A stretch of DNA of 64,000 nucleotides from Heterodontus francisci (taxonomy: Eukaryota), in assembly GCF_036365525.1 (NCBI RefSeq), contig NC_090376.1:71014964-71078963 (forward strand), given 5' to 3'. Positions 1-64,000 of this stretch are shown piece by piece. The notes below the pieces were generated by a model. That model was given only the letters and a program-made list of their open reading frames with translations. It searched no databases and was not told the DNA's origin. How positions within the stretch are numbered: the first letter of the stretch is position 1; each line of letters starts with the position of its first letter. A program made the position numbers and the translations under genes.

Positions 1-790
1 CCAGCGGACCTTTGTGGCATCTCTCAAGCAGCAGCACACCATTGCAAATCGCAGGTCACTGATGCCCTATTTGCAAAAGCAGGGCAGTTCATACAATTTC
101 AAATAGATGGGGCCTCGCTGGCACAAAGGGCAGTGGATTTGCCTCCAACACTGGATTCCTGCAGATGCAAGGTATTAATTGCATCATTCTGACCATGCAA
201 GCGCTGAGTGAGCAACCAGTGAGATTCATCAACAGAAAGGGCCTCCATTTCCTAAAACGTTGAGTTTGTATGCAACCACACAAGTGCTTTATGCATGTGT
301 GCACTCGTTATCCTGGCAGATGCCATAATGCTTTCATTATCCGGCTGTCTCGGGTGCCACAGCTCTTCATGTCACCACTGAAACTCTGTGGATGGCTGCT
401 AGGGGTCAAGAGATATCCCTTGAAGATGACTATTCACATCTTTACTGACCCCAAGACAGAGGCACAGAGGCCCTATAACTGAAGCCATCTGCTCACATTG
501 ACTACCATCAAGCAGGCCATCAGGCATATGAAGATGCTGTTTTGGTGCCTGGACCGGTCGGGTGTCACCCTACAGTACTGCAAGGGTTTCACACATTGTG
601 GTGCTCTGCTGTGCTCTCCATATCATGGCCCTCCAGAGAGGTGTGGACCTTGAAGAGGGTGAAGCACCAGATCAACACAGTTCATCAGAGGAGGAGGAAG
701 AGGACAAATATGCAGAGCAGAACTTTGCCAATTTTGTGCAGGGAGGGGGCCAGGGCCAGCTTAGGAGTCAAAGCACTTATCAATGCTGGG
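1..790 (+). pseudogene. Harbinger (HARBI1-like DDE) transposase remnant, frameshifted
   Basis: Translated pieces DLCGISQAAAHHC..QVTDALF, FINRKG, RYPGRCHNAFI, GWLLGVKRYPL and RVSHIVVLCCALH, followed by an acidic tail. Multiple stops and frameshifts. Confidence 0.85.
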
Positions 791-1252
791 GCACATCTGA
801 TCAAGGCACATTTCACCTGAACGCTACTCAGCCAGCAGGACTGCATGCTCTGGCACTCATTCTGCACTGCCTGTGAGAACACATCCACTAAACACACAAC
901 TTTGATTTGTTCCATTATTACCGTCAATGCATTGTAGATATCTCTCCAGCGGTCTCAATGTCCCCGTTCAAAGACCATTGCTTCCCTTCACCACTTCTTC
1001 CCGCTTTTCCAGTTTTGCCTGCTCATAAGTCTGGGATCATAGCTCAAAATCTTCAATGTAATTAATAACTAACAATTTACACAACCACAAATGAAAGTCA
1101 CCCCAGCAAACCACTCAGTGTAATGACCAGTTCAATGGCCTTCACTCTCAGACACTTCTACGCAATGCTCGCCTTGTGGCCTCGGATGAGGTACAGGCAG
1201 CCTGCTTGCATGTGTCTGCCTGCAACTAAGATGCCCGTGGTGGTTCTCCTGG

Positions 1253-2830
1253 TCATAGAGCTGCCAATGGGGACACCTCCAGAGGCTGCTGCACTGGCAT
1301 CATTGCAAGGGCAGCCTCCATCACAGGGCCTTGCTGCATAGATGGTCCCTCAGTCAGAGGGGCCAAGGAGGCTGGTGATAATGATGGTGGCCCATGAGAG
1401 GTGGCACCCTCTTCCTCCTCAGTGACTGCCTCAGTCCTTTGGCACTCTGGATTGCTGGAGGGTACCACCTGCTGGGACGCAGCTGGCATCCACTCCATGC
1501 ATCTTTGCACTATACAATGCCACTGACCAGTCAATGCTATAGAATGTAGCATGTCAGTGCGCTGTTCCTGCATCCACTCAGAGTGCTGCCACATTTGGCT
1601 CTTCATAAAGTTAGCCACTCTCTCAATGGAGGAGCTCATACATTCAAAACCCTGAGCCATGGGAGTGCATGAGCTGAATGAGCTCCTCCATTCACAGCCC
1701 ATGACCGTACACTGCCTCAGGGAACTCTGACATGTAGGCACACATCTTATGCTGCTGGTGAAAGTAGAGCCGCCTTGCTTGTCACTCCTAGGCTGTGCAT
1801 CTGCGCCCAGCTGAGCATGGCTGTGTCTATCCTCCATCCTCTGAGGGGAACTGCTCATAGATATCGCTGCCTCTCTCACCTCCTGCTCACTAGTGATGTG
1901 CTGTTCACCCAGTGCCATCCTATCTAACTATGCACAAGGACCCACCAAGGTGAATTATCTGCTCAGGTGGAGGGTGCGCTTGATTGATGTAACGGTGCTG
2001 GGTCTGTGGCTTCCATGTTGTCTGAGCACCCTGGTGATGCTACAGAGGCACTGGCCTGCTCCCCCAGAGACAGAAGAAGGAGATCATGAGAACTCACCTC
2101 TGACAGCAGATGCCTCTGCAGAACAGAGGCCTCCCAATGCAGCTGAGGCTTTGGAATGCTGTCGCATGATGAGAAGTGCACTCCATCCCCTTCATCTACA
2201 GAATTCACTATCTTTTCATCCTCTCTTACTGTTACGGCCATCTCTCCATCGCCCAATTCCTCATGAAGCGCCACCCCGGCAATGTCAAATACTGCCTCCT
2301 CCTTCAGAGGAAGGATAGTGAGCTGGGGTACTCCTTCTCCTGTACATGCCTTCTCCCTTGCACTATGTGCCCTCTTCTCCTGCAAGGACAAAAGAGAGAG
2401 AAATTAGGCACTTCTGGCCTCTCTCACCATTTCCAGTGGTTCCTTTAAATAAGATTCTGCATTTATCAATGCTACCATCTCCTCAATAGGGCTAAAGCGG
2501 TGAGCTTTGAGGACGGGTCAGTGGACACACATTTCTCCCATGTTTTGGAGCGCTATGCACTCTCAAACTACTCAGCTGATCTGTCTGTTAGTGGCTGCAG
2601 AGCTGGAGGTCTGTCATCTGGGTGTCGCATTGTACTCACCTTGCCAGAAGAAGGTCATTAAACCTCTTGTGGCAAAGCACCGAGGTCCGCCTGACAACAC
2701 TGCAGCTGCTTACATGTTCTGCCACCTCCAGCCAGGCCTGTTTAGTTTAGCAGGGTGGCCTTCTGCTGCCACCCTCCGAAAACAAGATTCCTTGCCTTAT
2801 GCACGCAGCCTCCAAAATGACCTCAATGGT
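1253..2830 (-). pseudogene. Harbinger Myb/SANT-like DNA-binding protein gene remnant (intron-containing)
   Basis: Minus strand TKQAWLEVAEHVSS..HKRFNDLL, then donor AAG|GTGAGT (~2634-2642) and acceptor TTGCAG|GAGAAG (~2384), continuing EKRAHSAREK. Confidence 0.75.
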
Positions 2831-3394
2831 TAAACCTTCAGACAGCCCTGCCCAGGTGTACCTGGCCTCTGCCTTTCCTCTTCCTCACTTCTGCTTGCCA
2901 TTGAGTTGCAGGATGGCTGCCACAGAAATGACTGCCATCATTCCTTTAAATCGGGCCCACACTTTAAAACTCCCACCATCTTTCCATGCTCATTGCCACT
3001 AATTGGCTACCAAAACCACCGTCCAGTCAATTAGGACCAACCTTGGGGAAAATGGGGTCCTGTGCCTGCTTCACCCTCAGAGCGCGAGTCGGATCCGGAA
3101 ATGGTTCCGCCACTGGAGTCCCAACCGCAAATGGAAAATCCTGCCTTTATACTTAATTCCCCATCATGAGGAATCAAAAATTTCAAAGTTGTAAAGAGGC
3201 CAAAACTAACCCAAAAAAAAGAAATAGAATTTAAGAAAATGATGCACACAATTTTTGAAATTTGAACTGTAGTTCAATTTTTGTTTCTGATTTCACTATT
3301 TAACTATTTAACCTAGGAGGAACTTCAGGTAATTTGTATTAAGATGTTGTTATGGAATTAAATTCAGGGATTGAGTCTATATTTTAGACACTGG

Positions 3395-3697
3395 GAGATT
3401 GTTTCCACTGGTCGAGGAATCTAATCATTTAGGACTGAGATGAGGAAAAATTACTTCATTCACAAGGTTGTGAATCTTTGGAATTTTCTACTCCAGAGGG
3501 TTGTGGATGCTCCATCATTGAATACATTTAAGGCTGGGATAGACAGATCTTTGGTCTCTAAGGGAATCAAGGGATACGGCGAGCAGGCGGGAAAGTGGAG
3601 TTGACGCCTAAGATCAGCCACGATCGTACTGAATGGTGGAGCAGGCTCAATGGACCATATGGTCTACTCCTGCTCCTATTTCTTGTGTTCTCGTGTT
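3395..3697 (+). mobile_element. CR1 LINE 3' fragment
   Basis: VVNLWNFLLQRVV-type ORF2 end and a CR1 3' UTR ending CTACTCCTGCTCCTATTTCTTGTGTTC. Confidence 0.8.
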
Positions 3698-3945
3698 TGT
3701 TCTAGAATTGCAAATTAGTTCTAGTCAAAAAGTGTACCAAGGATGAGTCTTCTCACATATCACAATTTGCCCAAAGGGTAGCTAAAATGTGAAATTCTCT
3801 GCCACAAGCTGTTTTTTAGCCCATAAATTCTTTTAAATGGGTATTAATTGTTTGTTAAAGAGGAATATTGATGAGAATGGGGAACAAGCAGGAGGGTGGG
3901 ATTTGTTTAGATGATGTGAAGAGTAAACACCAATGCAGACTTGAT

Positions 3946-4737
3946 GGGCTGGATTTTAACGGGCCCCCGACATCGGGCTCTGTGGCAGGGGTGGCCAGAA
4001 GATGGTTCCGGCAGAGGCCAGCCATTGAGCTTGACACTGGCAGAGCCCGGCCCAATCCTCCTGGCAGCAGTGAGGCTCTGTGGCAGCCCCCCCCCACCCC
4101 CACCACTGGGCAATGGGAACTGCATCTCAATATTTAAATCAACGAGATGAATAAATTTGAATAAACTCACCAGCAGTCTTCCGGGCCTGCCGCGATCTTC
4201 AGTGCTATGGCCGGCACTCCCACACCTTCAATTCCCTGTCTGGGGAAAGCAGGCGTGACACTAGTGGGGAGGGAGGGGAAGTTAAGATTTTACTGGGTGA
4301 TGGGGAACGGTGTCAAATAATCATCGTCCGTGTCAGGGATGGTGGGAAGGGATGATCATTAACCTTTGTACAGTCTGTGGGGTGGGGGAGAGTCAGATTT
4401 CAAAGGCAAGTGGTTTTTTTTGGTGGGGGGGGGAGAAGGGCAAATACTTAAAGTAATTTTTATTGGGGTTGGGAAAGGAGTATTAGGATTCTATTTGATA
4501 CATATTGGGGGAGGGGGGGGCTATATCTTTAAAATTTTAAATTTGCCGACAGGGCTGGCTGCACAGGCAGCTGATGCCATTGCCGGTGTCGGACATCCCA
4601 ACCCCTCCATGTGATTGGGAGGGTGGGCCGCCCCGGCTATTTAAATGAGCCACCACACTGGAGATCGGGGCAGCTGTGCAGCGTGCGGCCCCGCACATGA
4701 GGGCCACCAATTTTTTCAGGCTCTTAAAATCTAGCCC
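3946..4737. mobile_element. Harbinger-type MITE inserted in a CR1 3' tail
   Basis: TIRs GGGCTGGATTTTAA / TTAAAATCTAGCCC (13/14). Flanks GAT/AAT form an imperfect 3-bp TSD. The host CR1 tail resumes at 4738. Confidence 0.8.
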
Positions 4738-4947
4738 AATGGGTTGAATGGCCTATTTCAGTGCTGTAACACTCGGTGAGGAAAACCATTCAGCCTATCT
4801 AGATCCTCCTTTAGTGGCTGACTACACCTAATATCCAATTGCTTTTGACAAGTTGTATTGTTCTGACTAAATTTGATCTAAAAAAACCACAAAAAATGCA
4901 AAGAAATTGAAATTTCTGTCTAAAATAGATTCATTTTAATATTACAG

Positions 4948-4997
4948 GACTCTGGTGAAACAGTTAAAACATCAAATCCGTGGGGTGCCAGTGGAAA
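4948..4997 (+). CDS. AFF3: AFF3-like (AF4/FMR2 family) antepenultimate coding exon, 50 nt
   Basis: Acceptor TTACAG| and donor |GTAAGT. Encodes DSGETVKTSNPWGASG(K), matching the short AFF3 PWGASGK exon. Its phase-2 end joins 22533 in frame. Confidence 0.85.
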
Positions 4998-5328
4998 GTA
5001 AGTATGCTTTTCTTTCTTCTGACCGAAAATGGAACTATGTAAAAGTAAAACTGAAACAATGGCCAAAATGTTCAACATCAACAGTGGCATAAAGCGAGTA
5101 ATATTGGATTGGCTTCCATTATACATCCTATTTGGAAAGAAAAATCAAATGGGGTGTATAATGGAAGTCCAATATTGCTCATTTTACACCCACCCCACCC
5201 CCTTCCAACTTGGATGGTCTTCTCAATATCTCAACTTGTATTTCTTCAGACAATGCCCATGAAATTGGTTCGCAGTGCCTTTCTGTGCCTTATGTGAAAA
5301 CTATAAATAAAACTATTTCAATTAATAT

Positions 5329-6043
5329 GGGCTGAAATTTTACGCCCCCCAAACAAGCGGGGTGGGGGCGTAAAATTGAGTGGGAGGTGGGGGGAGGCAT
5401 TCCCGACCCCCTCCCACATCCATTGCCAATTTACACAGGGCGGCGATGGTGAGAAATGACCCGCCTACCCCAGGCCAATCACGGTCCATAGGTGGGCAAT
5501 AAACTGGCCCTTAAGGGCCTCCATCCACCGCCACAGGTATTTTACCCTTGGCTGGCAGTCAGCTGAGGCCTCAAAAAGCTCGCCTAATGAAAGCAGGAGC
5601 CTTCTTGCGGGCTGGGGGAGGCCTTCCTGATAAGGCCGCCCCCGAAGTCCCAACCACCCCCAACTCACAATACTCCTCCCACCTCCCTAACCCATCCTCC
5701 TTGCCTTGCCGGGGCCCGACTGATTGTCCCCAGCGAGGCCCTAAAAACATACCTTTTTTACAGGGCCATCCTTTATCTTTTTCCGATGGCTGGATGCAGT
5801 CCCAGCAGTGGCCACTGCTCCCGGTGGCACTGCTGGGACTAAGAGCTGCCGGCTTGCTGATTGGCCGCAGCTCCATTCGGTGGGACTTCTTGTCTCAAGG
5901 AGGTGGAAGACCCGCCCAACACCAGTTAAGGGCCGGGGGAGCGTAAAATCCGATCTGGCTCCCCAGGCCCGGCGGAGACGGACTTGCCACTGACTTTTCG
6001 GCTGGTGGACGGGGCCCCGCAGCCCTACGAAAAATTCCAGCCA
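5329..6043. mobile_element. Harbinger-type MITE
   Basis: Ends GGGCTGAAATTTTAC and GAAAAATTCCAGCC. The GC-rich interior is related to the MITE at 14657-15414. Confidence 0.75.
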
Positions 6044-6466
6044 TAGTCTTCATACAATGTTTTCAGTATTTTAAAGACAAAAAGAATAGAAGCTTTCAAA
6101 GAATGATTGTGATTGTTCTCCGAGCCTGCTAATTAGAGCATTGGTGTCCCATCCAAGCAGTCGTGAATTCAACAAGTCTCCTTGCTACTTGTCACTGACA
6201 TCCACCTGTCATAGTGAAAATGAATTACCTAGGCTTACCTGTGCTCTCAGGGAATTTATACCATGAGTCATAATAACTAGGAGTATCTCAGCTTTGATTC
6301 CCATTACATGTTAAATTCGCTAATCTCAGCAGGGATGGCAGTGGAACAAATGATCAAAAGTGTTGCAGTACCTAGACCTATATTCCCATGAAGAATTACT
6401 TTGACCCAAAAGTGAAAACAGGTACCAAATGGGTGCTGCAGTAATAAGAAATGTCTGTTTGAAAGT

Positions 6467-7212
6467 ATGGATTTAGCCTGCAATTTTTGGACAAATTGAT
6501 GATTATCATGACTTAAACACGCCTGCAGGCACTGAGAATGACAACTGCAGGTTTAGCACTTAAGTGATTAGACACAGTTTTCCTGGAGCTGTACAGGTAG
6601 CTTACCCACTTCTACTGAAGGTGTAGAGTGGTCTGACTGGCAAACAGCAGCAGAATTCAGGATGGCTTCAGGACCAAATGAAAGACAACGTAGGTTCTGA
6701 GACACAGGTCTCAGAGGTCTGGTGGAGGAGCTCCAGATGAGCAGGGATGACATGTACCCACAGGGGAGAATGAGTCAACCTTGCCCTCCTGTCCCTCACT
6801 CCTACAGCAGCTGGTGCTGCTCTTCCTGGACTCATATCCTCCTCCCATTCCTCCCAAAGACCAAGAGTGTCCCCGAGCAAGATGCCAATGACCAAGTACT
6901 CTCTTTCTCCTGTTGACTCCTACAAGGTGTTCAATAAGGTACAGTAGCACAACACTAACACATTTTAGGTTAAGTCAATCTCTAGCCACCAAAATGACGT
7001 GTAGCCGCTTTAATGAGCGCTAGCAGGCAACTTAATTGTCAATCAGCCCCGTATTGATCCTCCAGGTGGCTGTTCTTAATGCAGTCTTCAACTCTTCAGC
7101 AAGCTGGTGTCTTGAAATAAATGCAAGCTAGACCGGCATTGCAGCTTAAGACCCCATCTTGGCCACCTCGGAGGCTCTGTAGCTTTTAAAGGATCCAGGG
7201 AAAATAGCCCCC
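6467..7212 (+). mobile_element. Internally deleted Harbinger derivative with a Myb N-terminal fragment
   Basis: RF*DTGLRGLVEELQMSRDDMYPQG at ~6690-6770 resembles the Myb/SANT start of the other copies. TIR-like AAAATAGCCCC near 7201-7212. Confidence 0.5.
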
Positions 7213-7386
7213 AGTGTCTTCAAGACGGAGGAGAAAATTAGCAAGGATGGGAAAAAAACTAACATTGTGTTTGTCACAAAATACCTCCCTACTTTCACAA
7301 TATTGATTACTTCATTATTTTAACATGTTATCTGTGCAGTACCAACACAGTTAACTTCCGTCAGCTCTCTTTGTATTTCAGTGATG

Positions 7387-8326
7387 TGTTATGACCTCAG
7401 TTGGAGAAATGCACTGTCTTTCTCTTGTTCCACTACTCCACTGGTCACAATGTATGTTTAACTGTTGTACCCAGTTACTGAGACGGCTAATTATATACTT
7501 TATCTATATTAGTTTCAGAATTTTTAAAAAAATTTGCCAACCAGATTTCTTTAATAGACAACAAAATTATTGATTATAAAACAAGACTCATTCAATAAAG
7601 ATGCAAAGCTTATTAACACACAGTTTGAAATATGAAAGTATAAATATATACCCTTTTAAAATATCCTAACACATGCACAAACACACTAGTTAAAGGAAAA
7701 AATAAAGAAAAATAAATAAAACTGGCTCTGCGGAGATCAACTTTTAAAAAAGTACTTTGGCCAAGTTATTGTCAATTCTTGAAGAAAAAGGATAAGCTAT
7801 GGAATGTCCCAGATGGCCTTTGGTCTGGCATCCTGGTACATGTAGACGGCTGTCACTGGGATCTTTCTGGAACAGTTCTGTTCAGGAGACGTCATGGAGT
7901 AGTCTTGCAGGCTTTTTGAGAGAATTACTGCATCAGTGGTTTCAGCTATCACACTGGATTCTCAGAAGATTTTCCAAAACAGATGGAAAAGTTTGAGTTG
8001 GGTGGCTTCTCTCTTAGCAGGCTATACACCAACTGAACATTCAAACAGTCCAAGCCAAATCAAAAAGCCAAAATTCCTGACCACCATAAACCTAGACATG
8101 TGACTTCTCAGTAAACAACTCCAATAGCCAGCAAGGATGCTTATGTTTATTTTAGTACTTCATTGTCTCTTCCAGTAAGTGTTTTTTTTAATCCAAAGTG
8201 TCTTTCCAGTAACCCTTTAAAAAAACAAAGTCAGGCATCTCCTCAGTCTTTCAAATGAACCAATTTTCACAATATTTTAAACATGAGCCCTGAAAAAATA
8301 TTAATAATAGAAGCACCTTCATGACA
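7387..8326 (-). mobile_element. Solo LTR (family B; 4-bp TSD, Gypsy- or ERV-type)
   Basis: Termini TGTTATGA...TCATGACA with a perfect TSD GATG (7383-7386 / 8327-8330). Homologous copy at 50297-51360. Orientation is tentative. Confidence 0.85.
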
Positions 8327-9769
8327 GATGGAAAACCTACTCAGAATTGTCCCCACTGCATCTACATCCTGTCACTTGCATTTAAGCTTATTATAGTAAT
8401 GATAAAAATCATTCAGCACATCCAGCACACTATATTGCCCAGGACCTGGTTCAGTATCCAACCATTTTCCACTTTTATTTCTCTAACCCCTGCAGTGTCA
8501 GGAATCAACCTAATTCACTTGCAATTCTTCAGCTTGAGTAAACGTTTATAGTGCCAAATGGTAATCTGTTCCTTATATTAATGACTTCAAAGTTCTTCTA
8601 TTCTGAGGTTTTGACAGCAGCACAGAGCATCACTGGTGGCAGGCGCAGTTTGGAAAATCCAGCACCTCACCACATGCACCTGACTTGTTTGATGCCTAAT
8701 TTTCCAATCGACAAATTTGAGCGAAATGAAGAGGCCTTACTGCAGGCAATAATTATTAACCTAATTATTAAATAGAATCTCTCACTGAATTTCACAAGTT
8801 GTATTGAGGCCCTGTTTCCTGCATACTGTTTAGCCACTTAAATTGGGCACCTGTCTTAAAGCTATCGCTGTTGTTCACATCAATATTGATGCCTAGATTT
8901 TTGACAGCGAGTGTTTATCTGCTCAGGGAATGGAAAGTTTGGCACCTTCTTCTTTCTACACTTTTGTCTTTTTGTTGAAGCCTTCATTTTGTTAAAACTC
9001 AATTTCCTGGGGTTTTGGCAATTACTGATAAGTTTGATGATACAGAAGAAAGCCAAATGAATATAGAGAGAGTACAGAGGAGATCTAAAAAATGGGAAGA
9101 AGGGAGGCAAAGGGAGATTAAGTGTATTGATTAGTGGCTAACATAAAAGGAAACCCAAAGTGTTTACAAACCTATAAATAGTAAAATGGTAGTGAAAGTA
9201 AGTGTCTGGCTGATTAGGGACCAAAAAAGAGATCTTGTAGAGGCAGAGGGCATGACTGAGGTACTAAATGAGTACTTTGTGTCTGTCTTCTCTAGAGAAG
9301 GGTATGCTGCCAATGTTGCAGTAAAGGAGGAGGTAGTAGTGATATTGGATAGTATAAAAAAAAGATACTTAAAAGCTTAGCAGTGCTCAAAGTAAAAATG
9401 TACCCTGGTCCAGTCTGGATGCATTTTAGGTGACTGAGGGAAGTAAGGGAGGTTCTGGCCACAATCTTCCAATTCTCCTTAAATATGACAGTGGTGCTAG
9501 AGGACTGGAAGATTGCAAATGTTTACATCCCTGTTCAAAAAATGGGAGAGGAATAAACCCAGCAACTACAAATCATCTATCGTCTGTGGTGTGGGAACTT
9601 TTTGAGACAAAACTAATTGGCACTTGGAAAAGTATGGGCTAATTAATGAAAGTGAGCACAGATTTATTAAAAGCAAATCATGTTTCACTAACATTGAAGA
9701 AGATACAACAAGGGTTGATGAGCAATGTGCAGTTGATGTTGTGTATATGGACGTTTGGCATTCGACAAA

Positions 9770-11391
9770 TTTTTTTAAATTATTCGTTTCATGGGATGGG
9801 GCATTGCTGGCCAGGCCAGCATTTATTGCCCATTTCTAAGTGCCCATGAGATGGTAGTGGTGAGCAGCCTTCTTGAACCGCTGCATTCCATGTGGGGTAG
9901 GTACAACCACAGTGCTATTAGGAAGGGAGTTCCAGGATTTTGACCCAGGGACAGTGAAGGAACAGCGACATAGTTCCAAGTCAGGATGGTGTGTGGCTTG
10001 GAGGGGAGCTTGCAGGTGGTGGTGTTCCCGTGCATCTGCTGCCCTTGTCCTTCTTGGTGGTGGAGACTGTGAATAGCCTTGGTGCATTGCATCTTGTAGA
10101 TGGTATACACTGCTGCCACTGTGCATCGGTGGTGGAGGGAGTGAATGTTTGCGGATGGGGTGCCTGTCAAGTTTTGCCTGCTTTGTCTTGGATGGTGTCG
10201 AGCTTCTTGAGTGTTGTTGGAGCTGCACCCATCCAGGGAAGTGGAGAGTATTCCATCACACCCCTGACTCGTGCCTTGTAGATGGTGGACAGGCTTCGGG
10301 GAGTCAGGAGGTGAGTTTCTCGTCACAGGATTCCTAGCCTCTGACCTCCTCTTGTAGCCACGGTATTTATATGACTACTCCAGTTCAGTTTCTGGTCAAT
10401 GGTAACCGCCAGGATGTTGATAGTGGGGGATTCAGTGATCATAATGCCAATGAATGTCAAGGGAAGATGGTTAGATTCTCTCTTGTTAGAGATGGTCATT
10501 GCCTGGCACTTGTGTGGCGCAAATGTTACTTGCCACTTATCAGCCCAAGCCTGGATATTGTCCCGGTCTTGTTGCATTTCTACACGGACTGCTTCAGTAT
10601 CTGAGGAGTCGCAAATGGTGTTGAACATTGTGCAATCATCAGTAAACATCCCACTTCTGACATTATGACTGAAGGAAGGTCATTGATGAAGCAGCTGAAG
10701 ATGGTTGGGCCTAGGACACTACACTGAGAAACTCCTGCAGTGATGGCCTGAAGCTGGGATGATTGACCTCCAACAAGCACAACCATCTTTCTTTGCGCTA
10801 GGTATGACACCAACCAGCGGAGAGTCACCCCCCTGATTCCCATTGACTCCAGTTTTGCTAGGGCACCTTGATGCCATACTTGGTCAAATGCTGCCTTGAT
10901 GTCAAAGGCAGTCACTCTCACCTCACCTCTTGAGTTCAGCTGTTTTGTGCATGTTTGAACCAAGGCTGTAATGAGGTCAGGAGCTGAGTGGCCCTGGCGG
11001 AACCCAAACTGAGCATCACTGAGCAGGTTGTTGTTAAGCAAGTACTGCTTGATAGCACTGCTGATGTCACCGTCCATCACTTTGCTGATGATTGAGAGTA
11101 GACTGATGGGGCGGTAATTGGCCATGATAGATTTATCCTGCTTTTTGTGTACATGACATACCTGGGAAATTTTCCACATTGCAGGGTAGATGCCAGTGTT
11201 GTAGCTATACTGGAACACTTGGCTAGGGGCACGGCAAGTTCTGGAGCACAGGTCTTCAGTACTATTGCCGGAATGTTGTCAGGGCCCATCGCCTTTGCAG
11301 TATCCAGTGATAGCTAGATATCATGCGGAGTGAATCGAATTGGCTGAAGACTGGCAGCTATGATGGTGGGGATTTCAGGAGGAGGCCAGAT
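9770..11391 (-). mobile_element. CR1/L2-group LINE (family B), 5'-truncated, RT region plus 3' UTR
   Basis: ORF pieces MGPDNIPAIVLKTCAPELA, NYRPISLLSIISKVM, DIKAAFDQVWHQG, LGPTIFSCFINDL and FTDDCT. A-rich tail at ~9770. Confidence 0.9.
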
Positions 11392-11529
11392 AACAGACAT
11401 GTCAGCAAATAAAGCCCATTGGGATTAAAGGGACAGGGAGAGCATGGGTACAAAATTGGCTAAGGCACAAAAAGGAGAGAGTACTGGGTGAACAGTTGTT
11501 TTCAGACTGGAGGGGAGTGTACAGTTGTA

Positions 11530-12505
11530 TAAAAACAGAAAATATTGCAAATACTCAGCAGGCCAGGCTACATCTGTGGAGAGAGAAAGAAAATTAACAC
11601 TTTAGGCCAATTCCAGCATTTCTTGTTTTTATTTCAGATTTCCAGCATCTGCAGTATTTTGCTTTTACTTTAGACCAATGTCCTTTCATCAGAACTAGAA
11701 AAAATTTAGGTGTAACAGGTTTTAAGCAGGTACAGAGGCAGGGTGTGCGGGTGGAAGAACCAAAGGGAAGGTTTGTGATAGGATGGGAGATAGGAGAGAT
11801 TAACTGACAAACAGAACAATGATGATGCAAGGCAGAAAGAGATGGTAATGGGACAAGTAAAGAAACAAAATATGGGTCTAGAAGAGGTGTAAATGGGAAA
11901 GCAGAGTCAACATCAACGGCTGCTGTCCAAAAAAATGGGACTGAGGTTATGTTCTGAAATTGTTAAAGTCCGTTGACCTCAAGTTTGAGTCTGGAAGACT
12001 GTAAAGTGCCTAGGTGAAAGATAAGGTGCTGTTCCTCAAACTAACATAGAGCCTCATTGGGAGTGGGGCAAAGAATTAAAATGACAGGAAACGGGAAGCT
12101 CAGTGTCACACTTGCGAACTGAATGTAGGCATTCTTCAAACCCAGTCAGGGTTTCATCTCCTCAAGGTAGACCGGACTGCACCATCAGCAGCAAATACTG
12201 TATATTACATTAAAAGAAGTACAAGTAACTCACTGTTTTACCTGGAAGGAGCATTTGGAGCCTCGGATTGTGGGAAGGAACGAGGGAAAAGGGCAGGTGT
12301 TGCATCTCCTGCACTTGTGTGGGAAGGGGAGGGGCTGTTGAGGCATGGACCAAGGTGTCAGAGGGAACAGTCCCTTTGGAATGCTGAAAGAGGATGGGAG
12401 GTGAAGATTTGTTTGGTAGTGACATCTCACTGGAGGTGGCGGAAATGGCAGAGGTTGATGTATTGAATGTGCCGGTTAGTGAAAGATGAGGACAAGGGGA
12501 GGTCT
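11530..12505 (-). mobile_element. Penelope-like element 3' fragment (GIY-YIG region plus pseudo-LTR)
   Basis: Minus strand CRRCNTCPF...FQVKQ..TCTSFNVIYSICC matches the Cys motif and GIY-YIG region of Penelope ORFs. pLTR-like end CTCTCTCCACAGATG...CTGCTGAGTAT. Confidence 0.75.
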
Positions 12506-12621
12506 CCAAGGGTCGGTATTCAAACCACTGCTCTATTTGATAGATATTAATGACCTGGGCATGGGTATGCAGAATATAATTTCAAAATTTGCAGATGACA
12601 CAAAGCTCAGAAATATAGTAA

Positions 12622-13789
12622 ATAATGTGCAGAGCATGGTCTCATTCAGCGAGTAGTATTCTTTGCAGCACTATGGAGATATGGCCTGGGAGTAAGACTA
12701 ATTGGAGAGCTCTTCCAAAGAGCTGGCATAGGCATGATGGCTGAATGGCCTACTTTTGTGCTGTATCATTCTACGATTCTATGATTCTGCTGCAGTATAA
12801 ATTGGGAGAATGGGAATCTCTTTCTGTATTTCCATAGTGCTAAAGAAAACCAAATCATGAGGATACATTTTTCGGTCCAAAAGCATTTCATAGACTTGCA
12901 GGTTGATAGGTAAATTGGCCATTGTAAATTACCCCTGGTGCAGGTAGGTGGTAGGAGAATTGAGGGAAGGTGGGGATATGGGATTAATGTAGGATTAGTA
13001 TAAATGGGTGGTTGATGATCGGCACAGACTCGGTGGGCCGAAGGGCCTGTTTCAGTGCTGTATCTCTCTATGACTCTATTGAGGAGAGATCAGGAGGATA
13101 AAGACATACTGGTGAAATGGGCTAATGAAATTTAATGCAGAGAAGTGTGAAAAAGCAGTTACTTTGTAGACAAACCAAATGGCTGATACCATGTTTGTGA
13201 AGAGAAACATCTTAATAACAATACCATCTGGAAAGGACAAAACCTTTTACCACCTTGATGTCTATGAACCAATCTACAGCAGTTGATATAGCTCAGATAC
13301 TGAAAGCCACTATTGATTCACCTTCCACCACCCTTTCAGGTAGTACATTCCAGATCACCACAACTCACTGTGTTAAAAAATGATTTCTCATGTCTCTAGT
13401 TTTTTTGCCTATTACCTTAAATCTGTGTTCCCTGGTTACTGACTCTTCTACCACTTGGAAACCCAGGCAGGAGTGATGTGGTCGATAAGTGCAGTTCCTT
13501 TTGAGAGTGAACATACCCTTTGAAATGCTTTTGGACCTAAAAATGTATCCTCATGATTTGGTTTTCTTTAGCGCTATGGAAATACAGAAAGAGATTCCCA
13601 TTCTCCCAATTTATACTGCAGCAGAATTGTAGAATCATAGAATGATACAGCACAAAAGTAGGCCATTCAGCCATCATGCCTATGCCAGCTCCTTGGAAGA
13701 GCTCTCCAATTAGTCTTACTCCCAGGCCATATCTCCATAGTGCTGCAAAGAATACTACTCGCTGAATGAGACCATGCTCTGCACATTAT
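12622..13789. repeat. Long inverted repeat: arms 12622-12890 and 13521-13789 (269 bp each), 630-bp spacer
   Basis: Manual alignment of arm 1 with the reverse complement of arm 2 gives 6 mismatches and no indels. Confidence 0.95.
12891..13078 (+). mobile_element. 5'-truncated HE1-type SINE (3' half)
   Basis: Matches the 3' half of the full SINE at 63298-63657. Ends GGTGGGCCGAAGGGCCTGTTTCAGTGCTGTATCTCTCTATGACTCTA. Confidence 0.85.
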
Positions 13790-14270
13790 GTTGGTGAATG
13801 CTGGGAGCAGTCATGATGCTTTTATTCTGCATCAGTTCACTGTTCCCTCAATATTTGAGCTAACACATCAAAACAGAGGGTGGCCGTTGGGTGACAAGGC
13901 CAATCCACTTAACATCTGGCACATGACTCCACTCTGCAACCCAACCACACATGGCCAGCATGTGGACTGAGAGAGCCATGCTGCCACACAAAACATCATG
14001 GAGCAGATCATTGGAGTGCTGAAGCAACAGTTCTGCTGTCAGTTCTGCTCTGGACAAGCCCTAAAATACTCACCAGAGCTTGTGCCCAGATTTATGGAGG
14101 TCTGCTGTATCCTCCACAACCTGGCCATTATGAGAGCACAGCCCTTGCCACCAGGGATAAAAGCAGTTCTGGAGAAGTAGGTAAAGGGAGTGGAGGAGAA
14201 GAAGCAGGAGGAAGGGAGGAGGCAACTAGCACATTTTCTTTCTGGCCAGGCTGTCCATGATCACCTCGTT
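13760..14270 (+). pseudogene. Harbinger transposase C-terminal remnant
   Basis: GSSHDAFIL, GWPLGDKANPL, EQIIGVLKQQF and VCCILHNLAI. Confidence 0.85.
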
Positions 14271-14379
14271 CGATGTGGACTTGTTGGGCTGAATGGCCTC
14301 CTTCTGTGCCATTGTAATTCTATGACTACAGTTCCACTGTTGTACAATCCCCATTGTACAACAGTCACACACCTTACTA

Positions 14380-15800
14380 TCCTTCCCTTACAGACCACCA
14401 CTGCTGCAGCAGTTTGTGCTGGATGGCTGACAGGCAACAGCAGGGGCACTGGTGGAGTGGCAGTGGTGGGAGCACAAATGCTGTCATCCTGAGAGAGGAC
14501 AGCAGCTTCATGCTCCATGGAGCCACTGTTCCTCCCCCAGTGTGGCAGTCATGATGACAGCAATCTGAGCCTACATGGCAACGAGCTGTGCTTTCATGGC
14601 AGCAAGCTGAGATTTCAGGACCTCAGTCTGTGCTTCCACTGCAGCACTGAGACATTGGGTGGAATTTTATGCTCTCCCCCACAGCAAATGTGGAGACAGA
14701 GAGAGCATAAAATAAGGTGGGATGGTGGCGGGTGGGGGGTTGGGGTCCCCGCCACCATCCCGCCTCCACCAAAATTTAGTCCAGGCCGGGAAGGCCTGTG
14801 AACGGTCTTTCCACCCTGCCGCTAATTGAGGCCCTTAAATGGGTAATTCAGCCCCAATTAAGGGCCTCTTCCCGCCGCAGCCGCAATTATCTGTGCGGCG
14901 GGCGGCCCTGTTGCTGCATGGGAAGCATGGTACGTTAAACTGTGCAGGTTGCTTCCCAGCTGTGGGAGGTGGTTGTTCATTCAAAGGCACAGTGCCTGAA
15001 CAAGGGACCCAGCATCAGGAAGGGGGGGCCCACTGAGGGCCAACCCCCTGCCCTTGCTGCCAACTTCCCTTCCCCTTCCCCCCCCCCACCGGGACCCCCA
15101 CCCCGCAAGACCCCTCCCACCCTGACCTACCTTAAGCCTGGTTCCAGCGCCGCTCCTCAATGTCTGGTGGCTGCAGCAGCCACCACCGCCTGTGCAGTAG
15201 CGCTGCAGCTACCGGCTTCTGATTGGTTGGCAGCTCAACAAGGCTGGGACTTCTGGCAACTGGGTCCTAGATCCTATGGAAGGCCAGCCGTCCAGTTAAG
15301 TGCCTGATTGGCACTAAATTCGGCAGGCCTTCCATAGAAGAGGCAACGTGGAGATCTCGGCATCATTTTCCCCCAATATCAAGCCCCCCCTGCCGCAAGC
15401 ATAAAACTTCCCCCATTGGGTGGCTTCTGCTTGTGCTGCAATGGAAGCTGAGACATCAGCCATCAGGCACTGCATGATGTTTGGGTCAGCAAGTGTTCTT
15501 GTGGAGTTTGTCACCGCTCCATGCTGGAAAGGATGGGCTCCAGGCTCTGCACAAAGCCCTGTGCCAAGTTGGAGCCAGATTCCTCCATGTTCCTTGACAG
15601 TGACATCAGACTTTCTGGGCAGGCCTGCCAATGCACCAAGCACTTCTGTGTACATGCCCAACAACCTTTTCCTGTACACTGCCCCATCGAAGTCTTCATT
15701 TGAATCCTCTGTAGCAGTATTTGTTTGTGACCTTGTTGGCTGAAGAGCTGGAACCTGCGCTACCCTTTTCCCCTGCCTTGGCTGTATGCCACTTGTGCCC
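14380..15800 (-). pseudogene. Harbinger Myb-gene C-terminal remnant (same family as 23380-24913), split by a MITE
   Basis: YRKRLLGMYTEVLGALAGL and ADVSASIAAQAEATQ. The sequence is continuous once the MITE is removed. Confidence 0.7.
14657..15414. mobile_element. Harbinger-type MITE with a clean 3-bp TSD
   Basis: TIRs GGGTGGAATTTTATGC / GCATAAAACTTCCCCC (13/16). TSD ATT at 14654-14656 and 15415-15417. Confidence 0.85.
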
Positions 15801-16218
15801 GGTGACTCACCGAGATGAATTTTGTGCAGCCATCAAGGGCGGGTATGGTGGTGTGTGGGGATGGCAAATTGCAATGTAACCATCCACCTGGAGGTCCGGC
15901 TTCATGGCATCGGTTCTGGATTTTGTCAGTGGCAGGAAAGCACAATGGCGGCATTACTGCTGTAACATGATGGGAACCTATTTTAAATTGCTGAAATGCC
16001 AATTTACATGCATTAAAATATAATTAAAAATGATTTAATGATGGGTAAGTGATTCCATGAATGGGGGGCATCACTCACATGCTGCCAGATTAACGACTGG
16101 TAAAGCCTGGCAGCACAGAGGTGAGAGGACATATTGCTGTGACGGGTAGGCAGCCTGGAGCATTGCTGCATAGGGAAAGAGGGGGTGTTTAGATCTATTG
16201 ATCGACTGTATTGCTGTG

Positions 16219-16394
16219 GGCTTTACAGGGGCATCCGGGGTTCTGGAGGCTCTGCAGGGGGTTGTAGGATTCTGGGGGCTCTGCAGGAGGGTCTGGGGTT
16301 CTGGGGAATCTGCAGGACGGTCTGGGGGCTCCGCAGGGGGGTCCGGGAGGCTCTGCAGGGGGGGTCCAGGGTTCTGGGGGCTCTGCAGGGGGGG
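16219..16394. repeat. G-rich degenerate minisatellite, core TCTGG(G/A)GGCTCTGCAGGGG
   Basis: About six imperfect units of roughly 20-31 bp. Confidence 0.85.
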
Positions 16395-16939
16395 CTAAGT
16401 GTGGCTGTGCCTGGGGGGGTGTCTGTATAGGGATGGCTAAATGATGCATGATGGGTCTGTTTGCTCACACTGCTGGAACAGAGGTTGGGCCATCATCAAG
16501 GTTGGCCTCTGAGGTCCATCAGCGACTGCGCTGACAGAATTATCACATCCTAAGGTAGGAGGCCTGACAGGTTAAGCAATGCACGAAGGAGGCAAGAAAC
16601 AATCTCATAATGACTCGTTTAGAGAGTGAAATAAAGGTTCACCTTAATACATGAACTCTGCCACCTCTGTCCCATTTGTGGTCCCTGTCTTGCAAGCAGT
16701 TGCAGTACACACTCATGACCATGGGAGAATTTATGTTATTGAGTGCTCTCATCACATTGGCATGTTAATGAGGGCTGTGGTCTCATTGGCATAACCCTGG
16801 GGGAAGAGGGAGGTCAGCAGCTCACAATTAAGACATAATGACATATGGCTTTCAAATAATATGACCTAATGATTTGAACAAAGGATCTTTTAATTATTTA
16901 CCAAAAAACATAAATGCTACACCTGTGAGACCCAAAGTG

Positions 16940-18700
16940 TGGTTATGTGCTCTTAATACGTTTGCGGGTGCTCGACTGCAGTATGATCCCCACGGCAGCA
17001 GCTAGGCTGAAGGCAGGCTGCCCCTTGGCCTGTGATGACTTTTGTGGGTGTTCTCTGGCTGCCTGAGGCCTGGAAGGCCCCAGGTGCCCGGGGGTGACCT
17101 GGTCTGGTGCAGGACTCTCATCAGGTGCTGCGGCTGCTGGAGCTGGGCTCACTGACGGAGGGGCTGAGGAGCTGGTGGCCACATGGAGTACCCTGAGGGG
17201 AGGCCCCAGATGTGGATGGCAGCCTCTCCTCCTCCTTTTGAAGGCTCACTTGAGCCTCCCTGTTCCCCAGAGAAGGACCCAGGAGTTGGAGTAAGCTCTG
17301 GGCTCCTGTTCTTTCTCTCGCCTTGCCACTACTGCGTTGAGCTCATCGCCAAGGTGATGGTGTGCAGGTCTGCATGCATCTGTGGGATCTGGCTTTCCAT
17401 GAGGGTCACCAACCTTTTGATGGAGAAAGTCATGTGCTCATAGGTCTGAGACATGGCAGCACTCATGGCGTGGATGGACACCTCCATCATCCACTCATGA
17501 CTGTGCATGACCTTTGGCATCTCCGCCCGATGTTGCCTTATCTCTCTCTGCAATTCCAGCATGCCCTGGGCTGCCAACATCAGAGGCTCAACATCAGCCT
17601 GGGGTTCAACAAGGGCCTGGCCACCCACAGTCCTCCAACATTCGGAGGCCTAGGCTGTCTCACCTTCACCAGCTGCACGGGAATGTGTGTGGTGCACTCA
17701 CCATCTTGTGACCCTGATTCTAATACCGAACAGGTACCCACCGAGGTGAAAGTATCTGCACTAGTGGAGGATGCAAGAAAGTCATGGGATGGTGCATCTT
17801 CTGAGTGGTCCTCCTCCTCAGAGGTGGACGACTGTCCCCCTGTGGCTGCAGACCGCTGCGAATGGCAACCTGCATGAGAGAACACAAAGATATATGGGTT
17901 AGGCTGTGCAGATCTTCTAATGCCAACCATGCCTAATGTGGGTCTCCAACATTAATGCGCATGCCAACTGGAGTCAATCCTCACTCTCTTGCGCAGGGAT
18001 TCTAATCTTCCTGTCTGATATTGCATGGCCGCCCTGGGTGCCCACCAGCTCCAATGCCTCTTCCTCCGCAATGGTGAGAGAACACAGATGTGGGAGACCT
18101 CTGCCAGTCTGGGCCATCTCCCTCCTATTATGGGCCCTCTTGTCCTGCAAGAGGAAGGATGGAGATAGTTGAGAATAACAATTTTGCTCATGTCAGCCCC
18201 TTGTCCCCTACTGGAGGATCTGACTTATCTCATGCTGACACTCACTGTGAGGGAAGTTAAGAGGGGTGAGCTATGAAGGAAGGTGGCCTGTGGCCAAAAG
18301 GCAGCCATGCATCTGTTAGGAAGAGATAAAAACCTAGCCAATCAGCCAACACCACAGTGCTGCTACCTTTCCCATGTCACGCAACCTCTTGCGTTGTCAC
18401 ATGCAGTGTTCAGAAAGGCGAATGGTATCAAGCACTCACCTTGGCAGAACATAAGAGGTTGTTGACCCTCTTGCTGCACTGGCCCAAGTTGCGCTGGGCG
18501 ACCCCTTGGCTGCTGACCTCCTCTGCGATCTCCACCCAGATTTGTTTGGTCAGATGGGAGGACTTCTTCTTGCCATTGTGGAGGAAGAGAACCTCCCGCC
18601 TTTCCCTTGCAGCCTGGAGGAGAATCTGCAGGGAGGCATCACTGAACACTGTGGGGTCACCCTATGTCTTGCCACAGCCATCATCTTCTGCCCTCCTCGG
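16940..18700 (-). pseudogene. Harbinger Myb/SANT gene remnant (multi-exon)
   Basis: ORF 18428-18649 FSDASLQILLQAARERREVLF..TKQIWVEIAEEVSS..QCSKRVNNL. Donor AAG|GTGAGT at ~18440 and acceptor TTGCAG|GACAAG at ~18146. Confidence 0.8.
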
Positions 18701-19089
18701 GAAATGAAGGTACAGGAACCAGTCACACAGAGTTGTAGGCTGCACAAAGCTGACAATAAATCCAAGGCAGGAATGAATGCAGGGCTGGCATAAGGTGCCA
18801 GCACCTTCTCAGGAGTCATCTGAGGCTGTATTCAACGACTCTCCTCCTGCCCCCAACATGTGTTTGAGGGGCACCCGCAACTCCCCTGTGCAAAATTGCC
18901 ACCTGCCGCGTAATCGCGGTAGTGCAGCTGCCCACATGATGAATGCGAACAATAACCTTTTCCATGTCGACTCATTAAATTCAGCCCTTCGTGTGCAGAT
19001 CATGTCACTGTGCTATTCCCTAAAGTACATATAGTGCCAATATCTTAGGTGATGGCTGTGAATGTGAGATCAAGTGACAGGATTTTTTT

Positions 19090-19420
19090 TTCATCGGTGC
19101 CCTGCTCGTCTTGCACTTTTTGCTCATGCAGCACTGTCTGGTCCTGTGGCAGTTCTTGGATATCTGAAAGAAGAAAGGCACAAGGGTAAGGCTGGGGTGA
19201 GTGAAGTGAAGGAAAAGCAAGAGTTGCATGCTTGCATCATCTGCAGCTTGTAGTTCAGAAGGATGAGGAGAAAGTGGGATATATGGTGGATTAGGTAGGA
19301 ACATATTGTCATCTTCAATAACTTCAGTCCCACCACGTCCACAGCCTCAGTCATGGCTGCTCCAATGAGGGCCAATATCAAATCTATGGGGGTGAGATTG
19401 TGCAACTATGCATTCTAGCC
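19090..19420 (-). mobile_element. Fragment of a Harbinger Myb gene (exon/intron piece)
   Basis: The reverse complement aligns with 24010-24250, including TTTCAG|ATAT(C/G)CAAGAACTGCCAC. Confidence 0.55.
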
Positions 19421-20934
19421 CACTGGTTAGTTCCTGCTGCCTCCGGCTATGCGTCAACTTGTCCGGCAGTGAAGTGATTAATGACTTTAAACCCTTATAG
19501 GGATAAAACCAAATCAAGCGTACATCCCTATGAATCTCCTTTAAGTTCAAGCCAGACAAATTCTTATAGACACTTTTTTGGGTCCAAAGAATTGAACTAG
19601 TCTTCCCTCAAAGAAAGAAAACTAACAGAGAATATTATCATCTTTCGGATAGCCTATTTTTTAAATAATTATGACTAAGTCATAAATATCCCAGATATTA
19701 TAAGGGTCTGGGAAACTCTCTTCAATACTTATCTCTCCACTTAAAGAAACACAGAGAGAGGGTTCTTGTAGTTGTATACAGAATGCTACATGAGATGATT
19801 TATTAACTTTTATATATTTATTAAAGAATTGAACATACAAGTTTAACCTTGATAATGTTACAGGAAAATATCTTAGAATATCCATCAAAATTTAAAGTAA
19901 ACTTTTATCTTAAATTCCCCGAGTAAGCCATAGGTTGAGAAGCATTGACGAGGAATTCAATACTTCTAGTTTTTTACTTCAAAAACCCTCATTTATAAAC
20001 TGTTTCTAAACTATCATCTGACCTTTTAAGCCTAATTCAACTTTTTTCCCTGGGTCTTTATAGGTAGACCCCACATAGGCATCAGGAATCTATGGCCCCA
20101 ATAGTAACTTGGAAGCAGTGGAGAGAGGGGATCCAATATCATTTGGGAGACCCAGAAGGAACTTTAGCGTGTCTGTAATACTTTAATGTAGCCATCTCAT
20201 TATCATTGTACTTCTGGGTATGGTGTCTAGTGCACAGCAGTGGGCGTGATAAAGACCTGCATTTAAAGGGTCAATACAAAGATGGAATTTGAAGAAATTT
20301 GAAGTTGGAAACAAAAGAGGAATAACTTTGACAGTGGATTCAAAATGCTTAAAGGCTGCACCCCACTTCAATGACACCATCAAAACTTGTAGGATGTCGG
20401 CCAAGAGCATTTCAGTAGTCAGAGCCTCTACCTCTGCTGATGCCACAGAGGTTGCACCACGTAGCAGCAGTAGGAAAAGGAAGAGGGAAGTTATCTGGTT
20501 GTACAAGAGTATGAGTTATATATTGTTATACTATCTGTAAAGTACTATGAACTAATTAGCTAGGAACTGGTTGATATGTGTAAGTGTTCCAGTGGGGCCA
20601 CATTCACGGCTGCACTTGAAAGTCATAGGATGTAGAACAAAAAAACAGTCTGGTCAGCCCTACCAGGCAGCATGGTGGGCTGTATTAAACACAAAGAGCT
20701 CCAACCGTTCCAAGTCTAAAGTGTGGTTATTTCCAACATCTGGGAATCAGAAAACGACAAGAAGACGTAACAGGGTGACAGCGAGTGTCTGTGTGTAAAC
20801 CTAGAACATTTTAAAAGAATTAGATTGGGAAAATGGACCCAAATTAGAAAGAGAGAACGAATACCACACCAGAAATCTGCACATCATTACAGCAATGTAA
20901 TCCTGCAAGTTAATGCCTGATATCCATGAGCAGC

Positions 20935-22370
20935 TGCACATTTTCCTAGGTTGAGAGGGTTGTCCTATGAGGAGAGATTGAGTAGAATGGGATTATACTC
21001 CCTGGAGTTTAGAAGAATGAGAGGTGATCTCATTGAAACATAAAAGATACTAAGAGGGTGTCATGCAGGCTCCCACCTGCCAAGAATGAGGCACATATAT
21101 TTTGCCACAAGGGCATTAAATTTTAAAATTGTTGCTGGGAAGAAAAGAAGGCCTATTACAAGGGGTTGCCAAGCCCCTGACTGGAAATCCATTTGCATAG
21201 TAACAGACAGTACTTGGATAGGACAAAGGGGCCACTCCCTGCTCCAATTTAATCCACAATGGACTTTTGATTAACAGATGTTAAGGGTGGAGGAGCCCAC
21301 ATTTCCAGGTTTACTGCTAAGATGGCTGAATACACAAACGGATGTGGTCACACCAACCCCCCAGTCACATGACTAACTTGTTGAGCAAATTGAGTTTTTG
21401 AATTTGAACTTGCCACAGAGTTTTAAAACTCAGAAAGCTGTTTGCTCCTGGACTGGAAAAGACCTCTGTCCTGTCTGCTGTCATCTCGTTCTCACCAGCT
21501 TTGGAATCTATTGACGACATATGAACCCCAAGAGAGAAAAGTCTCCTACAGTGAATAAGGTTTAAGAAGAATACTGGGACCCAACGAAAAGCAAGATCTA
21601 CCTACAAGCAAGGACTACAGCGAGCTCAAAGCATAGTAACAAAAACCCCTCTTCAGAGATTGCCTCAAACCTCTTCACTACTTTTCTTTTGCTCTTTTCT
21701 GTCTCTATTTGCATGTGTGTATCACGTATACATGTTAGTGTGGGGCGCGGCGTGTATCTGTAGGTGTTAGCCGAATTAGAGTTTAAGTTTTAATAAATTT
21801 CACTTTTCTTCTTTAAACCTAAGCAGGCCTGTTTGTGCTCATTTCTTTGCCTTATAATTGGAAAACATTGAACAAGGATTCACCAAAGGGGAGCTCAAAA
21901 CACAGTGAGTTTAAACAAAACCCTGTTACAATAAGACCAGGTGAAGGCTAAAAGGGACCCCTAGACACTTTTCTCACCTGGTCGTAACAGGGCTTGACAG
22001 AGTAGATGCAGAGAGGCTGTTTCCCTTGGCTGGAGAGGCTAGAATTAGGGGGCACGGTCTCAGGAAAAGGGGTCAGCCATTTCTCCTCAAAAATGAAGAG
22101 AAATCTCTTCGCTTGGGCGGTTGTAAATCTTTGGAATTCCCTACCCCAGAGAGCTGTGGATGCTCAGTCATTATATTCAGTATATTCAAGCTGAGATTGC
22201 TAAATTTTTGGATTCCAAGGCAATCAAGGGATATGGAGATTATAGATGTATGGATATGGGAAAGTAGAGTTGAGGTCGAGGATCAGCCATGATCTTCTTT
22301 AATGATAGAGTAGGCTCGAGGGGCTGTATAGTCTATTCCTGCTCTGATTTTTTATGTTTGTTTGTTCTTA
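20935..22370 (+). mobile_element. CR1 3' fragment split by a solo LTR
   Basis: GLSYEERL..LYSLEFRRMRGDLIET before 21059; VVNLWNSLPQRAV and a 3' UTR after 21989. Confidence 0.85.
21059..21989 (+). mobile_element. Solo LTR (family A)
   Basis: Termini TGTCATG...CGTAACA, AATAAA at ~21793, GGG on both flanks. Second copy on the - strand from 62873 to the window end. Confidence 0.8.
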
Positions 22371-22532
22371 TATACCAACCTAAAATCTCAGGAAAAAACA
22401 AAGCTGACATAATCCCCAACAATTTCAAAATTCAAAATGTGTTTTTTTAAAGACAAATCTTAAGTTGTATGAAAAAAAGCTGTCATTGTTCTTTCTGTAT
22501 TATTTCAGCTAAATTTATACTTGTCTTTCTAG

Positions 22533-22756
22533 ATGCATAAGAACATCTTCACCAATGTTGTCTACGCCCTCCCTAGTTAGTTCAGCTGGATCTCATAGGA
22601 GCTGTTCCAGTAATAGTGGGTCATCCCCCTCCTCAACCATTAACATTCCACAGCGTATCCATCAGTTGGCTGCTAACCATGTCAACATCACCAACAGCAT
22701 TCTCTACAGTTACGACTACTGGGAAATGGCTGATAAGCTGACCAAGGAGAACAAAG
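22533..22756 (+). CDS. AFF3: AFF3-like penultimate coding exon (C-terminal homology domain), 224 nt
   Basis: Acceptor TCTTTCTAG| and donor AAAG|GTATAT. Encodes ..[37 protein letters not shown]. The AANHV and SYDYWEMAD motifs are AFF3-type within the AFF family. Confidence 0.92.
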
Positions 22757-24913
22757 GTATATATTTTGGCTTAGTTGGAGATGACGTATAGTAGATTGAT
22801 TGCTTTAACAGTGGCTTTTCTGCTTGCCAGTCTGAGGTTTTTATTCCAAAGTACATAATAATGAGATAACATTCACATATAAACAAAATGAGGTCCAGAA
22901 ACAGAATAATGTGAACATCAAATATGCAAACATGAGAACGATACAATACTTTTGACCTATCCTTCTCTGGCATTCCATAGATATCTATTTTGTGTCTCCA
23001 TTATGTTGGGAGTAGTTTTAAAAGAACACGCCAACCAAGCTCCATGTCGAGATTTAAATGCATAGAATTTACTAGTAATTTGAACAAGTTTGCCAAACCA
23101 CCTATGCATAGCTCGCCATTTTTCACCTTACAAATCTGTGGAAGCCTAAAGTAGTTTCTGGCAAGTTTGTCTAACCTTAGTTTCCATGTTAAAAGAATTG
23201 TTACGAACATTTTACATTCAAGATTTTTTTAATGTTTAATCAAAGTCTTATTGATGCGTCATCACAACAATATAAAATGATAAGAACTATCACAGTTAAG
23301 ATGGGAGCAGGGAGAGTATTGACAATAACACATGTTATAATGAATGGCAGTTGCATCAGATTAGGAGTGGAGACTTACTGCAATAAGCTTCAGGAACCTG
23401 TCACAGCAGGAGAAAGAAGGTAACCACTGGCTGCCTGAAGAAAACATTACTCCAGGAATTGGAAAGGAGAAGTGATACGATGTTTCCGCAGAGGGCCAGG
23501 AGTCCCTCAAAGCACACCCTAAGAAGGGAATGAGAGCAAGTGGCCAGGGAGGTCAATTCCTGGAGTCTGACCTCAAGGATCTGGCAGCAGTACTGGTAGA
23601 AGTTCAAAGACCTCACACAGGTGGTCAAGGTCAGTGAGTGCATCTACACATGACATACCCTACCCTCTGTATGACCAACCTCTCTCACTGCTCAATGCAC
23701 CACACTCCCATCACTCACCCATCAGCAATCTCTAGCAATCAGGACTCATGCCTAACATCCAGATACACCGCCTCATCCTTACACATCTACCAATGCTTCC
23801 AGCCTCACATTCACCTCTCACTGCTTCTACAGACCTCCAGCCATTCAGCTATGGCAGGCACAGCACCCAAACACATTGTAACACACTCACTGCCATTCTT
23901 CCCTCTCTTAGAGGTCAAGGTGACCCATAACCATAGGGAGCATCACAAAACCAGCAGGGGACAGGCAAGCCTGCATCACCTGAGGACTTTGGAGGAAATG
24001 TTACTCCGGATCACAGAGTTTGCTGTAACTGAGGTCATTGCATACAGCATCACTGAGAACATTCAGGATGGCAGTATGTTCCTGCCTTATGCCCCTTCTC
24101 AAATCCCACCTCACCTTCATGCCAGATAGCAGGATGAAGTGTAAGCTACAGATGGCATGGGCGTGGACCTCTTGTTTCCCATCCACCCTACTTCCCTCAT
24201 TCCAACTCTCCCCTTCTGCAGTTATGATTTCAGATATGCAAGAACTGCCACCTGGCCAGCCACTGCAGCCTCATGAGGAAGGGTGACAACTACACCTGAC
24301 CTCTCATGAAGAAGCACTGTCACATGATGTGACACTCACAGACACCAACTCAGATACTGGCACTGCATGTGCCTTAGAGGGTAGTATAGAATTGGGATTT
24401 GTACATGATGAGTCACCGGGCACCAGAGGGCTGCAGCCATGCCAGGGAAAGGATAGTTTGTGTGCCAGCTCAAAGGAGTGCAAGGTCACAGACGAGTGCC
24501 ACTGCAGAGCAGTCTGATGAGAAATTTGATGGAGCAGCCTACAGGAGAACGCTGATGGTCATGCACACTGAGATGCTTGGTGCATTGGCAGGCCTGCTGG
24601 ACAGCTTGTTGTCACTGTCGAGAAGCATGGAGGAGTCCAGCTCCAACCTGCCACAGGGATTTCTGCAGAGCTTGGCGCCCTTCCTTTCCATCATAGAAGT
24701 CGTGGCGAACTCCATAACAGCACTTGCGGACCCACCTGTGATGCAGCTCCTGGTGGCTGATGTCTCAGCTTCCATTGCAGCACAGGTAGAAGCTCCAATA
24801 TCTCAGTGCTGCAGTGGAAATTCAGATGAAGGTCAAGAGATCCATGCTTGCTGCTATGCAGACTCAGACTGCTACCGTCATGGCTGTGCAAAGGGCCATG
24901 CAGGTTCTCACAG

Positions 24914-26466
24914 CAGTCGTGAATGGTGGCGGACAATTAAACAACTAACAGGAGGAGGAGGTGGCTCCACAAATATCTCCATCCTCAATGATGGGGAGCC
25001 CAGCACATCAGTGCAAAAGAAAAGGCTGAAGCATTCGCAACCATCTTCAGCCAGCAGTGCCGAGTGGATGATCCATCTCGGCCTCCTCCTGAAGTCCCCA
25101 GCATCACAGCCAATTCCATGTGATATCAAGAAATGGCTGAAAGCACTGGATGTTGCAAAAGTCATGGATCCTGACAACATCCCAGCTGTAGTACTGAACA
25201 ATTGTGCTGCAGAACTGATCGCGCCCCCAGCCAAGCTGTTCCAGTCTAGCTACAACACTGGCATCTACACAACAATGTGGAAAATTGCCCAGGTATGACC
25301 AGTACACAAAAGACAGAACAAATCCAATCCAGCCAATTACTGCCCCATCAGTTTACTCTGAATCATCAGCAAAGTGATGGAAGGTGTCGTCAACAGTGCT
25401 ATCAAGTGCCATTTGAAGTGCAATAACCTGCTCTTGGATGCTCAGTTTGGGTTCCACCAAGGTCACTTGGCTCCTGACCTCATTACAGCCTTGGTCCAAA
25501 CGTGGACAAAAGAGGTGAGGTGAGTGTGATTGCCCTGGCAACATTTGACCGAGTGTGGCATCAAGGAGCCCTAGCCAAACTGAAGTCAATAGGAATCAAG
25601 GGGAAACTCTCCACTGGTTGGACTCATACCTAGCACATGATGGTTGTGGATGTTGGAGGCCAAGTATCTCAGCCCCAGGACATTGCTGCAGGAGTTCCTC
25701 AGGGTAGTGTCCTAGGCCCAACCATCTTCAGCTGCTTCATCAATAACGATCCCTCCATCATAAGGTCAGAAGTGGGACGTTCACTGATGATTGTACGATG
25801 TTCAGCACCATTCACAACTCCTCAGATACAGAAGCAGTCCAGTCCAGCAAGACCTGGACAGCATTTAAGCTTGGGCTGATAAGTGACAAGTAATGTTAAG
25901 CCACACAAGTGCCAGGCAATGACCGTCTCCAATAAGAGAGAATCTAACCATCTCCCCTTGACATTCAACAGCATTATCATCGCTGAAATTCCCACTATCA
26001 ACATCCTGGGTGTTATCATTGACCAGAAACTGAACTGGAATAGCCACATAAATGCTGTGGCTACAAGAGCAGGCCAGAGACTGGGAATTCTGTGGCGAAT
26101 AACTCACCTCCTGTCTCCCCAATACCTGTCCACTATATACAAGGCACAAGTAAGGAGTGTGATAGAATACTCTCCACTTGCCTGGATGGGTGTGGCTCTA
26201 ACAACACTCAAGAAGCTCAACAGCATCCAGGACAAAGCAACCCATTTGATCGGTACCCCATCCACCAACTTAAACATTCACTCCCTCCACCACTGATGCA
26301 CAGTGGCAGCAGTGTGTACCCTATACAAGATGCACTGCAGCAACTCACCGCCTCCTTTGACAGTACCTTCCAAACCTGCGACCTCTTCAACCTAGAAGGA
26401 CAAGGGCAGCAGGCGCACGGGAACACCACCACCTGCAAGTTCCCTTCCAAGTCACCATCCTGACTA
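24914..26466 (+). mobile_element. CR1/L2-group LINE (family B) fragment, truncated at both ends
   Basis: SREWWRTIKQLTGGG, MDPDNIPAVVL, GVPQGSVLGPTIFSCFIN and IYKAQVRSVIEYSPLAW. Confidence 0.9.
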
Positions 26467-26544
26467 TGTAGCAGATGGATTGAAAGGTGGGGAATTGTGG
26501 AGGTACTGTGATGTTGGAATGACATTTTAGGGGAACCAGAGTCT

Positions 26545-27580
26545 CAGTATATGCTCATGGACAGCTGTCTTGGGCAAAGGGGTCCCAGATGCTTCCTCTT
26601 TTTCCTCCTACTCCTCCTCCTCCTCCCTAGATGACCTCCGAATATCTGGTGGCAAGGGATGTGCCCACATGACCGCTTGGTTGTGGAGGACTCAGCAGAC
26701 CACCATGAACTTGGACACATGCTCTGTTGAGTACTGAAGAGTGGCCCCTCGAGTGGTTCAAGCAGTGGAACTGTTGCTTCAAAACACCAATGTTTTTTCC
26801 ATGACATTCCTTGCTGCTGCAGTGTTCTTATTATTGGTGCATTGTCCTCACAAGGTTGGGTGGTGGAGGGGAATCATGAGCCAGGTGTATACCGGATATC
26901 CCCTGTCACCCAGCAGCCAGCCTCTGGTTCTTTGTGATGGCTCAAAGATGACGGGTATGGCTGACTGCCTCAGGATGAAGGCATCATGGTTGCTCCAGGA
27001 TAGTGGGCATTCACCAAGAGGATCTTCTGGTCATGGCCACACACCAACTGGATGTTGATGAAGTGGTAGCCCTTGTATGGGGCCTACAGTCAATCATATC
27101 CTGCACCATTGGGAATCCCACGAATCTGCAAAATCATGTACTCTCTCTGGTCAGTAAGAAGACAATGAAGTCCCCTCTCCTTCTATATAGGGCGTCAGTG
27201 ATCTCCCGAATGCTTCGATGGAAGGTGATCTGTGGGATTTTGCTGATGTTGCCTGCTCCTGCCTGGAAAGATCCACTGGCATAGAAATTTAGGGCCATGG
27301 GGATCTTGACAGCCACTGACAGTGCTGTCCTTGCCCTGCTGCATGAGTGCAGGTCGAGTTGCAGGAGGTGACACAGTTCAGCTACCACCTCCTTGCTGAA
27401 TCACCTTGGACACTGCTTCTGGCTGAAGTGGAGGTAAGAGAAGTATTCCCTAAACACTCTTGGTGCCTAGGGCCTTCTATTGAGAGCCCTCCTCCTCTTC
27501 CCTCTGTGCACTGCATCTCCTCTGCTGCGTCTGCCCCATTTCCAAGTCATGCTGCAACCAAAGAGGGACTGTAACTGTAG
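26545..27580 (-). pseudogene. Harbinger transposase remnant
   Basis: VAELCHLLQLDL..ALSVAVKIPMALNFYASGSFQ..IREITDALY; HDAFILRQS; GWLLGDRGY. Confidence 0.85.
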
Positions 27581-27764
27581 CCCCCATTACCGAAGGAAGT
27601 TTTCTCCTGCCAGTCCAAACAACACTGACCTCCTTGTGAGGATCCAGCATCACTCACTTGAAAATCCAATAAGTTAGCAAAATTCCTCCATTAACACAGC
27701 ACAGTACTTCCACTAACTCTGCATGAGCGAAAGTAAGTCAAAAGCACCTCATCTGGGAGAAGGA

Positions 27765-28697
27765 TTTTTTTCTGCTTTCATGGGATGTGAGCATTGCTGG
27801 CAGGGTCAGCATTTGTTTCCTATCCCTAATTCCTTTTGGGAAGGTGGTGGTGAGCCACCGCCTTGAACTGCTTTGGTCCAAGTGGTGCGGGGACACCCAC
27901 AGTGCTGTTAGAACGGGAGTTCCAGGTTTTTGATCCTGTGATGGTGAAGGAATGGCAATATAGTTCCAGTTCAGCACGGTGTGTGGCTTGAAGGGACACG
28001 TGCAGGTGGTGGTGTTCCCATGTGTCTGCTGCCCTTGTCGTTCTAGGTGGTAAAAGTCGTGGGTATGGAAGGTGCTGCCGAAGGAACCTTGGTGAGTTGC
28101 TGCAGGGCATCTTGTATATGGTCTGCACTGCTGCCACTGTAGACCGGTGGTGGAGGGAGTGAATATTTAAGGTGATGGATGGGGCACTGAACAAAGAGAT
28201 TGCTTTGCTCTGGATGGTGTCGAACTTCTTGAGTGCTGTTGGAGCTGCACACATCCAGGCAAGTGAGGAATATTCCATAACACTCCTGACTTGTGCCTTG
28301 TAGATGGTGGACAGGCTTTGGGGAGTCAGTTGGTGAGTTACTCTCTGCAGAATTCCCAGCCTCTGACCTGCTTTTGTAGCTACAATATTTATATGGCTAC
28401 TCCGGTTCCCACTTATGGTCAATATTAACCCCCAGGATGTTGATGGTGGGGGATTCAACAATGGTAATGCCATTGAATGTCAAGGGGAGATGGTTAGATT
28501 CTCTCTTGGAGATGGTCATTGCCTGGCACTTGTGTGGCATTAACATTACTTGCCACTTATCAGCCAAAGCCTGGATTTTGTCCAGGCTTTGCTGTGTGTG
28601 GACACAAACTGCTTCAGTATTTGAGGAGTTACAAATGGTACTGAACATTGTACAATTATCAGTGAACATCTCCACTTCTGCCCTTATGTTGGAAGGT
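27765..28697 (-). mobile_element. CR1/L2-group LINE (family B), 5'-truncated with 3' tail
   Basis: ORFs 28397-28675 (MFTDNCT) and 27826-28473 (IYKAQVRSVMEYSSLAW). The tail matches that at 9770. Confidence 0.9.
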
Positions 28698-29091
28698 CAG
28701 GTTGGCCCTTTAAGTAACACCAGTAGGGGGTCCTTCATGCAATTGAACACATGTTCAGCAGGTAATGATTAACAGAGAGCTTTAACTGGACCTGCACAGT
28801 CCAAAATGGCAGATTGTGCGCCAAATCAGCATTGGAGACTATTTGGTGTTGTGATCCACTGACTCTGTATGCTTCTGGAGCATGTATGGCACACCCATGC
28901 AAGTGCCCTGTCAGTCAATTTCGTGTCATCAGCTCTCTGTGCCACTCATTGAAAAAAGCAAACAGAGCACTATTAACCTCAGTGTGATTCTAATCTGTTT
29001 TACTATTTATCTTCTCATTTTTGACATGGTGTGTTTTTTTTAATCTATGCTCCATTGCATACAAATTAACTTCAGTTTCTTCTCTTTTCAG

Positions 29092-29213
29092 AGTTCTTTC
29101 ATGATCTCGATGCACAGATGGAACCTATAACACTACACAGTAGTATGACACATCTTGTTCGATACACTCAACAAGGACTGTATTGGATACGAATCAGTAA
29201 TCACATGTTGTAG
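29092..29213 (+). CDS. AFF3: AFF3-like terminal coding exon
   Basis: Acceptor TTCTCTTTTCAG|. The phase-1 join gives [40 protein letters not shown], the AFF-family C-terminus. TAG at 29211-29213. Confidence 0.92.
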
Positions 29214-32200
29214 TGCTTTTATCAATGAACAACTTACGTGTACTTTCAGTTCTAACATAATGAACTGCGGGTTTACTCAGAAAGACTCCTGTGTACATTG
29301 AAAGAAATCTTTGCATTGGAACTTCAAACCTTAAATTTGGTTCTTCCTTGATATTAAAAAATATTAGGCTTCAGTCTTTGAATATAACAAAAGATTGAAG
29401 AAGCACCAATGCAATTTCTCAGCACTGTTTCTTCTTGTTTCCCCCTCTCAGCACTATCCTACCTTTTACATCAGAAAATACCCTTCTACAACTGCTGAAT
29501 ATTACAAGCCTTGACTTACCTCCCCCAATGATATGGATGGGGCAGGTTGTCCGTCCCCGGCAATGGTATCAGCTGCCTGTGCACAAGTGCTGATGCCATT
29601 TTTAAAGGGCTTTGAGTCCTACTGTTGAATTTAAATCAATCTGTTCAGATTGACTGTTCATGAGCCTTCACAGACAACTGTACATGCGTAAACTTTAAAC
29701 CTCTCTTTGCATTCTTTTACAGGTTTCTACCCATAATGATACATTATAAAGTAATTTAAAAAATAGTCAAATTCCATTCGTCATATTTTGTAAGCAAAAG
29801 GTAAAAAGATTAAGTGCAATTTATGGCAATAAGTAATCAATGATTATCTGTTAATCTGAAGACCGTCTAAGTTAAGACTGACAGTAGTGTCAATAATGTC
29901 AATAAAGGCGAAAACAATAGCGGCCCACAAGCGTGCCATTTTTAAAGGGCTTTGAACCCATCTGTTGAATTTAAAAATTTAAAGAGACAGTGAATAAAAA
30001 AAAGTAAATATATTTATTTTGCCCCTCTCCCACCACTCCCAATAAACATAAAATTAATTATTTGCCCTCTCCCCCCACAGAACACTTACCTTGCACACCT
30101 GACCTTCCCCCCTCCAAAGTGCATAAACTTTAAACTATAACCCTTCCCACCATCCTTTACACCAATGATGTCACTTTGACCCTGTTCCCCCCTCCCGCAC
30201 TGAGAAACTTACTTCCTGCCCCCTCCCCACAGGTGTTCCACCTCATTTCCCCAGAGGGGGATCCGACGTCACATGGGTGCTGGCCAGCGGCAGGAAGATT
30301 GCACCGGGACGGAAGGTGGCAGCGCAAGTATAATTAATTCATTAATTTTAATGTATTTAAATATTTAAATGGTGGTCCCGTCACCAAGTGGCAGTGGGGG
30401 GCCTGCAACAAGGCGTCGCCGCCACCGGCAATATCGGGCCGGGCCCTCCCGGTGTCAAGGTGCGTGGCGGCCCTCTCCCGGAGGCAATTTCCAGCCTCCC
30501 CCTATGTCACAATCCCCAACGTCGGGGTGTCTGTAAAATTCAGCCCAGGGAATTCCTATTGAGAAAAAGTAAAAGCTATCTAAGCAATATTGATGAGAAG
30601 GTGTGCAGTAATTGTAAATGATTCATTAAGTTTATTTCGAGAAGGTTAAAGGGGTTGTCAAGGGTCCAGATATTAATTGGTAGATTTTTGGCTTAAAATT
30701 CAGCCTCACCTCATGCTATTAAGCTATTTATAAATAGCATTGTGTTATTTCAAAAACTAAATTGAAGTTATTATTATTCAGGTTAGTTGAAGAATTCTGG
30801 GCATTATTTTCAGAACATGTTTATCTCCCACAAATTTAGTACCATAAGAACATACCCGATAGTTTAAGTGGCATTATGGAAACATTGTAAATGTGTCCAA
30901 TTTTTCTGTTTTCAACACAGTCACCTGGAATTTCTATGGCAGTTCTTACCTTCTGCCATAACTTCTGGGAAAGGTTGGCTGAAACCCTGAAGCAATCCAG
31001 GATTTCTGCCGATCTTCTGCAAAAATTACAGCCAGTGATTGAGGAATCCTTTCGGAAAATCTGCCCCTAGAATCCAGCAGCATGCTGTCCAGTAAATAGG
31101 CAGATTACATAAATAATATTCAACAGCAGGAAATACCTTTTTTGCAAAAGGAAGCAAGTTTAAGATAAAAAAGGGAAAATCCATTATAATGTTAGACTCA
31201 AAAACATCAGTGAGAAAGGACACTCCAAAGAGAGAAGCAAATATTTTTGCTTCATCCTGTTTCCTAGAATTTTTTTTAAATTTCCAATATATTTTTAAAA
31301 TTCAATGCCAATTTTAGGAATAACAATAGACAATAATGTTTGGTGGGCGAGTTGCGTATCTACCACCAATCTATACTATAGTAATGAGAGGCTGCCATTA
31401 GACAATAAGTAAAACATTAGTAAAACAGAAGCCTCAGATAAAGTGGATCAATTATTGGGACAGGTTTACAAGGGCATAATAATATTGATGACAACTAATC
31501 ATCATTTAGAACATTATTTAATTCATTCGAATTTGATCTAGAGATTATTCCTCCTCTATTTTATAATGCTAAGCCTTAATATTTTGTCAGCTATTACCAA
31601 TATAGACTTTAGGGAATTAAATTCATTAGTATTCTGTAATTGCAGTGCTGTAAAGATTGGTATCTTACTGAGCATTACATCTGCTCTATCATATTCAACT
31701 TGTTGGATCTTTGACTTCTGCAATAAAATGTTTGGTCAGAACATCTAACTTTTACACAAAATATCATTATTAGTCCATTATTTAATTATTTAGTCACAAC
31801 AGGGTGTATCTCTTTATTCCTTTGTTAATATCTTCACCTATTCCTCTTTGTTGTTTATGAAATATTGATGAAATGTTACTCCTTCAACAAGGAATGTTTG
31901 ATATGTCAAAGTGTATTATTTTCTTAAAAAATACATCTTTGCTGTTTGATTATAATATTGTATAATGTATGAATTGTCTAATGCTAATGCATTTAACTTA
32001 TATACAAAATTAGTTTACTTTTCAGTCTAGCATAAGATATCTAACACCTTCACCATTGCTGTCATTGATTTTATATTTTTGGATGAAATGTGCTAGTATC
32101 TGAAGCCAAACAAATAACCATAATTAGCAGTTAAATTGTATAATAGTAATTAAGATACAGACAGGCGTGTACATGTGAATGAAGCCTTGGGAGTCACTCA

Positions 32201-32549
32201 TCCTCTTGTTTGGGGTAATTTATATTAAACTGAATTCACTATGGTTTTACAGTACTATAAACTGTAAAAAAAAAATGAAGACTATTGTATAAATATATGG
32301 TCCTGTTGATTGAAAAATGGATAGTTCCGTATTTTAAAAATGCATTTTCATTTCAAGCCTAAATTCTTGCAGATTCTTGCTCCTCAAATTATCCACATCA
32401 ATGTTTCTAGAAAGATCATTGTAAAGTTAATCTAGCTCAATTGAACAAGCCTTAAAAACATTTTAACAATAAGCATATTTATATGAAAAAGTTAATATTA
32501 ATTGAAGGCATCAAAAACACTACTGTTTCATGTCTTTTGTAGGAATAAA
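29214..32549 (+). other. Probable 3' UTR of the AFF3-like gene (end uncertain)
   Basis: AT-rich, largely repeat-poor sequence after the stop. AATAAA candidates at 29901, ~29993, 30041, ~31722 and 32544. Confidence 0.45.
29494..30546. mobile_element. Harbinger-type MITE of the 3946-4737 family in the opposite orientation, with an internal duplication
   Basis: Right end TGTAAAATTCAGCCC. The interior is the reverse complement of 3946-4615. Left end is degenerate. Confidence 0.7.
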
Positions 32550-32944
32550 TATTAATGAAGAAACATAGCAACAAGAAGTCAGCAGGTTAATCAGACTTGA
32601 GAGGACTTTGCTGGATCAAAATAATTATAATCACTTGGTGGTGGGCATCTCAAAACATATCAGTAACAAATTTTACCTTTCGCAGACTATTATCCCACCA
32701 AAAGCATATATCCTACTAGTTTTACAGCAACAGAAGATTTTCTCTAGCAATTCTAAACTAAGAGGACATTTTCATCATCTCAGTAGTTGAAGCATAAATT
32801 AACCTAGACTTGGACTTCTTCCAAGTTAACACCTGGCTGGTTTCAGGACAGGGAGAAGATGAAACTGGTTGATGAGGTTGTCCACTGAATCACTTCTTCC
32901 TTAACAATAGCAGTCAGCATTTTCCTCTGACATGAGGACAGTGT

Positions 32945-33300
32945 AAGGTTACCAACTCTGGTTGTATGTATTCCTGGAGGTTTCATCACATGACCTCCTG
33001 CCTCCCAACCACTACCACTCTCACCAACACTCCTGCCATTTGTCGCCCAAAACATCCACCGTCATTGTGCACTGCCTTCCCACCCCAGTTGGAAAGCAAA
33101 AAGACTCTTCATTGCCCAATTGGATCATTCTTGACTGTCAGCCAAACAGCCTTTCTTCCATCTCCAATATTTTTATAACATATCTTAGAAATGTTCAATA
33201 TTTTGATGCCCCTATGACTTAGGTCGCTTGCCACAGTGTCCTGGAGATTAATCTTCAATTCCTGGAGATGCCAGGCTGTTCCTGGAGGGTTAGCAACCCG
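32945..33300. mobile_element. Small non-autonomous DNA transposon (AGGGTTGCCAAC-like TIRs)
   Basis: Imperfect TIRs AAGGTTACCAAC ... GTTAGCAACCCG and internal repeated TCCTGGAG motifs. Confidence 0.45.
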
Positions 33301-33689
33301 AGGACAATGGCCAGTTGCATCCATCCAAATACAGTCTACTGGAATTCATGTCAGCCACCTGATTTCTGTCTGTGGTCAGGCCATCACTAAGAAGGCCATT
33401 AAGGGGCATTCAGTAGCAGGTGGAACCACATTTAAAGTGAACCTTCATAGGATCTTCAAATTGCTATAAATTTGCTTGTGAACGATCACTAAAGTAATGT
33501 TTTTTCTTTTTTGATCCAAATCTTTCTATTAGTTCCAGTGTTGTTTTTTATTTCCTGTGGCTATCTTTATGTAGCTCATTCAACACAGGCAAAAAAGATG
33601 CATCTATTAGAGATTCCCTTCTAATTGTGCTATTTCGAAGGAGAAATGAATGAGGAAGAGCAATTCATGGAATACAGGCTTATCAGGCA

Positions 33690-34410
33690 CCACAGATTCA
33701 CAACATGAGCAATGCTTAAGGAACCAATGCTTCATTTGTGAGGCTATACAAGATTTGTGTCATATGCTTGAATCAGATTTGAAGCCCATTTCAGGATGGA
33801 TGGCAGTCCCTTTTGGTCAAAGCCAATGCCAGAATAGCTGGGCACAGTGACATTCTCGGGACTGAAGTAAAGTTCAGTAGTGTTTAGTAAAAGATATGAG
33901 ACGGACAGCATGCTGTTGAAACAATGGATACTTCTTTATTTTTACTTTCACTTTTCAGCTCCTCTGCTGGCATGTGTGTGTACAGCAGCCTCAAGTGAAC
34001 AAAATGCACAATGATATTTTCAAAACACTACCGGCAATGAGGCCAAGAAACCCCACAAGAGGGTGGTACATTTTGTATGGAAGGAGGTGGCAGAGTTCTA
34101 CCTCCATCACCCCAAGAACTGCTGCAGAGTACTGGAAGAGGTTCACTATCCTCACAAGAGTAGCTAAGGTAAGTCTCAGAGATGGTGCCAATATACATCT
34201 ACCACTCATACTGCCTTCATTCACCTCCTTACCTACAATACTATTTATTTCTTGCCCAGCTCCCCGCACCCTTTAAAGGAGCAGCTAGGTGCCTTTAGGT
34301 GGCAGCCACCTGCCAGATTTCCCACCCTCCCAATTGGCAAGCTGCCATGTGGAGTGTGATTAGCACTAACATTTCAACAATTGCATTTCCAAGGCCGGAA
34401 AATCCTGGGC
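33690..34410 (+). mobile_element. Highly decayed Harbinger fragments
   Basis: HEQCLRNQCF..IQDLCHMLESDL (transposase N-terminus) and WKEVAE..TPRTAAEYWKRFTILTRVAK|gtaagt (Myb). Confidence 0.55.
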
Positions 34411-34928
34411 TTGATTTCATTGCTGTAACTGCATTGGAGCAGAAACCTGGGACAGGATAGTAATCAGAAAACCTTTGGGTAAATTCTTGTAGCTACTGGA
34501 TTTATCCTGTACCTTCATAGAAACTTTGTTCTGTCTTTAAAAATATCAAAGGATCACAACATCAGACTTCATTTGAACTTTAATAAATAAATTTATTGAG
34601 CAAAAGATGAACATTCTGGTATATAATGGTAATATATTTTATGTAAATATTTTCAGTAGATATTATGTTAATCAGCTCCATGAACAAAACAATAAATGGT
34701 CACCTTATTTATATATGTTTAGCTATTATTTTGTTGTTAGCCTTTAAATATGCAGTATTCTTTTCAAGGTGTCTTTCGAACTGCAAAAGCTGAACTGGCC
34801 TAACCCATCTCTCTTTAAAGGTTCAAACTGCCTCAATGATTTTAACATTAACAGTTTAGCCTATTTAAGTAATGGTTTAGGACTTGATGGATTTAATTAA
34901 CTGTCAGCTCAATTCTAACCAGCTCACC

Positions 34929-35335
34929 TGTAATTTCTGCGGTCTGGAGGAGTCTGTGTTTCACGTTTATATGGAAAGTATGAGGTTGCAGCCCTATTTG
35001 ACTATCTGAGGGGGCTGCTCCTCAAGATCTGGTTGTACTTCAGTACCATACTCCTGATCTTTGACCACGAATCTTTGAGCAGATCGGAGGACCTCCTCGT
35101 GGGATTGCTCCTGGGCCTGGCCAAGGTGGCCAGCAACAGGTCCAGGAAGCGGGCGGTCGAGGGGATCGCTCGGCCCAATTGGCTGCCTCTCCCATGGCTA
35201 TGTCTGCACCCGGGTGTCTCTGGCAAAGGAGCACACGGTTTCCGTCGATTCGCTTGAGGCCTTCTGCAACCCATGGGCACCGGGGGGACTGGAATGCACC
35301 ATCTCCCCCGGTAATGTTATTTTAATTGGAATAAG
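34929..35335 (+). mobile_element. L1/Tx1-clade LINE 3' fragment
   Basis: CNFCGLEESVFHVYME zinc-knuckle motif followed by RLQP..GLLLKIWL..SEDLLVGLLLGLAK. Confidence 0.7.
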
Positions 35336-35539
35336 TCCCCCATTTTTGGGCCAACCGAGAAGTTAATAGGTTTTAAAAAGAGGTATAAGACACAGACTAA
35401 AACTGTGGTTGTTGGGTTCAGAGGTTAAAAAAATTCCAACCGCTGCCAGTCATGCATATAATTAAACAAATCACATAACAAATGGTTTTAATTGAACTGC
35501 CAGGCACTCATTTTCAGTTGCAGAATATTTACACTCCAT

Positions 35540-35910
35540 CTTGATAGAGGTCTTTAAGATTATGAAAGGGTTTGATAGGATAGATGGAGAGAAAATGTTT
35601 CCACCTGTGGAGGAGCTCAAAACTAGGGGCTGCAAATATCAGATAGCCACAAATAATTCCAATAGAGAATTCAGGAGGAAATTCTACACCCAGAGTGTGG
35701 TCGGCATGTGGAAGTTACTACCACAGGAGTAGTTGCGGTGAATAGCATTTTAAAGGGAAGCAAGATAAACATATGAGAGAGAAAGGAATAGTTTATGCTG
35801 ACAGGATTAGATGAAGAGGGATGAGATGAGGGTCATGTGGGGCATAAACACCAGCATTGACCTGTTGAGTTGAATAGCTTGTTTCTGCACTGTATATTGT
35901 ATGTAAACTT
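35540..35910 (+). mobile_element. CR1 3' fragment
   Basis: LIEVFKIMKGFDRIDGEKMFP..FYTQSVVGMW plus a 3' tail. Confidence 0.85.
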
Positions 35911-35949
35911 TGTCAAGATTCCTGTTTGCAAAGGCCACCAGCAAATTAT

Positions 35950-36068
35950 CTGCCACATTTCCTACATTATAACAGTGACTACACTTCAAAAATACTTCAT
36001 TGGCTGTAAAGTGCTTTGAGACACCCAGTGGTTGTGAAAGGCATCATGTAAATGTTTTTCTTTCTTTC
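35950..36068 (+). mobile_element. DeuSINE (SacSINE1/AmnSINE1-like) 3' tail fragment
   Basis: CCTACATTATAACAGTGACTACACTTCAAAAATACTTCATTGGCTGTAAAGTGCTTTG...GAAAGGC, recognised from memory as that tail. Confidence 0.6.
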
Positions 36069-38513
36069 ACCTGGAGGAAGCACTCAACACAAATTCAGGC
36101 ACTGACCATTTAAATTAATGCTCAGAAAATGGTGTGTGATGAATGCATACCTTTCTGTAAGTAATGCCCCTTGAGCAGGGGTATGAGATGCCCCACAGGG
36201 AATACAAATTTGGAAAATTATGCTTAATATGTTCCAAGAATGCTATTTAATTTCACAAAAGTGAGATAGGAAGTGTTCAGGGCCGGCATGTTCCTGTTAG
36301 ATTGAAGGGCAAGGCTGGCAAGTTTAGGGAACCTTGGTTGACGAGGGATATTGAGGGCCTGGTCAGGACAAAGAAGGAGGCAGATGTCAGGTATAGGCAG
36401 CTGGGATCAAGTGAGTCCCTCAAGGAGTATAGGGGATGTAGGGGTACACTTAAGAAGGAAATTAGGAGGGCGAAAAGGGGCCATGAGATTTCCCTGGCAG
36501 ATAAGATAAAGGAGAATCCTAAAAGATTCTATAAGTATATTAAGAGTAAAAGGGTAGCTAAGGAGAGAGTAGGTCCCCTTAAGGATCAGTGTGGTAATCT
36601 ATGTGTGGAGCCACGGGAAATGGGCGAGGTCTTAAATGAATACTTCTCGTCTGTATTTACTGTGGAGAATGTCATGGAAGCTAATGAGTTCAAGGGACGG
36701 AACAGCAATATCCTAGAGCATATCAACAGTACAAAGGAGGAGGTGTTGGAGGTTTTGAAGTGCATTAAGGCGGATAAATCCCCAGGGCCTGACCAGGTGT
36801 ATCCTAGGATGCTATGGGAAGCAAGGGAGGAGATTGCTGGGGCCCTGGCAGAGTTTTTGTATCATCGTTAGCCACGGGTGCAGTACCAGAAGACTGGAGG
36901 ATAGCTAATGTTATGCCTTTATTTAAGAAGGGCAGCAGGGATAAGCCAGGGAACTACAGGCTGGTGAGCCTTACATCAGTGGTGGGAAAGTTACTGGAAG
37001 GGATTCTGAGAGACAGGATTTATAGGCATCTGGAACAGCGAGGTCTGATTAGGGATAATCAGCATGGCTTCGCACGAATTTGATTGAGTTTCTTGAGGAG
37101 GTGACCAAGAAGATTGACGAGGGCAGGGCGGTGGACGTTGTCTACATGGACTTTAGCAAGGCCTTTGACAAGGTCCCACATGGTAGGCTATTCCAGAAGG
37201 TTCAAACACATGGGATCCAGGGTGAGCTAGCCAATTGGATACAAAATTGGCTTGGTGATAGGAGGCAGTGGGTGGTAGTGGAGGGTTGTTTTTCAGATTG
37301 GAGGCTGGTGACCAGTCGTGTGCCGCAAGGATCGATGCTGGGCCCTGTGTTGTTTGTCATATATATTAATGACTTGGATGTGAATGTAGGGGGCATGATT
37401 AGTAAGTTTGCAGATGACACCAAAATTGGTGGTATAGTGGACAGTGACGAAGGTTGTCTAAGGTTACAACAGGATATAGATCAACTGGGAAATTGGGCAA
37501 GGGATTGGCAAATGGAATTTAACGCAGACAAGTGCGAAGTGATGCATTTTGGGAAGTTAAACCAGGGCAGGACATATACAGTGAATGGCAGGGGAGCGTT
37601 GTTGAGCAGAGAGACCTTGGGATGCAAGTACATAGTTCCCTGAAAGTGGAAACACAGGTAGACAGGGTGGTGAAGAAGGCATATGGCATGCTTGCCTTCA
37701 TCTGCCGAGGCATTGAGTACAAGAGTTGGGATGTCATGTTACAGTTGTACATGACGTTGGTTAGGCCGCATTTGGAGTACTGTGTGCAGTTCTGGTCGCT
37801 GCACTACAGGAAAGATGTGATTAAGCTAGAGAGGGTGCAGAAAAGATACACAAGGATGTTACCTGGTTTGGAGGGCTTGAGTTATAAAGAAAGATTGGAT
37901 AGGTTGGGTCTGTTTTCCCTGGAGCGAAGGAGGCTGAGAGGGGACATGATAAAGGTATATAAAATTATGAGAGGCATAGATAGGGTAGATAGTCAGAGTC
38001 TGTTTCCCATGGTAAGGGTGACTTAAAATAGAGGGCATAGATTTAAGGTGAGAGGGAGGAGGTTTAAAGGGGATCAAAGGGGTAAATTTTTCACACAAAG
38101 AGTAGTGGGTATCTGGAATGAGCTGCCAGAGGAGGTGGTGGAGGCAGGAACAGCAGCAACATTTAAGAGGCATCTGGACAAGTACTTGAATGAGCAAGGC
38201 ATAGAGGGATGTGGAATTAATGCAGGTCAGTTTCAGTGTAAGTTAAAAGTTAATTCCCTTTTGTTTTCGGAGGACCAGGGGACTGCTGGGTAAGTAAAAA
38301 CTATATATTTGGGCGGTGGCTGTACCCGAGACACTACACGTGTAGTGTCTCCCACCCACCCTCCTCCTCTAACCAAAAAAAAAGGACTCTGGTGTGTTGA
38401 TAAGTTAAGCTTTTTATTTAAAAAGTTCTGTCCGTCGGATTGCTAAGCGAACAAGTTTTGACTTTTTTTTTTTGGTTTTTCAGTAGATTTGTTGGGAATT
38501 TAGAATAGTGGGA

Positions 38514-39449
38514 ATGGAGGTTAAGGCAGTTGTATGTTCCTCCTGCAGAATGTGGGAGGTAAGGGTCGACAAGAGTGTCCCTGCTGACTGCATCTGCGGG
38601 AAGTGCACCCAACTCCAGCTCCTCGAGAACCGCATTAGGGACCTCGAGCTGGAGCTGGATGAACTTCGGATCATTCGGGAGGCGGAGGGGATTATTGAGA
38701 GGAGTTTTGGGGAGGTAGTCACACCTCAGGTAAAAGAAGTAGGTAGATGGGTTACCGTCAGGGGAAGGAGAGGGAACCAGCAGGCAGTGCAGGGATCCCC
38801 TGTGGCCGTTTCCCTCAACAACAGGTATACCGTTTTGGATACTGTTGCGGGGGACGACTTACCAGGGGTAAGCAATGGGGTACAGGTCTCTGGCACAGAG
38901 TCTGTCCCTGTTGCTCAGAAGGGAAGGGGGAAGAGGAGCAGAGCATTAGTCATTGGGGACTCCATAGTTAGGGGAACAGATAGGAGGTTCTGTGGGAACG
39001 AGAGAGACTCACGGTTGGTGTGTTGCCTCCCAGGTGCCAGGGTTCGTGATGTCTCAGATCGTGTTTTTGGGATCCTTAAGGGGGAGGGGGAGCAGCCCCA
39101 AGTCGTGGTCCACATAGGCACCAACGACATAGGGAGGAAGAGAGATGGGGATTTAAGGCAGAAATTCAGGGAGCTAGGGTGGAAGCTTAGAGTGAGAACA
39201 AACAGAGTTGTTATCTCTGGGTTGTTGCCCGTGCCATGTGATAGTGAAGCGAGGAATAGGGAGAGAGAGGAGTTGAACACGTGGCTGCAGGGATGGTGCA
39301 GGAGGGAGGGTTTTGGTTTCCTGGATAATTGGGACTCTTTCTGGGGTAGGTGGGACCTCTACAAACAGGATGGTCTTCACCTGAACCAGAGGGGTACCAA
39401 TATCCTGGGGGGGAGATTTGCTAGTGCTCTTCGGGGGGGTTTAAACTAA
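38514..39449 (+). CDS. CR1 ORF1p: zinc finger/leucine zipper plus SGNH (GDSL-like) esterase domain, intact
   Basis: CSSC..CGKC, heptad LLENRIRDLELELDEL, and esterase blocks IGDSIVR, HIGTND and DGLHL. First ATG at 38514 (the ORF track starts at GTG 38508). Confidence 0.92.
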   Translation: MEVKAVVCSSCRMWEVRVDKSVPADCICGKCTQLQLLENRIRDLELELDELRIIREAEGIIERSFGEVVTPQVKEVGRWVTVRGRRGNQQAVQGSPVAVSLNNRYTVLDTVAGDDLPGVSNGVQVSGTESVPVAQKGRGKRSRALVIGDSIVRGTDRRFCGNERDSRLVCCLPGARVRDVSDRVFGILKGEGEQPQVVVHIGTNDIGRKRDGDLRQKFRELGWKLRVRTNRVVISGLLPVPCDSEARNREREELNTWLQGWCRREGFGFLDNWDSFWGRWDLYKQDGLHLNQRGTNILGGRFASALRGGLN

Positions 39450-42330
39450 TTCAGCAGGGGAATGGGAACCTAAATTGTAGTTCCAGTGTACAGGATGTTG
39501 AGAGTAGTGAGGTCAGGGATAAGGTTACAAAGATGCAAGAGGGCACTGGCAAGCAAGGACTTGGTTTAAAGTGTGTCTACTTCAACGCCAGGAGCATCCG
39601 GAATAAGGTGGGTGAGCTTGCAGCATGGGTTGGTACCTGGGATCTCGATGTAGTGGCCATTTCGGAGACATGGGTAGAGCAGGGGCAGGAATGGATGTTG
39701 CAGGTTCCAGGATTTAGATGTTTCAGTAAGAACAGAGAAGATGGTAAAAGAGGGGGGGTGTGGCATTGTTAATCAAGGAGAGTATTACAGCATCAGAAAG
39801 GACGTTTGAGGACTCGTCTACTGAGGTAGTATGGGCCGAGGTTAGAAACAGGAGAGCAGAGGTCACCCTGTTGGGAGTCTTCTATAGACCTCCGAATAGT
39901 TCCAGAGATGTAGAGGAAAGGATAGCGAAGATGATTCTCGACAGGAGCGAGAGTAACAGGGTAGTTGTTATGGGGGACTTTAACTTTCCAAATATTGACT
40001 GGAAATACTATAGTTCGAGTACTTCAGATGGGTCAGTTTTTGTCCAGTGTGTGCAGGAGGGTTTTCTGACACAGTATGTTGACAGGCCAACCAGGGGCGA
40101 TGCCACATTGGATTTGGTACTGGGTAATGAACCCGGCCAGGTGTTAGATTTAGATGTAGGTGAGCACTTTGGTGATAGTGATCACAATTCGGTTAGGTTT
40201 ACCTTAGCGATGGGCAGGGACAGGTATATACTGCAGGGCAAGAATTATAGCTGGGGGAAAGGAAATTATGATGCGATTAGGCAAGATTTAGGATGCGTAG
40301 GATGGGGAAGGAAACTGCAGGGGATGGGCAAAATCGAAATGTGGAGCTTATTCAAGGAGCAGCTACTGCGTGTCCTTGATAAGTATGTACCTGTGAGGCA
40401 GGGAGGAAGTTGTCGAGCGAGGGAGCCGTGGTTTACTAAAGAAGTTGAAGCGCTTGTCAAAAGGAAGAAGAAGGCTTATGTTAGGATGAGACGTGAAGGC
40501 TCAGTTAGGGCGCTTGAGAGTTACAAGCTAGCCAGGAAGGATCTAAAGGGAGAGCTAAGAAGAGCAAGGAGAGGACACGAGAAGTCATTGGCGGATAGGA
40601 TCAAGGAAAACCCTAAGGCTTTCTATAGGTATATCAGGAATAAAAGAATGACTAGAGTTAGATTAGGGCCAATCAAGGATAGTAGTGGAAAGTTGTGTGT
40701 GGAATCAGAGGAGATAGGGGAAGCGTTAAATGAATATTTTTCGTCAGTATTTACAGTAGAGAAAGAAAATGTTGTCGAGGAGAATACTGAGATTCAGACT
40801 ACTAGGCGAGATGGGATTGAGGTTCACAAGGAGGAGGTGTTAGCAATTTTGGAAAGTGTGAAAATAGATAAGTCCCCTGGGCCAGATGGAATTTATCCTA
40901 GGATTCTCTAGGAAGCCAGGGAGGAGATTGCAGAGCCTTTGTCCTTGATCTTTATGTCGTCATTGTCGACAGGAATAGTGCCGGAAGACTGGAGGATAGC
41001 AAATGTTGTCCCCTTGTTCAAGAAGGGGAGTAGAGACAGCCCTGGTAATTATAGACCTGTGAGCCTTACTTCGGTTGTGGGTAAAATGTTGGAAAAGGTT
41101 ATAAGAGACAGGATTTATAATCATCTTGAAAAGAATAAGTTCATTAGCGATAGTCAGCACGGTTTTGTGAAGGGTAGGTCGTGCCTCACAAACCTTATTG
41201 AGTTTTTCGAGAAGGTGACCAAACAGGTGGATGAGGGTAAAGCAGTGGATGTGGTGTATATGGATTTCAGTAAGGCGTTTGATAAGGTTCCCCACGGTAG
41301 GCTATTGCAGAAAATACGGAAGTATGGGGTTGAAGGTGATTTAGAGCTTTGGATCAGAAATTGGCTAGCTAAAAGAAGACAGAGGGTGGTGGTTGATGGC
41401 AAATGTTCATCCTGGAGTTTAGTTACTAATGGTGTACCACAAGGATCTGTTTTGGGGCCACTGCTGTTTGTCATTTTTATAAATGACCTGGAAGAGGGTG
41501 TAGAAGGGTGGGTTAGTAAATTTGCGGATGACACGAAGGTCAGTGGAGTTGTGGATAGTGCCGAAGGATGTTGTAGGGTACAGAGGGACATAGATAGGCT
41601 GCAGAGCTGGGCTGAGAGATGGCAAATGGAGTTTAATGCGGAAAAGTGTGAGGTGATTCACTCTGGAAGGAGTAACAGGAATGCAGAGTACTGGGCTAAT
41701 GGGAAGATTCTTGGTAGTGTAGATGAACAGAGAGATCTTGGTGTCCAGGTACATAAATCCCTGAAAGTTGCTACCCAGGTTAATAGGGCTGTTAAGAAGG
41801 CATATGGTGTGTTAGCTTTTATTAGTAGGGGGATCGAGTTTTGGAGCCACGAGGTCATGCTGCAGCTGTACAAAACTCTGGTGAGGCCGCACCTGGAGTA
41901 TTGCATGCAGTTCTGGTCACCGCATTATAGGAAGGATGTGGAAGCTTTGGAAAGGGTGCAGAGGAGATTTACTAGGATGTTGCCTGGTATGGAGGGAAGG
42001 TCTTACGAGGAAAGGCTGAGGGACGTGAGGTTGTTTTCGTTGGAGAGGAGGAGGAGGAGAGGTGACTTAATAGAGACATATAAGATAATCAGAGGGTTAG
42101 ATAGGGTGGATAGTGAGAGTCTTTTTCCTCGGACGGTGATGGCAAACACGAGGGGACATAGCTTTAAGTTGAGGGGTGATAGATATAGGACAGATGTTAG
42201 AGGTAGTTTCTTTACTCAGAGAGTAGTAAGGGCGTGGAACGCCCTGCCTGCAACAGTAGTAGACTCGCCAACTTTAAGGGCATTTAAGTGCTCATTGGAT
42301 AGACATATGGATGAAAATGGAATAGTGTAG
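39425..42330 (+). pseudogene. CR1 ORF2 (APE endonuclease plus reverse transcriptase), two lesions
   Basis: Endonuclease motifs FNARS, ISETW, MGDFN and SDHN; RT motifs QGSVLGP and FADD. Frameshift in the G7 run at 39752-39758 and TAG at 40909-40911 where the related copy at 36255 has TGG. Confidence 0.93.
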
Positions 42331-43024
42331 GTCAGATGGTTTCACAGGTCGGCGCAACATCGAGGGCCGAAGGGGCTGTACTGCGCTGTAATGTTCTAAT
42401 GTTCTAAAAGACAGGTGGGATTAGTATAGATAAGCATTATGGTCGGCACGGACGCGGTGGGCCGAAGGGCCTGTTTCTATGCTGTATGACTCTATGACTC
42501 TAAAAATTAACATGTTTATGTTTATAGTCAATCTTTCTTTAGTCGTTGGAAGAACACTTGTTGCAAATACTTCAGCTGGTCCTGAATAATTGGGTGGTGT
42601 AATATCATCTAGGAACACGACAGAACAACGAGCCCATTATTCATAAGGTACTGGAACACAGCTGGGGCACTGCACAGCTCAAATAGTAGTAACTTGAAGT
42701 GGAACAACCTTCCGCTGGATTGAAAAGACATCTTGGACATGCGCTCAATATACTGGAGACTGCCTGGAAACCTTTAGAAAGGGAAGAAAGCGGCAATGAG
42801 AATGGTAGAGGGAAGACCTCGAGTGGCCCCACGGTTCAGTGATGCCTCCATGCATGTTCTCCTCCAGGCTGCAAGGGCAAGGTGGGAGGTCTTCTTTCCC
42901 GCAGATAGGAGGAGAAGACTGGCCCACCTGACCAAGCAAGCTTTGATGGAGAGAGCAGAGGAGATCAGCAGCTGTGGTGTCTAATGATGGCCATGAAACC
43001 ATTGTCAATTGTTGTAAAAAAAAA

Positions 43025-43737
43025 TCTGCCTCTCACAGATGCATCTGTCCATGACAGTATTGGTAGGAGTGACCACAGCACAGTCATTGTGGAGACGAAG
43101 TCCTGTCTTCACATTGAGGATACCCTCCAATCGTGTTGTGTGGCACTACCACTGTGCTAAATAGGATAGATTTTGAACAGATCTAGCAATGCAAAACTGG
43201 GCATCCATGAGGTGCTGTAGGACATCAGCAGCAAAATTGTACTCAACCACAATCTGTAACCTCATGGCACGGCACATTCCCCACTCTACCATTACCATCA
43301 AGATGGAGGATCAACCCTGGTTCAATGAAGAGTGCAGGAGGGCATGCCAGGAGCAACACCAGGCATTGGTGTCTACCTGGTGAAACTACATCCCAGGACT
43401 ACTTGCATGCCAAACCGCGTAAGCAGCATGCGATACAGCTAAGCAATCCCACAACCAACGGATCAGATTTAAGCTCTGTAGTCCTGCCACATCCAGTTGT
43501 GAATGGTGGTAGACAATTAAAGAACTAACTGGAGGAGGTGGCTCCACAAATATCCCCATCCTCAATGATGGGGAAGCCAGCACATTAGTGCAAGAGATAA
43601 GGCTGAAGCATTTGCAACAATCTTCAGCCAGAAACGCCGAGTGGATGATCCATCTCAGCCTCTTCCTGAAGTCCCCAGCATCACAGCCAATTCCATGTGA
43701 TGTCAAGAAACGACTGAAGGCACTGGATACTGCAAAG
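43025..43737 (+). mobile_element. CR1/L2-group LINE (family B) internal fragment
   Basis: SDHSTV, DQPWFNEECRRAC; overlaps 24914-25160 in sequence. Confidence 0.8.
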
Positions 43738-45484
43738 GTTAAATAAATGAATTTTTAAAAAAACGAACCTAGATCAAGAGCTGCAAGTGCGTCAATAACC
43801 TTAATCATTCTGCCAAGGTGAGCACTCCATACCTCTTTTCCCTTTGGGGCTTGCACAAGTCCCATGAGAGGGTGAGTTTGGTGGAGAGGGAATGACCACT
43901 TAGTCAGTGACAAAGGGGACAGGTAACAACATATCCTGTCAGAGGCATAGCTACATCTCAGTGAGAGGTGTTCATCTGTGATTGCTGACTACCACAAGGT
44001 CCCTCGAGAGTGGCTGCATGCAGGAGACATTTGTTTGGCCCCATCATGGACGGCTGGGCTACCGTCAGCATACGTGTTGTGCTTGACATCACAGGAAGAC
44101 TAACAGTGTTCATCTTTCTCCTTATAGGACAAGACACTTTAAGGAATGGGTCAAGACCGGCAGAGGGTCCCATACCTGCCCATCCTAATCCCCATGGAGG
44201 AGGAGGCATTACAACTGGCATGGCAGCATGGTGCCTGCTCCATCGCAGATGGTGCAACAGGAGTGCACACCCAAGAGAGTAAGTGGCTGAGTGCAGAGGC
44301 ACAAGGGAGCCTCTGGCACACGCAAGTTAAAGTGTTCATGTGCCACCATTAGACACATGGAGCTCCACACCAGGATAGCTGGAAGGACGCAATGGGAGTG
44401 AATAACATTTTAATCTATCTGTTCTTTCATGCAAGTCAGGCTGAAGAGCAGAGAGCTGCAGTCACTGGGGGGCAGCCAGCGAGGAGGGGATGGGGACCTC
44501 GATGCACCATCACATCATTCCCCCACACCCTCCACCAGCGCAGGTACTCTCACATCAGTGGGTATCCGGGGTTCGGGAACACAACCTGATGAGCACATCA
44601 CAGACTCGCTCAAACAGCTGACAGAGGTTGTGACAGCCCAGGCCACTGAGAGTCGGAGTCCTGTGGGAGGCCAGACTGATGCTGGGCCCCAGTTTGATGA
44701 CATGCCTCTGGAGTCATTGGCAACACAGCACCTGCTGGAGCTGCAGTGTTATGTAAGAGAAAATCTGGTGATTGTAGAGGCAATGCGCAACCATGCATGG
44801 ATGATTGTGGAGTCCATCCAGGCCATGTGTGCTGCCATGTCTCTGATGGATGCACACTTGGCTTTCTCCATCAAGTGATTGGTGACCTTCATGGAGAACC
44901 AGATCCAGCAAACCACTGAGTAGATGCCAGAGATGCACACAGACCTCATGCCATCAACTTACCAATGAGCTCTGTGCAGCATTGGCTGGGCGAGAGGGGG
45001 TCGAGGCACCTGGATTCTCCACCAGGTCCTCGCACTTCTCAGGTCAGCAGGGAGGAGCAAGTGTGCCTTGCAGGGGAAGAGGAGCGGATGCCTGATGCAT
45101 CTGTGGCTCCTCTCAGAACAGCTCGTCAGCCTGTCTGCCAGTGAAACCAGTGCCTCAAGTAGCTACAAAAACAGAGGAGGGTCCTGCCAGGGCCTGCAGG
45201 CCTCAGGCAGCCAGAGGACAGTCGCCAAGATCATCCCAAGCCACGAGGCAGCAAGTTCAGTAGCCTGCCTCCATCTCAGCTGTAATTGCCGGGGGAGCAC
45301 CACCTCGGAGCACTCGTAAGAAATTTAAGAGCACCTAGCTGCACTTGGGGTTCACAGGTGAAGAGTGTCAAACTGTGAAGCCTCACATTTGTTGTTGTGT
45401 TAAATAAAGGATTAATGTGTTGGCGCTACATCTCCTTCCATTTTTTGCATCCCTTTGGGACTTCAGTTATACCCTGCCTCCCTC

Positions 45485-47688
45485 AAGAACAAAGAACAAA
45501 GAACAGTACAGCACAGGAACAGGCCATTTGGCCCTCCAAGCCTGCGCCGATCTTGATGCCTGCCTAAACTAAAACCTTCTGCACTTCCGGGGTCCGTATC
45601 CCTTTATTCCCATCCTATTCATGTATTTGTCAAGATGCCTCTTAAACGTCTCTATGGTACCTGCTTCCACCACCTCCCCCGGCAACGTTCCAGGCACTCA
45701 CCACCCTCTGTATAAAGAACTTGCTTCGCACATCCCCTCTAAACTTTGCCCCTCTCACCTTAAACCTATGTCCCCTAGTAACTGACTCTTCCACCCTGGG
45801 AAAAAGCTTCTGACTATCCACTCTGTCCATGCCGCTTATAACTTTGTAAACCTCTATCATGTTGCCCCTCCACCTCCGACGTTCCAGTGAAAACAATCCG
45901 AGTTTATCCAACCTCTCCTCATAGCTAATGCCCTCCATACCAGGCAACATCCTGGTAAGCCTCTTCTGTACCCTCTCCAAAGCCTCCACGTCCTTCTGGT
46001 AGTGTGGCGACCAGAATTGCATGCAATATTCTAAGTGTGGCCTAACTAAAGTTCTGTACAGCTGCAGCATGACTTGCCAATTTTTATACTCTATGCCCCG
46101 ACCGATGAAGGCAAGCATACCGTATGCCTTCTTGACTACCTTATCCACCTGCATTGCCACTTTCGGTGACCTGTGGACCTGTACGTCCAGATCTCTCTGC
46201 CTGTCAATACTCCTAAGGGTTCTGTCATTTACTGTATACTTCCCACCTTTATTAGACCTTCCAAAATGCATTACCTCACATTTGTCCGGATTAAACTCCA
46301 TCTGCCATTTCTCTGCCCAGGTCTCCAACCGATCTATATCCTGCTGTATCCTCTGACAATCCTTATCACTGTCCGCAACTCCACCAGCCTTTGTGTCGTC
46401 CGCAAACTTACTGATCAGACCAGCTACATTTTCCTCCAAATCATTTATATATACTACAAACAGCAAAGGTCCCAGCACTGATCCCTGCGGAACACCACTA
46501 GTCACATCCCTCTATTCAGAAAAGCACCCTTCCACTGCTACCCTCTGTCTTCTATGACAGAGCCAGTTCTGTATCCATCTTGCCAGCTCCCCTCTGATCC
46601 CATGTGACTTCACCTTTTGTATCAGTCTGCCATGAGGGACCTTGTCAAAGGCTTTACTGAAGTCCATATAGATAACATCCACTGCCCTTCCTTCATCAAT
46701 CGTCTTCGTCACTTCCTCAAAAAACTCAATCAAATTAGTGAGACACGACCTCCCCTTCACAAAACCATGCTGCCTCTCGCTAATAAGTCCATTTGTTTCC
46801 AAATGGGAGTAAATCCTGTCCCGAAGAATCCTCTCTAATAATTTCCCTCCCACTGACGTAAGACTCACCGGCCTATAATTTCCTGGATTATCCTTGCTAC
46901 CCTTCTTAAACAAAGGAACAACATTGGCTATTCTCCAGTCCTCTGGGACCTCACCTGTAGCCAATGAGGATGCAAAGATTTCTGTCAAGGCCACAGCAAT
47001 TTCTTTCCTTGCCTCCCTCAGTATTCTGGGGTAGATCCCATCAGGCCCTGGGGACTTATCTACCTTAATGCTTTGCAAGACACCCAACACCTCCTCCTTT
47101 TTGATAATGAGATGACTGAGACTATCTACACTCCCTTCCCTAGGCTCATCATCCACCAAGTCCTTCTCCTTGGTGAATACTGATGCAAAGTACTCATTTA
47201 GTACCTCACCCATTTCCTCTGACTCCACACATAGATTCCCTTCTCTGTCCTTGAGTGGGCCAACCCTTTCCCTGGTTACCCTCTTGCTCTTTATATACGT
47301 ATAAAAAGCCTTGGGATTTTCCTTAATCCTGTTTGCCAATGACTTCTCATAACCCCTTTTAGCCCTCCTGACTCCTTGCTTAAGTCCCCTCCTACTGTCT
47401 TTATATTCCTCAAGGGATTCGTCTGTTCCTAGCCTTCCAGCCCTTACGAATGCTTCCTTTTTCTTTTTGATGAAGCTCACAATACCCCGCGTTATCCAAG
47501 GTTCCCGAAACTTGCCAAACTTATCCTTCTTCCTCACAGGAACATGCTGGTCCTGGATTCTAATCAACTGACATTTGAAAGACTCCCACATGTCAGATGT
47601 TGATTTACCCTCAAACAGCCGCCCCCAATCTAAATTCTTCAATTCATGCCTAATATTGTTATAATTAGCCTTCCCCCAATTTAGCACC
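45485..47688 (-). mobile_element. 5'-truncated CR1 LINE
   Basis: ORFs 46512-47688 and 45642-46505 with RT motifs. (TTCTTTG)n tail at 45485-45504. Confidence 0.92.
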
Positions 47689-50296
47689 TGGTTGCATGGG
47701 ATCATGCTGCCTGCGGTCAACGCTTCACCCTTGCCACTGTGCGATGTGCAACTGGGTGCAGGGCACTGGAAAGGTAAATGAAGCAGGCAATAGCACAGCT
47801 GTAAAAAGGTAACACTTTGTTGGTATGTATCCAACAGACGTAGGGTCATATGAAATGTCTGTGTATTAGCATGTCCTGAGTCTCCCTTGTGCATATCTCA
47901 TTGCATCTTGCCTGTGCTCGCTGAGGTCCCTCTTTTTGCATCGCCTGGTCAGCAGCCTCCTCCACATCCTCATTGTCAGAGGAGGTATCACAATCCACAA
48001 GATCCTCGTTGTTCAACTCCTCCCTTTGCAGCACCAGATTGTGCAGTGCACAGCAGACCACCACAATATGCGAGATTCGTGCTGGGGCAAACTAAAGGCT
48101 TCCACTGGATCGATGAAGGCAACTGAATTGAATCTTCAGAAGCCCTATGGCCTGCTCGATGGTGGCTCAGATTTCCCTGTGGCAGATGTTGTACCTTTCC
48201 TCTGCATCAGTGTGTGAGTTCCTTACAGATGTTAGTAACCATGTCTTCAGTGAATAACCCTTCGCTCCAAGTATCCATCCCTGAAGGCACGCGGGGGTCT
48301 GGGAAAGCTGTGGCACCTGGGATTGCCGAAGTATGTATGTGTCGTGTCTGCTTCCCGGTTACTGTGTACACACCTGAATGCTCCATCTGGGATTGTTGCA
48401 GACTGGTTTTTCATTGAGCACGTGGAAGCCCTTCCTGTTGATGAAGGCTGCTGGCTCGTCTGTGGGAGTCATAATGGCGACACGCATGCAGTCGATCATA
48501 CCCTGCACCCAAGGGAATCCAGGGATGACCCTGATCCCAATGGCTCTCTCAGCTTGCCTGTCTGGATTGGTACAGAAATGTGTCGCCAGCCCTCTTGAAC
48601 AAGGCATCAGTCACTACCTTGATGCATTGATGTGCTGCAGACTGAGATGCTGGACATATCTCCAGCGGATTGCTGGGAAGATCCAGAGGCATAAACATTC
48701 AGTGCCATGGTGACCTTCAGCACCACTGGCATTGGGTGGCCATCACCTCCCATGGGGCTTTCTTCGTGCTCCAGCGTGCCACACAGATCAGTGATAATCT
48801 CCCTGCAAAGGCACAGCCTTTGGCGACACTGCTGCTCCAACATTTGAAGGTAGCTGAGCATCGGACAATAGACCCACTCTGGAGGATTGCCTCTTCTGCA
48901 CTCAGAAGGCAGGTCGCATGCCCCTCAGCACCCTTCTCCTGCATCCCCACCTCAGGGTAGGCTCTTCGGTTGGCACAGAGATTGCTGATCTCTTGCTGCC
49001 TATGACTGACCTTCCCTCCCTCTCTGCTGCTCCTCCTCCTCACCAAAAGCCCTGATGTCAGGGTGAATGAGGTCCATGGCAGGTGGCCTCTCTCAGTTTC
49101 CAAGGCCTCTTATGCAAAGGCGCCCCCCCCCCCCCCACTTTATCGCACTCCCCCCCACCCCCAGCCCTGCTTCTAATGTTCAAATTCCACTGTCCAGATG
49201 GGACCCTGGCAGCACACCCTCACAATGCTAGCAACTTATCCCTCCCTTTGTTTGCCAGTGCCCTTGCTGCTTCCCACTCCCTGGAACACCACTCTGGCTC
49301 TCATGATGGCCACTGGATGAAGCCAGCACTGAGCTCTCATTTGCATGCAGCCTGCTTTTACAGGGTGAGGTTTGAAGCCCCGTGGTTCCCGTGTGCCGTT
49401 TGTAAAATTCAAAAACCCCTCTGAAATTTCTCACAATTGGCCAATTAATTGCCATAATTACATTTCTGTCACATTCATGCAATGTCCTCCTGCCATGTTG
49501 GTTGCCATTGGCCGCTCCGACATCTTCCATCCTGCTATTCCACCCACTGCCCCACCTCCAAGCCCGCTCCCAAAGGGCCCAGAAAATTCAGCCCTATATG
49601 TGGTTCATTAATACTATCTATCAGTTTCTATCTGACTAAAACTTGCCTCTCAGGAGCTTTCCTTTCTCTATAAGACATTCAATATTTATTATCAAACTTA
49701 ATCAATCATGACTCCTTACTAACAAATGAAATTGCGATCTAGCAGGAAAGGCACTGACAAATTCTCAGTTAATAAACAATCTTGATAAAATCTGAATGCC
49801 AGTGGGATAAATTCAATGGTAATTTTCCCTGTCAGTCCATTGCTGATAGAATTTGTCACTATAAGGGCTGGACCTATATGAGGTCTGCTGATCTACCACT
49901 TCTGCCTTCATCATACAGAAAGTGGCACATGCGTACAATAGGGCCGTGAATTGCCTGCTATCAAAGTGGATAGTCAGGTGTGGGACTGTTTGTTATCTTG
50001 TCCCCTGTGAGTTGCAAATAAATCTGAATTTTGTTATTCCATCCTTGCCTAGCTATGGCAGTTTTGTGCTGGTCTGTTCTCCACAGGAAACCCCTAAACA
50101 GCTTTTCACTCAGTAGCTTCCCTACTTTAATTAACACATTCACATTCCCCGTCCCACCACCCCTGGAGAATAAGCCGCCCTGAGGAGCGGTATTGCAACA
50201 TGGGCAGCTACAAATTATAAAGGTTGGTAAACAACATACAAAATATTTCAGTGGTCAGTCTTTTGTTGGAAATACAGTCAGTCCTCTGATTTCTTT

Positions 50297-51360
50297 TGTT
50301 ATGACCGAGAACTGTTATGTTTGTTATGGGAGAACTGCCCTGTCTTTCTCTAGTTCCACTTCTCCACAGGTCACAACATACATTTAAATGTTTACCTAGT
50401 TACCGATATGGCCAATCATATACTCTATTTTCATTTCAGAGTAAAATCCACCAACCAGGTTTCTTTAATAAACAACAAAATTATTAACTTATTATAAAAC
50501 AAGACTTAGTCAATAAAGATGCAAAGCTTTAACACACAGTTTGAAATATGACAGTATATATATCTTTTGGGCCTCCTTATCTCGAGAGACAATGGATACG
50601 CGCCTGGAGGTGGTCAGTGGTTTGTGAAGCAGCGCCTGGAGTGGCTATAAAGGCCAATTCTGGAGTGACAGGCTCTTTCACAGGTGCTGCAGAGAAATTT
50701 GTTTGTTATATATATATAGATATATATTCCCTTCTAAATACCCAACACACACACACACCAGTTAAGGGAAAAATAAAGATGCTTTGGCTAAAGTACTTGT
50801 TAATTCTTGAAGAAAAAGGATAAAATATGTTATGTTCCAGATGGCATACAGTCTGGCGTCCGAGTACACATAGACGGTTCACTGGGATCTTTTCAGAAGC
50901 AGTTCTTTCAGGAGATGTCAAGAGGAAGTCTCGCAGCAGCTTTTCAGAAAAAATGCTGCTTCAGTTTCTTTATTTCTTACACTTGATTCTCTGGGATTCT
51001 CAAAGAGATGGAAAAGGATGAGCTGGTGATGGCTGCTCTCTTAGCACACTTATCGCCAACTGACATTCAAAACAGTCCACACCCCAACCAGAAAGTCAAA
51101 AACTCCTGATCACCATAAACCAAGACATGTGGCTTCTCTGTAAACATCTCCGATAGCCAGCAAGGCTTCTGATGTTTATTTAGCACTTCTTGACTCTTCC
51201 AGTAATAGTTTTTTTTAAAATCCCAAGTGTCCTTTCAGTGACCCTTTTAAAAAAACCACATCCATGGAATCTCTTCAGTCCTCCAATGAATCCATCTCCA
51301 CAATTCTAAAACACGAGTTCTCAGAAAAATATTTTTTTTAAAAGAAGCACTTTCATAACA
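50297..51360 (-). mobile_element. Solo LTR (family B), second copy
   Basis: Termini TGTTATGA...TCATAACA, flanks CTTT/TTTT, colinear with 7387-8326. Confidence 0.85.
50564..50706 (-). mobile_element. RTE-clade LINE extreme 3' end inserted in a TA tract
   Basis: Minus strand FLCSTCERACHSRIGLYSHSRRC*, the typical RTE C-terminal Cys/His motif. Absent from the other LTR copy. Confidence 0.75.
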
Positions 51361-52679
51361 TTTTCCATTTCAGGCAGCCCAAATCTATTACATAGTGTAT
51401 GTGCTTGTAATGTCAGCTCAGGTATCTTTGTCAAATCTACAAATGCAAGTGCAATTTGACACATCATGATAAGTCTTCTCTAGATTACTAAGAACTGAAG
51501 GCTTATCATGTTGGTTAAGAGCACAGGTTGTGAAGTTGGGTGCAAAGGCCTATCATTCATAGTGGGCAGTATTTTGTGGCATATAAAATGGCAGCATATT
51601 TGATTGTGGCCTGATAAATAAACCTCTGACTGGATCTTGCATATTTCTTGCCATTCCTTGCAAGTAGCATAGCTTGCCTATTTGAAATTGATGCTCCAGT
51701 GTGTGGCTAGCCTGGCCTATAGTAGTAGACTTCTTAAAGACAAATAATAATTTTTTAGGTTATGATTTTCAAGTTTATTTTTTAATTTATTGTTACTTTA
51801 TCTGCATTTTCATTGTCACATTAATATTTGTTGCTCTTTGTGCCTGATGTTTTAAATTGCAAGACTGTTATTTCCAAATCAATTTCATACAACCATTTTG
51901 TTTCCAGCTGCTATTTTGCTTCTAACAACCAAAGTAGCTTGGATAGGCATTTCTTTGGGAATTCCAATAGCGTTGTTAAAAGTGAAAGAGAAGAGCAGTT
52001 CCTGAGAAAGGCAGTGTGACTGTACCTCAGGTATTATATACACCCTTTCCTAAGAACTGCAATCATTAGCCAAGAATGATTTTCCCAGGCATGAGGAGAC
52101 CTGCCTTTCATAGAAAGAATGACACACTGATAACTTGGGCCACCTGGACTTTTCCAGTGGACATGCAATAACATTTTATCTGCAAGGCTGCCACTGGTAA
52201 GACACACTTAATCGGCCAGTCAGCTGCAACAAGCAAATGAAATAGGCCTCATAATAACTTTCAAAGGGAACTGGATATATATTTGAAAAGCAAAAAATAT
52301 GGACAAGTGCAGGGAAGTGGGGCTAATTGGATAGCTCTTCCAAAGAGCCCACACAGGCATAATGAGCTAAATGGTGTTGTGTGCTGTATGATGCTATGAT
52401 TATTTTCAAAGGCAATATATTCATCACTCTCCTTTTGAAAAGGAGGCATCAGAAGAGAATATTTCCTGAGTACCAAGTTTTCCTAAGATTATAGAGAATA
52501 CTATCTATGTATAGATTGCATGGATTTCAGGTGGATGAGAGTGTATATATTGTGATGCACAAGGAACAGCAATTGTCTGCGACAGGCTGGATGAAACAAA
52601 GAGTCTTTTCCTGTCCGTCATTGCTCATATAACAATAAATAAACAGCATAGGTAGTCGGTTGGGGCTGCAGTATGTTGG

Positions 52680-53955
52680 AATTAGTGTGCTTGTAGTGTC
52701 AGCTCAGGTATGTTTGTCCAGGATTGCCACATCTGCAGGATATGTCTCTGCCTTGAGTCACTCTGGCTCCCAGTCATTGAGCTGGAGTGTGAGTTGGAGA
52801 CACTCTGACACATAAAGGAGGGACAGGAATTTCTTGATAGTTTTCTCCAGAGTACAGTCAAACCTCAGAAGAAAGCACAGGTGCAGGAAAAGGAAAGTTG
52901 GCTATCAGTAGGCAGAGTAGGGGGAACGTAGGGAAGGCAGAGAGAGGTTCTGTGACATAGCAGGTACGATGTACTTGCTGCCCATGAGGAGAAGGATGAA
53001 GGCTGATGGAGGATGGTCAGAATGCTAACCATGGCACTGTGGAGCAGGAGGTAGTTCAAGGGGAAAGGAGCAGAATAGAAAGGTTGTAGTCATGGGGATT
53101 CGATAATTAGTGGGACATAGATCATCATCTGCAGTTGCAATCAAGAGTCCAGAGGGTTCTGTTGCCTACCTGGTGCAAAGGTAAAGGATATCTCAGAGGG
53201 ACTGGAGAAGGACTTGGAAAGGGAGGGGGAAGATCCAGTTATCATCATCCATGAAGAACAGGGAGGAGGCCCTGCCAAGAGAATATGAGAAGTTAGGAAC
53301 TAAATTAAAAGGAGGGACCTCATGAATGGTAATCTTGGGATTAGCGCCTGTGCCACGTGCTATTTGACATAGGGACAGACGGGTGGATTGGTGAATGAAT
53401 TGAATGCGTGGTTAAGAGATTGGTATGGGAAGGGGATCTTCCATTTCATGGGATCATAACACTAGTTCTGGGACAGGAAGGAGCTATACTGCTGAGGCAG
53501 GCTCCACCTGAACTGGAATGGGACCAGAGTCCTGGCGAATAAATAAAACTGTGGATAGGGCTTTAAACTAGTAAGGTGGAGAGGGATATGATAGAAATAA
53601 CATAAGTCTGAAGATAAAAGAAATAGGAGATGAGATGAAAGGTTGGACCAAGATAAGCAATAAAGTTGATACAGAGTCAAGGAACAGATATAGTTGTAGA
53701 ACTTGCTGCAATTTGATAGGGCTTTGGCGAGACCACACCTGGAGTACCGTGCATACTTTTGGTTTCCATATTTAAGGAAGGATATACTTGCCTTGGAAGT
53801 GGTACAGCTCAGGTTCACTAGATTGGTTCCTGGGATGAGAGGGTTGTCCTATGATTAGAATCTGAGTAAATTGGGTCTATACTCTCTGGAGTTTAAAAGA
53901 ACAAGAGGTTATATCATTGAAACATATAAGATTCTGAAGGAATTTGGCAGACGTT
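52680..53955 (+). mobile_element. Old internally deleted CR1: ORF1 remnant joined to the ORF2 C-terminus
   Basis: VVMGDSII, CCLPGAKVKDIS and LHLNWNGT, ending AGG GCT TTA AAC TAG (RALN*), followed by LARPHLEY at ~53725. Confidence 0.75.
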
Positions 53956-56520
53956 GGGCTGAATTTTCTAGGGTCAGGATCCTGACGTTGGGACCATTTT
54001 TGGCTCACACATGACTACTGCCATGATTTTCAATAAGATGGCCAATTAGTAGCAAGAAGGCACGTTCAGCATCCAATTAGGTGAGGGAGCTGGACACGGC
54101 GAGCCCACTTTAAAGGGCTTACAGCACCACCATTGTAGGAATGGAGTTGTTGAAGGTTTGAAGAGAGAGGTGAGTAGTGGACCACCAGCAGGGTAGACTC
54201 TCAAGTGTGGGCAGTCCCACGATTTTCAGATGCCTCCCTTGAGTTTTTTCTGGAGGCGGTTGAACAGCGGAGCATACTTTTCCCAGAGAGTGGCAGGAAG
54301 AGGCCAGCCAGCCAGACAGAGGTGGCATGGCTGGGGGTGGCATGTGAAGTGAACAGCCGCAGCGCTGCTGCCAGGATGTGGGTACAGTGCCAATAGCACA
54401 TCAATGACCTACTGAGGGCTGGCCAGATGAATACAGTGTCACAGCCACATGACGACTCCAGTTCTGTACTGACCAACTCACCCACAAGCTGAGTAACCTG
54501 AGGCCGCATAGTGCTCCTGATCATTAAAACGATGTATGCCCTGGAGCACAATTGAGGCAGTGGCAGTTATCACACCACTGTCACTTGTGGAGGAGGCAGC
54601 ATGAAAGGCATTGAAATTTCATGTGTCTGAGCCGCGAGAAGTGGTGAAGGATGACAACATGGTCTTACCATTCTTGCTCTTGACCTTGCCGGAGAAGCAA
54701 GCTCACAACTCCAGGGAAAGGACTCGGTCAGGTGGTGTAATGCCCCATCTTGCTGTTCTAACGTCAATGGAGGAGGCCATTGACATTGCCAGGGTGGCAG
54801 CCCATCAGGAAGTCAGCGATGGTGAGATGAGCGTCCATTCAAGAGAGGGTGAAATGATCTTACCATCTCCAGGTGACGGGGATGGAGCTCTCTCCTCCTC
54901 AGTTTCCTCCATTCCTATAAATATGATGTAATTGAATGCAGCTGATGAAATAGGCAAGTTTTCCTTACCAGCTTCTTATGTCTCCTGCAGGGCCAGTTGT
55001 GGAGGGAGAGCCAGCGCAGGAACGAGTGACATCATCATCTTCTTCAGCCAAGGAAGAAGCAATCAGGCCAACACAGTCACATCAGTCAAGCATACCTTCC
55101 ACCTGTGCAGATACTCTCACCTGGGTATGACCTCACGCACGTTAATAACGGGTGGCACAGGTTGAGCAACATATCACAGAAGGGGGTAGAGGACAGACAC
55201 AGCCATGCTCAGCTGGGGAGAGATGCAGAGCCTCGGGTGTCACACACAAGGCGGGTCTTCCTCGAGCAGCAGCACGAGATCTGTGCCTAAATGTTGAAGT
55301 TCTCTGAGGCAGGGTGGAGTCACGGGCAGAGAATGGAGGCGTCCATCCATGACATGTACTCAGCTATGTCTCAGGCATATGAGTGCATGTCATCATCCAT
55401 TGAGAGACTGGCCAACCTCTTGGAGAATCAAACGTGTCATGATGCTCAGTGGATGCAGGAGCAGCACACTGAGAGGCGCAGAATGTGTGACACATTCTGT
55501 AGCATTGATCGGTAAGTGACATTGATGACGCAACAATGTATGGAGTGGATGCCAGGTGTGCCCCAGCTGGTGGTTCCCTCTGATGATCAAGTGTCACATG
55601 AAAGGGCTGAGGCAGGCAGCGATGAGGCGCCTTGGCCTGTCCAAATGTGGCACCTTCAATGTGGGAAGTGTGCCACTCCTCCACTTCTCCTTCATCAAGG
55701 TACACACCACGCTGGATGGCCATATTGTGAAGAGTGCACCAGACCACTACAATTCAAGAAATTCTTGAAGGAGTGTAATGGAGGGCACTCCCTGAGCAGC
55801 CAGGGCACTGGAACTGTATCTTGAGAAGTCCAATGGCCTGCTCTATGGCAGCCCTTGTGCTGAGATGGCAGCGGTTGTAGTGCCTCTGTGCCTCCGTTGA
55901 AGGGTTTCATAAAGGTTTTAGCAGACTTCTTTTCGATGGCTAGCCCTTGTCACTAAACAGCCATCTATGTATTCTCTGCGGTGGCATGAACAGCTGTGGC
56001 ACTTGTGATTGCCTAAGGATGAAGAAGTTATGGCAACTGCCAGGATACCGTGCACAGACACTTCTGATGGTCGCACACCAGCTCAATGTTAAGAGAGTGG
56101 AATCCCTTTCTGTTTATGAATGCCCCTGGCTGCTCTGCCAGTGAATCGATGGCCAAATGGGTCCAGTTAACAGCCCCCTGCATCTGAGGCAGTCCAGCAA
56201 TGGAAGTAATCCCACTTCCCTCCGTGCCTGTATGGCCCCATCAGTGGTGAACTCAATGTAATCCAATGCCCTCTCAAACAGGGCATCTGTGACCTCCTGT
56301 ATGCTGTGATGGGCAGCCGATTGTCAGTGCAACAGTCACTTTAACAGCTACTGGCAGGGCGGGCTGACACTCCCAGCAAGGAAGTGAGGTGGCCCCCCAT
56401 CAGGACACACAACTCTGTTACCATATGCCTTGTAGGCACATCCTTCGGTGACTGATACACTGTCAGATTCAGGAAGCTCATGCATTGTCAGTATACCTTA
56501 TGTGGAGGGCATCGTCTTCA
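53956..56520. mobile_element. Decayed Harbinger element (Myb on +, deleted transposase on -)
   Basis: Left TIR GGGCTGAATTTTC at 53956. VPRFSDASLEFFLEAVEQRSILF..WVQCQ on +; minus strand WCTLHNMAIQRG and HFFILRQS. Confidence 0.8.
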
Positions 56521-57747
56521 TATGAACATACCAACATACGAATTAGGAGCAGGAGTTGGCCACTCGGCCCCACGAGCCTTCTCCGCCATTCAATTAAATC
56601 ATGGTTGATCTGATTGTACCCTCAACTCCAAATTCCCACCTACCCCCAATAACCTTTCTCCCCCTTGCTTATCAAGAATCAATCTACCTCTGCCTTAAGA
56701 ATGTTCAAAGACTCTGCTTCCACTGCCTTTTGAGGAAGAGAATTCCAAAGACCCATAACCCTCTGAGAGAAAAAATTTCTCCTCATCTCTGTCTTAAATG
56801 GGTGTCCCTGTATTTTTTAACAATGACCTTTAGTTGTAGATTCTCCCACAAGAAGAAACACCCTTCCCACATTCACCCTGTGAAGATCCATCAGGATCTT
56901 TTATGTTTCAACCTAGTCGCCTCTTACTCTGCTAAACTCCAGTGGATACAAGCCTAGCCTGTCCGATCTTTCCTTGTAAGACAACCCGCCCATTCCAGGT
57001 ATTAATCTAGTAAACCTCCTCTAAACTGCTTCCAATGCACTGACATCCTTCCTTAAATGAGACCAATACTGTACACAGTACTCCAGATGTGGTCTCACTA
57101 ATGCCCTGTATAAATGAAGCATAACCTCCCTACTGTTGTATTCAATTCCCCTCGCAATAAACGATAACATTCTATTAGCTTTCCTAATGACTTGCTGTAC
57201 CTGCATACTAACATTTTGTGATTCATGTACTAGGACACCCAGATCTCTCTGCACCTCGAGCTCTGCAATCTCTCACCATTTAGATAATATGTTTCTTGTT
57301 TATTCTTCCTGCCAAAATGGACAATTTCACATTTTCCCACATTATGCTCCATTTGCCATATCTTTGCCCACCCACATAACCTATCTATATATTCCTTTGT
57401 AGCCTCCTTATGTCCTCTTCATAACTTACTTTCCTACCTATCTTTGTATCATCAGCAAATTTAGCAACGATACCTTCAGTCCCTTCATCCAAGTCATTTA
57501 TATAAATTGTAAAAAGTTGAGGCCCCAGCACTGATCCCTGTGGCACACCACTCATTACATCTTGCCAACCAGAAAATGATCCATTTATGCCTACTTTCTG
57601 TTTCCTGTTAGCTAGTCAATCTTCTATCCGTGCTAAAATGTCACCCCCTCCACCATAAGCTTTCAGTTTCCACAATAACCTTTGATGTGGCACCTTATCA
57701 AATGCCTTCTGGAAATCTAAGTACAATACATCCACCGGTTCCCCTTT
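56521..57747 (-). mobile_element. 5'-truncated, internally deleted CR1 with 3' tail
   Basis: QRDLGVLVHESQ..VRPHLEYCVQYW and a CR1 3' UTR at 56521-56660. Confidence 0.9.
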
Positions 57748-57754
57748 ACATCCC

Positions 57755-59995
57755 CATTGAGATTGTTTTTTGGAGCAATATGTTGTGGAACCAACCAGGG
57801 AGCAGGCTATTCTAGATTTGGTATTGTGTAATGAGGTGGGATTAATTAATTATCTCATAGTTAAGGATCCTCTAGGGAAGAGTGATCATAGCCTGCTAGA
57901 ATTTCAAATTCAGTATGAGGCTGAGAAACTGGAGTTCCACACTAGCGTATTGGAACTAAACAAAGGTAATTACATAGGCATAAGGACAGATTTGGCCCTA
58001 GTGGACTGGGCAGGAAGATTAAAAGGTAGGACAGTTGATGAGCAGTGGCAGATGTTTAAGGAGATATTCCATTCCTCCCAACTAAAATATATTTCAGAGA
58101 GGAAGAAAGATTGTAAGAGAGGGAAACAACATTCATGGCTAAGCAAGGACGTTAAGGATAACAAAGACAAAATCGAAGGCATACCATATTGCAAAGGCCA
58201 ATGGCAGGCTGGAAGATTGGGAAATGTTTAAAGATCAACAAAGGGTTACTAAAAAAGTAATAAAAAGGGCAAAGATAAATTAGCAACGATAAAGAAAACT
58301 AGCGCAAAATATAAAAATGGATAGCAAAAGCTTCTATAAGTATATAAAAGGGAAGAGAATAGCTAAAGTGAATATTGGTCCCTTGGAGGATGAGACTGGG
58401 GAGTTAATAGAGGGCAACACAGAAATGGCAGAGACACTGAATCAATATTTTGCCTCAGTTTTCATGGTGGAGGACACTAGTACCATCCCAATAGTAACAG
58501 GTATTGTAGAGGTTATAGAAAAGGAACTTAGAACAATCATCATTACTAGGCAAAAAGTACTGAGCAAACTATTGGGACTGAAGGCAGACAAGTCCCCAAG
58601 GCCTGATGGCCTACATCCTACGGTCTTAAAGAAAGTGGCAGCAGAGATAGTGGATCCATTGGTTATAATATTCCAAAATTCCCTGGGTGCGGGAAAGGTT
58701 CCAGTGGATTGGAAAAAAGCGCCCTTATTCAAAAAGGGAGGGAAGCAGAAAATAAGAAACTATAGACCAGTTAGTTTAACATCTGTCGTTGGGAAATTGT
58801 TAGAATCCATTATGAAGGAAGTAATAACAGGACATTTAGAAAGTCAAAACACAATCCATCAGAGTCAGCATGGTTTTATGAAGGGTAAATCGTGCTTGAC
58901 TAATTTGCTCGAGTTCTTCGAAGATGTAACAAGCAAAGTTGATAATGGGGATCCTGTAGATGTAGCATATCTGGACTTCCAGAAGGCATTTGATAAGGTG
59001 CCACACAAAAGGTTAATACACAAGGTAAGATCAGATGGGGCTAGAGGCAATTTATTAGCTTGGATAGAGGATTGGCTAACCAACAGAAAACAGAGGGTCG
59101 GGATAAATGGGTCTTTTTTCTGGTTGGCAAGATGTAACTAGTGGGGTGCCAAAGGGTTTGGTCCTCGGGCCCCAACTATTTTCAATCTATATTAATGACT
59201 TGGATGCAGGGATAGAAGGTACTATAGCCAAATTTGCAGATGACACTAAACTAAGTGGGATAGTAAGTTGCAATAAAGAAATAAGAATCTGCAAATGCAT
59301 TTGGATAGGTTAGGTGAATGGGCCAAAATTTGGCAGATGGCGTTTAACATGGATAAGTGTGAGGTTATCCATTTTGTTCGGAACAATAGAAATGCAAATT
59401 ATTATCTAAATGGAGCAAAACTTCAGAGAGCTTCAGTGCAGAGGGATTTGGGTGTCCTCATGCATGAATCGCAGAAAACTAGTTTGCAGGTACAGTGGGT
59501 AATAAAGAAGGCAAATGGAATTTTGTCATTTATTGCTAAAGGAATAGAGTATAAAAGTAGGGAAGTGTTGCTGCAACTGTACAAGGCATTAGTGAGACCG
59601 CACCTGGAGTATTGTGTACAGTTTTAGTCCCCTTACTTTAGGAGGGATGTAGTTGCATTGGAGGCAGTTCAGAGGAGGTTCACTAGATTGATTCCAGAGA
59701 TGAGGGGTTTGTCTTATGAAGAGAGATTGAGCAGTTTAGGCCTTTACTCTCTAGATTTTAGAATAATGAGAGGACATCTAATTGAGGTTTATAAGATGAT
59801 TAAAGGGATTGACAAAGTAGACATAGAGAGGATGTTTCCTCTTGTGGAGCAATCTAGAACAAGAGGTCATAGTTTTAGGATAAGGGGTAGCAGATTTAAA
59901 ACAGAGATGAAGAGAAATTACTTCTCTCAAAGGGTCATGTGTCTGTGGAATTCACTACCCCAGAGTGCAGTGGATTCTGGGACATTGAGTAAGTC
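57755..59995 (+). mobile_element. CR1 ORF2 remnant lacking both ends
   Basis: ORF pieces 57770-59999: AILDLVL, KSDHSL, KSPRPDG, YLDFQKAFDKVPH and KFADDTK. Confidence 0.92.
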
Positions 59996-61332
59996 TTGAC
60001 CATGAGCTCAAGGCAGCAGTGGCAAGGCGAGAGGGAGATGAGGGACCTGGAGTCACCATTACGTCCTTCACCCTCTCAGGTCAGCAGTGAGGCACAAGTG
60101 TGCCTTACAAGGGAGGAAGAGCGGCTGCCCCCACCCCCACCCCCCAACCCCGCAGCTGGAGTCTCCTCTCAGGGTGCTACTGGTGCAGGCAGCAGTTCCT
60201 CAGCTCCTCTGCCAGTGATGCCAGATCCTCCTTCATCCCTGACAACAGAGGGTGGTACTGCTTCTGTGCAGGAGGCCTTAGCCAAGGGGCAATAAGGTCA
60301 GCAGTCTGCCTCCACTTCAACTGACAGCGCAGAGTGAGCACCACATAGGAGTACATGCAAAAGAATAAAGAAGGGCACCTAGAAGCACTTGGGATTCACG
60401 GGTGAATGTTTAATGTAAATAGAAAGAGTCGCGTTTGTTGTCAGGGATAATAAAGTTACGCTTCTATCTCACAAGATATCCTTCCTCTTATTTATGGCCT
60501 TTGGGGCTTCATGGTTAATCCTGCCTCTGTCAAGGGGCTCAAGAGAATGGATCCTGCTACAAGCGGTCAAGTGTTGAACCTTGCCAGCTGAGCACTTTGC
60601 ATTTGGGTGCTGGGTGAATGCTTCCTAAAGGAAGGAAGGTGACAACAGAGCTGCATAAAGGTAAGTCTTTATTAGTTAACCTACAACTGGCAGTAAGGAT
60701 CAAAGGAAACGCGAATGTTTAAGGGCATTGCAAGCTTCCCTTATGAGTATCACATGGCATCTTTCCTGTTCTCCCTGGGATCCTTCATCTGAGATGCTTG
60801 GCCGGCTTCCTCCTCCACATCCTCATTATCCAAAGAGCATCATGCTCCTCAATAACCTTGTTGTTCAACTCCTGCCCCCTCTGACGTGGCAAGTTGTGCA
60901 GTGCACAGCAGACCACCACAATGCATGAGACCCTCACCAGACATACAGAACAGCTCCACCGGACCAATCTAGGCACCAGAATCTCATCTTGAGCAGACCA
61001 ATGGCATTCTCCACAGTCGCACGAGTTGTCCTCTATTGGGAGTTGTACCTTTCCTCCGCATTTGTGCATGGGTTCATCACAGGCATCAGTAGCCAAATCC
61101 TCAGTGAGTAGCCCTTGTCTCTGAGGATAAAGCCATGCAGGAGGCTGTAAAAGCTCTGGCACGTGGGACTGCCTTAAAATGTAGGCATTGTGGCAACTTC
61201 CTGGGAAGCGTGCACAGACCTGGAGGATCCATTTACAGTGGTCACAGACAAGTTGAACATTGAGGGAGTAGAAGCCCTTCCTGTTGATTAAGGCCTTGCT
61301 GGTGTGCAGGAACCTTGATGGCCATATGCATG
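59996..61332. mobile_element. Harbinger fragment: Myb 3' tail (+), intergenic region, transposase C-terminal half (-)
   Basis: 60360-60540 is homologous to 45330-45484. Minus strand [29 protein letters not shown] and [10 protein letters not shown]. Confidence 0.8.
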
Positions 61333-62872
61333 TGTAGTAAATTATAATCCTAGCCCTTTTTTTGGGCTATCCGGGAGCAGGCCTACTTCTCAAATGATCA
61401 CTCTCAACATAAGGTTGAGAAAGACATCCCAAAGACACTCGAATGGGTCTGAAGGACTGATTTAACTCTTCCTAAAGGAAAGGATCCTGCTTAGAATATT
61501 ACCATCCTCCAGAGATAGAAGCTTTGTGAGATAGAAGCTTAACTTTATACAAATTTCAGCCAGATTATAATAACCTGGATATTATGAGTGTCCAGGAATC
61601 TCTCCTCAGTAATGTACCTCCCTGCCAAAGAGTGTACAGAGACAGTTTCATGAGTTAGCAACAGAAGTGTGAGAAATATGTTTTTTAAATATTTTTTCCT
61701 TGTACTATGAATTTTAGATACAGTACTTCATAAATGTTTGTGTGGGCTTTTAGTAATCAAAGAGCTAACTGCTGGTATGCATTGATTATGTTAGGTGCAA
61801 ATAAAGGATGTCACATGGTGATTAGGGATAAAAACATTACACGAAACTAGACATTTATAGAGACAAAGGATAAGAAGTTAGAACAATTCAGAACAATTAC
61901 GTGGAAATTAAAACAAGTCTGTCTGGATGTATGGTTCAGGCATTCAGGCAATGGGGACTGTAGGAAACAATGGGTCAACTCTTACTGCACATGGTGCTAA
62001 AATATGTATTAAACTGAGACCACAAGATGTTATAGAGACAAGTAGAGTTTGTCAAGAAACTGCCAACCATGTGGAAGGGGGAACAAAGGGCATCAGTGTC
62101 GGCTAAGTCTGTGGTCAAAACTGTTGTTGTAAGAACTGCAGGCTTGCCAACATATCTTTATGTATTATGAATTTGGTGGGTCCTGTTTAAGCTGAAGCAC
62201 CTATTGTAATGCTTGTCAAACTTATACTATCTCTCTTTAAGACAGCGTGCTGTCATTCTTATACTATGGGTAAACCTTATGCTTTTGTATGATTAAATGT
62301 GCATGAACCTTCAGTAACTATAGAGTGAGTTTTAGACATTTGCAACTATTGGGAAATCACAGCTTGCTTAAAGCCAGGGTCGACAGTGTTACACAATCAG
62401 AAAGTGTGAATAAACAGAGGAGCCAGACGGCTCAGGTTCGGACAAGGTGTAAATGAAGAGTGAAATATGTTCCCTGTGTATGAATAATGTGATTAAGCAG
62501 ACTGCTCGTCCTGACTGGAAATTCACATATGCAGTCACGATGTAGATTTGGGAAGGGGCTTCATCATTAACAAGAAAATGAGTAAATAGTAACTAATCAG
62601 AAAGCAACTAACAAACCTAAGACTAAAAAAGCAATGTATGAGACTAGAGACTAAACTATCAGAATATGTGATTAGAACCTTACAAAAATCCCCAGTGCCT
62701 GTTCAACGTACTCAATCTACTACTGAAGACGAGAAGAAGAGGAACCGAGGAGAGAGCATTGTCTAGAGTCTGACAGTTTCAGGAAAGCAAGGAACGTGGA
62801 CACTCATTGCTCATTGCCTACTGTTCAGTATACTGTTGACATTATCTTAATAAATTCTGGTTGATTGACTAT
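61333..62872 (+). mobile_element. Probable long LTR (family C) inserted into the Harbinger transposase; 3' end interrupted
   Basis: Begins TGTAGT at an abrupt junction, has no ORF, and has a TATA-like TACAAAAA (~62681) and AATAAA (62849-62854) in LTR-like order. The closing CA and TSD are not visible. Confidence 0.5.
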
Positions 62873-64000
62873 TGTTAAGACCAGGTGAGAAAGAGGTCTA
62901 GGGTTCCCTTTCAGCCTTCACCTGGTCTTACTGGAACGGGGTTTTATTTTTAAACATACTGTGTTTTTAGCTCACCCTTGGTGAATCTTTGTTCACCGCT
63001 TTCCAATTATAAGGCAAAGAAACGAGCACAAACAGGCTTTCTTAGGTTTAAAGAAGAAAGGTGAAATTTTATTAAACTTAAACTCTAATTTGGTTGACGC
63101 CTGCAGATACACAACGTGCCCACACTAGCATGCATATGTGATACACACATGCAAATAGAGACAGAAAAGAGCAGAAGAAAAATAAAGTGGAAAGGTTTGA
63201 GGCAATATCTGAAGAGTTTTTGTTATGGTTCTTCAAGCTCACTGTAAAGTCCTTGATTGTAGATGGGTCTTGCTTTTCATTGGGGCCCAGTATTCTTAGT
63301 TTTAGTTTTATTTAGTTTTAGAGATACAGCACTGAAACAGGCCCTTCGGCCCACCGAGTCTGTGCCGACCATCAACCACCCATTTATACTAATCCTACAC
63401 TAATTCCATATTCCTACCACATCCCCACCTGTCCCTATATTGCCCTACCACCTACCTATACTAGGTGCAATTGCTAATGGCCAATTTACCTATCAACCTG
63501 CAAGTTTTTGGCATGTGGGAGGAAACCGGAGCACCCAGAGGAAACCCACGCAGACACAGGGAGAACTTGTAAACTCCACACAGGCAGTACCCAGAATTGA
63601 ACCAGGTCGCTAGAGCTGTGAGGCTGCGGTGCCAACCACTGCGCCACTGTGCCGCCCTTGTTCACTGTAGGAGACTTTTCTCTCTTGGGGTTCATGTGTC
63701 TCCAGTGGGTTTTTTGGAGTTCCGTGAGAAAGAGATGGGAGCAGACAGAAGAGGCTGTGGCGAACCAGCCAGGAGAGGTCTTTTCAATCCAGGAGCAAAG
63801 AGCTTTCTGTTCAAAACTCTACAATTAAAAAAAAACAGACTGCCAAGCAGGTTAGTCATGTGACTAACAGGTTTGACCAGGTCTGTTTGTGGATTGTATT
63901 GGTGCAGGGGATAGCTCCTTTGTTCCAGCACTGTCTGTTAATATGCAAAAATGCCTTTCCAGCCAGGAGTCTGGCAACCCCTTGTAACAGGCCTTCTCTT
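62873..64000 (-). mobile_element. LTR family A, second copy (runs off the window)
   Basis: Reverse complement of ~21140-21989. Confidence 0.85.
63298..63657 (-). mobile_element. Full-length tRNA-derived V-SINE (HE1-like)
   Basis: Head GGGCGGCACAGTGGCGCAGTGG (A box), B box GGTTCAATTC, V-domain TGCGTGGGTTTCCTCTGGGTGCTCCGGTTTCCTCCCAC and a CR1-derived 3' tail. Confidence 0.9.

Follow-up and report, generated by a model that had tools for sequence, protein, structure and literature searches.

Programmed -1 ribosomal frameshifting at the heptamer U_UUA_AAC is well established for viruses, and classical -1 sites need a stimulatory structure to reach useful rates. On mammalian ribosomes U_UUA_AAC ranks with the shiftiest -1 heptamers, and its G_UUA variant is the site of equine arteritis virus (PMC5009743). 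A stem-loop or pseudoknot 3' of the site is not required everywhere, as described for the stimulators of PRRSV and of Ty3/EST3; in the PRRSV nsp2 shift, nsp1beta and PCBP act on CCCANCUCC, a motif that follows the shift site at a distance of 11 nt (PMC5009743). Among non-LTR retrotransposons, a -1 frameshift is needed for ORF2 of TRE5-A and TRE3-A of Dictyostelium, according to a figure legend in a review (PMC5911963). The models described for LINE ORF2 translation are reinitiation, coupling, and IRES or 2A (PMC3894237, PMC2881922, PMC5009743); ORF2p production by two-ORF LINEs has been called an open question, with reinitiation as the accepted model (PMC3894237, PMC5009743). In most non-mammalian vertebrates, CR1 dominates among the LINEs (PMC13343379). 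The words "frameshift" and "overlap" do not occur in the main texts of PMC4120745 and PMC13343379; in one of these two, a survey from 2026 that covers CR1-group elements of vertebrates, start codon and translation are likewise not mentioned. No report of CR1 frameshifting was found in the open-access literature, a scope outside which lie the CR1 papers of 1997-2003 and Repbase; an earlier proposal may exist in either. Overlapping CR1 ORFs were reportedly described by Kajikawa in 1997 and by Haas in 1997 and 2001.

The window analysed here, a stretch of 64,000 nucleotides from Heterodontus francisci, contains two CR1 copies of interest, referred to as families A and B (Table 1). The family A copy inserted into an older CR1, at the latter's 3' end. 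Its 5' boundary at 38224 is the start of 9 of 29 sister copies, it has 3' TGTTCTAA repeats, and at least 40 copies of 98-100% identity are present in the 6.0-Gb genome. The components of an esterase-type CR1 were all found, namely a zinc-finger-like region and an SGNH esterase in ORF1 (Lipase_GDSL_2, E 1.4e-13 in Pfam; E 3e-42 for the family profile against the ZfL2-1 esterase 4C1B) and an APE endonuclease with reverse transcriptase (RT) in ORF2 (PF14529, PF03372, PF00078). The nearest named ORF1 homologues are shark and ray proteins. The element appears to be a CR1, a class assignment based on the homology of ORF1 to turtle, lizard and frog proteins and on motifs typical of CR1. The ORF1 frame is open from 38487 to 39449. 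The window copy itself is dead because its ORF2 is broken by a frameshift near 39750-39770 and by a TAG at 40909-11.

Table 1. Features of the two CR1 copies in the window (positions of the 64,000-nt stretch)
Feature	Position	Strand	Remarks
Family A CR1 LINE	38224..42409	+	young esterase-type, full-length, dead; ends approximate
ORF1, family A	38514..39449	+	CxxC zinc-finger-like N-terminus, coiled region, SGNH esterase; Leu-Asn-stop at end
TAG closing the -1 frame	39422..39424	+	15 nt 5' of heptamer; in 27/30 family A copies; no ATG from there to heptamer
Overlapping G_GGU_UUA heptamer	39437..39443	+	family-level feature, not generally conserved
U_UUA_AAC heptamer	39440..39446	+	conserved, likely shift site
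ORF1 stop abutting heptamer	39447..39449	+	TAA in window copy
Open -1-frame linker, shift site to endonuclease	39446..39571	+	132 nt counted from heptamer start, 34/34 family A copies
G-run and second GGG	39457..39466	+	G4 in window copy, 10-nt spacer from heptamer; candidate 3' stimulator
Hairpin of earlier reading	39465..39484	+	no better than shuffles; not common to other families
ATG in linker	39533..39535	+	ACG in other copies; no conserved start
ORF2, endonuclease and reverse transcriptase	39572..42330	+	Pfam; broken in window copy
Family B CR1 ORF1	52714..53702	+	old, internally deleted; TTTAAAC TAG at 53562-53571

An earlier note on this DNA had proposed that a -1 frameshift at the end of ORF1 fuses it to ORF2, and the positions that it gave for GGGTTTA, TTTAAAC, the TAA and the ATG at 39533 were confirmed by the sequence. 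The -1 frame indeed opens at 39425 after a TAG and continues into the endonuclease motif (Pfam), and ORF1 of the family B copy ends alike, with TTTAAAC followed by TAG. On both strands of the 64 kb, TTTAAAC+TAA/TAG/TGG-type decamers occur at these two sites only, each at an ORF1 end. In the family B copy the ORF2 frame is unreadable because the endonuclease was lost by internal deletion (no EN match; RT fragment from about 53700). The exact heptamer with TAA or TAG was found in 9 of 29 family B copies, and the majority columns numbered 207 under two thresholds but 206 under a third. Since the copies are too decayed and the count depends on the threshold, ORF2 of family B is likely, not surely, in the -1 frame.

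Copies from the same genome were collected with DNA and protein queries and from 800 kb of sequence picked arbitrarily. To anchor the ORF1 ends, tails stripped of their last two residues were used as tblastn queries, and the best motif match near the anchor was taken. Exact TTTAAAC followed by TAA or TAG was present in 33/34 copies of family A, 25/25 of C, 20/25 of D, 19/21 of E, 19/20 of F, 18/25 of G, 19/25 of H and 13/20 of J, and in 14/22 of the random sample, after removal of 14 of its 36 matches that came from fragment P0111, whose Leu-Asn (LN) is internal. In nine CR1 families of this genome, and also in metagenome contigs of host origin, ORF1 ends in U_UUA_AAC with a stop. For comparison at the nucleotide level, 20 lineages were used, i.e., the nine families (column majority) and 11 single metagenome copies picked for a readable site; because they fall into about five related groups, the count of 20 overstates their independence. 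The heptamer columns were T 19, T 20, T 20, A 20, A 20, A 20 and C 20, so that TTA and AAC were each found in 20/20 lineages and the preceding T in 19/20, the sole exception being G_UUA_AAC. In the same ORF1s, TTA encodes 40 of 278 Leu (14%) and AAC 54 of 116 Asn (47%), T occupies 24% of third positions, and two conserved upstream leucines each use four codons, never TTA; the joint background is even so about 0.016 per group. The stop varies (TAG 13, TAA 5, TGA 2) with the heptamer fixed. The conservation therefore exceeds the coding need, and the heptamer is phased with ORF1 as X_XXY_YYZ. Synonymous variation of TTA or AAC, named beforehand as evidence against a frameshift, was absent among the 20 lineages. 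The tandem site suggested earlier, which included G_GGU_UUA, did not hold up, as G precedes the conserved heptamer in no more than 9 of the 20 lineages.

Among copies with an EN match, the endonuclease was in the -1 frame in 34/34 of family A, 23/24 of C, 14/24 of D, 17/21 of E, 16/20 of F, 20/25 of G, 20/25 of H and 12/20 of J (156/193 over the eight families). Modal linkers were, in the same order, 132, 162, 204, 150, 150, 150, 159 and 168 nt, all multiples of 3. The 800-kb random sample had 19 copies with an EN match, of which only 9 were in the -1 frame; the three off-frame copies that were traced further proved to be decayed members of the in-frame families G, H and J. A variable ORF2 frame, stops in the linker and a required ORF2 ATG had likewise been listed as contrary evidence by the earlier note. 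The modal frame was -1 in 8/8 readable families, the linkers were open in young copies, and no conserved AUG was found. The shared-variant test of stop avoidance, applied to purifying selection in the linker, was not significant (0/46 versus 14/350). Upstream of the site, a stop in the -1 frame lies 15 nt from the heptamer in families A, C, E, F, G, H and J and 3 nt from it in D, with no ATG between the two in the modal state, and this stop confines the ORF1/ORF2 overlap to the heptamer.

The site is not confined to this genome. Leu-Asn ends 82 of 120 ORF1 homologues (one fragment dropped; most of the others are fragments), and the LN-ending proteins are named from sharks, rays, coelacanth, frogs, turtles, lizards and a snake. 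The residue before LN is rarely E, Q, K, M or W (2/82, whereas the two neighbouring positions have 39 and 31), a weak avoidance because positions -6, -7 and -9 are equally low. Among 150 cluster representatives, a DGLH region near the end was recognised in 88, of which 48 end in LN and 40 otherwise, seven of the latter in QGN; DNA of the QGN-ending group was not found in the shark's own genome or in viral, GTDB and plasmid collections. A metagenome scan gave 47 loci, 22 of them with the ORF1 tail, two of which were cut at the site; the 20 readable tails comprised 11 with exact TTTAAAC and a stop, one with GTTAAAC TAG, seven differing by 1-3 bases and one without the site. Of 14 metagenome copies with an EN match, 11 were in the -1 frame and 10 of those were open, with linkers of 102-273 nt. 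The loci resemble bird/reptile-type (amniote-like) ORF1s, the label "bird" resting on a motif that we presume to be characteristic, and an invertebrate-like group, in which LN ends 113 of 120 proteins, mostly copies of one family. The nearest named relatives of that group are two annelid gene models, both of which are spliced before the ORF1 end and do not show LN. No CR1 loci were found in viral contigs, and none of the seven long matches in a weak search was a convincing natural protein with ORF1 and ORF2 in a single reading frame.

Retention of Leu-Asn could also reflect protein function without recoding, if Leu-Asn were kept for ORF1p and Phe-Lys-Leu for the N-terminus of an overlapping ORF2 begun at an AUG. 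The last helix of vertebrate ORF1s has a hydrophobic period that the terminal Leu matches, and a linker Met is present in some copies (bird-like L138, L140 and L147; family C). However, tails after DGLH vary from 25 to 39 residues in LN-ending proteins and LN keeps to the stop whatever their length, so that it tracks the stop and not a position in the fold. The structure of the ZfL2-1 esterase, which folds without LN, ends before the LN position, at residue 302 (PMC3905857). Phe-Lys could moreover not be reached by initiation because of the missing ATG between the upstream stop and the heptamer, and a fixed linker AUG is missing in 7 of 8 families. Constraint on the proteins fits poorly, is largely refuted and appears hardly credible to us.

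Apart from the families without a fixed AUG, of which D, E, F, G and H have linkers mostly without Met, the exception is family C, with UAAUG at the stop in 25/25 copies. Leaving C aside, the -1 ORF is open through the site with no start of its own. Of the 30 copies nearest to the window copy, 7 have ACG in place of the ATG at 39533, as do 6/6 from other queries, a difference likely caused by CpG decay; this ATG is also altered in contigs of 4/4 runs from other organisms, whose RNA status is a guess. In families A and G (ATT) and F (GTG) a near-cognate codon overlaps the stop, and in other lineages the overlapping codon is AAT, GAT, GTT, GGT, GTA or AAG. Such codons bear on termination-reinitiation at or near the ORF1 stop, from an AUG or a non-AUG codon, which would give a separate ORF2p in the manner of L1, SART1 and caliciviruses, with the heptamer and the G-run as reinitiation signals. 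Reinitiation would draw on the ATG of C and the near-cognates of A, F and G, and it accounts for an open linker in a fixed frame; non-AUG codons are tolerated in caliciviral reinitiation, and SART1 needs a downstream element (PMC5972666). However, the other overlapping codons do not suit it, and it predicts neither an exact, phased X_XXY_YYZ heptamer nor the G_UUA_AAC variant. Coupling of the SART1 type would find its stop-overlapping AUG in one of eight families, and downstream RNA structure was not found. Reinitiation, the main alternative to frameshifting, is thus, in our estimate, unlikely.

The sequence 3' of the heptamer points to a further element. Counted from the heptamer start, positions 18-22 are G in 20, 20, 19, 19 and 18 of 20 lineages, forming a G-run that begins exactly 10 nt 3' of the heptamer and reaches G5-G7 in most lineages. 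Position 18 is a third codon position, with varying residues at codon 16-18 (Q, K, G, S, W), and positions 19-21 are Gly GGG; in the remaining linker, G occupies 27% of third positions and GGG encodes 9 of 40 Gly. In 15 of the 20 representative copies, position 18 begins a run of at least five G, whereas roughly 11,300 nt of downstream sequence hold 26 such runs. The G-run is thus conserved at synonymous positions and is a candidate stimulator. The hairpin noted earlier can be drawn, but folding of 39447-39530 (-11.7 kcal/mol, z +0.66) is no better than chance, as 151 of 200 shuffles fold as well, and other families do not share it. Over 60 nt in 19 lineages, z ranged from -2.6 to +1.6, with only 2/19 at or below -2 and the G-run not consistently paired, and no stem-loop or pseudoknot was found 5-9 nt downstream. 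The best duplexes of the G-run with partners from about -1.1 to +1.5 kb, for which there was no shuffle control, scattered in position. C-runs recur near -643 and +1430-1470 and likely reflect proline codons. An intramolecular G-quadruplex was rejected, since a 2-tier motif occurs in 11 of 20 representatives and is missing from the window's family A, and a quadruplex-stimulated shift was rejected as well, since four G-tracts directly after the spacer are not present in all lineages.

The frames could alternatively be joined in the RNA, by polymerase slippage on T/A or G runs or by splicing over the junction. Homopolymer runs flank the site and the TAG families resemble a splice acceptor; the acceptor AG is, however, missing in TAA and TGA families. 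Added bases would be fixed by retrotransposition, and the young copies keep one linker length. Contigs of four runs, from which expression level and strand cannot be read and whose RNA status is guessed, contain neither an inserted base nor a joint across 39437-39449, which is weak evidence because contigs drop rare variants. Joining in the RNA also fits poorly, and we judge it very improbable.

Based on these results, the frameshift reading of the earlier note is supported, with a mechanism inferred from sequence: esterase-type CR1 LINEs quite probably use a programmed -1 ribosomal frameshift to produce an ORF1-EN-RT fusion. When UUA occupies the P site and AAC the A site, a fraction of ribosomes would slip back one base, tRNA-Leu (UUA) and tRNA-Asn (AAC) shifting in tandem onto UUU AAA. 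These ribosomes would bypass the stop and make ORF1-linker-EN-RT as a minor product; the remainder would terminate and give abundant ORF1p. The shift rate would set the ORF1p:ORF2p ratio, as in gag-pol, and the G-run could act as a 3' stimulator without a local hairpin, through a bound protein or a single-stranded effect. The lack of a stimulatory structure, the UAAUG of family C, the near-cognates in A, F and G, the low share of -1-frame copies in the random sample, the non-significant linker test and the use of reinitiation by L1 and SART1 stand against frameshifting.

If frameshifting is true, the CR1 enzyme would be tethered to an oligomerising esterase ORF1p, and the frequent lack of a start codon in intact CR1 ORF2s would be accounted for. 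Annotation would be corrected, as would the way in which active CR1 reporters are designed, and the natural -1 sites would gain a very old member whose 3' element is unusual. A wider proposal, which we put forward only tentatively and regard as somewhat doubtful, is that the shift in esterase CR1s predates the vertebrate radiation and possibly dates to early bilaterians, that it is driven by the unstructured G-run 10 nt downstream, which a protein (a host G-run binder or ORF1p) would recognise, making the shift regulated and trans-activated, and that a sister clade swapped to G_GGA_AAC.

In comparison with known systems, the family A element agrees with canonical vertebrate CR1 (subgroup 7 / type IVB), described with a zinc-finger/zipper and esterase ORF1 and an APE and RT ORF2 (PMC4120745, PMC13343379). 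SART1, with UAAUG coupling, and L1, with ORF2 reinitiation, are alike in having a bicistronic LINE RNA, and UAAUG is common to CR1 family C; in contrast, the AUG is missing in most CR1 families, and the L1 spacer is given as 63 nt (PMC5972666). Retroviral and LTR gag-pol and coronavirus 1a/1b have the same heptamer and phase, at the end of a structural ORF with the enzyme ORF in -1 (PMC5009743), whereas the CR1 site has no pseudoknot or stem-loop that was found, and a LINE has no protease to cut the fusion. The G-run resembles the PRRSV motif in that both are short, unstructured and fixed in their distance from the site, 11 nt in PRRSV and a 10-nt spacer in CR1; the PRRSV motif is C-rich and protein-bound, that of CR1 is G-rich, and the likeness is an analogy only. 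TRE5-A and TRE3-A are, as described in the source cited above, APE-type non-LTR elements with ORF1 followed by an APE-RT ORF2 and a stated -1 shift, but they are amoeba elements with another ORF1, no esterase and no known G-run. A -1 shift at U_UUA_AAC is thus known in viruses, and a -1 shift is stated for TRE5-A and TRE3-A; what appears to be new is the likely presence of such a site in CR1 LINEs.

Two predicted proteins (P0037 and P0086) are gene models built from indel-bearing copies, in which the ORF1–ORF2 junction was translated through as FKL, and the same junction nucleotides are therefore present in a ray (Hypanus sabinus) and in one further source. In family D, three copies (L094, L100, and L107) had a divergent 3' half of the linker between the heptamer and the endonuclease, which measured 195 rather than 204 nt, with the -1 frame retained in L100 and L107. 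These copies likely represent a recombinant subfamily.

Among the 40 ORF1 ends lacking Leu-Asn, seven (P0304, P0309, P0312, P0321, P0330, P0334, and P0376) terminated in Gln-Gly-Asn, an end kept in these esterase ORF1s although their tail lengths differ. They form a sister group, and codons CAG GGA AAC, if used, would place a slippery G_GGA_AAC directly before the stop. No DNA for these ORF1s was found in the own-genome, viral, GTDB, and plasmid collections. Separately, CR1 ORF1 sequences were filed under Pseudomonas aeruginosa (P0007), a Gammaproteobacteria MAG (P0121), Protopolystoma xenopodis (P0087), and Providencia alcalifaciens (L183), likely as host contamination.

Other elements in the window are listed below; the CxLHN motif of the decayed frame is suggestive of a Harbinger-type transposase.

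Other elements in the window
Feature	Position (strand)	Remark
Older CR1 hosting the family A insertion in its own 3' end	36251-38223 and 42410-42503	Tail resumes after 42410
Additional CR1 ORF2 fragments and decayed frame with CxLHN motif	45642-47897 (-), 57761-58231 (+), 55364-55753 (-)	

One survey (PMC4120745) recovered esterase ORF1 from vertebrate subgroups alone, whereas here it also occurred in five invertebrate-like LINEs (L143, L144, L146, L149, and L167). Among named sequences, gene models of Lamellibrachia satsuma come closest to these, at 68-71% identity. In family C (L061-L085), the heptamer and the downstream G-run are retained alongside an in-frame ATG overlapping the ORF1 stop (UAAUG; 25/25 copies), and both frameshifting and initiation at UAAUG may be open to it, the latter arrangement being SART1-like.
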